From Dehalococcoidia bacterium (GTDB lineage: Bacteria > Chloroflexota > Dehalococcoidia > Lucifugimonadales > UBA3495), in assembly GCA_965219925.1 (NCBI GenBank), contig OZ244795.1, positions 1,981,622 to 2,045,621 of the forward strand: a stretch of DNA of 64,000 bases, given 5' to 3'. The first letter of the stretch is position 1. Every line of letters starts with the position of its first letter. Positions 1 through 64,000 of this stretch are shown one piece after another. Below the pieces are notes generated by a model. It did not search any database, was not told the origin of the DNA, and worked only from the letters and a program-made list of their open reading frames with translations. Both the position numbers and the translations under genes were made by a program.

Positions 1-95
1 AGGTCGATGTGGCCGACACAACGGGCCAACAGGTACGACGCAGGGATGGCTCCCAGGGCGTAGGCGGAGATGCAGAGCAGGATGAGAGTGAACAT
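1..95 (-). CDS. plsY: Glycerol-3-phosphate acyltransferase PlsY, 5' part only (runs off window)
   Basis: Manual translation from ATG at 95: MFTLILLCISAYALGAIPASYLLARCVGHIDL, matching the PlsY N-terminal Y-x-LG-[SA]-IP...IDL motif; not in the ORF track. Confidence 0.75.
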   Translation of the reverse strand, partial: MFTLILLCISAYALGAIPASYLLARCVGHID

Positions 96-148
96 GATTC
101 CGCCGGCGGTTTAGCGGGACAGAACGGGTCAGCCGCAAGGAATTGGAA

Positions 149-1027
149 TCAGGGGCGGGCCGCGGCCAACCTGCGGGCGGCTTCCTCAAGGCGTTCCACC
201 GATTCCATGGGAGGGCCGTTTACGCCGGGCACCGGTTCTCGGGCATTGCCGCTGTGGTGATAGTCGCTGCCGCCGCAGGGAATCAGGTCGTAGGCGCGGG
301 CCACATCCGCCAGCCAGTCCACTGTTGCCTCGTCATACATGGAGTAGTGCACTTCCATACCGTGCAGGCCGGCAGCCTTGAGTTCTTCCACCGTTTCGAT
401 GAGTGATTGTTCAGGCTCCGGCTCGTTGCCGCGGCGTTCAAACCAGGGGTGGGCGAAAACAGCGACGCCACCCACATCGTTGAGGAGTTTTACGGCGTCC
501 GGTGGGGTCAACTTGGAACGTTCGACGTAGGCTTTGCCGTTTCGACCCAAATACTCCCGAAACGCATCGCCGGGTTCGCTAAAGTAGCCAGCTTCGACCA
601 GCGCCTGAGCGACGTGGGGACGGCCTACGGAGGCATCGCCGGCGATTTCCAGCACGCGTTGCCATTCAATGTGCATCCCGAATTCAGCGAGTTTGTGAAC
701 CATGCCTTCACCGCGGGCCAGGCGACCCTGCCGAAACCCGACCAGCACCTCCTGGAAGCCAGGGTCTTCGATATCCATGAAGTAGCCCAGCATGTGCACT
801 TCCCCGCCGGGAACGTCGCAACTCAGTTCTATCCCGGGGATCAGGCGCATGCCTGGTATGCGGTCGACCGCCAGTTGGGCTTCTGCCAGGCCTGCCGTAG
901 TGTCGTGATCGGACACAGAGATGGTTTGCAATCCGCTGGACGCAGCGAGCTGCACCAGTTCAGTGGGAGTCAGACGCCCATCGGAGGCGGTGGTGTGAAG
1001 ATGGAGGTCAACGGTAATCGGCATCAT
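149..1027 (-). CDS. PHP-domain phosphoesterase (TrpH/YciV-like)
   Basis: DLHLHTTASDG, SDHDT, GIELS, HMLGY, GRPH, AHP and GGSDYH metal-binding motifs. Confidence 0.9.
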   Translation of the reverse strand: MMPITVDLHLHTTASDGRLTPTELVQLAASSGLQTISVSDHDTTAGLAEAQLAVDRIPGMRLIPGIELSCDVPGGEVHMLGYFMDIEDPGFQEVLVGFRQGRLARGEGMVHKLAEFGMHIEWQRVLEIAGDASVGRPHVAQALVEAGYFSEPGDAFREYLGRNGKAYVERSKLTPPDAVKLLNDVGGVAVFAHPWFERRGNEPEPEQSLIETVEELKAAGLHGMEVHYSMYDEATVDWLADVARAYDLIPCGGSDYHHSGNAREPVPGVNGPPMESVERLEEAARRLAAARP

Positions 1028-1057
1028 TTCTCCGTGGTGATATTCGGCGGGTTGGGG

Positions 1058-1831
1058 TTAGTCGACGGCGCGGTCGATGCGTACGATGTTGGTGGCGCGG
1101 CCGGTAGCATCGTCGATATCGATCAGCACCGAGTTCAGGATACATGGGCCGGAAGCCGGTTCGAATCGCTGGGGCAATCCGGTGCGGAAACGTTCCAGGA
1201 CAGGAGCCCGTTCAGTCCCGATAACCGAGTCGACGGGGCCGGTCATTCCCAAATCGCTGACGTAAGCCGTGCCGCCGGGCAATATGCGGCTATCGGCGGT
1301 GCCGACGTGGGTGTGCGTGCCAACCACAGCGCTGACCCTGCCGTCCAAATACCAGCCCAATCCCTGTTTCTCGGAAGTGGCTTCGGCGTGGAAATCGACC
1401 AATACCGTTCGGGGAGGCGATCCCAACTCGGCTTCGGCTTCAAGCAGGCGCTTGTCCGCTTCGCGAAAGGGGCAGTCGATGGGCGGCATGAACACACGGC
1501 CCTGGAGGTTCAGAACCATAACGTCGCCGTGCATCAACCAGCCGCGCCCCGGCGCTCCGAAATAGTTGGCGGGGCGCAACAGGGGAAATTCATCGAAGTG
1601 AGGCAGGATTTCCTTTTTGTCCCAAATGTGGTTGCCGGACGTCATTACGTCGACGCCGGCGTTCAGCAGCGCCTGAGCCGTCTTGGGCGTGAGGCCAAAG
1701 CCTCCGGCGGTATTCTCGGCGTTGGCGGTAACCAGGTCGATGTGAAGTTCCTGGCGCAACCTGGGTAGCAGCGCGGCCAAAGTGTTGCGCCCAGGTTTGC
1801 CAATGATGTCGCCAATCATCAGTACGCGCAT
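1058..1831 (-). CDS. ymdB: YmdB-family metallophosphoesterase (2',3'-cyclic nucleotide phosphodiesterase)
   Basis: MIGDIIGKPG, NAEN, TSGNH, RPANY, DFHAEATSEK, GTHTHV, SDLGMTG; start trimmed to MRVLM; classic position downstream of rny. Confidence 0.92.
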   Translation of the reverse strand: MRVLMIGDIIGKPGRNTLAALLPRLRQELHIDLVTANAENTAGGFGLTPKTAQALLNAGVDVMTSGNHIWDKKEILPHFDEFPLLRPANYFGAPGRGWLMHGDVMVLNLQGRVFMPPIDCPFREADKRLLEAEAELGSPPRTVLVDFHAEATSEKQGLGWYLDGRVSAVVGTHTHVGTADSRILPGGTAYVSDLGMTGPVDSVIGTERAPVLERFRTGLPQRFEPASGPCILNSVLIDIDDATGRATNIVRIDRAVD

Positions 1832-1871
1832 CGTGATGATAATCTCCGTTGGGGCTGGCGCAATGGTTCGC

Positions 1872-1918
1872 AAAAAAGCGGGCCCGGAGCGTGTGAGGCA
1901 AGGAGGCTCCGGACCCAC
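1872..1918 (-). terminator. Intrinsic terminator between rny and ymdB
   Basis: Minus strand GTGGGTCCGGAGC...GCTCCGGGCCCGC followed by TTTTTT. Confidence 0.65.
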
Positions 1919-1948
1919 GATGTTGTACCGGGTGAAGTATGCGGTGCG

Positions 1949-3481
1949 CTAGCGGGCTATGCTTTCCTCTCGGGTTTCCCGAATGACCGTAACCTTGATT
2001 TGCCCGGGGAACTGGAGTTCCTGAGAAACTTTGCCGGCGATGTCGCGGGCCAGGCTGGCGCAGGCGATATCATCGACGTCGGTGGGGCTGACCATCACGC
2101 GGACTTCGCGGCCGGCCTGGATGGCAAAAGCTCGCTGGACGCCGGAGAAACTGTTGGCGGTGTCTTCCAGTTCTTTGAGCCGGCGAGTGTACTGTTCGAT
2201 TGACTCCTTGCGGGCGCCGGGCCGAGCGGCGCTGATGCCGTCGGCGGCGGCCACAAGGAAAGATTCGATGCTGGAATGGTCATCGTCGTGGTGTTCCAAC
2301 ACGCAGTGAGTAACGATTGACGCGACACCGTTGCGGGTGGTCAGATCGTAGCCGATTTCAGCGTGGGGGCCGGGAATCTCGTGGGTCATGGCCTTGCCGA
2401 TGTCGTGCAGCAGGCCACCGGCGCGCGCGGTTTGCACGTTGGCGCCGACTTCCGATGCCAACATGCCAGCCAGCAGGCCGACTTCAATGGAATGGGTCAG
2501 CACGTTTTCCCCGTAGCTGTACCGATATTTCAAGCGACCCAGGAGCCGAACCAACTCCGGATCCAGACCGCTGACACCCACCTCGAAGGTGGCTTCTTCA
2601 CCGGCCTTCCACATGGTTTCTTCTATGTCTCTGATGGCGCGGTTTACACTTTCCTCGATACGGGCCGGTTGAATGCGACCGTCCCTGACGAGTTGGGTCA
2701 GCGCCAGTTTGGCGATTTCTCGGCGAACCGGGTCGAAGCAGGAAAGTGTGACAATACCTGGCGTATCGTCAACGATGATGTCGACTCCGGTCTGGGCTTC
2801 GAGAGCCCGTATGTTACGTCCTTCACGGCCGATGAGACGGCCTTTCATCTCATCGTTAGGCAGGGGAACAACAGATGTCGTGCTTTCCGACACTACGTCG
2901 GTAGCCAGACGGTTGATAGCTAATGTGATGATGCGGCGAGCGTTGTCATCTGCTCGGGATTGATGCTCCTTCTCAAGCTCGTAATAACGTCTGGCCAGTT
3001 CGTGCGATGCTTCGTCTTCGCTCCGCTTGAGCACGATGTCTCGGGCTTCATTGATAGTGAGCGATGCGATGCGCTCCAACTCCCGGGTATGCTGTTCTTT
3101 AACATCCTCCGCCTTTTGCAGGGCGGATTGGGCGATTGACTCGCGTCGCTTGATTTCGGATTCCTGGTTGTCGAGCGCCGATGACCGCTGGTCAAGCTGC
3201 TCTTCTTTCTGGATATGGCGACGCTCCATTCGATTGAGTTCGCGTCGTTGACTTTTTATTTCCTGGTCTCCGGCTTCACGGATTTTCAGAGCTTCTTCCT
3301 GGGCTGCCAGTAGGATTCGGCGCTGCTCTTCCTGAGCCTTGGAAACGGATGCGGCAGCTTCCTCTTGGCTGCGTTGGACTTTGTTGCCGTTTTTTCTGGT
3401 GGTAAGCAGTAGCCAGGCCACTGCGATTAATCCTGTTGTTAACCCCGCTGCCGCTAGGACGGACAGGATCATGACTGACAT
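1949..3481 (-). CDS. rny: Ribonuclease Y
   Basis: N-terminal TM helix, coiled coil, KH domain (MKGRLIGREGRNIR), HD domain (LLHDIGKA), C-terminal SAARPGAR / AIQAGREVRV. Confidence 0.97.
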   Translation of the reverse strand: MSVMILSVLAAAGLTTGLIAVAWLLLTTRKNGNKVQRSQEEAAASVSKAQEEQRRILLAAQEEALKIREAGDQEIKSQRRELNRMERRHIQKEEQLDQRSSALDNQESEIKRRESIAQSALQKAEDVKEQHTRELERIASLTINEARDIVLKRSEDEASHELARRYYELEKEHQSRADDNARRIITLAINRLATDVVSESTTSVVPLPNDEMKGRLIGREGRNIRALEAQTGVDIIVDDTPGIVTLSCFDPVRREIAKLALTQLVRDGRIQPARIEESVNRAIRDIEETMWKAGEEATFEVGVSGLDPELVRLLGRLKYRYSYGENVLTHSIEVGLLAGMLASEVGANVQTARAGGLLHDIGKAMTHEIPGPHAEIGYDLTTRNGVASIVTHCVLEHHDDDHSSIESFLVAAADGISAARPGARKESIEQYTRRLKELEDTANSFSGVQRAFAIQAGREVRVMVSPTDVDDIACASLARDIAGKVSQELQFPGQIKVTVIRETREESIAR

Positions 3482-3535
3482 AGGTCCTCCTCAGTCCGTA
3501 CGAGCGAACGCTCGGGATATTTTTGCCCTATTCAC

Positions 3536-3564
3536 ATCGTAAACATGCCTATAGGCAAAGTCAA
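3536..3564 (-). promoter_or_regulatory. sigma70-type promoter for rny with palindrome in spacer
   Basis: TTGACT-17 nt-TACGAT on minus strand; perfect 12-bp palindrome TGCCTATAGGCA at 3546-3557. Confidence 0.55.
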
Positions 3565-3581
3565 GGAACGGCCCGGCTCAC

Positions 3582-3968
3582 CAGGGTCATCCGGTTTTGT
3601 CATTGCGAGCGCAGCGTGGCAATCTCGTCGCCGTAGCAATGGTGATTTGCCGACGTGTGTTCAACCTCAACGAGATTGCCACGTCGCTACGCTCCTCGCA
3701 ATGACAGCCGAGCTGCCCTCCACGCAATGACATGAGGAAAACCAAAAGACCCTGCCGGCTCACAGCAGGGCCTTTTCAAAGTTCTCCGACCTCCGCTCAT
3801 AGTGAGCTTGTAGAACCATCGGCGACCGTTCTTCGACAGGCTCAGGATGGGCGGAGTGGGGGACGGGTTTTTACATGGATGAACAGGATGGACAGAATTG
3901 GAAGAGGCCGAGATTGCCAACCCCCGCATCGAGTACGGGGTCGCAATGACACAGTGGGTACGCGTGAG
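3582..3968. repeat. Composite palindromic repeat cluster (REP/MITE-like mosaic)
   Basis: 109-bp TGTCATTGCGAG...CTCGCAATGACA palindrome (3598-3706) inside CAGGGTC...GACCCTG ends, partial CTTCGACAGGCTCAG element (3766-3860), half palindrome ending in GTGGGTACGCGTGAG. Confidence 0.9.
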
Positions 3969-3984
3969 ACGGCCCTGGAGGACG

Positions 3985-4060
3985 GGGCCGGGTGTGCATC
4001 CAGTGGGGTACGCCGTGATAAAGGGCCGGGTGTGCAGCCAAGGGGGTGCGCCGTGATAAT
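3985..4060 (+). repeat. 38-bp tandem duplication (2 copies) covering a putative promoter
   Basis: GGGCCGGGTGTGCA(T/G)CCA..GGGGT(A/G)CGCCGTGATAA starting at 3985 and 4023. Confidence 0.8.
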
Positions 4061-4109
4061 ATGTCCCGCAGATAATCGGTAGCAGGCAAACTGGCTGGAG
4101 GTTGTTGCG

Positions 4110-5012
4110 ATGGCATCGCATTCCCTGGGACTTTCGCTGCACGAGGCGGCTCGCCGCATGGGCGTTCCCTTTACGGTGGAGAACGAACCCGTTGACCGTT
4201 TCGTCGAGGTTAATGGCATCAACCTGCATTATCTGGAATGGGGAAACACCAACCGCTCCACGATATTGATGCTGCACGGGATCAGCCAGCAGGCCCACAG
4301 TTGGGATTTCATAAGCCTGCCGCTGTCGGTGGATTACCGGGTGATTGCGCTGGATCAGCGGGGGCACGGCGACAGCGACTGGTCGCCGAACGGGAACTAC
4401 TCCACCGACATTTACGTGGGTGATATCGAAGGGTTCGTCGGCGCGATGGGGTTGGAAAATTTCCACCTGATGGGGCATTCCATGGGCGGACGCAACAGCC
4501 TGGCGTGGGCATCCGGACGGCCCGGGGTCCTGAAATCGTTGACGATCGTGGACACCGGCCCTGAAACGCAGCGGCGGGGCCAGAATCGCATCCAGCAGTT
4601 TCGCGAGTTGCCGGACGAACTCGACACGCTGGATGAATTTGCCTCTCGGGTGATGGAATATACCGGCCGTAACCGCGAGCAGACCATGGGTGCGCTGAAG
4701 TACAGCATCCGGCAGCGGCAGGACGGAAAATGGACCTGGAAGTACGACAAAGCGATGCGGGTTAGCGGATTCCGCGCCCCAACCTGGACGCCTGATCAAC
4801 TGTGGGACGGATGGCGGAAGATAGATTGTCCCGCGTTGGTGGTCAGAGGAGCGCGCAGCGATATTTTCGCTGACGAGACCATGGTTCGCATGGCGGAGGA
4901 ACATTGGGACTGCACCACCGTAACGGTAGAGAACGCGGGTCACCTGGTGCAGGGCGACAATCCGCCGGACTTTCTGGCGGCGGTGCAGGGTTTGCTGTCC
5001 CGGTTTGAGTAG
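4110..5012 (+). CDS. Alpha/beta fold hydrolase
   Basis: LHG oxyanion motif, DQRGHGDS, GHSMGG nucleophile elbow, AGH catalytic His. Confidence 0.92.
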   Translation: MASHSLGLSLHEAARRMGVPFTVENEPVDRFVEVNGINLHYLEWGNTNRSTILMLHGISQQAHSWDFISLPLSVDYRVIALDQRGHGDSDWSPNGNYSTDIYVGDIEGFVGAMGLENFHLMGHSMGGRNSLAWASGRPGVLKSLTIVDTGPETQRRGQNRIQQFRELPDELDTLDEFASRVMEYTGRNREQTMGALKYSIRQRQDGKWTWKYDKAMRVSGFRAPTWTPDQLWDGWRKIDCPALVVRGARSDIFADETMVRMAEEHWDCTTVTVENAGHLVQGDNPPDFLAAVQGLLSRFE

Positions 5013-5029
5013 TCGGATAGTTTCAGGCG

Positions 5030-5575
5030 ATGTTCTGGAGCAGTTCAGCCTGCCGTGATTGCGGTCGGCCGCTTTCCGGTCGTGGGCCGCGCTGCTCCGA
5101 CTGCTATCGTGCGTTTCGCAGTAGGCAGTTCAGTCGCAATTGGCATGAGCCTGAGCGTTTGGAAGGGCAGGAAGCGCGAGATCGGGAGTTGGGTCGCACA
5201 GCGTTCTTTGTGTACGTGCTGGCCACCCATTATGGGCATTACGTAGGGCATACTTCCAATGTGAACGCCCGTGTGCGGTGGCATCAAGCGAATGAAGTTC
5301 CATCAACGTCCGGGGGAAATCCAGCGCTGATGTGGCGTTCCAGACTACTGCACAGTCGTGAGGATGCGGCCAGGTTTGAGGCGGCTATGAAGTCGTGGCG
5401 AGATTCGGGGTCGCCGCGTTACCGGGAAACTACCGGGTTTGACCCGATACCGTTTTCTGATTTGCGCAGCCGAAGGCAGCAGGCAGGCAGTATCGCGTCG
5501 CGCGGTGGCTGCCTGGCATTGCCGGTATTGGGGTTGGGGGCGCTGGCTCTTGCGCTGGCGGTGTTGATCGGCTGA
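5030..5575 (+). CDS. GIY-YIG nuclease-family protein with N-terminal CxxC-CxxC Zn finger and C-terminal TM helix
   Basis: FVYVL...YVGHTSNVNARVRWH...SREDAARFEAAMK GIY-YIG pattern; CRDC/CSDC; hydrophobic C-terminus. Confidence 0.7.
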   Translation: MFWSSSACRDCGRPLSGRGPRCSDCYRAFRSRQFSRNWHEPERLEGQEARDRELGRTAFFVYVLATHYGHYVGHTSNVNARVRWHQANEVPSTSGGNPALMWRSRLLHSREDAARFEAAMKSWRDSGSPRYRETTGFDPIPFSDLRSRRQQAGSIASRGGCLALPVLGLGALALALAVLIG

Positions 5576-5660
5576 GCCGACCGGAGATAACGCCGGCCGC
5601 TCTCGCCAAAATGTTTACCTTTGATGGACAAGAGGCCGGAATGAGAGGGAACACCGTCGT

Positions 5661-6911
5661 TCAGAAGCCCAGCAAGCGGGGCAGGATTTCGCCCAGCGCG
5701 TAGCCCAATGCGGCCGAGGCGGCGCCGATCCCCAAGATCTCCAGTCCCTGCAACAGCGGCGATTTGCGCACGATCCGCCCTTTTGCCAAACCCAAGCCAA
5801 AGAGGCCGGCCAGGGACAATCCGATGGACGAGGCGATGGCGGTTGGGCTGACATCCAGCGCCAGATAGGGCGCTATCGGCAGTATTGCCGAGAGACCGAA
5901 GGAAACTCCCATTACGGCGGCGTCTTTGAAGGGGCTGCCGTGAACGTCCGGCGTGATGCCCAGTTCCTTTTCCAGGAGGGTATTGATCCACATCGTCTTG
6001 TCCTGGGCGATGTCATTGGCCAGGCGCATGGCGTTTTCGTAAGTTTGCCCTTCGCGCTGCAACAGGATGACCAGTTCGGCGAATTCCTCGGCGGGTTTCT
6101 CTTCCAGCTCCCGCATTTCACGGGCAATTTCGGTGTCGCGGACGTCCTGCTCGGCGCGGGACCCCAGATATGCGCCGGCGGCCATGCTGATGACGCCGGC
6201 GGTGGCGGCGGCCAGGCCGGCAACCAGCACGGTGGACGTGTCGCCCACGGCGGCGGCAACGGATGTCGTGAGGGCCACGGTGCTGATGATGCCGTCCTGC
6301 GCGCCAAACACCACCTCGCGCAGGCGTCCCAGGTTGGCGACGCGTAGAGGCTCGCGGTCAACCTCCATAGTGGCGGCAATGTAGGTGTCAAGGTCGGGCT
6401 CGGGCGTTGATACGGCGGGCGTCGCAGATGCTTCGGATTGAGCCGGATTCGTTCTGTTGATCGCGGAGGAGACAGCGGGCGCCGCTTCAGAAAATGAGAG
6501 GGATTGCAACGCTGCGAGCGCATTGGCAAACGCGGTTTGGTGGAGTTTCTCACGCTCCATGGCCAGGGTGAATGCGCGAACGGCATCGGTGCGGCGCTCA
6601 GCCTGGGCTTCCCGAATCATGCGCGGATAGGTGCGGGAATATTCGCGGGTTTCCGCGGCCATCACCTGCTTGAGGTTGGACTCGGTATCGGAAATATCTC
6701 CGGCGACCCTGAGATGGGTGATTCCATGAATGGTTTCTGCGCCGGCAACCTCCTGAAAGACCTGGGCTACCTCCGGCATTCCTTCTTCCATTGCTTTCTG
6801 GGCGTATGCCGAGTAGGTGAGATTAGCCAACGCCTCGGAAACAATGGCTTGCCACAGGTTGCGGTCGGTTGGCGAAAGCGAGGTTACATCCGGGGAAGAA
6901 TTGGTAGTCAT
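5661..6911 (-). CDS. Rubrerythrin (ferritin-like di-iron) domain fused to VIT1/CCC1 iron transporter (MbfA-like architecture)
   Basis: N-term E..A...Y...A.KA.EEG...ETIH / TESNL...E..E...YP...EKLH; C-term REVVFGAQDGIIST, AGVISMAAGAYLG; start trimmed to MTTNSS. Confidence 0.85.
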   Translation of the reverse strand: MTTNSSPDVTSLSPTDRNLWQAIVSEALANLTYSAYAQKAMEEGMPEVAQVFQEVAGAETIHGITHLRVAGDISDTESNLKQVMAAETREYSRTYPRMIREAQAERRTDAVRAFTLAMEREKLHQTAFANALAALQSLSFSEAAPAVSSAINRTNPAQSEASATPAVSTPEPDLDTYIAATMEVDREPLRVANLGRLREVVFGAQDGIISTVALTTSVAAAVGDTSTVLVAGLAAATAGVISMAAGAYLGSRAEQDVRDTEIAREMRELEEKPAEEFAELVILLQREGQTYENAMRLANDIAQDKTMWINTLLEKELGITPDVHGSPFKDAAVMGVSFGLSAILPIAPYLALDVSPTAIASSIGLSLAGLFGLGLAKGRIVRKSPLLQGLEILGIGAASAALGYALGEILPRLLGF

Positions 6912-7036
6912 TGCGCTGCCATCCCAGTACGAATTGTGGCGCGGATTCGACGGGCCCGGCCGGTTGCCGTCGGATGCCGAGATTCCTGCGCTGGCGAGGG
7001 GCGACCATCCCCGGCATGATTCGCCGGTACGTGGGT

Positions 7037-7432
7037 TTAGATCCGGGGAGAAGCGTGGTGAGCGACCACCAACCAGCGATCGCCAGCGCGCGCAAAAATG
7101 TTGGTGGACAGGACGCCGAACCCCTGGGCCTGACCGCCGACGACGCTGGTGATGCTCTCGACACAGGTTACAAACCCGCAATCGCCCTCGACTCCAACGT
7201 TTATATAGTGAATATTGAAGTGCATCAAGGCGGCGCCGTTGAAGATGCTTTGCCAGGATCGCCGGATATCGTTCCACCCCACGATGGGTTGCCATCCCGG
7301 GTGTATGCACAGGGCACGGGTGGATTGTTCGCACACCGCGTCCATTTCGGAAATGTCGAGGGAGCCAAAGGCGTCATAGAAAAGCTGATTGGAAATTTTC
7401 AGGGCTTCGATGTCGTCGAGATGGGAAGTCAT
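7037..7432 (-). CDS. SnoaL-like / NTF2-like protein
   Basis: N..FY.AF...D...M, CIHPGW..I.GW..IR.SW..IF, VTCVE, TNIF, W.VV.HHAS. Confidence 0.82.
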   Translation of the reverse strand: MTSHLDDIEALKISNQLFYDAFGSLDISEMDAVCEQSTRALCIHPGWQPIVGWNDIRRSWQSIFNGAALMHFNIHYINVGVEGDCGFVTCVESITSVVGGQAQGFGVLSTNIFARAGDRWLVVAHHASPRI

Positions 7433-7451
7433 TTGGCAAGTCCAAACCGGG

Positions 7452-8297
7452 TTATGCCAGCAGTTTGCCGGCGAAGTCGTCCAATTGTCGCAAGGCCGCA
7501 TCGCGTGGCGCGCTTTCAGCGAACACCATGGCGCGGGAGGCTCCGGCGTCTTCGTAAGCTTTCAGCAGTTCTGGGTCAGCCGGTTGGCCGAACACCGACA
7601 CTTCTATGGAATCGGGATCGCGTCCGGCCTCTACGGCCATGCGTTGGATTTCCTCTTTGCCCTCACGGAGCTCTTCAGGGGTGATGCGGTTGGGCATCCA
7701 GCCATCGCCCCAGGATACGACGCGCCGGAATACGTTTTTCGCGCGGCCACCGATGAGAACCGGCGGGTGAGGTTTTTGTACCGGCTTGGGCGCGGAATAT
7801 ATTGGTGGAAAGTCGATGTGACGACCGTGGAACTCGCCGACTTCCTTGGTCCAGAGTTCCTTCATGGCCTGGATCGATTCTCGGGTGTAACCGACACGCT
7901 GAGGGAAATCTACGCCGAACAGCTCGGTTTCTTCCCGCAGCCAACCGGTGCCAATGCCGAAGAGGAAGCGCCCTCCGCTGAAGTAATCAAGAGTGGCGAT
8001 CTCTTTGGCGAGCAGGATGGGGTTGCGCTCCGGCACCAGGCAGATACCGGTACCGAGTTTCATCGTGGACGTTACGGCGGAAGCGCGTCCCAGGGCAACG
8101 AAAGGGTCAACACACTCGTAGTACATCTGGGGGATGGCGCCGTCGGGAGAGCCCGGCCAGGGGGATTTCGGGCCGGCTGGAATGGCCGGATGTTCCGGGA
8201 CCCAAAGGGACTCAAACCCGTGGCCTTCGCATGCTTGCGCCAATTCGGCGATGTCGATGGAAGATTGGGTCACAAACATTGCGATGCCGATATTCAT
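7452..8297 (-). CDS. LLM-class (probably F420-dependent) oxidoreductase, Rv2161c-like
   Basis: GFESLWVPEH, DPFVAL, LGTGICLVPERNP, SGGRFLFGIG.GW, PKPVQKPHPPVLIGG. Confidence 0.9.
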   Translation of the reverse strand: MNIGIAMFVTQSSIDIAELAQACEGHGFESLWVPEHPAIPAGPKSPWPGSPDGAIPQMYYECVDPFVALGRASAVTSTMKLGTGICLVPERNPILLAKEIATLDYFSGGRFLFGIGTGWLREETELFGVDFPQRVGYTRESIQAMKELWTKEVGEFHGRHIDFPPIYSAPKPVQKPHPPVLIGGRAKNVFRRVVSWGDGWMPNRITPEELREGKEEIQRMAVEAGRDPDSIEVSVFGQPADPELLKAYEDAGASRAMVFAESAPRDAALRQLDDFAGKLLA

Positions 8298-8374
8298 GGG
8301 CGTCAACCTTTTTCAGTGGGAGGGTAATCCAGTGGCCTTAGACAAAAGGAACTGGAATGAGCTCGATTATAACA

Positions 8375-8417
8375 AACGAACGGGGCCGGAACCGGATTGC
8401 TCCAGCTCCGACCCCGG
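8375..8417 (-). terminator. Probable intrinsic terminator after NIPSNAP gene
   Basis: Minus strand CGGGGTCGGAGCTGGA...TCCGGTTCCGGCCCCG then TTCGTTT. Confidence 0.5.
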
Positions 8418-8441
8418 ATTGGTAACGGGGGTTGGCGATGG

Positions 8442-9059
8442 CTACGCCTGGGGCGAAAACGCTGCCGGGACCAGGATTTTCACTTCCTGGCCGACGAGGA
8501 ATTCGCGGGTTGGCGGCGGCCAATGGGGGGAGGCCGATGCCGCGGCGCGAGTCTTGTCGCGTTCACCCAGGTCTGCGTAGGGCCAGATGTGCACCCACTT
8601 GTTGAGCCCGCCAAATTCGCTGTACATGCCGGCGGCGAGTGGTGAGAACTTTTCGCGGTGTTCGATGGCGGCGGACCAGATGTCAATCACCTTGGGCATC
8701 GTGCCGTTCTGGTACTCATAGATCCGCATTTCGTACACGTTGCCCAGCTTCTGTCCGCCGCCCATAGGCCGCATGAATGGAGCCGGGTGGTAGATTTCGG
8801 ATTCCATGTGCAGGATGGTGTTCTGGCTATCCGGGGGCCAGTTGGGGTCCTTGCCGGCCGCGGCGCGCACTTCGGCGCGTTCATCCAGGCTTTCGTAGGG
8901 CCAGATGTGGATAACCTGGTTCAGCGGGCCAATCTCGGTATGGAAGAACGCTGCCAGTTTGGAATACTTTTCCCGGTGGGGTAGAGCCTCGGCGAAGGCA
9001 TCTTCAAAGATGGGAACTCCGCCGGGCTTGAGGTCGTAAGTCCGGACTTCGTAGATCAT
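8442..9059 (-). CDS. NIPSNAP family protein (two tandem domains)
   Basis: Two repeats YE.R.Y...G...TE.G.LN...HIWPY..L.ER...R. Confidence 0.92.
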   Translation of the reverse strand: MIYEVRTYDLKPGGVPIFEDAFAEALPHREKYSKLAAFFHTEIGPLNQVIHIWPYESLDERAEVRAAAGKDPNWPPDSQNTILHMESEIYHPAPFMRPMGGGQKLGNVYEMRIYEYQNGTMPKVIDIWSAAIEHREKFSPLAAGMYSEFGGLNKWVHIWPYADLGERDKTRAAASASPHWPPPTREFLVGQEVKILVPAAFSPQA

Positions 9060-9184
9060 AATTGCCGCACCTCCGTTCGTGCCGTGTTGCGCCGGCGACG
9101 CCTGATGGGCGTTACAAACATGGATGGCCGCCGGCGTAAGCAGTCTAGCAGAGTAACATAAGCAGCGGCAAGGACGGGTTACGC

Positions 9185-9402
9185 CTCACGCGTACCCACT
9201 TTACTCTGTCATTGCGAGCCCGTACTCGATGCGGGGGTTGTCAACCTCGTCGCCGTAGCAATGGTGGTTTGCCGACGTGTGTTCAACCTCAACGAGATTG
9301 CCACGTGGTTCGACAAGCTTACCATGAGCGGTTGCGCTCCTCGCAATGACAGGTGGGGGCGGGCGCCCTTCGCAATGACAGGGTAAAGTGAGTACGCGTG
9401 AG
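9185..9402. repeat. Nested palindromic repeat bounded by CTCACGCGTACCCACTTT inverted ends
   Basis: Ends CTCACGCGTACCCACTTTAC / GTAAAGTGAGTACGCGTGAG enclose a TGTCATTGCGAG...CTCGCAATGACA core carrying inserted hairpin modules. Confidence 0.9.
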
Positions 9403-9565
9403 CGGGTTAGGCGGGCGTTTACGCGGACGGTATCCCGTTCGCAATGGCTCAGTGGGGTTGATATAATCGCCTTGAATCCGGCGAGTTCGGGTTGAGTATC
9501 CTACTGAAGTACCACGAAACGGCGGAACACCGAGTCCCGCCGACCTGACAAGGAGGATCGCAAAG

Positions 9566-10933
9566 ATGGGCGCGACTGAAATAGTGGCAAAGTGGATCGT
9601 TGACACGACCTACGAGGACATACCGCCGGACGCGATTCGCGTGGCCAACGAGTCCTGCTTTGATTTGCTGGGCGTGATACTGGCCGGGTCTACGCAAAAG
9701 GTGGGGGACATCATCCGGAGCTACGCGGGTGAACTGGGCGGTACTGAGGAAGCGACGATTTTGGCCTCCGGCGAGCGAACGTCGGTACTTAACGCGGCGC
9801 TGGTCAATGGAACCATGGGCCACGCGCTGGATTATGATGACTTTGGCGGCTTCGGACACCCCACGGTGGCCATATTCCCGGCGCTGCTGGCGCTGGGCGA
9901 AAGCATCGGAGCCACTGGGCGGGACTTGATGGAAGCCTATATTGTGGGCTGCGAGGTGGGTTTGGCAGTGGATTACGCCACCCATTACCACAGCCAGCAG
10001 ATGCACCGGGGTTTCCACAGCACGGCGATTCTGGGCCGGCTGGCGGCAGCGGCAGCCTGCGCCAAGCTGCTGAAGCTGGACGAGCAACAAACCTCCATGG
10101 CGTTGGGAATGGCCGGGTCGATGGCGTCGGGCGTCATTCACAACTTCGGCACCATGACTAAGCCGCTGCACGCCGGCATGACCTGCCGCGACGGTGTCAT
10201 GGCCGCTCAGTTGGCGCAACGGGGGTTCACGGCTGGCGAGCAGATTCTGGAGCATCCGGTGGGGTTCACGGCAACGGTCATAGGCGATGAACACACCGAT
10301 CTGGAGGCAGCGGCCGGCAACCTTGGGAAACCCTTCCGGGTTCAGGACGCTCTGGTCATCAAGAAATACCCGTCCTGCGGGGGCAACCATGCCATGCTGG
10401 ACAGCATCTTCGGCTTGATGCGGGAGCATGAATTTACTCACCAGGACGTGGCTAACGCCGAAGTTGTGCAGTCGTTCGCATCTACCGTCATGCTCTATGA
10501 GGAGCCCGAATCGGACCTGAAGGGCAAGTTCAGCGCGAAGTACAACATGGCCGCGGCACTGGTGGACGGTGTGGTCGATATCGACACCTTCACCGACGAC
10601 AAAATCGCCGAGCAGGACATGCAGGACATGATGGAACGCGTGCGGATGCGCGTGCAGTCCAAGTGGGAAATTGGCGGCGGCACGGTGTCCAAGGGTGTGC
10701 CGATCCGGATTACGCTGAACGACGGCCGCGTGTTTGAACACGAGACACCGCGCGGTGAGATTCTGGGTAGTCAGGTCAACCCGTGGGGGATGGATAACAT
10801 CACCGGTAAATTCCGCGAAAACGCGGGCCGGGCGCTGTCCGGTGAACGCATAGAAGACGCCGTTCGGCAGTGGCAGGACGTTGCGGACGTTGACGACGTG
10901 GGTACGGCGATACGCAGTACTCTGGTGAAGTAA
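9566..10933 (+). CDS. MmgE/PrpD family protein
   Basis: NGTMGHALDYDD, GHP, GFHST, FGTMTKPLHAG, KKYPSC, KFS; AAGGAGG RBS. Confidence 0.93.
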   Translation: MGATEIVAKWIVDTTYEDIPPDAIRVANESCFDLLGVILAGSTQKVGDIIRSYAGELGGTEEATILASGERTSVLNAALVNGTMGHALDYDDFGGFGHPTVAIFPALLALGESIGATGRDLMEAYIVGCEVGLAVDYATHYHSQQMHRGFHSTAILGRLAAAAACAKLLKLDEQQTSMALGMAGSMASGVIHNFGTMTKPLHAGMTCRDGVMAAQLAQRGFTAGEQILEHPVGFTATVIGDEHTDLEAAAGNLGKPFRVQDALVIKKYPSCGGNHAMLDSIFGLMREHEFTHQDVANAEVVQSFASTVMLYEEPESDLKGKFSAKYNMAAALVDGVVDIDTFTDDKIAEQDMQDMMERVRMRVQSKWEIGGGTVSKGVPIRITLNDGRVFEHETPRGEILGSQVNPWGMDNITGKFRENAGRALSGERIEDAVRQWQDVADVDDVGTAIRSTLVK

Positions 10934-10959
10934 CCGCCACCAGCCATCAGGCTGACGTT

Positions 10960-10987
10960 AGGGGAGGCAACGTTGCCTCCCCTTTTT
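10960..10987 (+). terminator. Intrinsic terminator
   Basis: AGGGGAGGCAAC-GTTGCCTCCCCT followed by TTTT. Confidence 0.8.
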
Positions 10988-11045
10988 GCTGTCCGGGCGG
11001 GTTCCCCATCCTGAGGTAGCCCGCCATCCCGAGGTAGAAGGAAGG

Positions 11046-11834
11046 TTATTTCGGTGGGCCGCCGGGCCGAACGCTTTGTCCACGGTCTGCCATCCGACCC
11101 TGGAAGATGGTGTGTTGCTGGGCCGTGGAGTTGATGGCGATGGTGGCGAAGATTACGTACAGTCCGATGGCGCCACGAATTGCAACCTGGTTCACCGGGT
11201 AGGCGGCGTTTGTCCAGACCGCTTCGATGGCCGAGGTCTGCATGGTGTTGATACCCACGCCAACCAATAACAGGGACAGGGGCGGGAGAATCATGCTCAA
11301 CGTCCATCCCCAAAATCCCGACCCGATGAACATATTAACGACCGCGGCGACGGCAATTGCAAAGGCGGCCACGGCGAGCAGCGACAGGCCGGCGTACAGG
11401 TTTCGGCCGGTGGAGAGGGTAATCGTCGCCATGACGCCGTAAAGCGCTGCGCTTAATGCGCACGCCAGCACTATAGATCCGTTGGTGTAGCTACCCAATA
11501 TCAAAGCGGCCATCAACCCGCCCAGAACGCTCAGGCCCAGGTAGAGTAGAGCCGAAGCCGGCGGGGCCGTGCGGCGAACCAACAGGCTCAGACCAAACAG
11601 CGCGACCAACCATGCCCCAATGGTGAGGATGTAGATGAAAAGCCCGCTGTCAGCGAAAAGGCCGGACCGCTGGGCAAACCAGGCCACAACGCCCAACACG
11701 GCAAAACCCAGGACGTTGCACAGATACATTCTGGGAATGGCTGCCTTGAAAATCTCGTAACCCCGTTCGTCATCCGCATCGAAGTTGCTGGATGACGGCG
11801 ACCGGGGCGGTTGCGCCGGAATAGTCATGCGCAT
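11046..11834 (-). CDS. Divergent Bax inhibitor-1 / YccA-family membrane protein
   Basis: About 7 hydrophobic segments; YTNGSI...ALYGVM...TGRNL and AI.GA..LY patterns typical of BI-1/YccA. Confidence 0.6.
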   Translation of the reverse strand: MRMTIPAQPPRSPSSSNFDADDERGYEIFKAAIPRMYLCNVLGFAVLGVVAWFAQRSGLFADSGLFIYILTIGAWLVALFGLSLLVRRTAPPASALLYLGLSVLGGLMAALILGSYTNGSIVLACALSAALYGVMATITLSTGRNLYAGLSLLAVAAFAIAVAAVVNMFIGSGFWGWTLSMILPPLSLLLVGVGINTMQTSAIEAVWTNAAYPVNQVAIRGAIGLYVIFATIAINSTAQQHTIFQGRMADRGQSVRPGGPPK

Positions 11835-11927
11835 CTCGCATTGAGCGACGGGTTGGATTCGCTCGGATTGCGATGTGACAACAGGTTGGCCGGCAGCGGT
11901 TCAGCTACCGACCGGCGGGACGCGGGT

Positions 11928-12365
11928 TTACGGTTCGAGGCGGATCGGATCTCCGATGTTGATCTCGCCGCCCTGCAGGACGACCGTCAGAATGCCTCTC
12001 CGGCCAAAGATTTCCTTTTGCAAACCGGGTATGAGGGCGTCCATTTTCTGACAGGGTTCGCAGTCGCCGGTAACTTCCAGCGTAATGTGGTTGTCGGGGC
12101 TACCGATGAAGAAGACGTGGCCCTGGGTAGCCTGGGACAGATCCATCCCGGTTACGGTGATATTTTCCTTGACTTGTCCGGGTTCCAGACCGTAGCGATC
12201 CAGCGTTTCTTTGTCCATGACCAAGACCTGGCGCAGATTACGCGGGTTTCGACTGCGGTCACCCTCCAGCCCCTCTGCAGATATGGCGCGGGCAGAGTCC
12301 ACGGGGTCGGAAGGAGTGCCCTTGACGCGGGCGATGTGAAGATTGACGATGCTGCCGGATTCCAT
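11928..12365 (-). CDS. MOSC domain protein
   Basis: GLEGDR, RQVL, ENITVTG, LEVTGDCEPC, RRGI...V..GG.I..GD. Confidence 0.9.
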   Translation of the reverse strand: MESGSIVNLHIARVKGTPSDPVDSARAISAEGLEGDRSRNPRNLRQVLVMDKETLDRYGLEPGQVKENITVTGMDLSQATQGHVFFIGSPDNHITLEVTGDCEPCQKMDALIPGLQKEIFGRRGILTVVLQGGEINIGDPIRLEP

Positions 12366-12490
12366 TGATTGCCTCCCTAAGTTGGCGGTGAATCAGCCGG
12401 GGCATGATGATGGCTGGATTGTAAGGTACGGCGGGAAAGATTGGCAAACCTGAATTGACAAACCGGGTGCGCGTTGCATCGCCATGTTCG

Positions 12491-12764
12491 CTCACGCGTA
12501 ACCACCTGTCATTGCGAGCGCAGCGTGGCAATCTCGTCGCTGAAACCGTCGCCGTTGCTTCAATGGGATTGCCACGTCGCTGCGCTCCTCGCAATGACAG
12601 AATTAAAGCGGGTAGGCGTGAGACCATGTTCTCTGCCTACAGCAGCGCCATTTCAAAGTTGTGGAAATTAACCACCCGCTCGTCCTGAGACTGTCGAAGG
12701 ACGGTCGCCGATGGTTCGACAGGCTCACCATGAGCGGAGGTCGGAGGATTTTGAAAAGGCCCTG
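12491..12764. repeat. Two adjacent repeat elements (CTCACGCGTA-bounded palindrome 12491-12622; CAGGGCC-type element 12643-12764)
   Basis: Same modules as at 9185, 24308 and 53907. Confidence 0.88.
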
Positions 12765-12770
12765 TGCCGA

Positions 12771-12800
12771 CAGTGAAGGTCATAGGCAGTGAAGGTCATA
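12771..12800 (+). repeat. Direct repeat CAGTGAAGGTCATA x2 (period 16)
   Basis: Exact 14-bp copies at 12771 and 12787 upstream of the crotonase gene. Confidence 0.75.
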
Positions 12801-12898
12801 TACGTATCCGGGATTTTTGCCGGCGACTCACCGGTTGGGTAGAATGATCGGCAATCTGGGCTCCGGTCGATAAGACCGGGGTATTGCGAGGGACTGCT

Positions 12899-13750
12899 AT
12901 GGCTTACGAATTTATCAAGACGGACGTGGTGGACGGTGTGCTGGTGATGACGATGCACGACCCTCCGACCCGCAATGCGCTGGGACCGGATATGGCCGCT
13001 GAAATGTTCGAGAGGCTCGACGAGTTTGAGAACAACCCGGAAGAGAGGGTGTTGCTGCTGACCGGAACGGAGCCGTCGTTTTGCTCGGGAGCCAACGTGC
13101 GCGGGTTCCGCCAGCGAATTGAGGATCGCGAGAGTCAGGAAGAGCCCGAACCCCTGACTTGGGGCAAGATGGAGTACATGCTGGGTCGGCATAGCAACGT
13201 GGAAGCCGGCCCACGTGTGAACTTCGTCCCCCTGCGGATCCATGATTTGCAAAAGCCTTCGATAGCGGCCGTGAACGGACCGGCAGCCGGGGTGGGCTGC
13301 GGTCTGGCCCTGTCGTGCGACATTCGGGTGGTGGGCGACACCGGCCGGTTGTCGGAGCGGTTCGTGCTGAACGGACTGATTCCGGGGGACGGGAGTTGCT
13401 GGCAGTTGCCCAAACTTATCGGCACCAGCAATACGCTGCTGCTCCAGTACACGGGTGACTGGATGGGTGGCGAAGATGCGGTGCGCATTGGTTTGGCAAG
13501 CCGGAGCTTCCCGGATGACCAGCTGATGGAAGGCGCCATGGAACTGGCAACCCGCATCGCCAAAGGTCCAACGGTGGCGCATTCGTTGACCAAGTATCTG
13601 GTTCAGCAGAGCATGGGTCTGACCTTTCGGGAGGCGCTGGAGATGGCATCGGCGGCCCAGGAGCACGTACGCCGCACCGAAGACCACAAAATAGCGGTGC
13701 AGTGGTTCCTGGACAAGAACCGGGGTATGCCTCCGTTCGTGGGTCGCTAG
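12899..13750 (+). CDS. Enoyl-CoA hydratase/isomerase family protein
   Basis: RNAL, FCSGANV, KPSIAAVNGPAAGVGCGLALSCDIRV, GLIPGDG. Confidence 0.92.
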   Translation: MAYEFIKTDVVDGVLVMTMHDPPTRNALGPDMAAEMFERLDEFENNPEERVLLLTGTEPSFCSGANVRGFRQRIEDRESQEEPEPLTWGKMEYMLGRHSNVEAGPRVNFVPLRIHDLQKPSIAAVNGPAAGVGCGLALSCDIRVVGDTGRLSERFVLNGLIPGDGSCWQLPKLIGTSNTLLLQYTGDWMGGEDAVRIGLASRSFPDDQLMEGAMELATRIAKGPTVAHSLTKYLVQQSMGLTFREALEMASAAQEHVRRTEDHKIAVQWFLDKNRGMPPFVGR

Positions 13751-13824
13751 CAGGGGTTGCACCGGCGCTGTGGCGGTAAGTGGGCAGCGTGGCAGCAGGG
13801 CGGTGGTGTGGAGGAAATTACCCC

Positions 13825-13853
13825 TTGACGGGACACGATGTTGTGACTATACT
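13825..13853 (+). promoter_or_regulatory. sigma70 promoter of the 23S rRNA unit
   Basis: TTGACG-17 nt-TATACT, about 160 nt upstream of the 23S 5' end. Confidence 0.85.
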
Positions 13854-13938
13854 TCGTTCTTACCGATTGAGCGAAGGGCTGTTTTAGACAGATAGCCCGC
13901 ACCAGGGGCGGAAGCGCCGAGAAGGTTGAGCCAATTGG

Positions 13939-13952
13939 GCTGTTTAACAACT
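13939..13952 (+). promoter_or_regulatory. rrn boxA-like antitermination element
   Basis: GCTGTTTAACAACT resembles boxA (GCTCTTTAACAA), immediately before the processing stem. Confidence 0.6.
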
Positions 13953-14010
13953 GAATAGGAAGTTTTGAACTGTAAGAACCGAGTCTAGTGAATTTGAAGT
14001 TCCTAGCGTG

Positions 14011-17059
<3,049 letters not shown>

Positions 17060-17156
17060 CACGCTAAGAGCTTCTAATTCTCTTGGCTCGGTTCGGATTG
17101 TTTCGAAATAGAAATCACTCCAAGTTCAAACTTCCTGTTCAGTTACAGCACATCGG

Positions 17157-17231
17157 TGCGGGGTGGAGCAGTGGCAGCTCGTCGGGCTCATAACCCGAAG
17201 GTCGTTGGTTCGAGTCCAACCCCCGCTACCA
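17157..17231 (+). tRNA. tRNA-fMet (initiator, anticodon CAT)
   Basis: Cloverleaf with TCGGG-CTCATAA-CCCGA anticodon arm (3 G-C pairs), unpaired 1:72, GGTTCGAGTCC T-arm, encoded CCA. Confidence 0.96.
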
Positions 17232-17247
17232 AATGAGTTAATGAATT

Positions 17248-17274
17248 GGCCCCGGCGTTACGCCGGGGCTTTTC
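17248..17274 (+). terminator. Intrinsic terminator of the 23S-tRNA unit
   Basis: GGCCCCGGCG-TTA-CGCCGGGGCT followed by TTT. Confidence 0.8.
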
Positions 17275-17316
17275 GCTGTTATTCACCCGCCATCGGTTTG
17301 TGGATTGAGGGCAAAT

Positions 17317-18153
17317 ATGAACAAAGAAGCGTACCTGTCCGATGAACAAGTTGCCCATTTCGTGGAATGGGCCGGCCATCTGGTGCGGGGCGAATGGGGA
17401 CTGGAACATTCTTATCAGGGCAAGGGTCCAGCCTTCGAATGCAGCACCCTATACCAAGCTTACCAGCATTATCTTTGGCCGAATTCCCGATCCGGAGAAT
17501 CGGCAGGCGATACGATGGACAGGTTTGACGGCTACCGTCGCAGGTTCGCCGAAATTCAGCCCATAGCGTCCGACGCAGATCAACGAGAGTTCTTCAGCAT
17601 CGCCAAGGAAATCGTCGAATGGGGCGGCATCAACAATCTCGACGTATCGACCCACCGGCATTGGGGGCGTATGTCTCCCGTGGAATTGCAACGGTATATT
17701 GACACGGTCAAAAGGGTTTTCGACTTGGACAGCGCTAATACCGACAGACTGGGCGACATCAAGCAGATGAGCTCCGGATTCAGCAAGATTTACTCGGCGC
17801 TGGTTCCTGGATTGCCAATTTACGACAGCCGCGTTGCCTGCGCGCTGACGTGTCTGGTGCGGCTGTTCAGTCTCGATACGGGAACGAATCTTCCCGGGGG
17901 CGAGCTCGTGTTTCCGGTTCCAGCCAATCGTGGCGGACAGAACCGATGCAAACGCCCAGGAATTTATCACGGACAAGAGCGCAAGTACGCCGAGGCTAAT
18001 CTCAGAACCGCCTGGCTAATACAACGGTTGGTAGATGATCCGGGGGAGTTCGCTGGTGTGCCAGAACCCCGTCGTGCTGATAGTTTGCAATCGGCGTTGT
18101 TCATGCTGGGCTACACCGGGCTCAGGGATGATGCTGTGGTCAAGCGCGGGTGA
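17317..18153 (+). CDS. Hypothetical protein, possible HhH/OGG-fold DNA glycosylase-like
   Basis: IVEWGGI, MSSGFSKIYS, PIYDSRVACAL, C-terminal SALFMLGY motifs; GAGG RBS. Confidence 0.5.
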   Translation: MNKEAYLSDEQVAHFVEWAGHLVRGEWGLEHSYQGKGPAFECSTLYQAYQHYLWPNSRSGESAGDTMDRFDGYRRRFAEIQPIASDADQREFFSIAKEIVEWGGINNLDVSTHRHWGRMSPVELQRYIDTVKRVFDLDSANTDRLGDIKQMSSGFSKIYSALVPGLPIYDSRVACALTCLVRLFSLDTGTNLPGGELVFPVPANRGGQNRCKRPGIYHGQERKYAEANLRTAWLIQRLVDDPGEFAGVPEPRRADSLQSALFMLGYTGLRDDAVVKRG

Positions 18154-18192
18154 GCCGGACGCGACGGTTATGGTTATGGTTGGTTGTTCGGA

Positions 18193-18840
18193 CTAAACCC
18201 GGTCAAATATCCACCTTGCCACATCGAAGGTGAAACCCGGCAGCACGTCTCCCCCGGAGAGAGAGGCCGGGTTTTCCAGTAGCTCCGGTTCGGGTTGCCC
18301 AGCGCGGTAGATGTAAACGTGGCGATTACGCGCGTCAATCAGCCAACCGAGTGCGGCTCCGTTCTCCATGTACAAACGCATCTTGGCGTGAAGGGGGGCC
18401 AGATTGTCGTAGGTGGAGCGTATCTCCACCACAAAATCGGGGCAGAAACGATGAGCATCGCCCGAGGCATGGGGATGGACATCCCACTTTTCCTGAGATG
18501 TCCATGAAGTGTCTGGGATGAGCACGCCGCCGGTGACCAGCATACGGAAGGCAGAATTGGAGCCGCGCGCTTCGCCGCCGTAATCATCCGTCCATAGGTC
18601 AAGCCTTGAAAAGGCTTTTCCTTCGTGACCGTCGCTGGGATGGTGGGTAGGCGACATTATGATGACTTCCCCGTTCGGGCTGAGTTCGAATTGCCAGATG
18701 CTCTGGCGATGCTGCTTCGTGAATTCCACGAACCACTTTTCCAACTCACTTCCGGAGGCGGTGACGCCCAAGCTCCGCAGGTCAATGATCAGCGCATCAT
18801 CTGGGGCAATCGGCGTTTTCGTTGGCGTAACCATAAGCAC
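18193..18840 (-). CDS. Uma2 (DUF820) family PD-(D/E)xK endonuclease
   Basis: EL...GE.IIMSP, PDTSW, CPDFVVEIRS..D, KM..Y..NG..LGWLID, LSG..VLPGF. Confidence 0.92.
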   Translation of the reverse strand: MLMVTPTKTPIAPDDALIIDLRSLGVTASGSELEKWFVEFTKQHRQSIWQFELSPNGEVIIMSPTHHPSDGHEGKAFSRLDLWTDDYGGEARGSNSAFRMLVTGGVLIPDTSWTSQEKWDVHPHASGDAHRFCPDFVVEIRSTYDNLAPLHAKMRLYMENGAALGWLIDARNRHVYIYRAGQPEPELLENPASLSGGDVLPGFTFDVARWIFDRV

Positions 18841-18942
18841 ATTCCTATGTGAGGCTTGCCGACTAGCGGTATGGGGTTGTCAATCAGGCCATCTGCGTCC
18901 TGCTCAAGGCCGGGATGACGGGTGGTTATAGGATGGCCAGGA

Positions 18943-19269
18943 TTAGTCCGCCGCCGGTACGCCGGAGGCTTCCAGGCGATGCACCACCTCGTAGGTGTGG
19001 AACTCGCCGCCACCGAGCAGGAAGTCGGGCGGGCCGCCGGCGTGAGCTGAACGAAATGCGTCGCTGCGCGTCCAGGTCTGATGGTGTTCTTCCGTATCCC
19101 AGTGTGTTACCACCAGGAATTCCTCGTGATCCGGCGTCTTGGTCATTTTCCACAGCTCAAAGCTGACGAACCCAGGATGGTCCTGTACGGCTCCGCGCGC
19201 TTTGAACATGCTTTCCAGAGTGTCTCCATAGCCGGTCTTGACTTTGATAAGGTTGGTTGCGATGAACAT
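18943..19269 (-). CDS. ABM-family monooxygenase, IsdG/HmoA-like
   Basis: N-terminal Asn (ATN), PGFVSFEL, THW, W..SDAFRSAH. Confidence 0.8.
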   Translation of the reverse strand: MFIATNLIKVKTGYGDTLESMFKARGAVQDHPGFVSFELWKMTKTPDHEEFLVVTHWDTEEHHQTWTRSDAFRSAHAGGPPDFLLGGGEFHTYEVVHRLEASGVPAAD

Positions 19270-19305
19270 GGTGATCTCCTTGTGTTGCCGTCGGGGGCAG
19301 GATCT

Positions 19306-20406
19306 TTAGTCTGTGTTCAGGTCGTCCAGCTGCGGTAGGGTTTCTTTGGCCAGCAACTCCAGGGAGCGCAGGCCCTTACTCCGGTCAGCGCCCCAGTCAT
19401 GGCAGAGCACCAGGAGCGTGCCGAATCCACCGGTATCGTCGGACAACTGGCGGATCTGACGGGCGCAATCGTCCGGATCTCCCACGATCCAGAAATTCTC
19501 CAGCATGTATTCGGGCGTCAGGGCGGAATTGGGCAAGTCGGGGCTGGTTTTGATGCCGTCCAGACCACGCAGACCCTGACCCAACAGCGGCAGGAAGTAG
19601 TCGGTGAAGGAAGTAGAGGGCGGCCCGTTCATAATTTCGGCGATGGCCTGCTCCGTGCTATCGGCAACGTAGACCTCGCGGGCGATCCGCCATTGAGAGC
19701 GCGACCCGCTGAGCCCGGCGGTTTTGGCGCCCTTGGAGTAGGCTTCCCAATGCCGAGGCAGGTTGGACGCGTGCAGAAAGAAAGTGCTCATCGGCCACCA
19801 ACCCATTTCTCCGGCCACTGCCAGGGTTTGGGACGATGGACTGCTGCCGGCTACCGCTATCGGCGGGTGCGGCTTCTGGTAGGGCCGCATATGATAGGCA
19901 AGCCCCATCTCGGGGCGGGCGGCGGGTATTTTGACATCGTAATGCTCGCCCTGGAAATGGAAACCGGCCGGATCGTCGTTCGTCCAAATCTGGACGATGA
20001 GTTCGGCGGCTTCACGCATTAGATTGCGTTGCTGGCCGGAGTAGCGGTCCATGCCGAACATTTCCGAGTCGGTGGGAACGCCGCCGGAGCCGATGCCGAA
20101 AAAGAACCGACCCCGGGCCAGGTGATCCAGCATCGCGATGCGGTGGGCGATCATCACCGGGTCGTGAAAGGCCAGCAGGGAAACACCGGTGCCCATTACC
20201 AGATTTTTGGTAACGCCCAGGGCTCGGGCAATAAAGAGATCGGGGGCGGGCATGTTTTCCCATTCGGTGGTGAAATGCTCGCCAATCCAGGCTTCTGAAT
20301 AACCCAACTCGTCGGCGAAAGACATCAGATCGAGGTCTTCGTCGTAGGTGTCGGCGTGCCGGCGACCCGGCGGGTGCAGGGGCATGTTGAACAGGCCGAG
20401 TTTCAT
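19306..20406 (-). CDS. LLM-class flavin-dependent monooxygenase
   Basis: LFNMPLHP, LGYSEAWIGEHFT, IAMLDHLARGR, PYQKPHPPI, VGDPD. Confidence 0.92.
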   Translation of the reverse strand: MKLGLFNMPLHPPGRRHADTYDEDLDLMSFADELGYSEAWIGEHFTTEWENMPAPDLFIARALGVTKNLVMGTGVSLLAFHDPVMIAHRIAMLDHLARGRFFFGIGSGGVPTDSEMFGMDRYSGQQRNLMREAAELIVQIWTNDDPAGFHFQGEHYDVKIPAARPEMGLAYHMRPYQKPHPPIAVAGSSPSSQTLAVAGEMGWWPMSTFFLHASNLPRHWEAYSKGAKTAGLSGSRSQWRIAREVYVADSTEQAIAEIMNGPPSTSFTDYFLPLLGQGLRGLDGIKTSPDLPNSALTPEYMLENFWIVGDPDDCARQIRQLSDDTGGFGTLLVLCHDWGADRSKGLRSLELLAKETLPQLDDLNTD

Positions 20407-20442
20407 GTTGGCGCTCCGGCGACAGGTGATGGTGGAGTGCAG

Positions 20443-21393
20443 TTAGAGCGACTGGGCTACTTTGCCCAGCAGTGCGATGGTGCGTTCCATGGCCTCGGCG
20501 GGGTCGTCCCCGGCGGTGACCGGTGTTACCAGCAGTTCGGTCATGCCCATGTCAAGCATCGCCGTCATGCGCTCGCCGACAGTGTCCTCGTCGCCGGTGA
20601 GAACGGTTGCTGAAATCATGGCGTCGCTCCAGGTTTCTTCCGCGGCTTCCGGGTATCCGGCGGCAGCCCACATCCGTTGGTAAAAGGGCAGACGCGGGTA
20701 GTTGGATAGCTGCTGCTGGACGGCCAGGCGGATTTCGTCGGGGTTGTCGTGGATGCAGACCGGGGCGTGGGCGATGAGCGGCGGCGTTTCCCTGCCGGTT
20801 GAGTCAGAGCCGCGGCGCATGGCCGGTAATGCGGTGTCGCGCAGGTACTCGGCGGGAGAAACCCAGCTGATGGCGCCGTCCGCCTCTGCGCCACACAACT
20901 CAAAGGAACCTTCCTGCAAGGCCGAGGCCATAACCGGGACGTTGACCGGCTGAGGGATGCTGGCGTGGGCGGTGTATTCCTGGCCGTCAAAATCGACCGA
21001 GCCGGTATGCAGCAGCGCCCGCAGGATTTGCAGGTACTCCCGCAAGTTGGTCAAAGGGGCGCGCAGGTTGAAACCGAACATGGAGCGCATGGCTGGCCGG
21101 TGGCTGGGGCCGACGCCCAACCGGAAACGACCGGGAGCCAGCTGGTCGATCACCTGAACCTGTTGGGCAGTAACTATCGGGTGCCGGGGGTAGGTGGGCG
21201 TGATTGAGGTACCGAAGTGGATGTTGTCGGTCTGGACGGAAGCGGCTGCGAAGAGGGTGAGCGCATCGAGGCCGGTCCCGCCCGTGGTCAGCCAGGTCGC
21301 GTTGACCCCAGCGGCTTCAGCCCGTCGCATCAGGTCCAGGGATGCCTCGGCGTTGGCAGCGCCGGCGTGCAGTCCGATTCGTTTGGTGGGCAT
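20443..21393 (-). CDS. LLM-class (F420-dependent type) oxidoreductase
   Basis: GTSITPTYPRHP, PGRFRLGVGPSH, LREY, ADGAISW. Confidence 0.88.
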   Translation of the reverse strand: MPTKRIGLHAGAANAEASLDLMRRAEAAGVNATWLTTGGTGLDALTLFAAASVQTDNIHFGTSITPTYPRHPIVTAQQVQVIDQLAPGRFRLGVGPSHRPAMRSMFGFNLRAPLTNLREYLQILRALLHTGSVDFDGQEYTAHASIPQPVNVPVMASALQEGSFELCGAEADGAISWVSPAEYLRDTALPAMRRGSDSTGRETPPLIAHAPVCIHDNPDEIRLAVQQQLSNYPRLPFYQRMWAAAGYPEAAEETWSDAMISATVLTGDEDTVGERMTAMLDMGMTELLVTPVTAGDDPAEAMERTIALLGKVAQSL

Positions 21394-21488
21394 AACGATA
21401 CCTCGCTTACGCAATTACAGGTCGGATGTGAATGTTGCTTTATCCTAACACTGCACGCCGAATTTGTAGAGGAATTCGCACCTGGCGC

Positions 21489-21610
21489 CAGGGTCTTTCC
21501 AAAGTCCTTTAACACCCGCTCATGGTGAGCTTGTCGAACCATCGACGACCGTCCTTCGACAGGCTCAGGACGAGCGGGTGGTTAATTCCCACTACTTTGG
21601 AAAGACCCTG
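21489..21610. repeat. 122-bp MITE-like element with CAGGGTCTTTCCAAAG terminal inverted repeats
   Basis: Perfect TIR CAGGGTCTTTCCAAAGT / ACTTTGGAAAGACCCTG; internal GAGCTTGTCGAA...TTCGACAGGCTC palindrome; inverse orientation of 53907-54030. Confidence 0.88.
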
Positions 21611-21647
21611 ACCCGGCGCATCACCATCGCTTGGGCAATTGTGGTGA

Positions 21648-22952
21648 TCAGGCCTCGCCGACGCCCGCCGCGTAGTCGGCGCCGATATGACCGGCGGCTT
21701 CGAATTCAGCGCATTCCGCGGCGGAATAGCCCAGCAGTGTCCGATAGACATAATCGTTATCCTGCCCCAGCATTACCGGGCCCCGCCGGATTCCCAACGG
21801 CGTTTCCGACATTTTGTACAGGGCACCGTGGTAAAGGTGTGTACCGCAATCGGCCTGGGAGGCGGGTTGGAAGAACTGCCGGTTTTGGATGTGCGGATCG
21901 GCGAACGCATCGACCTGGTTCATTACGGCGCCGGCCGGAACGCCGGCCCGCTGCAGGATGTTCATGGCGTCGGTGGGAGATTGGGTATTGGTCCAGGCGA
22001 CGATGCGCGGGTCAATTTCGTCCTGCCGGGCCAGGCGGGCGGCGGCGTCCTGCAACCCGGGGTCGGAGGCCAGTTCGGGACTCCCGATTACGGTGCAGAG
22101 GTCCTGCCATTGCTGCCGGTCATACACGGTAATGACGATCCAACGATCGTTGCCGGCGCACGGGTAGCAGTTTTGCAATGCCGTGGGGTGCCGGTTGCCC
22201 AGCGTTTCATGGGTGCGGCCATTCGTCACGTAGTCCATGTAATATTCGCCCAGGAACGGAAACACGTTCTCAGCCTGGCCCAGTTCGACGAGCTGACCCT
22301 CGCCGGTGCGCTTGCGGTGGCGAAGGGCGGCCAGGACTGCGAACGCACCCTGCACGCCGGCGGCTGCGTCGGACATGAGCACAGTGGTGTTGTATGAAGG
22401 GTCGGTATCGGTGTAGCCGCGGAGTTGGGTGTGGCCGACCACGCCTTCAATATGGACCCCGTGGGCGCGGTAGTCACGGTAGGGGCCGGTACTGCCGTAG
22501 GCGGGCATCCGGAGCATGATGAAATCGTCTTTAACGGCCTTCAGAGACTCGTAGGATATGCCCAGCTTCTCCATGGTTTCGGTGGGGTTGTTTTCTATCA
22601 GCACGTCGCTGATTGACACCAGGCGGTCGAAAATCTCGCGGCCGCCGGGTTCCAGGAGGTTGACAGTCATGCTGCGCTTGTTGCGAGCGTGGGAGTTGAA
22701 CATGGGGGAGCGGTTGAAGGGGCGTTCGCCGGGAACGCGGTCGGGTACGCCGCCAGAGTAAAGGGGCAGGTTGTCGATCACGGCCTGGGGCGGGTGAGGC
22801 GCGGCGCCCCTGGTGAGCGGAACGAAGGTGTTGGTGGACTCAACCCGGATAACCTCGGCGCCCAGGTCCGCCAGGAAAGAACCGCAGTACGGGCCGGCCC
22901 AGACTACGGTTATTTCCAGGACGCGCAGGCCCGTCAGTGGCAGTTGAGGCAT
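21648..22952 (-). CDS. CoA-transferase family III (CaiB/BaiF)
   Basis: PLTGLRVLE...WAGP, LADLGAEVIRVE, RNKRS, SDVLIEN, GPYRDY; start trimmed to MPQLP. Confidence 0.92.
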   Translation of the reverse strand: MPQLPLTGLRVLEITVVWAGPYCGSFLADLGAEVIRVESTNTFVPLTRGAAPHPPQAVIDNLPLYSGGVPDRVPGERPFNRSPMFNSHARNKRSMTVNLLEPGGREIFDRLVSISDVLIENNPTETMEKLGISYESLKAVKDDFIMLRMPAYGSTGPYRDYRAHGVHIEGVVGHTQLRGYTDTDPSYNTTVLMSDAAAGVQGAFAVLAALRHRKRTGEGQLVELGQAENVFPFLGEYYMDYVTNGRTHETLGNRHPTALQNCYPCAGNDRWIVITVYDRQQWQDLCTVIGSPELASDPGLQDAAARLARQDEIDPRIVAWTNTQSPTDAMNILQRAGVPAGAVMNQVDAFADPHIQNRQFFQPASQADCGTHLYHGALYKMSETPLGIRRGPVMLGQDNDYVYRTLLGYSAAECAEFEAAGHIGADYAAGVGEA

Positions 22953-22959
22953 GAAAAGG

Positions 22960-24228
22960 CTACTCCTGGTTTGACTTTCCTCGCAATACGACTCCACGGC
23001 TCTCCATCTCCGCGATCTGCGGCTCGTCGAATCCCAATTCGCCAAGTACGTGCCCGGTGTGTTGCCCGAGCATCGGGGCCGGATACCGGAGTTGCCAAGG
23101 AGACTTTTCCATGATGAACGGACGCCCCGGGTAACGCAGGCGGCCAGATTCCGGATGGTCGATTTCAGCAAAAGCGCCGCGGGAATTGAACGACGGATCG
23201 GCGTCGATATCGGCCATCGAGTTGATGGGGCCGGACAACACGCGATGGGATTGGGCGGCCTGCCAGGCCTCGGCCCGGGTGAGATTCAGCAGCCACGGAA
23301 GAAAGTGCAGCGACTCAAACTCGTCCTGCAGGTGCGGGTTCCCCTGGGATTCGGGGTTGTTCCATCGTTCCTCGGTCAATTCGGCGGGGTGCCCAAGCAT
23401 TGCCACGGCCCGCGGGAAATACATGCGGCTGCCGTTGATCTGGAAGTAGCCGTCCGCGCAGGGGTACACCGCATTGGGATAGCCGCCGGAGCCGCCGGAC
23501 GCTGGGCGATGGCTCAACTCGCCAGTGTATTGATGCGCGAGCAGGGCGCTGCCGCGACGGTCCACTGAACCAAGCTGGGTTTCCAGAATCGATACGTCGA
23601 TGTGTTGGCTGGGCGGCGAGTCGTCGGTGGCGTCGTCGGACGCAGATTGAAAGGAACCGGCCAGGCAGGCGCCCATGGTGGCAACCGCGGCGACGGCCCC
23701 GGCCTGGTAGAGACCGACATTCCCGCCCAGTTTGATGGGTTCGCGGTCGGCCAGGCCGGTGGAGTGCATCTCGCCACCCATGCCGTAGAAGATGATCTCT
23801 GACCCGAGATAGTCGCGGTACGGGCCGTTCTGTCCGAAGTTGGAAATGCTGGTGTAAATGAGATCAGGATTGAGGCTAATCAGTTGCCGGTATCCAATCC
23901 CGAGGCGGTCGGCAACGCCCGGCCGGAAATTTTCGACGATGATGTCGGCCCATCGTACCAGCGGGGCGATGACATCCGGCGCGCCATCGGATTTCAGGTC
24001 GACGACGATGCCGCGTTTGTTGGTGTTGAGGTGCAGGAATAGCCCGCTCTTTTCCTGATGCGGAACATCCTGGGGGAATGGGCCACGCCGCCGCGCTCCG
24101 TCACCCCTGGGTGGTTCGACTTTGATAACGTCGGCGCCATAATCGGCCAGGAGTTTGGTGCAATAGGGGCCAGCGACGTAATGGGTGAAGTCGAGGACTT
24201 TGAGGCCGGTCAGCGCTCCGTCGGGCAT
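22960..24228 (-). CDS. CoA-transferase family III (CaiB/BaiF), second subunit/paralog
   Basis: LTGLKVLDF...AGP, LADYGADVIKVEPP, LNTNKRG, ENFRPG, SISNFGQNGPY, APMLGQHT. Confidence 0.93.
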   Translation of the reverse strand: MPDGALTGLKVLDFTHYVAGPYCTKLLADYGADVIKVEPPRGDGARRRGPFPQDVPHQEKSGLFLHLNTNKRGIVVDLKSDGAPDVIAPLVRWADIIVENFRPGVADRLGIGYRQLISLNPDLIYTSISNFGQNGPYRDYLGSEIIFYGMGGEMHSTGLADREPIKLGGNVGLYQAGAVAAVATMGACLAGSFQSASDDATDDSPPSQHIDVSILETQLGSVDRRGSALLAHQYTGELSHRPASGGSGGYPNAVYPCADGYFQINGSRMYFPRAVAMLGHPAELTEERWNNPESQGNPHLQDEFESLHFLPWLLNLTRAEAWQAAQSHRVLSGPINSMADIDADPSFNSRGAFAEIDHPESGRLRYPGRPFIMEKSPWQLRYPAPMLGQHTGHVLGELGFDEPQIAEMESRGVVLRGKSNQE

Positions 24229-24307
24229 AGTTTTTCATCCTGCCGCCGTTGCGGTGCGATGGGATACAATTGCATAAATCACCCGGTGGGTCAACCTGGA
24301 TTTGCCG

Positions 24308-24499
24308 CTCACGCGTACCCACTTTGTCAAACCAAACCAGCCTACTGTCATTGCGAGGAGCGCAGCCGCTCATGGTGAGCCTGTCGAACCACGTGGCAAT
24401 CTCGTTGAGGCTGAGCACACGACGGCGAACCATCATTGCTAGGGCGCCGAGATTGCCACGCTGCACTCGCAATGACAGATTAAAGTGGGTACGCGTGAG
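24308..24499. repeat. Nested palindromic repeat bounded by CTCACGCGTACCCACTTT inverted ends
   Basis: 18-bp perfect TIR; inverted copy of core palindrome with inserted GCTCATGGTGAGCCTGTCGAAC module. Confidence 0.9.
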
Positions 24500-24616
24500 G
24501 GATTTGCCGTTGATGGTTGGCTCAGCGTCCGTCCTGGCCTAGCCTAACGACCGGGTCGCAGAAGTGGCGGGGATGGTCGCGCTCCAGGGCTGGATCGGAT
24601 TGATGAGGTTGAGGCG

Positions 24617-25084
24617 ATGCCAACGTTCGAGTACTCGGCAATAGTGCCCTGTGCGCCGTTAGCGGCGTGGGCCGCGGTAACAGACTTCCCGAGCCGGCCG
24701 GTGCATTCTAGAAGATATCGCCGCGCCGATCTGCCGGACGGAGTCGTGCTTGAGCCGGGGAATCGTCTCAACCTGCAGATCGGGCGCGATCGATTCACCA
24801 GCGTCGTGATGCGGGCGGAACCGCCGGCTTTCCTCTGTCACCGCACCACCGGGCCGGGGTTCTGGTGCGAATATTCGTACAATTTACGGGAATGCAATGA
24901 CGGTGATCCCGGATACACGTCGGATGACCCCGGCAACGCGTTTTTGACGGTGACCGTAGAATACGGCGGGTGGTTGGGCAGATTGGTCGCGAATCTCAGG
25001 CCCGGAGCGTGCCGCCGTTACGTGGCGGATGAGGTGAATGCTATCGTGTCGGCAGCCGGGTCGGTCATGGCGGAACCCGTTTAG
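24617..25084 (+). CDS. SRPBCC / polyketide cyclase-like protein
   Basis: FEYS.IV......AWA.VTDF start and ...EPP..L pattern of START-like folds. Confidence 0.55.
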   Translation: MPTFEYSAIVPCAPLAAWAAVTDFPSRPVHSRRYRRADLPDGVVLEPGNRLNLQIGRDRFTSVVMRAEPPAFLCHRTTGPGFWCEYSYNLRECNDGDPGYTSDDPGNAFLTVTVEYGGWLGRLVANLRPGACRRYVADEVNAIVSAAGSVMAEPV

Positions 25085-25100
25085 CGGGCATGGCGGGGGG

Positions 25101-25245
25101 CAGGGCCTTTCGGTTTTCCTCATGTCATTGCGAGCGCAGCGTGGCAATCGCGTCGCCGTAGCAATGATGGTTCCCCGGCACGTGCTCAACCTCAACGAGA
25201 TTGCCACGTCGCTGCGCTCCTCGCAATGACAACCGAATGACCCTG
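25101..25245. repeat. Palindromic core inside CAGGG..TTCGGTT / AACCGAATGACCCTG ends
   Basis: Core closely similar to 3598-3706 and 44697-44805. Confidence 0.88.
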
Positions 25246-25301
25246 TGGCGGGGGGATAGTAAACTGGCGTTGCCGCGACACAATAATTATGGAGGATCCT
25301 G

Positions 25302-27386
25302 ATGGCTCAAATGGAAGGCCCGGCGGCTCCGGTCGCACCACAACGGTCCCATACGATTTCGGTTCACGGCGATGAACGCCATGATCCCTGGTTTTGGCTG
25401 CGGGACCAGGAAGACCCCGAAACCATGGAGTACCTGAAAGCGGAAAACGCCCATACGGAAAGGTATCTGGACCCCCTGCAAGGGCTGCAGGATCGGGTTT
25501 ACGCCGAGATTCGAGGGCGCATCAAGGAAGACGACAACACAGTGCCCGAGAAAGACGGCGAATATTTTTACTACGTGCGATTTGAAGAGGGAGGTCAATA
25601 TCCCATTTACTGCCGGCGTCACGGCAGCCCGGACGGGCCCGAGACGGTATTGCTGGACGTAAACCGGTTGGCGGAGGGTCAGGACTATACCCGGGTGGGG
25701 GCATTTAGCAACAGTCCGGACCATAAGCTGGTTGCTTATGGGGTCGATTTCGACGGGTCGGAACAGTTCACGATCCGAGTGCTGGACCTGGAATCGGGTG
25801 AGACCCTGCTTGACGCCATTCCGGGCGCCTACTACAGCCTGGAATGGGCCAACGACAACCGGACGTTTTACTACTCGATGCTCGACGAGCATCACCGGCC
25901 GGTGAGCGTCCATCGGCACGAACTGGGAGCCGATCCAACCGACGATCCGGAAGTGTATCACGAAGACGACCCCCGGTTTTTTGTTGGTTTGGGCAAGTCC
26001 AACAGCAACCGGTTTATCTACGTGGTGGCCGGGGGCAACAATATGTCGGAATGGCGGTTCCTGGATGCCAACGATACGGGCGGCGAACCGGCGCTGATAG
26101 AGGCCCGAGCAACCGATTTTGAATACGATGTGATCGATCACGGCGACCGGTTTTTCATCCGGCACAATGGCAACGGAGCCCGCGATTTCCAGTTGGCTAC
26201 CGCTCCCATCGCCGACCCGGGCTGGGCGAATTGGACCGGGTTCATGGAGCATGTGCCGGGACGTCCGTTACTGGACATCGACGCGTATAGCGGCCACCTG
26301 GTGGTGGCATGTCGCCAGGACGGCTTGCCGCAGGTGATGGTGATGCGGCTATCGGATGGCGACGTTCACTATGTTGAAGGGATTGATGAGGACGACTTTG
26401 CCATGTCGCCGAGGGGAGGCCGGGAATTTGATACGACGTCGTTGCGGTTTGGCTACACATCATTGAAAACGCCAGCGGCGGTGTACGATTACGACATGGA
26501 CTCGCGGGAGAGCGTGCTGCGAAAACAGCAGGAAATACCCTCCGGGTACGATGCCGACCAGTACGAAACCCGAAGAATCTGGGCCACCGCCCGCGACGGC
26601 GCTGCGGTTCCCATCAGCCTGCTGATGCTGCGCGGCACACCCATCGACGGAACCGCTCCGCTGTACCTGTATGGCTACGGCAGCTACGGTTTGAACATGG
26701 AGGCCAGTTTCGGAATCTCCGCCCTTAGCCTGGTCAATCGAGGTTTCGTTTTCGCCATCGCCCACATTCGCGGCGGGATGGAAATGGGGTGGGACTGGTA
26801 TGAAAACGGGAAGCTGCTGCGAAAGCGCAACACCTTCCACGACTTTATCGACTGCGCCGAGCATCTAATCGCAGAGAGATACACCTCAGCCGGTCGCATC
26901 GCGGCGGCGGGTGGCAGCGCCGGCGGGATGCTCATGGGCGCCGTGGTGAATGAACGGCCGGAATTGTTCGGCTGCGTGGTGGCGCACGTTCCCTTTGTCG
27001 ATGTGCTGAACACGATGCTGGACGACACGTTGCCACTCACCACGATGGAGTACAACGAGTGGGGGAACCCCAACGACGCTGAGTATTATCACTACATGCG
27101 GACGTATTCACCTTACGACAACGTGTCGGAGCAGGCCTATCCGCCGATGCTGGTTACCGGCGGCATCAGTGACCCGAGGGTCACGTACTGGGAGCCCGCG
27201 AAATGGGTGGCCAAGCTGCGCGCCATGCGCACCGATCACAACCCGTTGCTGCTCAAGATTCACATGGATTCCGGGCACGCGGGAGCCTCGGGGCGGTTCG
27301 AGCGCATCAAGGAGGTGGCCGAGGAATATGCGTTCATCCTGAGCGCGATGGGGATGGCGGACTCTGGAGATGATGCGGGAGGCTAG
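25302..27386 (+). CDS. ptrB: Oligopeptidase B (S9A)
   Basis: D.W.WLRD, YLKAEN, YGYGSYG, AHIRGG.E.G, GGSAGG nucleophile, VPFVDV, EWGNP, DPRV.YWEPAKW, GHAG. Confidence 0.96.
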   Translation: MAQMEGPAAPVAPQRSHTISVHGDERHDPWFWLRDQEDPETMEYLKAENAHTERYLDPLQGLQDRVYAEIRGRIKEDDNTVPEKDGEYFYYVRFEEGGQYPIYCRRHGSPDGPETVLLDVNRLAEGQDYTRVGAFSNSPDHKLVAYGVDFDGSEQFTIRVLDLESGETLLDAIPGAYYSLEWANDNRTFYYSMLDEHHRPVSVHRHELGADPTDDPEVYHEDDPRFFVGLGKSNSNRFIYVVAGGNNMSEWRFLDANDTGGEPALIEARATDFEYDVIDHGDRFFIRHNGNGARDFQLATAPIADPGWANWTGFMEHVPGRPLLDIDAYSGHLVVACRQDGLPQVMVMRLSDGDVHYVEGIDEDDFAMSPRGGREFDTTSLRFGYTSLKTPAAVYDYDMDSRESVLRKQQEIPSGYDADQYETRRIWATARDGAAVPISLLMLRGTPIDGTAPLYLYGYGSYGLNMEASFGISALSLVNRGFVFAIAHIRGGMEMGWDWYENGKLLRKRNTFHDFIDCAEHLIAERYTSAGRIAAAGGSAGGMLMGAVVNERPELFGCVVAHVPFVDVLNTMLDDTLPLTTMEYNEWGNPNDAEYYHYMRTYSPYDNVSEQAYPPMLVTGGISDPRVTYWEPAKWVAKLRAMRTDHNPLLLKIHMDSGHAGASGRFERIKEVAEEYAFILSAMGMADSGDDAGG

Positions 27387-27513
27387 TAGTCCGAAATCTT
27401 TGTAATGATGGGTTGATTGGTACAGGGCCTTTCCCCGACCATACAGGGCTTTATGGAGACTATCGTCGAGCAATCTGGCATTCCACACCCGTCATTTCAA
27501 GAATGTTGGTCTA
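27387..27513. mobile_element. Putative 127-bp MITE with imperfect TIRs and CTAG target duplication
   Basis: Left TAGTCCGAAATCTTTGTAATGATGGG vs reverse complement of right end TAGACCAACATTCTTGAAATGACGGG; CTAG at 27383-27386 and 27514-27517. Confidence 0.6.
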
Positions 27514-28314
27514 CTAGAGTCCGATGAACCGGCGGGCGTTTTCGCCGAGGATGCCCTCTACTTGTGGCGACGTGAGGGGCAGCGACGCCAGGAAATCGGA
27601 TTCGCTGGCCATGTCGGCGAGGGGGTAGTCGGTGCCGAAACAAACCTTGTGCGCGCCGTGTTTGTCGATGATGGCATGTACAGTATCGGCGGTGAGTTCG
27701 CGCAGCGTGGGCGGCCAAGTAGTGTCCACCAGGATATTTTCCTGTCCCAGCAGGACTCTTTCCGCCTCGTCCAGCATGTAGAACCCTCCCAAATGGAGGG
27801 CGATGACCTTGAGCTTTGGGAACTGCCGCACGATGTTCATGATGCGCTCCGGAGCGGCGTACAGCGGAGCGTCGTCGCCGACGTGGGGGAGCCGGCCGGA
27901 GTGGATGGCCAGGGTCATGTCATCGCCCAGCTCCTCATAGACCGGGAACCACTGCGGGTCGTCCGGATAGAACCCGTTGATCACCGGGTGCATCTTTATG
28001 CCCTTGACTCCGTTGGACCGCAGATGGCGAATTTCGGCAGCCTTGTCGGTCAGGTCGGGATGGACGGCGCCGAAGGGAATCAGCATGTCATCGGCGATGG
28101 AGATCAGCCAGTCGTTGGCCGGGCGCACCTGGTCAGCGCGGATGGCAACGCCCAGCACGATGGACTTATCCACACCGGAGGCTGCCATGTGCGCCTTGAT
28201 GCCGGCCACCGTGTTGGAGGCAATGGGAGCGAAGCCAAGGTCTGATTCCATGTTGTTTGCAACAGCATCGGCGATGCGGTCGGGCCAGATGTGAGTATGG
28301 ACATCCACGCGCAT
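27514..28314 (-). CDS. Amidohydrolase_2 family metal-dependent hydrolase
   Basis: DVHTH, GIKMHP, IHSG, HLGG, FGTDYP, ILGENA. Confidence 0.9.
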   Translation of the reverse strand: MRVDVHTHIWPDRIADAVANNMESDLGFAPIASNTVAGIKAHMAASGVDKSIVLGVAIRADQVRPANDWLISIADDMLIPFGAVHPDLTDKAAEIRHLRSNGVKGIKMHPVINGFYPDDPQWFPVYEELGDDMTLAIHSGRLPHVGDDAPLYAAPERIMNIVRQFPKLKVIALHLGGFYMLDEAERVLLGQENILVDTTWPPTLRELTADTVHAIIDKHGAHKVCFGTDYPLADMASESDFLASLPLTSPQVEGILGENARRFIGL

Positions 28315-28342
28315 TGGTCGAGTGTGGAGTGCTAAAATCGCT

Positions 28343-29581
28343 TCAGTATAGAGGGTTGAGTTCCGCGGTATCTATCCCCATCGATGTAAGTGCTGCCTTG
28401 TTCTTTTCCGAGGTTTTACGATTTAGCATTTCCCTAGTGCTATCATGAACCCGGTTGCCAAGCATACCGGTAGGGTTAAGGGCTGTCATTTGGTTGAAAG
28501 TGAACCAGCACTCGTCCAAATCATCGTCGGCCAATTCTACGAAACGCTCAAGGTCTTTAATGGCGTCCGTGATATAGCCCATGGCTGCGTGTGCTAGTGC
28601 TCTTGTTTTGTATGGCTTCGCCAGACCAGGGTACAGGCTGACGGCTTCATTTGACATCTGTAATGCCGTTCCATGGTCTCCACTCATACAAGCAATTACG
28701 GCGGTTGAGTAAGTTTCCATCGCGGCAACCCATTTTTCTTCTTGTTCTTGTAGGTATGCGACAGTGGTGTGGTTTCGGAACTGCACAGCAACACCGATAG
28801 GGGTAAGGCTATCATTATTCTCTGCAAACAGCGCAGAGCCATAATTTATCAGAGTTTCGATTACAGGCAAAGAATGGTTGTCTCGTGCTGCCGAATGCAA
28901 AGGCGTATTGCCATCGACGTTTCTAGCGTTTACATAACTGCCATATCTCAGGAGCGTTGCGATCAATTCAGGGTTTTGCGACCTTTGCGCTGCGAGGTGA
29001 AGAGAAATGTTCCCGTTATGGTTGGGAAGGTTGGGATTTGCCCCTCGCTGCACCAGTGCTTCAATGACTGCTGCACCGCAGTCTGCGCCTGCTGCCATGT
29101 GGATTGGCTTGTGATCGTGGTACACACTGTCGCTGTCGTTAATCTCCGGCACGTCGTCGAGAGCGGCAATTATGGTGGCATCATCTTGGTCTCGCCAGAA
29201 GCTATAATCCCATAATTCGTGGCGGGGTGATGGTGGTGCATAGGTTTCGAATGCCTTCATCCCACCGCGGTTGATGAGCAATTGTACGAGATTTGGACTG
29301 GCGCAATCCTTCAATATTGTCATTTGGAACGGTGTTACGCCCTCCCTATCCCGGGAGACCGGATTTGCGCCAGAGTCCAGAAACGCTCTCGCCGCCACAA
29401 CGTTATCGTTGAGAACGGCAATATGGAGGGGAGTCAAGCCTTGCGGAGGCATTGGCGCGTCAGGGTTTGCTCCTCTGCGGATGGCTGTTTGGATAGCTTC
29501 TCCGTTGCGGTCGCTGGCGGCCAATTGGTGGAGACTAGGCATATCGTTGGGACCTAGCATCGAGCGCACCCAATCGCGCAT
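28343..29581 (-). CDS. Ankyrin-repeat protein with C-terminal TPR-like helices
   Basis: GLTPLHIAV, GVTPF, KPIHMAA, SLHLAA, GNTPLHSAA, LTPIGVA; AV.LYP....YK.RALA...G....AI.D; visibly lower GC than neighbours. Confidence 0.88.
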   Translation of the reverse strand: MRDWVRSMLGPNDMPSLHQLAASDRNGEAIQTAIRRGANPDAPMPPQGLTPLHIAVLNDNVVAARAFLDSGANPVSRDREGVTPFQMTILKDCASPNLVQLLINRGGMKAFETYAPPSPRHELWDYSFWRDQDDATIIAALDDVPEINDSDSVYHDHKPIHMAAGADCGAAVIEALVQRGANPNLPNHNGNISLHLAAQRSQNPELIATLLRYGSYVNARNVDGNTPLHSAARDNHSLPVIETLINYGSALFAENNDSLTPIGVAVQFRNHTTVAYLQEQEEKWVAAMETYSTAVIACMSGDHGTALQMSNEAVSLYPGLAKPYKTRALAHAAMGYITDAIKDLERFVELADDDLDECWFTFNQMTALNPTGMLGNRVHDSTREMLNRKTSEKNKAALTSMGIDTAELNPLY

Positions 29582-29769
29582 GGTGTTCCTCCTGATTTGT
29601 TACCAACAATGAATATGGCCGACGGTGCCCGAAGCGTCAACCTACGGGCGTTCGGATAGTAGCGACCGAGCGATATTGAGTTCTGTAAATTTTACGAGAC
29701 TGGTGCAGAAAGAGGATTAGCGGCTATGCTATCATGTTTGACGATATTCTAGTCGAACTGTTGTGACCG

Positions 29770-30786
29770 ATGATTCGAGAAGCCATAACATCGGCAGTTG
29801 CCGGCCAGTCGTTATCGATGGACGAAGCCGTCTCCGTGATGCGCGAGGTGATGGAAGGCGAAGCGACGCCGGCGCAGTTGGGGGCATACCTGACCGCCCT
29901 GTCATTGAAGGGCGAAACCCCCGAAGAAATCGCCGGATTCGCCACGGTAATGCGGGGAAAGGCCCTGCGGGTCAATGTGGCTGGGCCGGCGGTGGACACC
30001 TGCGGCACCGGAGGCGATCAGAAGGGCACCTTCAATATCTCTACGGCGGCGGCCTTTGTGGTGGCCGGCGCTGGCCTGACGGTCGCCAAACACGGCAATC
30101 GCGCCGCTTCCGGAGCGTGCGGGAGCGCGGACGTGCTGGAAGCGCTGGGCGTTCGCATTGAGCTGCCACCCGAGGCGGTGGAGCGTTGTTTGAACGAAAT
30201 TGGTATCGGCTTCATGTTTGCGCCGGCGTACCATCCGGCCATGCGGTACGCGGCGCCGGTGCGGCGGGAAATCGGCATCAGAACGGTGTTCAATCTGCTG
30301 GGACCGATGACCAACCCGGCGAACGTGTCATCGCAGCTGATAGGCGTCGGTTACGCCGAAGCCACCGGAAGGATGGCGGAGGTCCTGCGGCTGCTGGGCG
30401 CACACCATGCCATCATAGTGCACAGCGAAGACGGCATGGACGAATTGTCGCTGGGCAGCGATACCGCCGGATGGGAAGTGCGGGACGGAGAGCTGCTGCC
30501 GTACCGGGTGCAGCCCAGAGAGCTGGGGTTGCCGTATGCGACGCCGGACGACCTTAAGGGTGGCAATCCGGAGGAAAACGCGGCGACGATGCGCAGCATC
30601 TTCTCAGGGGCGACCGGAGCGATTCGCGATGCGGTGGTACTCAATAGCGCCGCCGCCCTGGTCGCTGGCGACGCCGCAGCCACGTTGCCGGACGGTATCG
30701 AAATGGCATCTGCGTCGATAGCGGAAGGCAGGGCCGCGCGAAAGCTGGACGCGCTGGTCGAACTGTCGCAACGACTTGGTCAGTAA
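29770..30786 (+). CDS. trpD: Anthranilate phosphoribosyltransferase
   Basis: DTCGTGGD, FNIST, KHGNR, GSADVLE, RTVFNLLGP, DGMDE. Confidence 0.97.
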   Translation: MIREAITSAVAGQSLSMDEAVSVMREVMEGEATPAQLGAYLTALSLKGETPEEIAGFATVMRGKALRVNVAGPAVDTCGTGGDQKGTFNISTAAAFVVAGAGLTVAKHGNRAASGACGSADVLEALGVRIELPPEAVERCLNEIGIGFMFAPAYHPAMRYAAPVRREIGIRTVFNLLGPMTNPANVSSQLIGVGYAEATGRMAEVLRLLGAHHAIIVHSEDGMDELSLGSDTAGWEVRDGELLPYRVQPRELGLPYATPDDLKGGNPEENAATMRSIFSGATGAIRDAVVLNSAAALVAGDAAATLPDGIEMASASIAEGRAARKLDALVELSQRLGQ

Positions 30787-30806
30787 ACTCGGAGGGCGCC
30801 ACAGCA

Positions 30807-31610
30807 ATGCCAAGCATATTGGACCGGATAGTCGCAAAAAAGCGCGAGGAGTTGGCAGCGTCGGTTGCCACAACTTCGTTGCCCGAATTGCAGGATCGAA
30901 TCGAAACCCGTCCGGCGCCGCTGAACTTTGCCCGGGCGCTGGGCGGCGCCGGCATCAGCCTGATCGCCGAAGTAAAGAAAGCGTCGCCTTCCAAAGGACT
31001 GCTGCGCGCCGATTTTCACCCGGTGGAGCTCGCGATGACATACCGGGACAACGGCGCAGCCGCGATTTCGGTGATAACGGACAGCCATTTTCTGGGGGAA
31101 ATGGCGCACCTGACGGCGGTGAAGGAAAGCGGGGCGTCGGGTGGCGCTCCGGTTCTCAGAAAGGATTTTATTTTCGATGAGTACCAGATTTACGAAGCCC
31201 GCGCTATCGGAGCGGATACCTACCTGTTGGTCGTTGACATACTCACGCCGTCCCAATTGTCGGAACTGATCGGAGTTGGCAAGTCTTTGGGAATGACGCC
31301 GCTGGTGGAAACTCACAATGCCGATGAGATCGCGACGGCAGTCGCAGCGGGCGCTCAGGTCATCGGCATCAACAACCGGGACCTGCACACGTTCGTTACG
31401 GACCTGGCCACCACGGAATCGCTGGCGTCTTTGATCCCGGATGGCAAAATCATCGTCAGCGAAAGTGGCATCAGCACGCCCGATGATCTGGCCCGGCTGG
31501 AGCCATTCCGAGTCAACGCCGTGCTGGTGGGTGAAGCATTGGTCACCGCCGATGATACGGCGGCCCAGGTTCGGGCATTAGCCGGCGCAGCCGTGGTGGT
31601 AGACGCATAG
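30807..31610 (+). CDS. trpC: Indole-3-glycerol phosphate synthase
   Basis: IAEVKKASPSKG, LRKDFI, GINNRDL, SESGI, LVGE. Confidence 0.97.
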   Translation: MPSILDRIVAKKREELAASVATTSLPELQDRIETRPAPLNFARALGGAGISLIAEVKKASPSKGLLRADFHPVELAMTYRDNGAAAISVITDSHFLGEMAHLTAVKESGASGGAPVLRKDFIFDEYQIYEARAIGADTYLLVVDILTPSQLSELIGVGKSLGMTPLVETHNADEIATAVAAGAQVIGINNRDLHTFVTDLATTESLASLIPDGKIIVSESGISTPDDLARLEPFRVNAVLVGEALVTADDTAAQVRALAGAAVVVDA

Positions 31611-31611
31611 G

Positions 31612-32286
31612 ATGAACAGTCGAGGGCCGGCAGTAAAGATATGCGGTATACGCCGGCTTGACGATGCGTTGACGGCCGCCGCCGCGGGAGCCGATTACGT
31701 CGGGATGGTATTCGTGCCTGAGCGACGCCGGCGCATCGAGCCTCTGGATGCGGCAGGGATAAACGCGGGTATGCGGCGGATGATGCCCGAACCGCCGAAA
31801 TCGGTGGGGCTTTTTGGGGATCAACCTTTGGATGAGGTGCTGGAGACCGTCAGCACGTCCGGAGTGGACTTTGCCCAACTGTGTGGGAAGGAAAGCCTGG
31901 AATTTTGCCGTGAGGTAAAGAAACATGCTGGCGTAATTAAGGTGCTGCATGTTCCCTCGGACGCCGATTCTGAAGCACTGGCGGAGTTGGTGAGGCAGAT
32001 TGAAGCCTTTACCGATGCCGGCTGCACGGTAACGCTGGACAGCGATGTCGCCGGACTTCACGGAGGAACCGGGCAGTCCTTCGACTGGAATATAGCGGCA
32101 GGATTGGCTCGGAACCACAATTTTCTGCTGGCCGGCGGGTTGACTCCGGAAAACGTGGGAGATGCGGTGGCGGCGGCGCTGCCGTGGGGTGTTGATGTGT
32201 CCAGCGGTGTGGAGACGCAGGGCGAAAAAGATGCGGAAAAAATCCGGCGCTTCGTCGCAAACGCACGCAGCGTCAGGCTGACATAA
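31612..32286 (+). CDS. trpF: Phosphoribosylanthranilate isomerase
   Basis: [34 protein letters not shown]. Confidence 0.96.
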
Positions 32287-32302
32287 CGAGGTTGTACATC
32301 TC

Positions 32303-33511
32303 ATGGCGACGAGAACGGAAACGCAATTGCCAGACGCCAGGGGGCGGTTCGGAGATTTCGGCGGCAAGTTCGTGCCGGAAACGGTCATGGCGGCCCTCGC
32401 CGAACTGGAGGAGTCTTACCGAGCGGCGCAGGACGACGCCGGATTCGCCGAGCAGTTGGAAAATCTGCTAGTCAATTACGCCGGCCGCCCCACGGCGCTG
32501 TATTTTGCCGAGAACCTGAGCCGGCAGTGCGGCGGCGCGCGCATTTATCTGAAGCGTGAAGACCTGGCACATACCGGGGCGCACAAAATCAATAACGCCC
32601 TGGGGCAATGCCTGCTGGCGCAACGCATGGGGAAGTCGCGAATCATCGCCGAGACCGGCGCCGGGCAGCACGGTGTGGCGACCGCCACGGTTTGCGCCAT
32701 GCTCGGTTTGCAGTGCATCGTCTATATGGGCGTTGAGGACACGGTGCGGCAGGCCCTGAATGTGTACCGGATGCGATTGCTGGGCGCCGAAGTAATCGGC
32801 GTGGAGTCTGGGACCCGGACTCTGAAGGATGCCATCAACGAGGCGATTCGGGACTGGGTTACCAACGTTGAAACGACCCATTACCTCATCGGCAGCGTGG
32901 TTGGGCCGCATCCGTATCCGATGCTGGTGCGCGACTTCCAGTCCGTAATTGGCCGGGAAGCCAGGGAACAGATTCTGGCGGCGGAAGGCAGACTGCCCGA
33001 CGTGGTGGCCGCCTGTGTGGGCGGAGGCAGCAACGCTATCGGTACGTTTTACGAATTCATCGGCGACGAGGGTGTGCGGCTGGTCGGCGTTGAAGCGGCT
33101 GGCGACGGTGTGGACACCGGCCGCCATGCGGCGACCTTGTCGGCGGGCCGGCCGGGCGTACTGCACGGTTCGATGTCGTACCTGTTGCAGGATGAGAACG
33201 GACAGGTTCAGGAGGCCCACAGTATTTCAGCCGGGCTGGACTACCCCGGCGTGGGGCCCGAGCACAGCTGGCTGAAACAGACGGGGCGAGCCGAATACCT
33301 GTCGGTTACCGACGACGAAGCGCTGGAAGGATTCCGGCTGCTGTGCCGCTCGGAAGGGATCATTCCGGCCCTGGAATCCGCTCACGCGATTTATAAAGTC
33401 AGCCGGATGGCCGCAGATATGCCGTCGGACAGCATCATTCTGGTGTGCCTCAGCGGCCGGGGGGACAAAGATGTACCCTCAATCGCTGAGCGTGAGGGGT
33501 TGGACGTTTAG
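32303..33511 (+). CDS. trpB: Tryptophan synthase beta subunit
   Basis: [15 protein letters not shown] (PLP Lys), [32 protein letters not shown]. Confidence 0.98.
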
Positions 33512-33562
33512 AGCGCCGGCGCCGGCCAGTCCGTAACTGCCACCATGTTGGGGATGTAGGTA

Positions 33563-34351
33563 GTGGGAGGAAGCGTTAGGCCGGTTGTAATCGTGTGGTT
33601 GTGCCTGGTCGTTGCGGTGCTGGCGACGGCGTGTGATTCGGGTGTACGGACTATCAAGGACGTCGCCCGCGTGGCCGACGAGATTGCAACCGTTGCCGGT
33701 TCGGCAAATGACGACGCGGCCGGCGACGAGGATAGCGCCTTAAAACCGCAACCGCCGGCGGTGGACGTTCGGCAAATAATGGCCGCGCTGGATGGCTTGG
33801 AGGTTGCCCGGCGTGGGAGTGAAATCGACTACGACCGGGACGATTGGCGTCATTGGGTGGACGATGACCGTGACTGCCAGAACACCCGGGCCGAAGTGCT
33901 TATTGAGGAAAGCAGGGCGCCGGTTGCCTTCGCCGGCGACGAGGATTGTCGCGTGGTGGCGGGAGAATGGCTGGGGCCGTGGAGCGGAGAAATCTTCAAC
34001 GAGGCTGGCGATGTCGATATCGATCACCATGTACCGCTTGGCCATGCCCACGAGTCCGGCGGATGGCGGTGGGATGACGACCGAAAGCGGGCGTTCGCCA
34101 ACGATTTGACCCAGCCCGCCAGTTTGCAGGTTACCAAGGCGAGCCTCAATCGGCAGAAAGGCAAGCAACCGCCCGACGAATGGCGGCCCGACGACCGGCG
34201 CGGTTGGTGCGGGTATGCGGCAGACTGGATCGTGGTCAAGAGCCGGTGGGATTTGACGGTTACCGAAGCAGAGTCAACGTCTCTGCGCGAGATGCTGGAA
34301 ACCTGCGGTTTCGACGACTCCTGGGGGTTGACAGGCCAGCATCCGGAGTAG
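33563..34351 (+). CDS. Lipoprotein with DUF1524-type HNH endonuclease domain
   Basis: Lipobox-like LATAC; YDRDDW.HW, DIDHHVPL..A..SG, FAND, N..KG...P..W.P; start codon uncertain. Confidence 0.82.
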   Translation: MGGSVRPVVIVWLCLVVAVLATACDSGVRTIKDVARVADEIATVAGSANDDAAGDEDSALKPQPPAVDVRQIMAALDGLEVARRGSEIDYDRDDWRHWVDDDRDCQNTRAEVLIEESRAPVAFAGDEDCRVVAGEWLGPWSGEIFNEAGDVDIDHHVPLGHAHESGGWRWDDDRKRAFANDLTQPASLQVTKASLNRQKGKQPPDEWRPDDRRGWCGYAADWIVVKSRWDLTVTEAESTSLREMLETCGFDDSWGLTGQHPE

Positions 34352-34448
34352 GCTGGCGCGCCTGCTGTGCTATAATCGCCGTCGGTTATGGTAAACAGGT
34401 TTCCCGAATGTGCCGACATATTCGGGCGACGACTCAAGGAGGCCAGCT

Positions 34449-35246
34449 ATGGAAATGGGATTGGACGGCAAGGTGGCGATTGTTACCGGCGGGAGCGAGG
34501 GAATCGGCAAGGCTGCGGCGTTGCGGATGGCCGGCGAAGGCGCCAACGTCATAATCGTGGCGCGGCGGCAGGATGTCCTGGACGCGGCGGCAGACGAGAT
34601 CCGCACGGCCACGGAGGGCGAGGTTACTACCGTTTCCGCCGACGTTTCCGAGCGAGGGACGGCTGCGGATGTGGTGAAAACGACGGTGGATAAATACGGA
34701 CGGCTGGATATTCTGGTCAACAACGCCGGCACTTCGATGGCAAAGGGTTTTGAACAGGTTAGCGATGACGACTGGGAATTCGACTTTGAACTGAAAGTCT
34801 GGGGCGCCGTGCGACTGATTCGCGCGTCCATACCGGAGATGCGGAAGGTCGGCGGCGGTCGCATCATCAACGTCACGAACCTTGGGGGCAGGACCCCTGG
34901 CGCCAACTCCATGCCCACGTCCATATCCCGCGCCGCCGGAATCGGCATTACCAAAGGGCTGTCGAAGGACTTGGCGTCCGACAACATCCTGGTGAACACG
35001 GTTTGTATCGGCCTGATCAAGAGCGGACAGCACGAACGTCGCTACAACGCCAGGCTGGAGAACGAACCTGACCTGGACATGAACGACTTCTACGCCCAGC
35101 TGGCTCAGGGTAGAGGTGTGCCGTTGGGTCGTGTGGGAGAGGGAGCCGAAGCGGGAGACGTAATAGCGTTCCTGGCTTCCGAACGCGCCAGCTACCTATC
35201 GGGAGTGGCGATAAACATCGACGGCGGAGCCTCGGCTGTACTGTAG
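34449..35246 (+). CDS. SDR family oxidoreductase
   Basis: TGGSEGIG, NNAG, PLGRVG, IDGG; AAGGAGG RBS; extended -10 TGCTATAAT upstream. Confidence 0.92.
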   Translation: MEMGLDGKVAIVTGGSEGIGKAAALRMAGEGANVIIVARRQDVLDAAADEIRTATEGEVTTVSADVSERGTAADVVKTTVDKYGRLDILVNNAGTSMAKGFEQVSDDDWEFDFELKVWGAVRLIRASIPEMRKVGGGRIINVTNLGGRTPGANSMPTSISRAAGIGITKGLSKDLASDNILVNTVCIGLIKSGQHERRYNARLENEPDLDMNDFYAQLAQGRGVPLGRVGEGAEAGDVIAFLASERASYLSGVAINIDGGASAVL

Positions 35247-35300
35247 GCACAGTTTGCGCTCCCAATGATCTGGACCAACGGATACTGACTGGAGAATAGT

Positions 35301-36497
35301 GTGAACGACTCATACCTAGCCGAATTTGAAGCGCCGAATCGGTTGTTGCTTGGCGCGGGTCCGTGTACGGTGCACCCGCGTGTGCTCCGCGCGATGACGC
35401 AGCCGTTGATAGGGCACCTGGACCCGATGTTCTTCCAGGTGATGGACGAAGTGTGCGAGATGCTCAGGCAGGTTTTCCACACTGAAAATTACATGACGGT
35501 TCCCATATCGTCGACCGGAACCGGGGCGATGGAAACCGCCTGCGCCAACGTCCTGGAGCGGGGAGATACTGCCATCGTTTGCCGAAACGGGTATTTTGGC
35601 GTGCGCCTGGCGGATATTGCCGAACGGTGCGGAGCCAACACCATCATGGTTGATTCTCCGTGGGGCCAACCCGCCGACCTGAACGGCCTGGAAGACGCAT
35701 TGAACGCGAATCCCAATACCCGGGTGGTTGGCCTGGTTCACGCCGAAACGTCCACGGGAGCGTTGTCTCCGTTGCAGGACGCCATCGATCTGGCGCATCG
35801 GCACGGCGCGATGGTTGTGGTTGACGCGGTTACGTCCCTGGGGAGCCACGAAGTGCGGGTCGATGACTGGGACATCGACGTTTGCTACAGCGCCAGTCAA
35901 AAGTGCCTGGGAGCGCCTCCGGGCCTGGCTCCCATCACGTTCGGCGAGCGGGCGATGCGGGTCATTAATGAACGCCCCAGCAAGGTTCAGAGCTTTTACT
36001 TCAACCTGAAGGACATCGCGGATTACTGGAACCAGACCCGCGCCTATCACCACACCAGCCCAATCACCATGACCTATGGGATGCGCGAATCGCTGCGGAT
36101 GATGATGGAAGAGGGCATCGACCAGCGCCACGCGCGCCACGCCCGAGTGGCGGGAGCCTTGCGCGCCGGCCTGACAGCGATGGGACTGGAACTGGCGGCG
36201 TCTCCTGATTATCAGCTGAACCCCATTACGGTGATCAATGTTCCCGATGGCGTGGACGACGCGGCGGCCCGCAAGAGGCTGCTGGATGAATGGGATATTG
36301 AAGTTAGCGGTGGTCTTGGAGAGTTTCGCGGCAAAGTCTGGCGCATCGGGATGATGGGCGAGGGCGCGCGCGACCGCAACGTGCTGGCAGTGTTGTCCGC
36401 GCTAGAGGTCATCCTTTCCGACGCGGGTTACGAAGTAGCTTTCGGGGCCAGCGTTGGCGCTGCGCAGCGTTCCATGGCGGCGGCGACAACCGCCTGA
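35301..36497 (+). CDS. Alanine/serine-glyoxylate aminotransferase (class V)
   Basis: LLLGAGP, GHLDP, HAETSTG, DAVTS, SASQKCLGAPPG, YHHT, WRIG.MG. Confidence 0.93.
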   Translation: MNDSYLAEFEAPNRLLLGAGPCTVHPRVLRAMTQPLIGHLDPMFFQVMDEVCEMLRQVFHTENYMTVPISSTGTGAMETACANVLERGDTAIVCRNGYFGVRLADIAERCGANTIMVDSPWGQPADLNGLEDALNANPNTRVVGLVHAETSTGALSPLQDAIDLAHRHGAMVVVDAVTSLGSHEVRVDDWDIDVCYSASQKCLGAPPGLAPITFGERAMRVINERPSKVQSFYFNLKDIADYWNQTRAYHHTSPITMTYGMRESLRMMMEEGIDQRHARHARVAGALRAGLTAMGLELAASPDYQLNPITVINVPDGVDDAAARKRLLDEWDIEVSGGLGEFRGKVWRIGMMGEGARDRNVLAVLSALEVILSDAGYEVAFGASVGAAQRSMAAATTA

Positions 36498-36575
36498 CCG
36501 TTAGCGGGACCGCCAACGCGGAATCCCAGAACCAGCGAATAACCGGGGCGACCGCCGGCCAACCGGCCGGGGTCG

Positions 36576-37973
36576 CTACCGGCCTTCGGCCTGGTAGGCG
36601 GCGTCCAGCACCTGCACCACGTGTGCCACGCGTACCGTGGATCCTGCGTTCCGCAAACCCTGTTCCAACTGGGACACGCAGCCGGGATTTGCCGAAGCGA
36701 TTATTTCGGCTCCGGTGGCGAGGGCGTTGTTCACCTTGCGTCGCTGCAGGCGGCCCGACATCTCTCGTTGGATCAGGGAATAGAACCCAGCGGAGCCGCA
36801 GCACAGCGAAGACTCCGCCATTTCGGTGAGCGTTAGGCCGGGGATGCTCTGCAGCACCTGGCGAGGGGCGGCGGTGATACGTTGGGCGTGGGCCAGATGG
36901 CAGGGGTCTTGCATGGTTACGTGGCAGGCGTATTGGGACCGCGGCGGATCCAGTGGTAGCGCGGCGAGGAATTCGGTGATGTCTCGGGTGTGGGCGGCAA
37001 AGTCGGCGGCGGCTTGCGCGTAGTCGGGATCGTCGCGGAGCAGGTCGCCATACTCTTTCATTGAGGAACCGCAGCCGGCCGACGCAGTTATCACGACGTC
37101 GACGCCAGCTTCTCGGAACGCATCAATGTTGCGCCGGGCCAGCAGGCGTCCCAGCTCCAGGTCTCCGGCGTGCAGGTTCAGAGCGCCGCAACAACCCTGA
37201 GCCGGTGGGACAATCACGTCGCAGCCATTCCGCTGCAAAACTCTAACCGCAGCCCGCATGGTGTCGCCCTGCATCAGTGGCATGACGCAACCGGACAGCA
37301 GACCAACGGTCATGCGTCGTGTTCCCTGCGAGGGGAAAGCGGACGACCGGGGGCCGAAAAACCTGCTTCCCATCACCGGCATTTGTGATTCCAGGTCGGC
37401 CAGACCACCGGGCAGCCAACGGAGTAATCCCGATTTACGCACCAGCGCCTGTATGCCAGAGCGCTGGTAGATTCGCATCAGGTGGCCGGCCATTCGCAGA
37501 CGCCCATTATGAGGCAACGCGACGCGCAGAAATAAACGGGAGAGGCGGCTCAGTTCGGGGCTCTGCTGTCCGTGCTCGGCCACTTGGGAACGGGTCTGCT
37601 CCATGATACGGCCGTATGGCACTCCGGAGGGACAGACGGCTTCGCAGGCGCGGCATTGCAGGCACATTTCCCAGTGGGACACGAGGCGGGCGCTGATGCC
37701 GGCGCGACCTTCGTGTACGGCCTTCATCAGCGCAATCCGGCCCCGTGGCGACTCGGCCTCCAGGCCGGTTTCGACATAGGTTGGGCAGGCGCTGAGGCAC
37801 AGGCCGCAATGAACGCAGCGGTACAGGTCAGATTCGACCGGAGCATCGGGGCCGGCGAACCCGGGGCCATCGTTCAACGAACCAACGAAAGGTATCCCGT
37901 AAGGGAATCCGTGGCCGCGGTCGTCTGAGGGGTCGGCCAACGGCGTGTTTGGTTCTCCGGCGCTAACCATCAC
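36576..37973 (-). CDS. glcF: Glycolate oxidase iron-sulfur subunit
   Basis: CVHCGLCLSACPTY, CLQCRACEAVCPSG, two CCG domains, DPCHLAH, ANPGC. Confidence 0.9.
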   Translation of the reverse strand: MMVSAGEPNTPLADPSDDRGHGFPYGIPFVGSLNDGPGFAGPDAPVESDLYRCVHCGLCLSACPTYVETGLEAESPRGRIALMKAVHEGRAGISARLVSHWEMCLQCRACEAVCPSGVPYGRIMEQTRSQVAEHGQQSPELSRLSRLFLRVALPHNGRLRMAGHLMRIYQRSGIQALVRKSGLLRWLPGGLADLESQMPVMGSRFFGPRSSAFPSQGTRRMTVGLLSGCVMPLMQGDTMRAAVRVLQRNGCDVIVPPAQGCCGALNLHAGDLELGRLLARRNIDAFREAGVDVVITASAGCGSSMKEYGDLLRDDPDYAQAAADFAAHTRDITEFLAALPLDPPRSQYACHVTMQDPCHLAHAQRITAAPRQVLQSIPGLTLTEMAESSLCCGSAGFYSLIQREMSGRLQRRKVNNALATGAEIIASANPGCVSQLEQGLRNAGSTVRVAHVVQVLDAAYQAEGR

Positions 37974-39325
37974 AGGCCTCCGATAAACCGGCCGGGGTTG
38001 AGGATTCCGGCTGGGTCAAATTGTGATTTGAGCCGTCGCATAATGGTCATGCCGGAAGGGAGGGGGCCCCAAACATCCAGGTGTTGCTTTACTGACTCAG
38101 GGCAGCGTTCGATGACGGCGCTACCGCCCAATCGTGCGGCGTCGGCCTGTATTGTCCGCAGAGTTTTGGCAATTGAGACCGGGTCGGCAGCGGTAAAGTC
38201 ATCCCACCAGAGCAGCCGTCCACCGCCAAAACCGACATCGACGGCAATGCCCGGTGGAGTGCCGGCCAATTCGCGGGCGCTCATCGCCAATAGCTCAGGC
38301 AAGGCGGCCGGCGGCGTGTTGATGCGAAGGCTCACCGTTGGCGGGTCGGTCGGGTTAGCGGGCAAGTCGGCCAGGGCATCGATCAGTGCAATGGCTTCGT
38401 CGCGGCGGATTTGGAGCATGGCGGCATCATCAAGCCAAAGCAAGGAAGTATCGGTAAGACGGCGTCGCACCGACGACGGACGACCGCCGATGATGGCGAT
38501 TGCTACCGGGCCATATCCGGTAACCAAATCCGGCCCGGCTACCCGTTGCGCTGCGGCGGGGTTCAAGACGTGCAAACCCATAGGGGCGTAGGGTTGGCTT
38601 TGCAGACTGCGGCAGGCTGCGGTGACTTCGGCGTTGCTGGTGAAATCGGCGACGATGACGGCCCATTCCGCTGGCGCTGGCGCAATCTTGAAGGTTGCTT
38701 CGGTGATGATAGCCAAAGTGCCCAGCGAGCCGGTATAGAGACGATTGAGGTCGTAGCCGGTTACGTTCTTGACCACTTTGCCGCCAGCGCTGGTCCGGGT
38801 TCCGGCAGCGTCGGCAACCTGGATGCCGATGAGCCAATCGCGGGGCAATCCGTATGCTGACCGCAGTGGGCCACTGATCCCGGTGGCCAGCGTACCGCCG
38901 ATGGTTGCCTTCCCCGCCAGTGGCGCTGATATGGGTACGTATTTGCCTTCCTGAGCCAGAACGGACTGGAGGCCGGAGATGGTCATGCCGGCCTGCGCAG
39001 TGATAGTTAGGTCGGCAGGCTGAAAATCAACCAGGCGGTCGAGATTGCGCAGGTCAATCGCGATGCCGGGACGGGCGGGCGGATTGCCCAGGTCGGTTTG
39101 GGTGCGACCGCCGACCGGATAGACTGCGGCGCCGGCGGCGGTCGCCCAGGCCAGTACGGAAGACACCGCATCCGGGTCGGTGGGCTTGACTGCGGCATAG
39201 GGCGTGAACGAGCCGATGGCGTATTCAGGTAATTCCCGGGCGTCCACCACGGCTTTGGGGCCGAGCAGGTCGGCGAGTTGATCTGAAGCGGTTCCCGCGG
39301 TGGTGACCATCATCCATCCACTCAC
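37970..39325 (-). CDS. glcE: Glycolate oxidase FAD-binding subunit
   Basis: ATIGG, GGKVVKNVTGYDL, GSLGTL, FDPAGILNPGR. Confidence 0.85.
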   Translation of the reverse strand: MSGWMMVTTAGTASDQLADLLGPKAVVDARELPEYAIGSFTPYAAVKPTDPDAVSSVLAWATAAGAAVYPVGGRTQTDLGNPPARPGIAIDLRNLDRLVDFQPADLTITAQAGMTISGLQSVLAQEGKYVPISAPLAGKATIGGTLATGISGPLRSAYGLPRDWLIGIQVADAAGTRTSAGGKVVKNVTGYDLNRLYTGSLGTLAIITEATFKIAPAPAEWAVIVADFTSNAEVTAACRSLQSQPYAPMGLHVLNPAAAQRVAGPDLVTGYGPVAIAIIGGRPSSVRRRLTDTSLLWLDDAAMLQIRRDEAIALIDALADLPANPTDPPTVSLRINTPPAALPELLAMSARELAGTPPGIAVDVGFGGGRLLWWDDFTAADPVSIAKTLRTIQADAARLGGSAVIERCPESVKQHLDVWGPLPSGMTIMRRLKSQFDPAGILNPGRFIGGL

Positions 39326-40755
39326 GCGTAGAGGCCGGCAGTGTGCCGGGCCGGGTGCGGAGCCGGGTGGTAATAGGAGCCATCGGGGAAGATTTTGCCG
39401 GGGTTGAGGCGATTGGCCGGCGCAAATGCGTTTCGGACGCGCTGCATTGCTGCCATGTCTTCATTGGTGTAAACGAGGGGCATAAACTCTTTCTTTTCCA
39501 GCCCAATCCCATGCTCACCGCTCAGGGTTCCACCCAAAGCCGCGCACTCCTGCATCAATTCGGCGGCGGCGGTCATGGCATTTTCCATCACGCCGGGTGC
39601 GCGGGCGTCGAAGAGCATACAGGGATGGAGGTTTCCGTCGCCGGCGTGGAATACGTTGGCGATGGTGATGCCGTAGCGTTCGCTTACCTCGGTTACTTTG
39701 CGGAGCATGTGGGTCAGCCGTGTGCGGGGTACCACGCCATCGACCAGGTAGTAATTGGGGGCGATGGTTCCGAAGGCCCCGAATGCCGTTTTGCGTCCCA
39801 CCCACAGGCGTTCGCGTTCGTCGTCGGCCTCGGCGATACGCACGTCCGCCGCGCCGGTGTCCCAAAGGGCGGATTCCACCTCGCGGCTAACCTCTTCCAC
39901 CTCTTCGTGAAGACCCTCAAGTTCTATGAGCAGCACGGCGCCGGCGTCGTTGGGATACCCGGCGTCGGTAACATTCTGGACCGCCTTGATGCTGAGGGCG
40001 TCGATCATTTCCAGGGCGGCCGGAATTATGCCGTGGCCAACGATTGCGGAAACGGCGGTGCACGCTGAGTCGATGTCGGCGAAGATTCCCAGGAACGTGC
40101 GGACCGATTCCGGAACCGGCAGCAACCTGACCAGAATTTTGGTGGCGATGCCGAAGGTACCCTCGGAACCGACGAAGGCTCCGCGCAGGTCGTAGCCGGT
40201 CGTTTCGCGAGCCATGCTGCCCAGGTTGACTACTGCGCCGTCTTCCAGGATGACTTCCATGCCTATGACGTGGTTGGTTGTGGTGCCGTAGGCCAGGCAG
40301 TGCGGGCCGCCGGCGTTTTCGGCGATGTTGCCCCCGAGGCTGCACGCCCGTTGGCTGGAAGGATCTGGGGCGTAGCGCAGGCCAAATTTGCGGGCGTGGT
40401 TGTCCAGGTCGAGGTTGATGACGCCCGGTTCCACGAGGGCAGTGCGGTTGAGGGTGTCGACTTCCAGGATTCGGTTCATCCTGGGAAATGCGATCTGCAA
40501 GCCGTCCGGCGGCGTGATTGCGCCTCCGCTGAGGCCGGTGCCGCTGCCGCGTCCGACGACTGTTACGCCGGCGTCATACGCCAGGGCGATCACTCGGCTG
40601 GCCTGTTCGGTGTCGGCGGGAAGAACAACCGCCCGCGGCATGGAGCGGTCAACTGAACCGTCGTATTCGTAAACCAGCAGATCTTCGGGGTGGGCGATGA
40701 CGTAGTCCACCCCGACTACGGCCTGGATCTGGGAGATCAGGTCTGGCGTTGCCAC
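39322..40755 (-). CDS. glcD: Glycolate oxidase FAD-linked subunit
   Basis: RGSGTGLSGG, PDPSSQ, ENAGGPHC..YG.T, GSEGT.G, HAGDGNLHP, GEHGIG.EK, NPGK. Confidence 0.92.
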   Translation of the reverse strand: MATPDLISQIQAVVGVDYVIAHPEDLLVYEYDGSVDRSMPRAVVLPADTEQASRVIALAYDAGVTVVGRGSGTGLSGGAITPPDGLQIAFPRMNRILEVDTLNRTALVEPGVINLDLDNHARKFGLRYAPDPSSQRACSLGGNIAENAGGPHCLAYGTTTNHVIGMEVILEDGAVVNLGSMARETTGYDLRGAFVGSEGTFGIATKILVRLLPVPESVRTFLGIFADIDSACTAVSAIVGHGIIPAALEMIDALSIKAVQNVTDAGYPNDAGAVLLIELEGLHEEVEEVSREVESALWDTGAADVRIAEADDERERLWVGRKTAFGAFGTIAPNYYLVDGVVPRTRLTHMLRKVTEVSERYGITIANVFHAGDGNLHPCMLFDARAPGVMENAMTAAAELMQECAALGGTLSGEHGIGLEKKEFMPLVYTNEDMAAMQRVRNAFAPANRLNPGKIFPDGSYYHPAPHPARHTAGLYA

Positions 40756-40761
40756 CGGTTA

Positions 40762-41796
40762 TCAGACCTTGCGGCGCTGATAAATCTGGACGCGGTGGCG
40801 ATTGGACTCAGTGACGTACAGGCGTTCTTCGCCGTCCAGACGCACCGAAACCGGCCCCCAGAAATATGGCTCGATCTGCGAGGAAACCAGGTAGGGAGTG
40901 TCGAGATGAGGAGGCAGCTCAGGCACCAGGTTGGACATCTCCCGGGTATTGCTTTCGTCGGGATTGACCGACATAAAGTCCTGTGCCCACTTGGACAGGG
41001 TGGCTTGCCCGCGAAGCGTCTGGACGAAATTACCGTCGGCGTCAAACAGCTGCACGCGCTCGTTGCCCCAGTCGGCGACATAGACATACCCGTCGGAATC
41101 CACGCACACGCCCGACGGTCGGCTGAGTTGGCCGTCGCCGGCGCCTGAAGAACCGTAGGACATAACGAACTGTCCATCGGAAGTAAACCGTTGTACCCGA
41201 TCGTTTCGCCAGTCAGCCACATAAACATCGCCACTGTTGGATATGCCAATGCCCCAGGGCATATTGAACTGTCCGGGCTCGCTGCCGGCCTCGCCCCACA
41301 TTCCCAGGGATTCTCCGGTAGTGGTGAACCGCTGAACACGGTTGTTGCCCTGCTCCACAACGTAAATACTGTCTTCGCGGCTGATGGCAATGCCCGCCGG
41401 AGCGTTCAGTTGGCCGGCGCTGCTGCCTTTCTCTCCCCACTGTGCAACCAGGTTGCCGTCGAGGTCGAAAACGGTTACGCGGTGCAGGTGCTCATCGGTT
41501 ACATACACGCGCTGTTGGCTATCGACGGCCATGGCGATGGGGAGCATCCATTGGCCTTCGCCGCGGCCGTAGCCCTTGCTGAATTCTCCCAGGTAATCTT
41601 CGTCCCAGTTCAACATGCCGATGCGAACGAGGGCGGCGCGGGCAGTATCGCAATGACTCAGCACCAGAATTCGCCCGTCGGCAGTGAACGCGGTGTCGTA
41701 GGGGTTGATGAAGCCGCGACCGCTTTGGTTGGTGGTCAGGCCGACCGTCTTGACGTATTCAATGGGGCCGGCGCTAACGGCAGTGGAGGTAGTCAC
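40762..41796 (-). CDS. NHL-repeat beta-propeller protein
   Basis: Repeats G...GQ...P.GIA.....VYV.D..N.RVQ.F. Confidence 0.9.
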   Translation of the reverse strand: MTTSTAVSAGPIEYVKTVGLTTNQSGRGFINPYDTAFTADGRILVLSHCDTARAALVRIGMLNWDEDYLGEFSKGYGRGEGQWMLPIAMAVDSQQRVYVTDEHLHRVTVFDLDGNLVAQWGEKGSSAGQLNAPAGIAISREDSIYVVEQGNNRVQRFTTTGESLGMWGEAGSEPGQFNMPWGIGISNSGDVYVADWRNDRVQRFTSDGQFVMSYGSSGAGDGQLSRPSGVCVDSDGYVYVADWGNERVQLFDADGNFVQTLRGQATLSKWAQDFMSVNPDESNTREMSNLVPELPPHLDTPYLVSSQIEPYFWGPVSVRLDGEERLYVTESNRHRVQIYQRRKV

Positions 41797-41909
41797 GGTG
41801 TCGTCTCCTCGAAGATGGCGAAAAGGGACCGGGCTGAAATTATCTGGCCCATTTTACAAATCCGCCCGACGGCTGCCGGGCGGAATCAATCTACAACCAA
41901 TTAGCCGGG

Positions 41910-43325
41910 TCAGGCCAGTTGATACTCGCGGGTTGCCGTGAGCAGGCGCAGCAGGTTGGCGATGCGCTGTTCGTCGGCCTCGGTGCGGTGGTCGGAGCGA
42001 AGGTCGGCCTCGCCCTGCTCAGCGGCGAACTCGCTAAGCGACGTTCGGGTGGTGTCGGCGATTTCCAGGGGACCGATGAGGTCAACACAGGCGTCAACCT
42101 GTGCGTCGGGAGACAGCGGGCCTTCCACCTGGGTAGCCATGCGGTCGATGATGGCCTTGACGCCCGGATTGTCCGGATTGCCGAGTTCTTTGCCAACGAA
42201 ATTCACCCTTTCGACCAGGGCTCCGCTGTCGATCCACTCGGCTCCCTCGTGCCATCCCTCAACGCTGGGCGGTTGGAAGATGCCCTGTCCCATGTACACG
42301 GTGTGGCGCGCCAATTGGTCGGCGCCGAAGGTGGGTTCCCGGTAGGTTCCGGCCATGCGTACCGCGCCAACTACCAGTTCAACCGGGCCTTTCACGCGGG
42401 CAAAGCGGGCTTGCTCTGACTTGAAATAGTTGGAGTTGAACAGGGTGCGCAGTACCGACCGGATTTCGAAGTTAGAGTCGAAATAGGTAGCCATCATGTC
42501 GGCGATTACGGCTTCACCGTCGTCGTTGACCGAATCGGCGGCGAAGAACTGGAACAGTCTGGTGCAAACGAATCTGGCGGTGGCTTCCTGCTGTACGATG
42601 ATGTCGATAATGTCATCGCCGTTGAAGTTGCCGGTGTGCCCCAGGAAAGTTTTTTCGCCGTCGTCGTGGTCGTAGTCGCGATACTGGAAGTGCCAGGCGA
42701 TACGGCTGTAGGGCCAGATGGAATCGCGGCTGGCCCGGGTGGCCATGTATTCGGCATTGCCCAGGGTCCACCCCGTAAATGCGCGGGCGCACTCTTTGAT
42801 GTCATCCTCGGTGTAGTTGCCGATACCCATCGAGAAGAGCTCAAGCAGTTCACGACCATAGTTCTCGTTGATGTCGCCCTTGTGGTTATCGTTGTTGTCC
42901 AGCCAGATAATCATGGCTGGATCCTTGGACAACTCCACGAGCATGGTGCGGTAAGAACCCAGGGCGTGTCGCCGGAACGTTTCGATCTGGTTCATCAGGG
43001 AACGAGCCTGGTTGAGCTTGGAGTAGCCGGTGGCGAAAAGGCTATGCCAGAAAAGGGCGAGCTTCTCTTCCAGTGGGTTATCGGTGGTGACCATTCGGTA
43101 CATCCAGTATGCGCCGGCGCTGTTCAGCTCGCGCATTTCGGCCATATCGGAATGGAATCTACGAATCAGGTCATCGGGGATGGTATTGGCGTCGCCGGGG
43201 TTGAGAAGGTCTTCAACAACGTTCTCATAGCCGCGGGATACCTTCGCTTCCAGCTCATCACGGGTAGCGCCGAAGCCAGCGCGACGCATCAGGTGAGCCA
43301 TCAAGGCAATGTCGGCATTACTCAT
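41910..43325 (-). CDS. DUF1800 domain protein
   Basis: HL.RRAGFG, EKLALFWH, DPAM..WLD, NENYGRELLELF, ARAFTGW, PPSVEGW. Confidence 0.92.
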   Translation of the reverse strand: MSNADIALMAHLMRRAGFGATRDELEAKVSRGYENVVEDLLNPGDANTIPDDLIRRFHSDMAEMRELNSAGAYWMYRMVTTDNPLEEKLALFWHSLFATGYSKLNQARSLMNQIETFRRHALGSYRTMLVELSKDPAMIIWLDNNDNHKGDINENYGRELLELFSMGIGNYTEDDIKECARAFTGWTLGNAEYMATRASRDSIWPYSRIAWHFQYRDYDHDDGEKTFLGHTGNFNGDDIIDIIVQQEATARFVCTRLFQFFAADSVNDDGEAVIADMMATYFDSNFEIRSVLRTLFNSNYFKSEQARFARVKGPVELVVGAVRMAGTYREPTFGADQLARHTVYMGQGIFQPPSVEGWHEGAEWIDSGALVERVNFVGKELGNPDNPGVKAIIDRMATQVEGPLSPDAQVDACVDLIGPLEIADTTRTSLSEFAAEQGEADLRSDHRTEADEQRIANLLRLLTATREYQLA

Positions 43326-43404
43326 GATTGCCTCCAAGTTGTTCAGTTTTTGGGATTTTCAGATAATTGAATGCAGTGGCCGACGGTGTCGGCCTGCTGG
43401 GCAG

Positions 43405-44535
43405 CTAGCTACGAAGGAAGTTGAACTGTTCGAACTGACCGTTTACGATGCTAACCGGATCGAGGCCGAGCCACTGCTCTGCGATCGAAGAATAGGTGGA
43501 GCGGAAGTCGTTGTTCCAGTGCAGGTCGCCGTCCAGATGGTCCTCTTCGGCCAGCGAAGGATACTGGCCATAGAAGCCGCCGTTCACCGAATTACCGAGG
43601 ATGAAGACAGTTCCTCCCGAACCGTGGTCGGTTCCCGAGCCGTTGTCCTTGACGCGGCGGCCGAACTCGGTCCATACCAGCACAATGGCGTCGTCGCCGC
43701 GGCCGTGTTCTTCCAGGTCGGCCATGAAGTCGCTCACGGCGCCGGAAACCTGGGTCCAAAGGCCGCCGTGGACCTTGATCTCATCGCCGTGGGTGTCGAA
43801 GCTGCCATGCTGGGTGTAATAAACACGGGTGCCCAGATCTGCGCACATCACCTGGGCGGCATTCTTGAGCGACTGGGCGATGGGATTATCAGCGTATTCG
43901 ACGGTGGAGGAATATTTCTCGGGGGCAGTGCGAAGAATGTCGGCGCCCTTGAGGGCGTCGCGTCCGGTCTGCCCGAGGTAGTCCATCACCGAATCCTGGA
44001 TGGAGCCGCCGTACATCTTGCCGAAGGCGTCCAGGCAAAGCCCGCGGATGCGCTCTTCTTCCACGTCGGGGAACAGCCCGTAGGTTTCCAGATTGCCAAC
44101 GGAAGCAACGGGCACTCCGGGACAACCCAGGGAGCGGGGCAGGCCACGGCCGAAGTTGACGCCGGTTACCACGTTTTCGCCGCGGGGGTCGAGGTCGCGG
44201 ATTACGCGGCCCAGCCAGCCTTCCGTGGCGATCTTTTCCGGCTCGCAGGTGTGCCAGATGTCCATGCTGCGGAAGTGGGACCGGGTTGGTTTGGGGTAGC
44301 CGATACCGTTGATGATTGCGACCTTCCCGTCATCCCACAGGGCTTTGACGGGGGCCATGTTGGGGTTGAATGCGAACTGTCCATCGATAGGTATAACCTG
44401 ATCGGTGGGAATACTGACGTTGGGCCTGAAATCATAATAGTGGCCGTCGGCATAGGGGATGATCGTGTTGAGAGGGTCGTTGGCACCGGTCAGTTGAATG
44501 ACAACAAGGGACCGGTTGCTGATGGTGGTCATCAT
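43405..44535 (-). CDS. DUF1501 domain protein (no Tat leader visible)
   Basis: LVVIQL.G.ND.LNT, RSHFRSMDIW, FDTH, TEFGRR...N...GTDHG, DFRS.Y. Confidence 0.92.
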   Translation of the reverse strand: MMTTISNRSLVVIQLTGANDPLNTIIPYADGHYYDFRPNVSIPTDQVIPIDGQFAFNPNMAPVKALWDDGKVAIINGIGYPKPTRSHFRSMDIWHTCEPEKIATEGWLGRVIRDLDPRGENVVTGVNFGRGLPRSLGCPGVPVASVGNLETYGLFPDVEEERIRGLCLDAFGKMYGGSIQDSVMDYLGQTGRDALKGADILRTAPEKYSSTVEYADNPIAQSLKNAAQVMCADLGTRVYYTQHGSFDTHGDEIKVHGGLWTQVSGAVSDFMADLEEHGRGDDAIVLVWTEFGRRVKDNGSGTDHGSGGTVFILGNSVNGGFYGQYPSLAEEDHLDGDLHWNNDFRSTYSSIAEQWLGLDPVSIVNGQFEQFNFLRS

Positions 44536-44671
44536 CGGGGATGGGCCTCCTTAACTGGACACGCTCCGCGCGGACAGCGCTACGCCGCCACGCGATGGTG
44601 AACACTATTTTGGCATATGCTGGCAGTTTATTCGGGGGCGTGGATTGTGTCAACGGAACACGGTGCAAAGG

Positions 44672-44869
44672 CAGGGTCTTTCGGTTTTCCCGGTTTTGTC
44701 ATTGCGAGCGCAGCGTGGCAATCTCGTCGCCGTAGCAATGGTGATTTGCCGACGTGTGTTCAACCTCAACGAGATTGCCACGTCGCTGCGCTCCTCGCAA
44801 TGACAGGTGGGGGTGGGCGCCCTTCGCAATGACAGTCGGTTGGTTTGGTTTGACAAAGTGGGTACGCGT
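44672..44869. repeat. Chimeric repeat: CAGGGTC-type left end, palindromic core, GTGGGTACGCGT-type right end
   Basis: Core 44697-44805 differs from 3598-3706 at one position by eye; right flank matches 9350-9380 and the inverse of 24311-24332. Confidence 0.9.
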
Positions 44870-44884
44870 AGATGGCCGGCTGGT

Positions 44885-44913
44885 TTGATACCCGATGAAG
44901 GGTTGGTTATACT
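44885..44913 (+). promoter_or_regulatory. sigma70-type promoter for leuB
   Basis: TTGATA-17 nt-TATACT, about 150 nt upstream of the leuB ATG. Confidence 0.65.
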
Positions 44914-45061
44914 ACCCGACGCCCCGGTCAGATATGGTTCGACCCGGAATGCGGGGCCAATGAGAGAATAGCCAGCCCCGATTGAACTGCTTTCGTGAAG
45001 CATTGTGGGCCCACCGACCAACTGGCCGCAGATTTCCGAGACACGGGCAGGAGAGATGTAA

Positions 45062-46153
45062 ATGGAATTCAACATAGCCATTTTAGGCGGCGACGGCATC
45101 GGGCCCGAGGTTACGGCCGAGGGGGTAAAAACGCTGGAAGCCGTGGGCCGCGCATTCGGCCATAATTTCACCCTGGAGTACGCGGACGTGGGCGGCATAT
45201 CAATCGACCGCCACGGAACGCCACTCACCGACTCCACGCAGGACCTGGCCACCGCAGCCGATGCCGTGCTGTTTGGCGCAGTTGGCGGCCCCAAGTGGGA
45301 TGACCCCTCGGCTCCGACCCGCCCCGAAGATGGCCTGTTGGCGTTGCGGGCTCATCTCAACGTGTTTGCCAACATACGCCCCGTCAAGGTGTATCCGGAG
45401 TTGACCGGCTCTAGTGTGTTGAAGCCCCACGTGCTGGAAGGTGTAGACATGGTGGTAGTGCGGGAGTTGACCGGCGGCCTGTACTACGCTCTGCCCAAGG
45501 GAAGGACCGAGACACCGCAGGGACTGGTGGGCGTGGATACCATGCGCTACACCGAGGCCGAGATAGAACGGGTGCTCCGGGTGGGATTCGAGCTGGCCCG
45601 CGGACGCCGCAAGAAACTGACTTCGGTCGATAAAGCCAACGTGTTGGAGACATCCCGACTCTGGCGCGCGACAGCGACGCGCCTCGCCGCAGACTACCCG
45701 GATGTGGAACTGGAACATGCCTTGGTGGACGCCTGCGCCATGCAGCTGGTTTTGCGACCATCTTCCTACGATGTGATCGTGGCCGAAAATACTTTTGGCG
45801 ACATTCTCACCGACGAAGCCGCGATATTGGCAGCGTCCATGGGACTCCTGCCGTCGGCGAGTTTATCCGGGGTTCCTCAGGCTGGCGTCCGCACTGCCGG
45901 GTTTTACGAACCGATTCACGGCACCGCGCCGGATATTGCCGGTCAAGGGATTGCAAATCCCTGCGGTTCGATTTTGAGTACAGCAATGATGCTGCGGTAT
46001 TCCCTGGGCCTGACTGAAGAGGCTTCGGCAATCGAAAGGGCAGTCCAAACGGTATTGACCGAGGGATACCGCACTGCGGATATCGTCACCAGCGAGGACA
46101 CGGCGGTGGGAACTGTAGAAATGGGCAACCTGATCACGGCGGCCATCGGGTAA
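45062..46153 (+). CDS. leuB: 3-isopropylmalate dehydrogenase
   Basis: [58 protein letters not shown]. Confidence 0.97.
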
Positions 46154-46169
46154 TTCGCGTCGGCTTACT

Positions 46170-47228
46170 ATGTTCAATCTGCTGGGAGAAGCCCATCTGT
46201 CCGTTGCCGTTCTGGTGTTTGTGGGGAGCGCGGCCGCTGTCATTTTCCTGGGTGTTCAGCTGGCAAAATACGGTGATGCGCTGGCTACGCTAACGGGTTG
46301 GGGGCGTCTGTTCGTAGGCAGCATACTGGTGGCGCTGGCCACGTCGCTACCGGAATTATCAAACAACATCACAGCGGTTCAGCTGGACAATCCGCAATTG
46401 GCGCTGGGCAACGTGGTTGGCGCCAACATGATCAATATGTTTACCATGGCTATGGTGGCCCTGGTGTTCGGAGGGCGGCGGTTCCTGCAGCGAGTAGCGC
46501 CCGAGCAGGGGTATCTGATCGTTTTGGCTGCCGCGCTAACCGGGCTTACCGTGCTGTTCGCCGGGCTCAAGATTGGCATCAACGTGTGGCAGATTGGGCT
46601 CTCGTCGGTGATCCTGCTGGTCGTGTACGTAATCGGGATGCGGATCGTCTACGCGCGGAGACCGGTGGAATCGGCGGAGGATGAGGCGGAAGACGCGGGC
46701 ATGTCGGTGAGCCGGGCGTGGATAATGTTCGGCCTGGTTTCGTTGGGGGTGATAATCGCCGGCGTATTCCTGGCGCAGAGCGTGGATCGTGTTGCCGACT
46801 TGACCGGGATCTCGTCCGGGGTGCTGGGAATTCTGGCAGTGTCCATCGTGACCACCATGCCGGAGGCATCGGCAGCGGTGGCGGCGGCGCGGATGGGTGC
46901 AGCCGACCTGGGAGTTGCCGGACTATACGGTAGCTGCGTGTTCAACGTTACGATTCTGTCGTTTGCCGACCCGTTTTATCGCAACGGGATCGTGTTGAAC
47001 AACCCGGAGCCGGAACATTTTGTGTCGGGGATCATCGCTGTGGCCCTCATTTTATTCGGCGGCGTGCTGTTATGGGGACGCAATCGACTGACGCAGCCGG
47101 TTATCGTCTTTGGCCTGGTGTTGATGGTTGGTGTTTACGTGGCCGGGGCCGTGTGGGTGGCGCTGCTGGGCGCCCCGGATCCAATGGAGGCGGCAAAAGT
47201 CGCGGCCGGGATTATCCCGATAGGTTAG
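46170..47228 (+). CDS. Sodium:calcium antiporter (CaCA) family membrane protein
   Basis: Two alpha-repeats: ATSLPEL...GNVVGAN..N and VTTMPE...GS..FN. Confidence 0.88.
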   Translation: MFNLLGEAHLSVAVLVFVGSAAAVIFLGVQLAKYGDALATLTGWGRLFVGSILVALATSLPELSNNITAVQLDNPQLALGNVVGANMINMFTMAMVALVFGGRRFLQRVAPEQGYLIVLAAALTGLTVLFAGLKIGINVWQIGLSSVILLVVYVIGMRIVYARRPVESAEDEAEDAGMSVSRAWIMFGLVSLGVIIAGVFLAQSVDRVADLTGISSGVLGILAVSIVTTMPEASAAVAAARMGAADLGVAGLYGSCVFNVTILSFADPFYRNGIVLNNPEPEHFVSGIIAVALILFGGVLLWGRNRLTQPVIVFGLVLMVGVYVAGAVWVALLGAPDPMEAAKVAAGIIPIG

Positions 47229-47299
47229 GGCACCGGTTGGCCGTGGGTTGGCACGGCCATCGTCACACCGAAGGGCGAGGCAGAATTCGTCGTGGGTCG

Positions 47300-47788
47300 T
47301 CAGATTTCGGCGCCGGGAAACCTGGCCACTTCTACAAAATCGCCGCTGGTGTCATCCCAGGAAAAAAGGGCGGCCTCCACGACGCGTTGCGCGTCGATGC
47401 CCACCACCAGTTGTTCAACCGGGTAGGCCGGACCGTCGCCCCACGGGCTGGTGGCAACGGTGCGGTCGGTGTCGGAGAGGTAAGCGCGGCCATTGGGGTG
47501 CGAGTGGTAGATGATGCGGGCGGGGATGTCTGAATCGAGGCTGTTGTTCAGGGCCAGCAGGTCGGCGGTATTGAACACGTATGCCGTTTCTGCGGTGCGC
47601 TGCGCTGCCGTCGGATGGGTGCCGGAAGCCTGTGCGTTGGCGGCCGGCCGGATCGCGTCGATACTATCGCCGCCGGCGGGGCCGACGAGCCAGCCGCAAC
47701 ATTCGGCAGGGTAGGCGGCCCGGGCCTCACGAAAAATGGAATCGAGGATAGCTGGCGGAATTTGCACGAGATTGTTCAAATTGGCCAT
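47300..47788 (-). CDS. JAB/MPN (M67, Mec-like) metallopeptidase
   Basis: YP.ECCG, YHSHP...AYLS.TD JAMM motif. Confidence 0.9.
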   Translation of the reverse strand: MANLNNLVQIPPAILDSIFREARAAYPAECCGWLVGPAGGDSIDAIRPAANAQASGTHPTAAQRTAETAYVFNTADLLALNNSLDSDIPARIIYHSHPNGRAYLSDTDRTVATSPWGDGPAYPVEQLVVGIDAQRVVEAALFSWDDTSGDFVEVARFPGAEI

Positions 47789-47949
47789 TTAACCCCCTTG
47801 TTACGAAAAGCGGCCAGATGATATACTGATTCCAGCGTTGTTTATGGAGTTGCAGTAATACTTCGGTAATACTATTACGGTAAACTGAATCCACAGTCGA
47901 ATACCGGCAACGTAAAAAAGTTTAGTGTTCTAACAGACAGGAATCGGAA

Positions 47950-48174
47950 ATGCAAACTAACATTCGTAAATCAGTGAACCTGAAGGCGTGCCCGCGCTGT
48001 GGCGGCGACGTATGCCGTATGCGGGATACCTTCGGAGTTTACCATCAGTGTGCCCAGTGTGGACGCGACATACGACGCGAAGTGGCGTATTCCCCGGTGG
48101 CTTCGACGGCTAATGCCGGGACAATGGATTCACCGGCTCATCCAGAGCGACACATGGAAAAGCTGATCGTGTAA
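47950..48174 (+). CDS. Small Zn-ribbon protein (paralog 1)
   Basis: CPRCGGD-x5-D.FG.Y..CAQCG; CAGGA RBS; similar to 48369-48605. Confidence 0.75.
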   Translation: MQTNIRKSVNLKACPRCGGDVCRMRDTFGVYHQCAQCGRDIRREVAYSPVASTANAGTMDSPAHPERHMEKLIV

Positions 48175-48205
48175 TCGGCAGCCAGCGAACAAGCAACCGG
48201 AGGGA

Positions 48206-48240
48206 GTGGCCTCGGACTTGTCGCCGAGGCCACTTTCTTA
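48206..48240 (+). terminator. Intrinsic terminator between the Zn-ribbon paralogs
   Basis: AGTGGCCTCGG...CCGAGGCCACT followed by TTCTTATTTT. Confidence 0.8.
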
Positions 48241-48368
48241 TTTTCTGGTCTGCCCGCTGGATGTCAAATTCACCAACTAACCGCATTCACAATTTCTTAA
48301 TGTACCGGGGATAGCATCAAGCATGAGAGCCGGGAAGGTCTGGGTCACGGGTCCGACAGGGAGAAGAA

Positions 48369-48605
48369 ATGGAAACGAATGTAAATTACAGCGCGCGCGC
48401 CGCTGCGGTACGTGTCCGCCGGTTGCAACTGCGGCAATGTCCCCATTGTGGGGGTGATGTCCGACTGGTGAAGGATATTTACGGTTCTTACCGTCAGTGT
48501 CTCCAGTGCAGTCGGGAAATAACTCCGGTGGCCATGGAGCAGAGCCAACATTATCCCGTGGCGTTTCCAGCGCCTACCGGGGCCGAAGAACTGTTGGCCG
48601 CATGA
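48369..48605 (+). CDS. Small Zn-ribbon protein (paralog 2)
   Basis: CPHCGGD-x5-D.YG.Y..CLQCS; GGGAG RBS. Confidence 0.75.
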   Translation: METNVNYSARAAAVRVRRLQLRQCPHCGGDVRLVKDIYGSYRQCLQCSREITPVAMEQSQHYPVAFPAPTGAEELLAA

Positions 48606-48665
48606 TCGGTTACGGATCTTTCCGCTCGCCGACGGGGTCTCAGTTTAGCGACGAGGCCCCGTTCA

Positions 48666-49154
48666 TTACCTGCGGGGACGGAAACGCCAGGCGTTATCGT
48701 CATTGCGTTGCTTGACCAGCTCTCCGTACTGGCGGATAGATTCTTCCTGGGCTGCCGTCTGGATCGACCCGGGACGCAGTTGGCGGATGTAGGCGATTGA
48801 TTCGTCGGGTTCCCATCCGGTATGTACCAGGTAGGCTGCCAGAATGGTGCCGGTGCGTCCGATTCCGGCAGCGCACGTGACCACCGTGGGCCGTTCCCAG
48901 GTTTCGATCTGCTGCTCTATGTACGTTACGATGCGGTCGATCTGTTCCACGGTCGGCGCTGCGAAATCCGGTACGGGTTCGAAGAGTTCTTCAAATCCCC
49001 AGGGCGCGGCGGATATGGTGTTTTCTTCCATGCGGACGATGGCGGTAATGTCGAGGCGCTCAAAGTAAATGAGGTGTCGTCGCTCGGTCGGGCCCATGGA
49101 GCCGGCCAGGGATCCAGTGAGAATCCAGCTGAAATTACGAAAACTGTCTTGCAT
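48666..49154 (-). CDS. Dual-specificity / tyrosine phosphatase family protein
   Basis: FSWI, PVPDF.AP general-acid loop, CAAGIGRTG (CX5R), RPGSIQT..Q. Confidence 0.9.
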   Translation of the reverse strand: MQDSFRNFSWILTGSLAGSMGPTERRHLIYFERLDITAIVRMEENTISAAPWGFEELFEPVPDFAAPTVEQIDRIVTYIEQQIETWERPTVVTCAAGIGRTGTILAAYLVHTGWEPDESIAYIRQLRPGSIQTAAQEESIRQYGELVKQRNDDNAWRFRPRR

Positions 49155-49198
49155 CGAGGGTCCGAACCTTTCACTAGCGAGTTTATGCTTGAGAGAGT

Positions 49199-49501
49199 TT
49201 ATGCGGCGGGATTTGTGGCGTCGATGATGTTTTGCAACCGGCGGTTCATTTCGTTGCTGTCCAATCCCAAAATGAGCACCACCTTATCGCGGGAACTGAA
49301 GCCCCGCACGATCTTCACGTCGGCGCGGGCCACCTGCAGGCAGTCGGCCAACAGCGCGATAACGGCTGCGTTGGCTTTGCCTCTGGTCGGGGAAACAGCG
49401 ATCCGTACCCGCACGCTTTCCCCATGCCAGCCGGCTATCTCTGAGCGCGGTGCGCCCGGCTGGACACGTAGTAGTAATCTGGATGCGATGGGCTCCGACA
49501 T
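49199..49501 (-). CDS. DUF167 (YggU/UPF0235) protein
   Basis: VQPGA.RSEI, P..GKAN, IVRG..SRDK; start trimmed to MSEPI. Confidence 0.85.
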   Translation of the reverse strand: MSEPIASRLLLRVQPGAPRSEIAGWHGESVRVRIAVSPTRGKANAAVIALLADCLQVARADVKIVRGFSSRDKVVLILGLDSNEMNRRLQNIIDATNPAA

Positions 49502-49573
49502 CAACGCTGCCGACCAGTCTGGTATAGTAATCGCGGTGGCGTAACACACGCCCCGCAGCCTTGGGAGGGCTAG

Positions 49574-50353
49574 ATGGAGTATATCAGCATTGAGCTTGAG
49601 GTTGACAACCAAATCGCGACACTGCGGTTGAATCGCCCCGATGCGTTGAATGCTCTGAGCCGGGAACTCCTGTCGGAATTTACCCACGCTGTGGCGTCCG
49701 TGGAACGCGACGAATCAATCAAGGCCCTGGTAGTGTGTGGGGCTGGCCGGGGGTTTTGCGCCGGCGCGGACTTGCTTTTCTTCGACCGCGTTTTTGACGA
49801 CCTTTCGCAGCTCCCTGATTACGTCCGGGCATTGAACGACGCTTTTTTTGCGTTGGAATCGCTCCCCATACCGACCATCGCGGTTGTCCATGGGTATGCC
49901 CTCGCCGGCGGCATGGAGTTGATGATGGCCTGCGACATGGCGATCGTTGCCGATGACGCCCGAATCGGCGACCAGCACGCAAATTTCGGGCTGATACCCG
50001 GTGGCGGTTCGACGCAACGGTTGCCCCGTCGGGTGGGCATGCCCCGCGCGATGGAACTGCTGACAACGGGCCGATGGCTTTCTGGCAGCGAAGCCGTAGA
50101 GTGGGGACTGGCGTTGCGTTCGGCGCCCGTTGAATTCCTGGAGACTGAGCTGGAAACCCTGTTGACCGGCCTGCGCCCCAAAAGTCGCACCGGTCTGGAA
50201 TTGATGAAATCGCTTGCCAAAAGCAGCCAGGACGTGCCGCTGCGCGACGGCATAGCTCTGGAGGGCGCGACGTTTACCCACCTCTTTGCAACATCTCCAC
50301 ACCCCAGAGAAGGGATTACAGCATTTAAGGAAAAACGGCAGCCGGAGTTTTAA
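49574..50353 (+). CDS. Enoyl-CoA hydratase/isomerase family protein
   Basis: LNRPDALNAL, FCAGADL, HGYALAGGMEL...CD, GLIPGGG.TQRLPR. Confidence 0.93.
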   Translation: MEYISIELEVDNQIATLRLNRPDALNALSRELLSEFTHAVASVERDESIKALVVCGAGRGFCAGADLLFFDRVFDDLSQLPDYVRALNDAFFALESLPIPTIAVVHGYALAGGMELMMACDMAIVADDARIGDQHANFGLIPGGGSTQRLPRRVGMPRAMELLTTGRWLSGSEAVEWGLALRSAPVEFLETELETLLTGLRPKSRTGLELMKSLAKSSQDVPLRDGIALEGATFTHLFATSPHPREGITAFKEKRQPEF

Positions 50354-50452
50354 CGGATAGCGCAGCTCATGTAAAACCTGGCCGCGCGGGGTGGTTGAAC
50401 CGGGCGGTTACCACGGTTTATTCGCCGGCCGGATAATCAAGGGAAATTCAGA

Positions 50453-51325
50453 TTGAAGATTAAAGACATATTGCAACAAAAGCGGACGGTTTCGTTCGAG
50501 TTTTTCCCGCCTCGGGAGGCCGATGCCGTGCCGGGCGTCGTGGACGTGATCAAGGGATTGTCCAGATACAATCCGGACTTTGTGTCAGTGACCTACGGAG
50601 CAGGGGGCAGCACTCGGGTGTTTACGGAAGAGATCACGGTCCAGCTGGCCAGCGAGACCAGCCTGGAAGTGATGGCCCACCTGACCTGCGTGGCGCAGAG
50701 TCAGGATGAAGTTCACGGAGTTTTGAGCCGGCTCGGTCAGGCGGGCATTGAAAACGTAATCGCCCTGCGCGGCGACCGTCCGCCGGACATGGACGCCGAT
50801 GCCGTCTTTCCGGGGGAATTCTCCCACGCTACCGATCTGATCCGGCACATCCGGCAACATTTTGACATGGGCATTGCCGGTGCGTGTTACCCGGAGGGGC
50901 ACACGGAATCCCAAGACCTGGACACCGACCTCCAATACGCTCGTATGAAACAGGATCTGGGCGCTGACTTCCTTATCACTCAACTGTTTTACGACAACAG
51001 TCATTATTACGATTTGCTCGAACGCGCCGAGAAAACCGGGATTGAAGTACCCATCGTGCCGGGTGTGTTGCCCATATTGAGCACGCCGCAGATCAGGAGA
51101 TTTACAACGCTTTGCGGCGCAACTATACCCGCCGACCTGGACCAGAAGCTGGAGCGTTTTGCCGATGATAATCGGGCAGTTCGCGAAATCGGCGTGGAGC
51201 ACGCTACCCGGCAGGTTCAGGATTTGTGGGCCAACGGCGTGCCGGGCGTGCATTTTTACGTGTTGAATCGGTCGTATTCGATCTCGCGGATTTTGCAGGA
51301 ACTGCGCCTGGACGGGCACTGCTGA
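50453..51325 (+). CDS. metF: 5,10-methylenetetrahydrofolate reductase
   Basis: SFEFFPP, SVTYGAGG, AHLTCV, ALRGD, CYPEGH, ITQLFY, HFYVLN. Confidence 0.96.
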   Translation: MKIKDILQQKRTVSFEFFPPREADAVPGVVDVIKGLSRYNPDFVSVTYGAGGSTRVFTEEITVQLASETSLEVMAHLTCVAQSQDEVHGVLSRLGQAGIENVIALRGDRPPDMDADAVFPGEFSHATDLIRHIRQHFDMGIAGACYPEGHTESQDLDTDLQYARMKQDLGADFLITQLFYDNSHYYDLLERAEKTGIEVPIVPGVLPILSTPQIRRFTTLCGATIPADLDQKLERFADDNRAVREIGVEHATRQVQDLWANGVPGVHFYVLNRSYSISRILQELRLDGHC

Positions 51326-51355
51326 GACTAAAAGCAGGAGACGCGGTGGAAGACC

Positions 51356-51805
51356 ATGCTGGGCGCCGGAGTTGACCTCATCGAAATTGAGCGGGTGGCC
51401 GGGGTGCTGGAGCGCCACGGAGAGCGGTTTTTGCGCCGAGTGTTTACGCCGGGTGAGATTGCATATTGCCGGGGCCGCGCGCCCAATCTGGCGGCCAGGT
51501 TCGCCGCTAAAGAGGCCGTGATGAAGTCCCTCGGAACTGGATTCAGGGGTGTGGGATGGCGGGACGTGGAAGTCGTGCGCGCTCCCAGTGGCGCTCCCAG
51601 TCCACGGCTGCACGGCAGGGCTTTGCGGCGTGCCGAGCGGTTGGGTGTAACCGAGATTGCAATCAGTCTTTCCCATTCCAGAGGGTTTGCGGTGGCTTTT
51701 GCGGTGGCCAGCCGACCGGATACGGCGGATTCCCTGGCGGCTACGAGCGCAACGCTGTGGGGAGAACCAGTCGCGCCGCAGGCCGCGCTACCGGCTGCAA
51801 GATAG
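51356..51805 (+). CDS. acpS: Holo-[acyl-carrier-protein] synthase
   Basis: [31 protein letters not shown]. Confidence 0.95.
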
Positions 51806-51840
51806 ATGGCGCGTCCCATGCCTGTGCAATCGCCGTTATT

Positions 51841-53421
51841 GTGATACCGACCAACATCGTTTCGGTGGCCGATATGCAGGCGCTGGAAGCGGCGTCGGAG
51901 CGCAGGGGTGTGAGCACCGACACGCTGATGGAAAACGCCGGGCTGGCCTGCGCTCGCCGGATCAGGGAGCGCATGGGGGGCGCTGCGGGCCGCCGTGCGG
52001 TGGTGTTGGTGGGCCCTGGCAACAACGGAGCCGACGGGCTGGTGGTGGCGCGACACCTGCGCCGGTGGGGCGCCGATGTATGTTGCTACGTCTTACGAGG
52101 GCGTCCCGTGGACGATGTAAAGATGCGGGCGCTGGAGCCCTACGATGTACAGGTGGTTGACGCTGAGGATGACACTGACCTGGGCGCCCTCGAGGAGGCG
52201 CTGCGACGTTGCGACGTTGTTGTGGACGCAATCCTGGGGGCGGGACGGTATCGGCCATTGTCGGGTGTGGTACAGGATGTGGCAATCAGGGTGAATCATT
52301 CCAGAGTTGCCGGAAAATTGAGCGTCATAGCGCTGGATTTGCCCACCGGCGTGAATCCCGACACCGGGGAAGCAGATGTGGCAACAATAATCGCTGACGA
52401 AACTTTGGCCCTGTGCTGTCCCAAATTCGGCGTCGTCAATTTCCCCGGGGCAGGTTACGCCGGACGTATTACCCTGCTGGATATTGGATTGCCGGCAGCG
52501 GCGCTGGAGGAATCGGGGTTGCGGGACGTTTGGGTAACCGACGACGTAGCGGCATCGCTGCTTCCGGCTCGCCCCCTGAATTCGCACAAGGGTACCTTCG
52601 GCCACTTGCTGATAATCGCCGGCTCCAGGAATTTTGTCGGCGCCGCATATCTGGCCGCCCAGGGAGCCCACCGCTCGGGCGTCGGTCTGGTTACTTTGGC
52701 AGCGCCGGAATCGGTGTACCGGTTCGCCGCGACCAGGCTGACGGAGACGATCCACCTCCCTTTGCCCGAAGATGCCGATGGCCGCATCGACGTCTCTGCC
52801 GTTGAGAATATTCGGGAGCGGATCGGCGGTTACTCGGCGTTGGCAATCGGGTGCGGAATGGGCGCGTCGGATGGCGCCGCGGCGTTTCTGGAGAATCTGC
52901 TATTGGAAGGAGATCAATTGCTGTCTCTCCCCAAGGTGATCGACGCTGACGGCCTGAACAATCTGTCCCGGTGCGGGGACTGGAGCAACCGCCTAAGGGG
53001 CCCAGCCGTATTGACTCCCCACCCGGGTGAGATGGGAACGTTGACGGGTTTGGCCACGCCGGAAATTCAGTCAGACCGGATGGCAGTTGCGGCGAGGTGG
53101 GCGACGTATTGGGATCAATGCGTGCTGCTGAAGGGCGCCCACAGCGTGGTGGCCTCTCCAGACGGCAGGCGTTGGGTATTGCCGTTTGCCAATCCCGCGC
53201 TGGCAGCGGGAGGAACCGGAGACGTCTTGACCGGAATAGTCGGGGGCCTGCTGGCTCAGGGCCTGGATCCCTTCGCCGCCGCCCCGTTGGGAGGCTACAT
53301 TCACGGCACGGCGGCGGAGCGGGTACGGCATATCAGAGGCGAAGCGGGTATTTTGGCTAGCGACCTGCTGGACCTGTTGCCACAGGTGATGACGGATTTG
53401 CGCCGTTCTGTTCGGCAGTGA
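51841..53421 (+). CDS. nnr: Bifunctional NAD(P)HX epimerase/dehydratase
   Basis: LMENAG, GPGNNGADG, DLPTG, SHKGTFG, DADGLN, LTPHPGEM, GGTGDVL; start approximate (GTG). Confidence 0.93.
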   Translation: MIPTNIVSVADMQALEAASERRGVSTDTLMENAGLACARRIRERMGGAAGRRAVVLVGPGNNGADGLVVARHLRRWGADVCCYVLRGRPVDDVKMRALEPYDVQVVDAEDDTDLGALEEALRRCDVVVDAILGAGRYRPLSGVVQDVAIRVNHSRVAGKLSVIALDLPTGVNPDTGEADVATIIADETLALCCPKFGVVNFPGAGYAGRITLLDIGLPAAALEESGLRDVWVTDDVAASLLPARPLNSHKGTFGHLLIIAGSRNFVGAAYLAAQGAHRSGVGLVTLAAPESVYRFAATRLTETIHLPLPEDADGRIDVSAVENIRERIGGYSALAIGCGMGASDGAAAFLENLLLEGDQLLSLPKVIDADGLNNLSRCGDWSNRLRGPAVLTPHPGEMGTLTGLATPEIQSDRMAVAARWATYWDQCVLLKGAHSVVASPDGRRWVLPFANPALAAGGTGDVLTGIVGGLLAQGLDPFAAAPLGGYIHGTAAERVRHIRGEAGILASDLLDLLPQVMTDLRRSVRQ

Positions 53422-53482
53422 CCACAGATCCTCGGGCGCGTTTTGATGCCGGCGGCGACTCATTAGGGATAGGGCAGCGAAC

Positions 53483-53899
53483 ATGACAGAAGAACAGATC
53501 AGGCGACTGAATCAGGCCCCGGTGGGTCGCCTGGCGACCGCCGACGCCCAGGGACGGCCGCATGTGATACCGATTTGTTTTGCCTTGGACGGCCAATCGA
53601 TCTATTCGGTGTTGGACGCCAAGCCCAAGCGCGGTAGCCTGACCGGTCTGCGCCGGGTTCGCAACATACTGGCCAATCCTCACGTGTCGCTGGTAGTGGA
53701 CCATTACGATTCGGACTGGACGCGGCTGTGGTACATCCTGATTTCCGGCTCCGCGCAGTTGATTTACGAAGGTGCAGAACAGGAACGTGCCGTTGAAATC
53801 CTGCGCGAAAAGTATCCCCAGTATCGCGCCATGGAGCTTGACGGGAATCCGGTAATCAAGATCACGCCTGAGCGTGTTACCGGATGGTCAGGAAGTTGA
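53483..53899 (+). CDS. PPOX-class (pyridoxamine 5'-phosphate oxidase-like, probably F420-dependent) protein
   Basis: RLATAD..G.PH.IP.CF, D.KPK, LRRVRNI..NP.VSLVVD.Y..DW..LW, KYPQY. Confidence 0.88.
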   Translation: MTEEQIRRLNQAPVGRLATADAQGRPHVIPICFALDGQSIYSVLDAKPKRGSLTGLRRVRNILANPHVSLVVDHYDSDWTRLWYILISGSAQLIYEGAEQERAVEILREKYPQYRAMELDGNPVIKITPERVTGWSGS

Positions 53900-53906
53900 T
53901 GAAATC

Positions 53907-54030
53907 CAGGGCCTTTTCAAAGTTGTGGAAATTAACCATCCGCTCGTCCTGAGCCTGTCGAAGGACGGTCATCGATGGTTCGACAAGCTCACCATGAGCG
54001 GAGGTTGGAGGACACTTTGAAAAGGCCCTG
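53907..54030. repeat. 124-bp MITE-like element with CAGGGCCTTTTCAAAGT terminal inverted repeats
   Basis: Perfect 17-bp TIR; internal CTGAGCCTGTCGAA...TTCGACAAGCTCA palindrome; copies at 12643, 21489 and (partial) 3766. Confidence 0.9.
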
Positions 54031-54128
54031 TGATGCAATCGGTTTGCCTTGACCCGGTAGACGACTACGCCTAGAATGCCGTCATCCCCAGATTGTGCGA
54101 GAGTGCCCATCGGCGCATCAGGTTTAAC

Positions 54129-54842
54129 ATGACACAGTTGGTCTTTATTCATGGCCCCGGGGCGGGCGGTTGTGCGGATTCATACGTCAATCAGTTGTCC
54201 CATTACCCGGGCAGCCTGGCGCCCCATTTGCCCGGGCATCTGGACGGCAGTCCTTGCAGCAGTGTGGAGCGGTACACCGATTGGTTGAGAGGGTGGTTGC
54301 ACGCCCAGGGAATTACGGGGAATCTGGTGCTGAGCGGGTTTACCCTGGGGGCCTGCATTGCGCTGCAATACGCCCTGGACTACCCGGATGAAGTAAGCGG
54401 GCTGGCGTTGATGACCATTGCCATGCGTCCCAAGCAACGCCGCCCCCGGGATTTGCAGTTCCGGTTGGACGCCGCCGCCGAAGCCGAAGTTTACGCGAAG
54501 TGGTTGGGAATGATGGACGGCGTGATGCACTTTGTAGAGCCGGAATTGCGCGCCAGTTTGTTGCAGCGACATCGTGATGTGGGGCCGGTGGCGCAATACC
54601 GGGACCTGGTGGTTATCGACGGGTTCGATGTGCGGGATCGCATTCACACTTTGAAAGCGCCCTTGCTGTTGATTCAGGGAGTAGATGATCCGCTGGCCAC
54701 CGGCGATTACGAAGCAGAGATCCACCGTGCCGTGCCCGGTTCCCAATTAATCAAGATGAAAAACGCCGGCCATTTCCCCATGGTGGAAAAGCCCGACGAA
54801 GTCAATGCAGCGATAGACAGTTTCCTGGCGTCAATCGGCTGA
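54129..54842 (+). CDS. Alpha/beta fold hydrolase with atypical nucleophile motif
   Basis: FIHG, LPGH, GFTLGA in place of GxSxG, G..D, AGHFP..E.P. Confidence 0.8.
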   Translation: MTQLVFIHGPGAGGCADSYVNQLSHYPGSLAPHLPGHLDGSPCSSVERYTDWLRGWLHAQGITGNLVLSGFTLGACIALQYALDYPDEVSGLALMTIAMRPKQRRPRDLQFRLDAAAEAEVYAKWLGMMDGVMHFVEPELRASLLQRHRDVGPVAQYRDLVVIDGFDVRDRIHTLKAPLLLIQGVDDPLATGDYEAEIHRAVPGSQLIKMKNAGHFPMVEKPDEVNAAIDSFLASIG

Positions 54843-54889
54843 GTCACATTTCCGGGCCGATTGACCATTAACACACAAGGAGCATAAAC

Positions 54890-56536
54890 GTGGACGGAGT
54901 TACAGCAGTAGCCAATGTTCTAAAAATGGAAGGCGTGGAGTGGATTGCGGTGATGCCGTCCAACCCGCTGATCGAAGCCGCCGCCATCGCGGGAATCCGG
55001 CCGGTGGTTTGTCGGCAGGAACGCACCGGAGTACACATGGCGGACGGGTTCTCCCGGGTCAACAACGGTAAGAAAACGGGCATTTTCCTGGCTCAGAACG
55101 GGCCAGGCGCCGAGAACGCGTTCGGCGGCGTGGCGCAGGCTTATGCCGATTCAGTGCCGATACTGATATTGCCGGCGGGGGTGGCCCGTAAGCGAGTTGG
55201 GGTTGAACCCAATTTCCATCCGGTGCGGGCCTACGAACCGATTACGAAATGGGCAGCCCACGTCAATTATGCCGACCGCGTACCTGAACTCATGCGCCAG
55301 GCGTTCACCAAGCTGCGTTCCGGCAAGCCGGGCCCGGTTCTCCTTGAAATCCCACAGGATCTGTCAGCAGACGAAATCAGCGAAGAAGATTTCGATTACA
55401 TTCCGCCCCAGCACATGCGGACGGCGGCGGATCCCCAGGCGATCACCCGAGCGGTGCGCGGGTTGATGTCGGCGCACCGCCCGGTGATCATGGCCGGGCA
55501 GGGCGTCATGTACGCTGAGGCCACGGCTGAACTGATGGAACTGGCTGAGTTGCTGCAGATCCCCGTGATGACTACCCTGGAAGGCAAGAGCGCGTTCCCG
55601 GAAAATCACCCGCTATCCCTGGGAATCGGCGGGTCGAGCCAAACCGGTCAGGTACACCGTTTCCTCACCAATGCCGACGTGGTATTCGGCGTGGGCGTCA
55701 GTTTCACCAAGAGCAGTTTTACGGTGCCAATCCCCGCCGGCAAAACCCTGATTCATTTGACCAACGGCGACGATGACATCAACAAGGATTACCGATCTGA
55801 ATACCCGATACTGGCAGACGCCAAGCTGGCGCTGCGGCAGTTTATTGATGAGCTGAAAGCCCAGGGCGTGCCGGCTCGGGCGGCCAATCAGGAACTGGCG
55901 GACGAGATTGCGGCGTTGAAGGAAGCCTGGCTTGCCGAGTGGATGCCCCGGTTGACCAGCAATGAAATCCCCCTGAACCCGTATCGGGTAGTGTGGGACA
56001 TCATGCACACCGTGGACCTGGACAACACGATCGTGACCCACGAGTCGGGCAGCCCGCGTGAGCAGGTATCGCCGTTCTGGGAAGCCAGGGCGCCCCGCAG
56101 CTTCATCGGCTGGGGCAAGTCAACGCAGCTGGGGTACAGCCTGGGGTTGGCGATGGGGGCCAAGATGGCCGCTCCCGAAAAGATGGTTATCAACTTCATG
56201 GGCGATGCTGCGTTCGGCATGGTGGGCCTGGACGTGGAAACGGCGGTGCGCTCCGGCATACCCATCACCACGGTGGTGATGAACAACTCGACGATGGCCA
56301 TTTACCCCGACAGTCGCATACCGACCGCGGTGGAACGCTACAACATCAAGGAATTGAGCGGCGATTTCTATCAGGTGGGGTTGGCTCTGGGCGCTTACGC
56401 CGAGCAGATCCATACGCCCGATGAGATTAAGCCGGCGATGCAACGAGCCATGGAAGCCAACGGGAACGGACGCCCGGCGTTGCTGGAGTTCATAACCAAG
56501 GAAGAGGGCACCTTCTCCAAGTTCCAGTTCAATTAG
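54890..56536 (+). CDS. Thiamine pyrophosphate-dependent enzyme (acetolactate synthase-like family)
   Basis: RQER...HMADG, GPG, PGPV..E.P.D, GDAAFGM...NNS TPP motif. Confidence 0.92.
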   Translation: MDGVTAVANVLKMEGVEWIAVMPSNPLIEAAAIAGIRPVVCRQERTGVHMADGFSRVNNGKKTGIFLAQNGPGAENAFGGVAQAYADSVPILILPAGVARKRVGVEPNFHPVRAYEPITKWAAHVNYADRVPELMRQAFTKLRSGKPGPVLLEIPQDLSADEISEEDFDYIPPQHMRTAADPQAITRAVRGLMSAHRPVIMAGQGVMYAEATAELMELAELLQIPVMTTLEGKSAFPENHPLSLGIGGSSQTGQVHRFLTNADVVFGVGVSFTKSSFTVPIPAGKTLIHLTNGDDDINKDYRSEYPILADAKLALRQFIDELKAQGVPARAANQELADEIAALKEAWLAEWMPRLTSNEIPLNPYRVVWDIMHTVDLDNTIVTHESGSPREQVSPFWEARAPRSFIGWGKSTQLGYSLGLAMGAKMAAPEKMVINFMGDAAFGMVGLDVETAVRSGIPITTVVMNNSTMAIYPDSRIPTAVERYNIKELSGDFYQVGLALGAYAEQIHTPDEIKPAMQRAMEANGNGRPALLEFITKEEGTFSKFQFN

Positions 56537-56650
56537 ACTTGGCTATAAGCGGCTGGGTCTGCCAGTCGAATTGCTGACATCTCCCCGTAGCAACATCGCC
56601 GACCGGTTATTTACACTGGCCGGCGATGTTTTATTGCGGAGGAGAGGCTG

Positions 56651-57511
56651 ATGGTCGTTGCGAAACCGCTTGATGCAGCACGGTCGAGGCAGGAATTTGA
56701 CGCCGAGTTGACCCAATTGGTCACTGGGGCGAATGGTGTGAGTGGCCCGGTGGGAACGCCGGAATGCGTTGCGCCCTCGGCTGCGCCGGCATCACCGCCG
56801 AAGCCAGCCGACCCGGCCCAACCAACGATCCGGGAATTACCCAACGGCGAGCGGCCACGGGAGAGGTTGCGGCAAAGAGGCTCGAGGGAATTGTCCAACA
56901 CGGAATTGGTGGCGATTCTCCTGCGAACCGGAATGAAGGGTGAGAACGCCGTCAGCATGGCATCGCGGATCATGGCCGATTTCGGTGGCCTGGATGGTCT
57001 GGCGAAGGCGGATTATGGGGAGTTGATCCGGGAGCGTGGGTTGAGCGATGCCAAGGCGTGCCAGGTAATAGCAGCCCTGGAGTTGGGCCGCCGTGTCGCC
57101 TCACTACCGCCGGCCGAACGGCCGCAAATCTCATGCGCCCAGGACGCAGTCAACCTGATCGCGCCGGAAATGGCGGCGCTGGATCAGGAGAATCTGGTGG
57201 TTTTACTGATGGACACGCGCAACCGGATGGTGCTGAAGCGGACCGTTTATATCGGCACGGTCAATAGCAGTGCGGTGCGTCCCGCTGAGGTGCTGCGGCC
57301 GGCGATCCGGGAGAACGTGCCGTCCATCATAGTCGCGCACAACCATCCGTCCGGGGACCCGACGCCCAGCCCTGAAGATGTGGCGGTGACGCGAGACCTG
57401 GTGGCCGCCGGGAAACTTATGGACATAGAACTGCACGACCATTTGATCATCGGCTCTGGGGGACGTTTTACCAGTCTCCGCGGCATTGGTTCCGGATTCG
57501 AACCGGCGTGA
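56651..57511 (+). CDS. radC: RadC family protein (HhH + JAB) with Pro/Ala-rich N-terminal extension
   Basis: ERPRERL, ELVAILLRTG, GTVNSS.V.P.EV, AHNHPSGDPTPS.ED, DHLIIG. Confidence 0.93.
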   Translation: MVVAKPLDAARSRQEFDAELTQLVTGANGVSGPVGTPECVAPSAAPASPPKPADPAQPTIRELPNGERPRERLRQRGSRELSNTELVAILLRTGMKGENAVSMASRIMADFGGLDGLAKADYGELIRERGLSDAKACQVIAALELGRRVASLPPAERPQISCAQDAVNLIAPEMAALDQENLVVLLMDTRNRMVLKRTVYIGTVNSSAVRPAEVLRPAIRENVPSIIVAHNHPSGDPTPSPEDVAVTRDLVAAGKLMDIELHDHLIIGSGGRFTSLRGIGSGFEPA

Positions 57512-57570
57512 TTATCACGCACTCGCGGTGATAAACTCCACGGTACGCAACCTGCGGAGGATGATATTAC

Positions 57571-57903
57571 ATGAGCGATTACTTTTTGGAGACCACCGAT
57601 CGAGGGTACAAGGAACTTGTGCCCGGCGCCCGCACGCGGACTTTTTGGGGCGCGCAGATGCTGTTCTCCCTGGTGGAAGTCGAGGCGGGGGCGCTGGTGC
57701 CTCTGCATACCCATCCCCACGAACAGGGCGGAATCATCGTTGAAGGCGAACTGGAGATGGGGATCGGCGGCGAGGTGAAGCTGCTGAAGCCGGGAGACAT
57801 GTATATCATTCCGGGAGATGTGGAACACTACGCCCAGGGGCAGCAAACAAGGGCGGTGGCTCTGGACATATTCAGCCCGGTGCGGGAGGAGTTTAAGTAC
57901 TAA
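57571..57903 (+). CDS. Cupin domain protein
   Basis: VPLHTHPHEQ...G.LE, PGD...IP..VEH, LDIFSPVRE. Confidence 0.92.
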   Translation: MSDYFLETTDRGYKELVPGARTRTFWGAQMLFSLVEVEAGALVPLHTHPHEQGGIIVEGELEMGIGGEVKLLKPGDMYIIPGDVEHYAQGQQTRAVALDIFSPVREEFKY

Positions 57904-57926
57904 CGCCGCGAAGTTGGCCCGTAATA

Positions 57927-58787
57927 CTAACCGGCGTCGTTGAAGTAATCGGCAACCGCCAGTACCAGGTTGCCCATGTGAGGATGTTCGGGTTCCACAT
58001 TAACGGTAATTCCGCATTCTTCCAGCTTCCGGGTACACACCGGGCCCACTGACGCTACGGCAACCGGACCGGACAGACAGTAGCGCAGAGAGTCTTCCTT
58101 ACCGGCTTCGGCGGCAATGGTCAGTAAATTGGGCACCTGGGGTCGGCTGGTAAATGCCAGGGCGTCGATATTGCCCTGCTCCATTTCGTTGATAAGGGAC
58201 AAAACGGGGCCGTGGTCTACGGGCAGGCCCCAGTCGTAAAGGGTGAGTTCCCGGTAGTTGGCGCGCTGAGCCCGCAGGAAGGTGGGGAGTTGAGCATCTG
58301 GGCCACCGTAGCGTTGCACGACAACCTCTGCCCCATCAAGCGCCAGCCCGGACATTGAAGCCGTCAAGTCAGCGGACGTATAGGGTTCCGGCGGCATGAT
58401 GTCGATGGGGATTTTATGATGCCGCAATACCCGAGCCGGTTTCGGACTCCGCGCGACCACGGTGGCATTTCGCAGGCTGGCGACGAATTCGTCCTGGCAG
58501 CCCATAGCCGCAGCGGTTTCCATCATCGCCTGAGTGCCCACACCGGTTAGGAAGATTGCGATGCCCACCGCTCCGTTACACACATCGGTGATGGCTTGTT
58601 GAACTTGGGGGCTGTCCTTCAGGTAGTGTTCCTGGAGCACGGGAGCGCCCAGGGGAACACCGCCGTGGCGTCGGATCAGGCTGGCCATTTCGTCGGGCAT
58701 TCGAGCCTCGACGAAGGCCAGCACACGTCCGTTCAGAGATGGGCCAGGCATGGGCAGGATGGAACGGGGGTTATACGGCGCACTCAC
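57927..58787 (-). CDS. hemD: Uroporphyrinogen-III synthase (HemD-like)
   Basis: FLTGVG, ARSPKP, Q.YG, FTS.PQV, SVGPVC...L, P.HP.MG; overlaps the reductase stop. Confidence 0.75.
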   Translation of the reverse strand: MSAPYNPRSILPMPGPSLNGRVLAFVEARMPDEMASLIRRHGGVPLGAPVLQEHYLKDSPQVQQAITDVCNGAVGIAIFLTGVGTQAMMETAAAMGCQDEFVASLRNATVVARSPKPARVLRHHKIPIDIMPPEPYTSADLTASMSGLALDGAEVVVQRYGGPDAQLPTFLRAQRANYRELTLYDWGLPVDHGPVLSLINEMEQGNIDALAFTSRPQVPNLLTIAAEAGKEDSLRYCLSGPVAVASVGPVCTRKLEECGITVNVEPEHPHMGNLVLAVADYFNDAG

Positions 58788-60603
58788 CTTCTCCGCGTTC
58801 CAGCACGTACTGGTTGGTTCGTTCCCAGTCGAAGTACATTTCCCCGCCGCCCTCGGCCTCGTGTCCGATTTCCTGGGCCCGCGCGGCTACCGAGGTTACC
58901 TCGTCTATTCCGACCCGCTCCAGGAAATCGTTGAATCGCTCCGACTCGTTGTCACGATTGTCCTTGTAGAAGGTGACGATTTCTTTGAGAACCGATGGGA
59001 CGAGCTTGGCGGGAACCTTAACCTTGGGAACCCGGGTGCCGATGCGAGAGTCTTCCACGCGGTTGTCCCCGTAGTTGCCGCCCAGGAAAAGCTCGTACGA
59101 TGGAATTTGCTGTCCGTCCACGCCTTTCACGGCAGCCCCGTGGAACCCGATGTTGGCGATGTGATGCAGGCCGCACCCATTGGGGCATCCACTCATCTTG
59201 ATGCGGATGTCCTTTACCCCGGCATCCTGCTGCATCCCATTCCAGCTTTGCATCTCAGAGCGAAGAGCCTCGGCCAGACCCATTGAGGAAGTGATACCAA
59301 GTTTGCAACTGTCGGTTCCGGGGCAGGAAACGACGTTGGTGATGTGGTCGTGGCCGGGTTCGCCGAGATCCAGAGCGACCAGGGCTCTCCATACGGTGGC
59401 GAGGTGGCCGGTCGGCACCCAACGAATCACCAGGTTTTGTTCCTGTGTGGTGCGGGCTTGGCCGCCAGCATACTCCCTCACGATGTTGGCCAACCCGTGG
59501 AACTGTTCGGGCGAGAGATCGCCCCGGACAGGCTTTACATAAACCACGTGATACCCTTCCTGCCGCTGGGCTGCGACGTTGGTGTCGCGCCACTGGCGGA
59601 ATTCAGGACTGTCTTCCGTGGATGCTGCAGCGGGTTGAACGGGTGGGGTTTCGCGCTGGATCTCTTCCGCCACCATCAAAGGCCGATGATCAATCGGGCC
59701 GATGCCGGCCAGTTCGGTATCAACCATCTGTTTGAATTCGTCCAGCCCAATCTTGTCGATGAGGACCTTCAGACGCGCCATCATCCGATTTTTGCGAAGG
59801 ATGTCAGCGTTGTTGAACACAGTCCAGATCGCCAAAGCGACCCGGAGGTAGTCATCCTCGGAAACCCAATCGTACAGCGGTTTGGCCAGGCGGGGCATGA
59901 TGGACGTTCCGCCCCCGCAGTAAACCTTGAATCCCTTACGCTGTTCGCCATCGATTTCCTTGTATTGGGAAACGAATGTCAGATCCTGGATGGCCGCCGC
60001 CACTTCGTCTCTCCGGTCGTTGCCGGTGAACGCGGTTTTGAACTTCCGGGGGAAGTTTTGGGTGATGGGATGGCGCACGCCAAACCGAACGTATGCGGTG
60101 AGATACGGCGTCGGGTCGAAGGTTTCTTCCGGGCTGACCCCAGCGGTCGCCGGGCCAACCACGTTGCGGACGGTGTTGCCGCAAGCCTCGCGGGTGGACA
60201 GCCCCACCTTGCCCAGCAAACGCAGCGCGGTCGAGGTTTGTTCCAGCGGAACGTGGTGGAACTGAATATTCTCCCTGGTGGTGATATGACCTTTTTGCAA
60301 CGGGGCGTAATGTTCCGCGATTTCGCCCAGGGCGTCGAGCATATCGGCCGAGGCGATTCCACCGGGTAGTTTCACCCGGATCATCTGCACGTCGGCCTGG
60401 CGTTGGCCATAAACACCCTGCCGTAGCCGGAACGGCGTGAACACTGTGTTGTCCAGCTCGCCGGACCGGAACCGGTCGACTTCGGCATCGAACCGCACGA
60501 TTTCTTCTTCCATGAACGGGATAATCCCGGTGGCATCGGGCGCCAGATTCATGCTGGCATCATGGATGTCTTTCAGGTTGGGCGCATGAGCTTGGCTGGT
60601 CAA
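58771..60603 (-). CDS. Siroheme/4Fe-4S sulfite (or nitrite) reductase hemoprotein
   Basis: FRL..GVYGQRQ, HITTRENIQ, REACGNTVRN, PRKFK, CPGTDSC...SGCPNGC, C-terminal G.GECA; AAGGAG RBS before TTG start. Confidence 0.93.
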   Translation of the reverse strand: MTSQAHAPNLKDIHDASMNLAPDATGIIPFMEEEIVRFDAEVDRFRSGELDNTVFTPFRLRQGVYGQRQADVQMIRVKLPGGIASADMLDALGEIAEHYAPLQKGHITTRENIQFHHVPLEQTSTALRLLGKVGLSTREACGNTVRNVVGPATAGVSPEETFDPTPYLTAYVRFGVRHPITQNFPRKFKTAFTGNDRRDEVAAAIQDLTFVSQYKEIDGEQRKGFKVYCGGGTSIMPRLAKPLYDWVSEDDYLRVALAIWTVFNNADILRKNRMMARLKVLIDKIGLDEFKQMVDTELAGIGPIDHRPLMVAEEIQRETPPVQPAAASTEDSPEFRQWRDTNVAAQRQEGYHVVYVKPVRGDLSPEQFHGLANIVREYAGGQARTTQEQNLVIRWVPTGHLATVWRALVALDLGEPGHDHITNVVSCPGTDSCKLGITSSMGLAEALRSEMQSWNGMQQDAGVKDIRIKMSGCPNGCGLHHIANIGFHGAAVKGVDGQQIPSYELFLGGNYGDNRVEDSRIGTRVPKVKVPAKLVPSVLKEIVTFYKDNRDNESERFNDFLERVGIDEVTSVAARAQEIGHEAEGGGEMYFDWERTNQYVLERGEGECAV

Positions 60604-60627
60604 GTTAATCTCCTTCGAGCGCGGGCA

Positions 60628-60669
60628 TAAAAAAGACCCACCTTAGCCGGTTGGCGGTGCTGGTGGGCG
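60628..60669 (-). terminator. Attenuator terminator upstream of the sulfite reductase
   Basis: Minus strand GCCCACC-AGC-ACCG-CCAAC-CGG-CTAA-GGTGGGT then CTTTTTTA, about 25 nt before the start codon. Confidence 0.8.
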
Positions 60670-60700
60670 CAGGGTTAGGGCTTGATTTTGTCAGTGCTTG

Positions 60701-60775
60701 CTATCCTGCTCCCGTTTTTTCGGTACAGGTACAAGTACAAAGACAGGTTTGGTTGCTTTTGCAGTTACTGTGCAT
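60701..60775 (-). CDS. Cys-rich leader peptide MHSNCKSNQTCLCTCTCTEKTGAG (24 aa), putative attenuator peptide
   Basis: Manual translation ATG(60775)...TAG(60701); 5 Cys, four of them in alternating codons; lies between promoter and terminator. Confidence 0.75.
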   Translation of the reverse strand: MHSNCKSNQTCLCTCTCTEKTGAG

Positions 60776-60783
60776 TTGCGAAA

Positions 60784-60812
60784 ACTATACAGTCGTGGTC
60801 GGGAATTGTCAA
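60784..60812 (-). promoter_or_regulatory. sigma70 promoter yielding a leaderless or near-leaderless transcript of the Cys leader peptide
   Basis: TTGACA (60812-60807)-17 nt-TATAGT (60789-60784), 8 nt before the ATG; no SD. Confidence 0.8.
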
Positions 60813-60921
60813 CGATGTTTATTTGGTGAAAATTCGTACCTGAATCGGGGTGATTCTCACCAGTGGAGGCCGTCGTTTTAGTGGGCAAGCGGGATTTTTG
60901 CGTGGCCCAGCGATGGACGTG

Positions 60922-61602
60922 TCAGCGCAACGTACGGTCGGATTTGAGGTCGCGGTTGCTGACAGTGTGCCCGGAGATCAGCCACAACGTACGTTCGGCG
61001 ATGTTGGTCGCCCGGTCGGCGATTCGTTCCAGGTCGTGGGCCACCCACAGCAGGTATGTTGCCCGCTGGATGGTGCGCGGATCCTGCAGCATGTAGGTGA
61101 GCAACTCGCGATAGATCTGGTCGTACAGGTCGTCCACCACATCATCATCGGCGCATACCTTGCGAGCCAGATCCTCATCCCGGTCAGCGAAGGACAGCAA
61201 ACTTTCGTTAAGCATCTTGAGGGCCAGGTCTGCCATCCGCGGGATGTCGATCAACGGTTTCAATAGTGGTTCTTCATAGGTGCGGAGGCAGATTTTTGCG
61301 ATGCCCTCGGCGTAGTCGCCCATTCGCTCCAGCTCAACCCCCAGGTGCACAACCGACATTACGGTGCGCAGATCGGTGGCGATTGGCTGCTGCGTCGCCA
61401 GCACGCTGACGCACTTGTCCTCCAGCGTGTTCTGCAGGTTGTCTATCACGTCATCGTTATCGATGACCTGCCGGGCAAGGTCGGCATCCCGGTTTTGCAG
61501 GGCCTGTAGAGCCTGTCGGGTGGTTTGATCGACCAAACGACCCATTTCGGCCAGGTCGGCCTGCAAATTTTCCAGTAGCTGGTTGAATTCTGACCTGAGC
61601 AT
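60922..61602 (-). CDS. phoU: Phosphate signalling protein PhoU
   Basis: QQP.A.DLR, LERMGDYAEGIA, DD.VD.LY, LERIADRATNIAE. Confidence 0.96.
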   Translation of the reverse strand: MLRSEFNQLLENLQADLAEMGRLVDQTTRQALQALQNRDADLARQVIDNDDVIDNLQNTLEDKCVSVLATQQPIATDLRTVMSVVHLGVELERMGDYAEGIAKICLRTYEEPLLKPLIDIPRMADLALKMLNESLLSFADRDEDLARKVCADDDVVDDLYDQIYRELLTYMLQDPRTIQRATYLLWVAHDLERIADRATNIAERTLWLISGHTVSNRDLKSDRTLR

Positions 61603-61644
61603 ATCGGCGCCTCCTTGGGTTGGGGTTACCGCCGCCAGAACGGT

Positions 61645-62430
61645 TTAGCCAAATCTTCCGGTGATGTATGCCTCGGTGCGCTCGTCCTGCGGGTTGGTGA
61701 ACATGCGTGAAGTTTGGTCGAATTCTATCAGATGCGCTACGCGGTTTTCGTCGGGCATCAGAAAGGCTGTTTTGTCCGACACCCGGCCGGCCTGTTGCAT
61801 GTTATGCGTCACGATAATGATGGTGTAGCGCTGTTTGAGTTCCCGCATCAAATCTTCAATGGCCAGGGTGGCGATGGGGTCCAGTGCCGAACAAGGTTCG
61901 TCCATAAGGATGACGCTGGGTTGAATGGCCAGCGTGCGTGCGATGCACAGCCTCTGCTGCTGACCACCGGAGAGAGCCAGCGCCGATTCCTTCAGGCGGT
62001 CTTTCACCTCATCCCAAAGCGCGGCAGACCTGAGTGAATCCTCCACGATGGCGTCAAGGCTCCCCGTGTACCCGTTGATGCGCGGCCCGAAGGCTACGTT
62101 TTCGTAGATGGACTTGGCGAAAGGGTTGGGCCGCTGGAACACCATCCCGATTTCATAACGAATTTGCGTCGGGTCTGAACCGGGAGCGTACAGGTTATAC
62201 TCGCCAAACCAGACTTGGCCTTCCATGCGGAACGACGGGATGAGGTCGTTCATCCGGTTTATGCAGCGCAACAGAGTGCTTTTTCCGCCGCCGCTGGGGC
62301 CGATGATCGCCGTGATTTCCTTCTCCGTAACTTCCATGGAGATATCTTCAATCACCTGATTATCGCCGTAGTAAACTCCAACATCGTCAAACCGGATTGC
62401 GGGGTTGGTGGCAATTGCCTGGTTTGTCAT
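61645..62430 (-). CDS. pstB: Phosphate ABC transporter ATPase
   Basis: [52 protein letters not shown]. Confidence 0.97.
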
Positions 62431-62436
62431 AACCGA

Positions 62437-63339
62437 TTACCCCCGGTGTTTGCCCTGGAGATGGTTGCGCAGGAGAATGGCCGCAGCATTCAATCCCAAC
62501 AGCATAATCAACAGTACCACGATGCCGGCGGCGGCCAGTTGGTGGAACTCTTCCTGCGGTTTGGAGATCCACACGTAAATCTGGATTGGCAAAACGGTAA
62601 ACCGATCCAGTGGAGAGGTTGGCGCAAAGGGCACGAAAGAAAGGGCGCCCATAATCACCAGCGGAGCGGCTTCCCCCATCGCCCGGCTGACCGCCAGGAT
62701 GATTCCGGTCAGGATACCCGGCATGGCCTGTGGGAGCACCAGTCGCCACACTACCTGCCAACGAGTTGCCCCCAGCGCATAGCCGCCTTCCCTGACGGTG
62801 GACGGCACGGCGCGGATGGCTTCTTCTGCCGAAACTATAACCACCGGCATTATCAGCAACGCCAGCGTCAGACCGGCCGTCAATACGCTCTTGCCCATTG
62901 CGAAAACCGCCACGAAAATGGCGAGGCCCAGGATGCCGTACACAATGGACGGGACGGCGGCCAGGTTTTGGATATTGACCTGTATCAACTCGTCTATCCG
63001 CCGCCCTCCGGCATACTCTTCCAGGTAGATAGCGGCAGCCACTCCCACCGTGAACGACACCACAATGCAGATGCCCATCACCCACAGCGTGCCCACGATG
63101 GCAGGCCACAGGCCCGAAGCCACGGCTTTGCTGGAGGGGATATCGGTGAGGAGGGTTACGATTGAGCTGCCATCAAGGTTGAACCACTGCAGCGCTTCCG
63201 CCAATACGCTGTAAAGCAACGCCGCCAGCATCAGCAGACTCAACAGGATCGCCGACATGCACACCGCGCGGAACACCAGAGCGTTGCGCCGGCGTTTGAC
63301 CAACTTGCGCCGATATTCGGTGGGATTGGACACGGCCAT
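62437..63339 (-). CDS. pstA: Phosphate ABC transporter permease PstA
   Basis: AIYLEEY, NLAAVPSIVYG, ALGATRWQ, SRAMGEAAPL. Confidence 0.95.
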   Translation of the reverse strand: MAVSNPTEYRRKLVKRRRNALVFRAVCMSAILLSLLMLAALLYSVLAEALQWFNLDGSSIVTLLTDIPSSKAVASGLWPAIVGTLWVMGICIVVSFTVGVAAAIYLEEYAGGRRIDELIQVNIQNLAAVPSIVYGILGLAIFVAVFAMGKSVLTAGLTLALLIMPVVIVSAEEAIRAVPSTVREGGYALGATRWQVVWRLVLPQAMPGILTGIILAVSRAMGEAAPLVIMGALSFVPFAPTSPLDRFTVLPIQIYVWISKPQEEFHQLAAAGIVVLLIMLLGLNAAAILLRNHLQGKHRG

Positions 63340-64000
63340 TATTCGTACACCTCGCGGAACCTGGTGACGACCGTGTGACTTATCATGTTCATGACCAGGG
63401 TGATTACGAAAAGGGTGATTCCCACCGCAAACAACGCCTGGAATTGAGCGGTTCCGGGTATGGCGTTATCACTGAAGTTGGTGGTTGCCATGAACCCGGT
63501 CATGGTGTTGACTGGCCCCAGAGGGTTGAAGGTGAGTGAATCGTTTTGGCCCGCGGCGATGAACACGATCATCGTCTCACCGATCGCCCGGGATGTGGCC
63601 AGGATAATGGCAGAAACGATGCCCGAAAGAGCGGCTGGCACCACCACTTTCGTCGCTACTTCAACCTTGGTCGCACCGAGGGCGTAAGCGCCCTCCCGGA
63701 GCGCCGATGGGACTGCGCGCATCGCATCTTCGCTGAGACTGGAAACCATGGGAACGATCATTACGCCCATCACGATGCCGGCAGCAAGGGCGTTGAATAT
63801 GCCGACGTCGTCACTAATCAGGCGCAGCAGCGGGGTGATGAAGAAGAGGGCGAAAAAGCCGTACACGACGGTCGGTATCCCAGCCAGGATTTCCAAAACC
63901 GGCTTGGTGATGGCGCGCACACGCGGCGGAGCGTACTCACTGAGGAAGATGGCGCACAGCAAACCCAGGGGAGTTGCGATCAGCATTGCCAGCACCGCGA
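63339..64000 (-). CDS. pstC: Phosphate ABC transporter permease PstC (5' truncated by window edge)
   Basis: [40 protein letters not shown]. Confidence 0.94.

Follow-up and report, generated by a model that had tools for sequence, protein, structure and literature searches.

A candidate cysteine-sensing leader-peptide attenuator upstream of a sulfite reductase operon in SAR202 Chloroflexota

What lies between a near-consensus promoter and the start of a NirA/Sir-family reductase gene in a Dehalococcoidia bacterium of the SAR202 group, and does it regulate the genes that follow? SAR202 bacteria are abundant and uncultured, and are found in the ocean and in sponges; to our knowledge, almost nothing is known of how they regulate their genes. 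All positions given here are those of the window, the 64,000-nt stretch of contig OZ244795.1 (GCA_965219925.1) that was analysed, and the element lies on its minus strand. We read it as a ribosome-mediated transcription attenuator that senses cysteinyl-tRNA and forms part of a small cysteine regulon, a reading to which we assign a probability of roughly 80%. Its features, together with the genes downstream, are as follows.

60807-60812, minus strand: -35 hexamer TTGACA, invariant in the 23 rows of the genus alignment that reach it
60784-60789, minus strand: -10 hexamer TATAGT, 17-nt spacer from the -35 hexamer
60701-60775, minus strand: leader sORF MHSNCKSNQTCLCTCTCTEKTGAG, 24 codons plus TAG; frame, start and Cys codons kept in 69/69 genus loci
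60761-60763, minus strand: Cys codon 5 (TGC)
60725-60745, minus strand: distal, putatively regulatory Cys codons 11, 13, 15 and 17, each TGT, with Leu and Thr codons between them
60721-60745, minus strand: segment 1, in the Cys-codon tract, 5' arm of the 1:2 (anti-antiterminator/pause) hairpin in minimum-energy folds
60701-60713, minus strand: segment 2, GGGAGCAGGAUAG, last sORF codons and stop, partner of either segment 1 or segment 3
60665-60678, minus strand: segment 3, CUAACCCUGCGCCC, antiterminator 3' arm, of which the final CCC falls in the terminator 5' arm
60636-60668, minus strand: predicted intrinsic terminator hairpin GCCCACC...GGUGGGU, from folding (-14.6 kcal/mol) and covariation
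60629-60635, minus strand: terminator U-tract CUUUUUU; a U-rich tail follows the hairpin in 60/61 leaders examined
60610-60615, minus strand: Shine-Dalgarno AAGGAG before the reductase gene; relatives conserve AGGAGG
58771-60603, minus strand: NirA/Sir-family sulfite (or nitrite) reductase, 610 aa, TTG start (Pfam NIR_SIR 1.2e-48, NIR_SIR_ferr 1.5e-33)
57927-58787, minus strand: uroporphyrinogen-III synthase HemD, 286 aa (Pfam HEM4 3e-36; NCBIfam)

The original prediction had named a near-consensus promoter, TTGACA-17-TATAGT, and it is present at 60812-60784 on the minus strand. Eleven of its 12 positions agree with the consensus, and of the three promoter-like sites in 55000-64000 it ranks first; the same sequence, when shuffled, gave 3.6 +/- 2.1 such sites at 9/12 or better. 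The sORF begins with an ATG at 60775, 8 nt past the -10 box (TTTCGCAA), and this gap, on inspection, contains neither a purine-rich stretch nor a Shine-Dalgarno, as had been claimed. We predict from this layout a transcript that is leaderless or carries a leader of 1-2 nt. The ATG stands 8 nt past TATA[GT]T in 45 of the 46 distinct leaders of the genus, and the distance is 6-10 nt in other leaders of the reductase type and, by inspection, 9-15 nt in those of a second, ThiF type described below. Assembled RNA contigs (runs X1-X4), in which no start, end or strand is readable, span the leader, the terminator and the reductase. They also extend past the predicted start, as far upstream as 60859, 60967 and 61021, which fits read-through from phoU or carry-over of DNA. 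In a 2011 survey only 4/12 genomes of Chloroflexi were predicted to have leaderless genes (roughly 4.7% of genes; PMC3160421). That scarcity is a point against the attenuator reading.

Translation bore out the 24-codon frame with Cys at codons 5, 11, 13, 15 and 17. Cysteine thus takes 5 of its 24 codons, compared with 1.02% of the 681,100 codons in the long open frames of the same genome, where TGT is the minor Cys codon (23.6% of Cys codons). A CxCxC pattern occurs in 41 of this genome's 52,576 ATG sORFs of 8-45 aa, and when the 40 nt upstream of those 41 were inspected, a consensus promoter was seen only before this leader. The enrichment extends through the genus: in the 46 distinct leaders Cys accounts for 217/1,082 codons (20.1%, against 1.02% genome-wide), with 217 TGY triplets in frame and a single one in the +2 frame. 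Thirty of these leaders have five Cys codons, 13 have four, two have six and one has three. At the Cys positions TGT and TGC replace each other, the codons in between vary and indels preserve the frame, while an N-terminal M(H/Q)S(N/T)CK is kept within the genus. The alternating Cys-Thr register, of which the original prediction knew no description, is not a special trait: the residues between Cys are T, S, A, I, L or M among relatives and some relatives have adjacent Cys codons. Such sORFs fall under gene-calling cut-offs and are therefore absent from annotations.

Orthologous reductases offered a direct check for Cys-rich sORFs and terminators in the same place, and both were found upstream of them in 25/25 congeneric genomes and at 69/69 loci. 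In all 69 loci, which comprise 46 distinct sequences and 37 distinct peptides, the promoter and start codon are retained, the sORF stays in frame with 3-6 Cys codons, and the terminator follows it. In the genus alignment, conservation runs from the -35 box through the U-tract, and the DNA upstream of the -35 box has diverged. One locus whose contig begins within the reductase gene (L073) was left out of the comparison, and a scan of four Bacteroidota loci (L106-L109, 33-34% identity) found no Cys-rich sORF. On these sequence grounds, conservation and Cys enrichment together exclude a chance origin of the element.

A hairpin followed by a U-tract, also part of the original prediction, occupies 60668-60629. 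A simple terminator scan of 55000-64000 did not list this hairpin because its loop is above the limit of the scan, and it was folding that found it. Its stem is paired in 88-92% of alignment cells, with both sides changed at 5-7 pairs; in the narrower alignment, 7 of 13 pairs have changed on both sides, a level matched by 0/500 shuffles. The antiterminator is complementary in 95% of genus cells. In the wider alignment the terminator has 21 double-changed cells. The antiterminator is 92.1% paired across 49 sequences, and 5/8 of its pairs are double-changed; with a slid partner, pairing falls to 38-58%. Some of the double changes in this wide comparison come from distant rows of uncertain alignment. 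Within the genus, covariation of the antiterminator and of the 1:2 hairpin did not exceed shuffles. Beyond the genus-level comparison, covariation of the 1:2 hairpin is modest, with 5 double-changed pairs, a number that 16/500 shuffles reach. Segment 1 appears in relatives as CCUGUCCCCC, pairing with GGGGGCAGG (80-82% of cells paired), and segment 2 is near-invariant, synonymous sites included.

These segments suggest how the leader might work. Transcription would begin at the ATG or within 2 nt of it, and a ribosome would load without a Shine-Dalgarno and trail the polymerase. With cysteine plentiful, the ribosome would reach the UAG and cover segment 2 (GGGAGCAGG-UAG), leaving segment 3 free; the GCCCACC/GGUGGGU hairpin would then form before the U-tract, and transcription would stop about 25 nt ahead of the reductase gene. 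If no ribosome were present, segment 1, in the Cys-codon tract, would pair with segment 2 and termination would again be expected. With Cys-tRNA scarce, the ribosome would stall on Cys codons 11-17 and cover segment 1, so that segment 2 could pair with segment 3 once the latter is made; the base of the terminator would be withheld and the polymerase would enter the operon. We infer the start site, termination at the U-tract, stalling, a kinetic choice between hairpins and the response to cysteine from this arrangement.

Folding speaks to the switch in part. When Cys codons 13-17 are masked as if by a ribosome, the window leader has a minimum-energy fold in which GGG.GCAGG.UAG (60713-60701) pairs with CUA..CCUGC.CCC (60678-60665), and the claimed complementarity between the last sORF codons and a region overlapping the terminator 5' arm is thus found in the masked fold; the antiterminator and the terminator 5' arm overlap there by only 3 nt (CCC). 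At equilibrium the probability of the terminator in this leader is 0.13 under stall and 0.96 with the ribosome at the stop. Statistics on ribosome-masked folding cover 60 leaders, leaving out L074, whose sORF was mis-assigned, and L028, in which the routine found no terminator. For nascent transcripts, the RNA was cut ahead of the terminator 3' arm, and a stall was simulated by masking the last Cys codon or the one before it. The median probability that the base of the terminator 5' arm is sequestered was then 0.77 under stall, 0.44 in the absence of a ribosome and 0.25 with the ribosome at the stop, and sequestration was greater under stall than at the stop in 56/60 leaders. The two proposed alternative structures found support in nascent transcripts but mostly not in full-length equilibrium folds, which retained the terminator under simulated stall in 53/60 leaders; a kinetic, co-transcriptional choice must accordingly be assumed. 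Shuffling segment 2 lowered median sequestration only from 0.75 to 0.59, and in only 7 of 57 leaders did at most 2 of 40 such shuffles reach the observed value. The stability of the whole window leader was not significant against shuffles (-45 versus -41.4 +/- 3.9 kcal/mol, z = -0.92).

The persistence of the terminator in equilibrium folds lends some weight to a different output. The sORF could sense Cys-tRNA and act on translation of the reductase by unmasking its ribosome-binding site, as in mycobacterial Ms5788A, or on access of Rho, with the hairpin serving only as a leaky terminator or stabiliser. The experimentally dissected Cys sORF does act on translation (10.1101/834739, in its accessible part), and the U-tract of the window leader is paired to the Shine-Dalgarno region in its minimum-energy fold. 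Against this stand a canonical, covarying hairpin with a U-run after the sORF in 60/61 leaders and the complementarity of segment 2 to the terminator 5' flank in 92-95% of cells. In the consensus fold of the leaders, moreover, the Cys tract is not paired to the Shine-Dalgarno in any conserved way. We consider a translational or Rho-dependent output improbable and continue with transcription attenuation as the preferred reading.

If cysteine is the signal, other cysteine genes might carry the same device. A DNA BLAST search with the leader against 301 genomes of the order proved too insensitive, returning only its own copy and one 29-nt match (E 9.8e-4), and a covariance model, R1, took its place. 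R1 has matches in 97/101 genomes of the family and 26/27 genera, with two or more in 71 of the 97 matching genomes (counted from the table), and 0 matches in 150 other genomes of a class-wide draw. In 20/20 genomes checked, from 10 genera, one copy precedes the reductase (with or without HemD) and another precedes a ThiF-like gene and a PALP (CysK/M-like) gene. The second copy in the window's own genome, at 811098-811260 in genome coordinates, has the sequence MMRSQLPRYTCACPHT with a hairpin and U5 after it, and lies before ThiF-like and CysK-like genes; its leader folds at z = -2.38. Leaders of this ThiF type have fewer Cys codons than those of the reductase. In another family, for which no reductase match was obtained, 4/4 R1 matches precede the ThiF-CysK operon, and in one lineage a leader precedes an operon for TusA, DsrE2 and a luciferase-like monooxygenase (LLM). 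A scan of the 600 nt upstream of cysK-like, ATP-sulfurylase and PAPS-reductase-like genes found no Cys sORFs; it missed the second leader because this stands ahead of the ThiF-like gene, at a distance of some 1.07 kb from the cysK-like gene on its upstream side, and a CxCxC scan missed it because it has only C-x-C. A homologous leader before a second cysteine-synthesis operon provides independent support for cysteine as the signal, and the two leaders may together make up a small cysteine regulon in which no protein serves as sensor.

Some additional R1 matches have other explanations. A third match in G365 was rejected as a leader because it is partial and covers the terminator only (E 0.0078), and one in G221 (E 0.04) corresponds to the Cys-rich C-terminal tail of an ATP-sulfurylase gene. 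G367, an assembly of 340 contigs, has four matches, one of them before a reductase gene.

More distant SAR202 lineages share the architecture but have different N-terminal peptide halves, which beyond the genus are unrelated. There the sORF has 13-29 codons and 1-6 Cys codons, begins at a set distance from the -10 box and ends in or beside the 1:2 hairpin; some lineages have a single Cys codon (L026, L069 and both leaders of G331). Even so, in 40 leaders of 20 further genomes the frame remains open and the Cys codons in frame despite changes in length. The C-terminal codons are kept as nucleotides, at synonymous sites too, and conservation continues beyond the stop codon. The extra Cys codons fall outside every helix. 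The last one lies inside the 1:2 helix, so that part of its conservation may be structural.

This pattern bears on whether the peptide itself could be the product. The sORF could instead encode a functional Cys-rich micropeptide, such as a partner of the reductase that binds metal or sulfur, and the terminator would then only set the ratio of peptide to enzyme. This would accord with the resemblance of CxCxCxC to metal-binding motifs and with the N-terminal M(H/Q)S(N/T)CK of the genus. It accords poorly with N-termini that are unrelated outside the genus and lengths and Cys numbers that range over 13-29 codons and 1-6 Cys. Nucleotide-level conservation of the C-terminal codons, past the stop, and the same type of sORF before an unrelated operon of the same pathway also argue against it, and we regard it as very improbable. 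There is likewise only a slim chance that the leader goes untranslated and acts on the terminator as an RNA switch, whether as a riboswitch or by binding a protein or tRNA, with an incidental frame: it has several conserved hairpins with a terminator, and a helix does include the CCN codons and the UGY of the final Cys codon, but a search of Rfam covariance models over 59800-61600 on both strands gave no match near a gathering score (four at E >= 1), start codons stand 6-10 nt past the -10 box in reductase-type leaders, the frame is open with in-frame Cys throughout the genus (69 loci) and in the 40 leaders from 20 further genomes, and the extra Cys codons are outside any helix. Attenuation of the sulfite reductase by Cys codons, the core of the original prediction, is supported in our comparison by the conserved sORF, the covarying terminator and the second cysteine operon.

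The genes downstream of the window leader were correctly foreseen as a ribosome-binding site and a sulfite reductase-hemD operon after the terminator: AAGGAG at 60615-60610 is followed by the TTG at 60603 and, further on, by HemD. The start of the HemD gene overlaps the end of the reductase gene, and the order reductase-HemD is common to 19/20 relatives checked. The top NCBIfam match of the reductase is 'NirA family protein', at a score under its cut-off. That a gene of the NirA family follows a cysteine element argues for reduction of sulfite rather than nitrite, and the enzyme probably acts on sulfite.

A bolder proposal, which we find doubtful as a whole, has two parts. This SAR202 family would sense cysteine chiefly through its homologous leaders, with no protein involved, and these would join sulfite reduction, a ThiF/MoeB-like and CysK/M-like route and, in one lineage, TusA-DsrE2-LLM. 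In addition, the near-invariant last codons of the sORF (Cys-x-Cys-Pro-Pro/Arg-Thr-stop, the UAG lying in a hairpin loop) would do more than supply bases for pairing. They would act as a built-in proline/termination pause that times the ribosome against the polymerase, so that general translation capacity, such as EF-P activity, is read as well.

The leader would provide a concrete regulatory device for sulfur assimilation in SAR202, with a predicted form of leader-peptide attenuation in Chloroflexota in which the start codon stands at the 5' end of the transcript. It would extend cysteine-sensing sORFs beyond Actinobacteria, here with a classical terminator and antiterminator. The covariance model may also serve as a marker by which the genes that follow (NirA-family reductase, ThiF-like and CysK/M-like, TusA-DsrE2-LLM) can be assigned to cysteine supply.

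The classical leader-peptide transcription attenuators are trpL, hisL, thrL, pheL and leuL of proteobacteria, and in thrL and pheL the regulatory codons are interspersed with others. The SAR202 leader resembles them in its short ORF, enriched in codons of the amino acid that the pathway makes, its alternative 1:2, 2:3 and 3:4 hairpins and its intrinsic terminator ahead of biosynthetic genes. It differs in the amino acid, cysteine, in the absence of a Shine-Dalgarno, in a start 8 nt past the -10 box and in its occurrence in Chloroflexota, and the classical leaders have no sequence or Rfam relationship to it. The claim that no cysteine leader-peptide attenuator had been described in Chloroflexota agrees with our literature search, which found none for SAR202 or Chloroflexota.

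The nearest parallels come from other phyla, each cited here for the accessible part of its source. In the mycobacterial 'Cys ribulon', polycysteine leaderless sORFs act as attenuators (Canestrari et al. 2020, 10.1101/834739), and its authors stated that they knew of no earlier description of uORF-mediated cysteine attenuation. Both systems have a Cys-rich sORF as the first cistron, several cysteine operons per genome with an sORF each and the ribosome as sensor, in SAR202 a putative one. The Cys ribulon uses consecutive Cys codons and translational control through sequestration of the ribosome-binding site (10.1101/834739), whereas the window leader has C-x-C-x-C-x-C without consecutive Cys, a Cys tract that pairs with segment 2, and a terminator with an antiterminator; the leaders of its two operons are, in addition, homologous to each other under R1. 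Candidate Cys leader peptides with runs of Cys codons near the stop were proposed for cys operons of Actinobacteria (Seliverstov et al. 2005, PMC1262725), with no conserved terminator hairpins reported in that text and Rho-dependent termination suggested, in contrast to the covarying terminator of SAR202. The uORFC-8-2 motif before cysS in Rhodobacterales, a predicted ribosome-mediated attenuator (Brewer et al. 2021, PMC8632094), shares with the SAR202 leader Cys codons in a stem and a terminator with a U-run. It differs in its two tandem Cys codons at positions 14-15, its tRNA synthetase gene and its alphaproteobacterial hosts, and the accessible text makes no mention of leaderless starts; the window leader has an NIR_SIR reductase downstream instead of cysS, and its Cys codons are not in tandem. 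In Streptomyces lividans, leuL2, trpL1 and ilvL are leaderless leader peptides with Rho-independent terminators (PMC8079986) that match the SAR202 leader in hairpin with U-stretch and amino-acid genes downstream, and its start as predicted; these actinobacterial leaders serve Leu, Trp and Ile/Val, with no cysteine member listed in that part of the article. Set beside these systems, the SAR202 leader is most likely a known type of switch, previously unreported in SAR202 or Chloroflexota, by which the ribosome turns on cysteine genes when cysteine is short.

The leader runs on the minus strand ahead of the sulfite reductase-hemD operon, and the anatomy that the original prediction had described, namely a promoter, a closely following ATG, a Cys-rich sORF, a hairpin with a U-tract and a ribosome-binding site, was borne out by the following features.

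60812-60807, minus strand: -35 box, TTGACA (sequence)
60789-60784, minus strand: -10 box, TATAGT, 17 nt past the -35 box (sequence)
60775, minus strand: ATG start of the sORF, 8 nt past the -10 box with no purine run between (sequence)
60775 to the TAG stop at 60703-60701, minus strand: leader sORF MHSNCKSNQTCLCTCTCTEKTGAG, 24 codons (translation)
60668-60636, minus strand: terminator hairpin GCCCACC...GGUGGGU, 33 nt, then CUUUUUU (folding)
60603, minus strand: TTG start, preceded by AAGGAG, of a 610-aa NIR_SIR protein (sequence, family search)
3' of the reductase gene and overlapping it, minus strand: HemD gene (family search)

We consider it likely, with a probability of about 0.8, that this element is a transcription attenuator in which the ribosome senses Cys-tRNA, and that it forms a regulon of two operons across a SAR202 family. 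TTGACA-17-TATAGT is the top promoter-like site in the part of the window between 55 and 64 kb, matching at 11 of 12 positions. The sORF contains five Cys among its 24 codons, four of them TGT. In the long open frames of this 4.34-Mb genome, 1.02% of codons specify Cys, and TGT is the rarer of the two Cys codons (23.6%). A CxCxC motif occurs in 41 of the 52,576 ATG sORFs of 8-45 aa in this genome, and only the leader sORF among those 41 has a consensus promoter ahead of it. An Rfam search of the leader region found nothing. The fold of the whole leader is not unusually stable relative to shuffles (z = -0.92); it is the comparison with relatives that carries the argument.

Of 41 related genomes, 37 had a reductase orthologue, among them every one of the 25 genus members, and the Cys-rich sORFs expected upstream of them were found at the same place in 25/25 genus genomes, each starting with ATG and spanning 22-29 codons with 3-6 Cys. 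The 69 genus-level loci, taken from genomes and public records with some records counted twice, comprise 46 different leader sequences encoding 37 different peptides, every one with 3-6 Cys. Cys accounts for 217 of 1,082 codons in these leaders; TGY triplets number 217 in frame, 52 in the +1 frame (by inspection mostly the TGC within the start ATGCA) and one in +2, and the frame is preserved despite insertions of 9-15 nt. Between species, the region is unalignable upstream of the -35 box and conserved from there to the U-tract. Strain variants in four sponge metatranscriptome assemblies match the window without a single difference across 60505-60851, 346 nt containing the leader, but diverge at about one position in 30 within the reductase gene and on the upstream side of the promoter.

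Two short elements are also conserved. The first 10 nt of the promoter spacer region (60790-60812, minus strand) are invariant in the genus (TTGACAATTCCCGACC), and several other genera have TTGACAATTGTTGAC in the promoter instead, a direct TTGAC repeat. Since this conservation exceeds the needs of a sigma-70 promoter, the site may also be bound by a regulator that adds a second level of control. The first 18 nt of the sORF (60758-60775, minus strand; AUGCAnAGUAnnUGCAAA) are nearly invariant within the genus and can pair as a 4-bp UGCA/UGCA hairpin that contains both Cys codon 5 and the start codon, which could influence leaderless initiation.

The same leader plan recurs at loci with 58-73% reductase identity, and at some with about 50%, with unrelated N-terminal peptide halves (for example MYLIGTCVCSCTCPPT, MVMVEAPACTCTCPPT, MRKSMLVCCYCCPLT and MDAILTTCACTCT). 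One peptide, MNSNWLAASVCCSCPPT, starts with GTG 6 nt past the -10 box, and a few have just one or two Cys, such as MRFEDDLFHLCTRLLM. The distant leaders place the stop codon in the loop of a CCCCC/GGGGG hairpin, and the G-rich strand past the stop resembles the 3' arm of the terminator, as a segment 2 (in the window, the sORF end with its stop) should. At most loci with about 50% reductase identity, such an sORF was absent by the criteria used.

Covariation was sought in each of the three structures. The terminator is paired in 88.1% of cells in a 25-sequence alignment, where seven pairs changed on both sides, a level reached by 0 of 500 shuffles, and in 91.6% of cells with 21 double changes in a 49-sequence alignment; a covarying hairpin, which the original prediction had asked to look for, is present. 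The predicted antiterminator, in which the sORF end pairs with the 5' flank of the terminator (segment 3) as GGG.GCAGG with CCUGC.CCC, is 95% paired in the genus, where no compensatory changes were found, and 92.1% paired in the wide alignment, compared with 38-58% when the partner was slid out of register. Five of its eight pairs are double-changed in the wide alignment (reached by 0-2 of 500 shuffles), part of these changes lying in distant rows of uncertain alignment; a clear compensatory case is the relative L076, in which a G-C pair became C-G. The hairpin between the Cys-codon tract (segment 1) and segment 2 is 80-82% paired with modest covariation support. An RNAalifold consensus recovered both this 1:2 hairpin and the terminator, together with a third, small hairpin on the 5' side that contains the start codon.

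Whether the structures alternate as predicted received a divided answer from folding. With the ribosome masking the 5' end through 13 nt beyond the first base of the A-site codon, and nascent transcripts cut ahead of the terminator 3' arm, the median probability that the base of the 5' arm was sequestered was 0.77 with a stall at either the last or the penultimate Cys codon, 0.25 at the stop codon and 0.44 with no ribosome; stalling exceeded the stop in 56 of 60 leaders. In full-length equilibrium folds, however, the terminator won even under stall in 53 of 60. The window leader is among the seven exceptions (terminator 0.13 under stall, 0.96 at the stop); its antiterminator and terminator overlap by only 3 nt. 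Shuffling segment 2 lowered sequestration only modestly. As equilibrium folds mostly keep the terminator, the model needs a kinetic choice, as in classical attenuators. In the E. coli trp leader, the terminator is likewise the more stable hairpin.

A covariance model built from 49 leaders matched 97 of 101 family genomes and 26 of 27 genera, with at least two matches in 71 family genomes, as counted from the table. The sole genus without a match, g25 (G297, G347, G361 and G375; 0/4), has small genomes of 1.5-1.8 Mb. A class-wide draw gave matches in 0 of 150 other genomes, and an order-wide draw in 17 of 151, including the own genome, four of its family and two other families with 4/4 genomes each.

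The own genome has a second match outside the window (811131-811260, E 3.8e-4), within a leader homologous to the first (G000:C1:811090-811265, equal to L146:1460-1635). Here TTGACA and TAAACT are followed by two ATGs, 9 and 12 nt past TAAACT. The sORF, MMRSQLPRYTCACPHT, stops at a UAG that sits in the loop of a 1:2 hairpin of 11 bp; a strong hairpin with U5 comes next, and the leader folds with z = -2.38. Behind it are genes for a ThiF/MoeB/MoeZ-like adenylyltransferase and a CysK/M-like PLP enzyme. Both matches were fetched from 20 genomes of 10 genera, and in all 20 one leader preceded the reductase, which HemD accompanied in 19, while the second preceded a ThiF-like and CysK-like pair. In all 40 leaders, the sORF begins at the first position of the model and has Cys codons near its end; Cys makes up 125 of 670 codons, or 86 once each leader's last Cys is set aside. 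In a family without any reductase match, 4/4 model matches sit ahead of the ThiF-CysK pair. That two unrelated operons of the same pathway share a leader whose sole conserved coding feature is Cys (and Pro) codons is the strongest argument for cysteine as the signal.

A weak match (L191:60-2773, G058:C13:27862-30574; E 1.8e-4) in a single genome from yet another family of the order combines the sORF MTYQIVIECICTCTREGPG with a terminator. The genes behind it are TusA-like, DsrE2-like, two unknown and F420/luciferase-like monooxygenase genes, and they may be a third sulfur operon under such a leader. Elsewhere, a 434-aa ATP-sulfurylase-like gene (L205:253-1557; G221:C2, ~2824193-2825497) has a Cys-rich end, ...MSMHAIDCSCCACTCTQEEP, directly followed by a hairpin and U5, whereas its own-genome orthologue ends in ...TIPPPP and lacks the tail. 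This tail, weakly matched by the model (E 0.04), might have arisen by chance or might represent a leader that has fused with the gene before it.

The leader is immediately preceded, on its own strand, by a pstC/pstA/pstB-phoU phosphate-transport operon (60922-63995, minus strand); PhoU and one ABC ATPase were confirmed by Pfam. Transcription read-through into the leader is possible, since phoU and the leader promoter have no visible U-tract terminator between them. The leader stretch is present in four sponge metatranscriptome runs, as assembled contigs only, which bridge leader, terminator and reductase and run upstream of the predicted start; they show no ends, and DNA carry-over is possible. 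On the minus strand, a 199-aa ORF (57247-57846), which overlaps a RadC-like gene (56651-57511, plus strand) and gave no match in a family search, is probably spurious, which leaves the attenuated operon with apparently two genes only.

Leader-peptide attenuation is a textbook mechanism, and its use here is unsurprising; what is new for the phylum is the system itself, which is widely conserved, absent from annotations and open to direct testing. None of the curated RNA families matches the SAR202 leader, and a search of the literature on SAR202/Chloroflexi leader peptides, attenuation, leaderless genes and sulfite reductase found nothing relevant. For cysteine, related elements in the literature searched are candidate leader peptides in Actinobacteria that lack terminators (PMC1262725), a predicted Cys-codon attenuator ahead of cysS in Rhodobacterales (PMC8632094), and leaderless polycysteine sORFs shown experimentally to act on translation in mycobacteria (10.1101/834739). 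In Streptomyces, leader peptides that are leaderless and followed by Rho-independent terminators are described for other amino acids (PMC8079986). The mycobacterial Cys ribulon resembles the SAR202 leaders at the level of the regulon, whereas its hallmarks of consecutive Cys codons and ribosome-binding-site sequestering are not shared by the SAR202 leader, which would work as the classical attenuators do.
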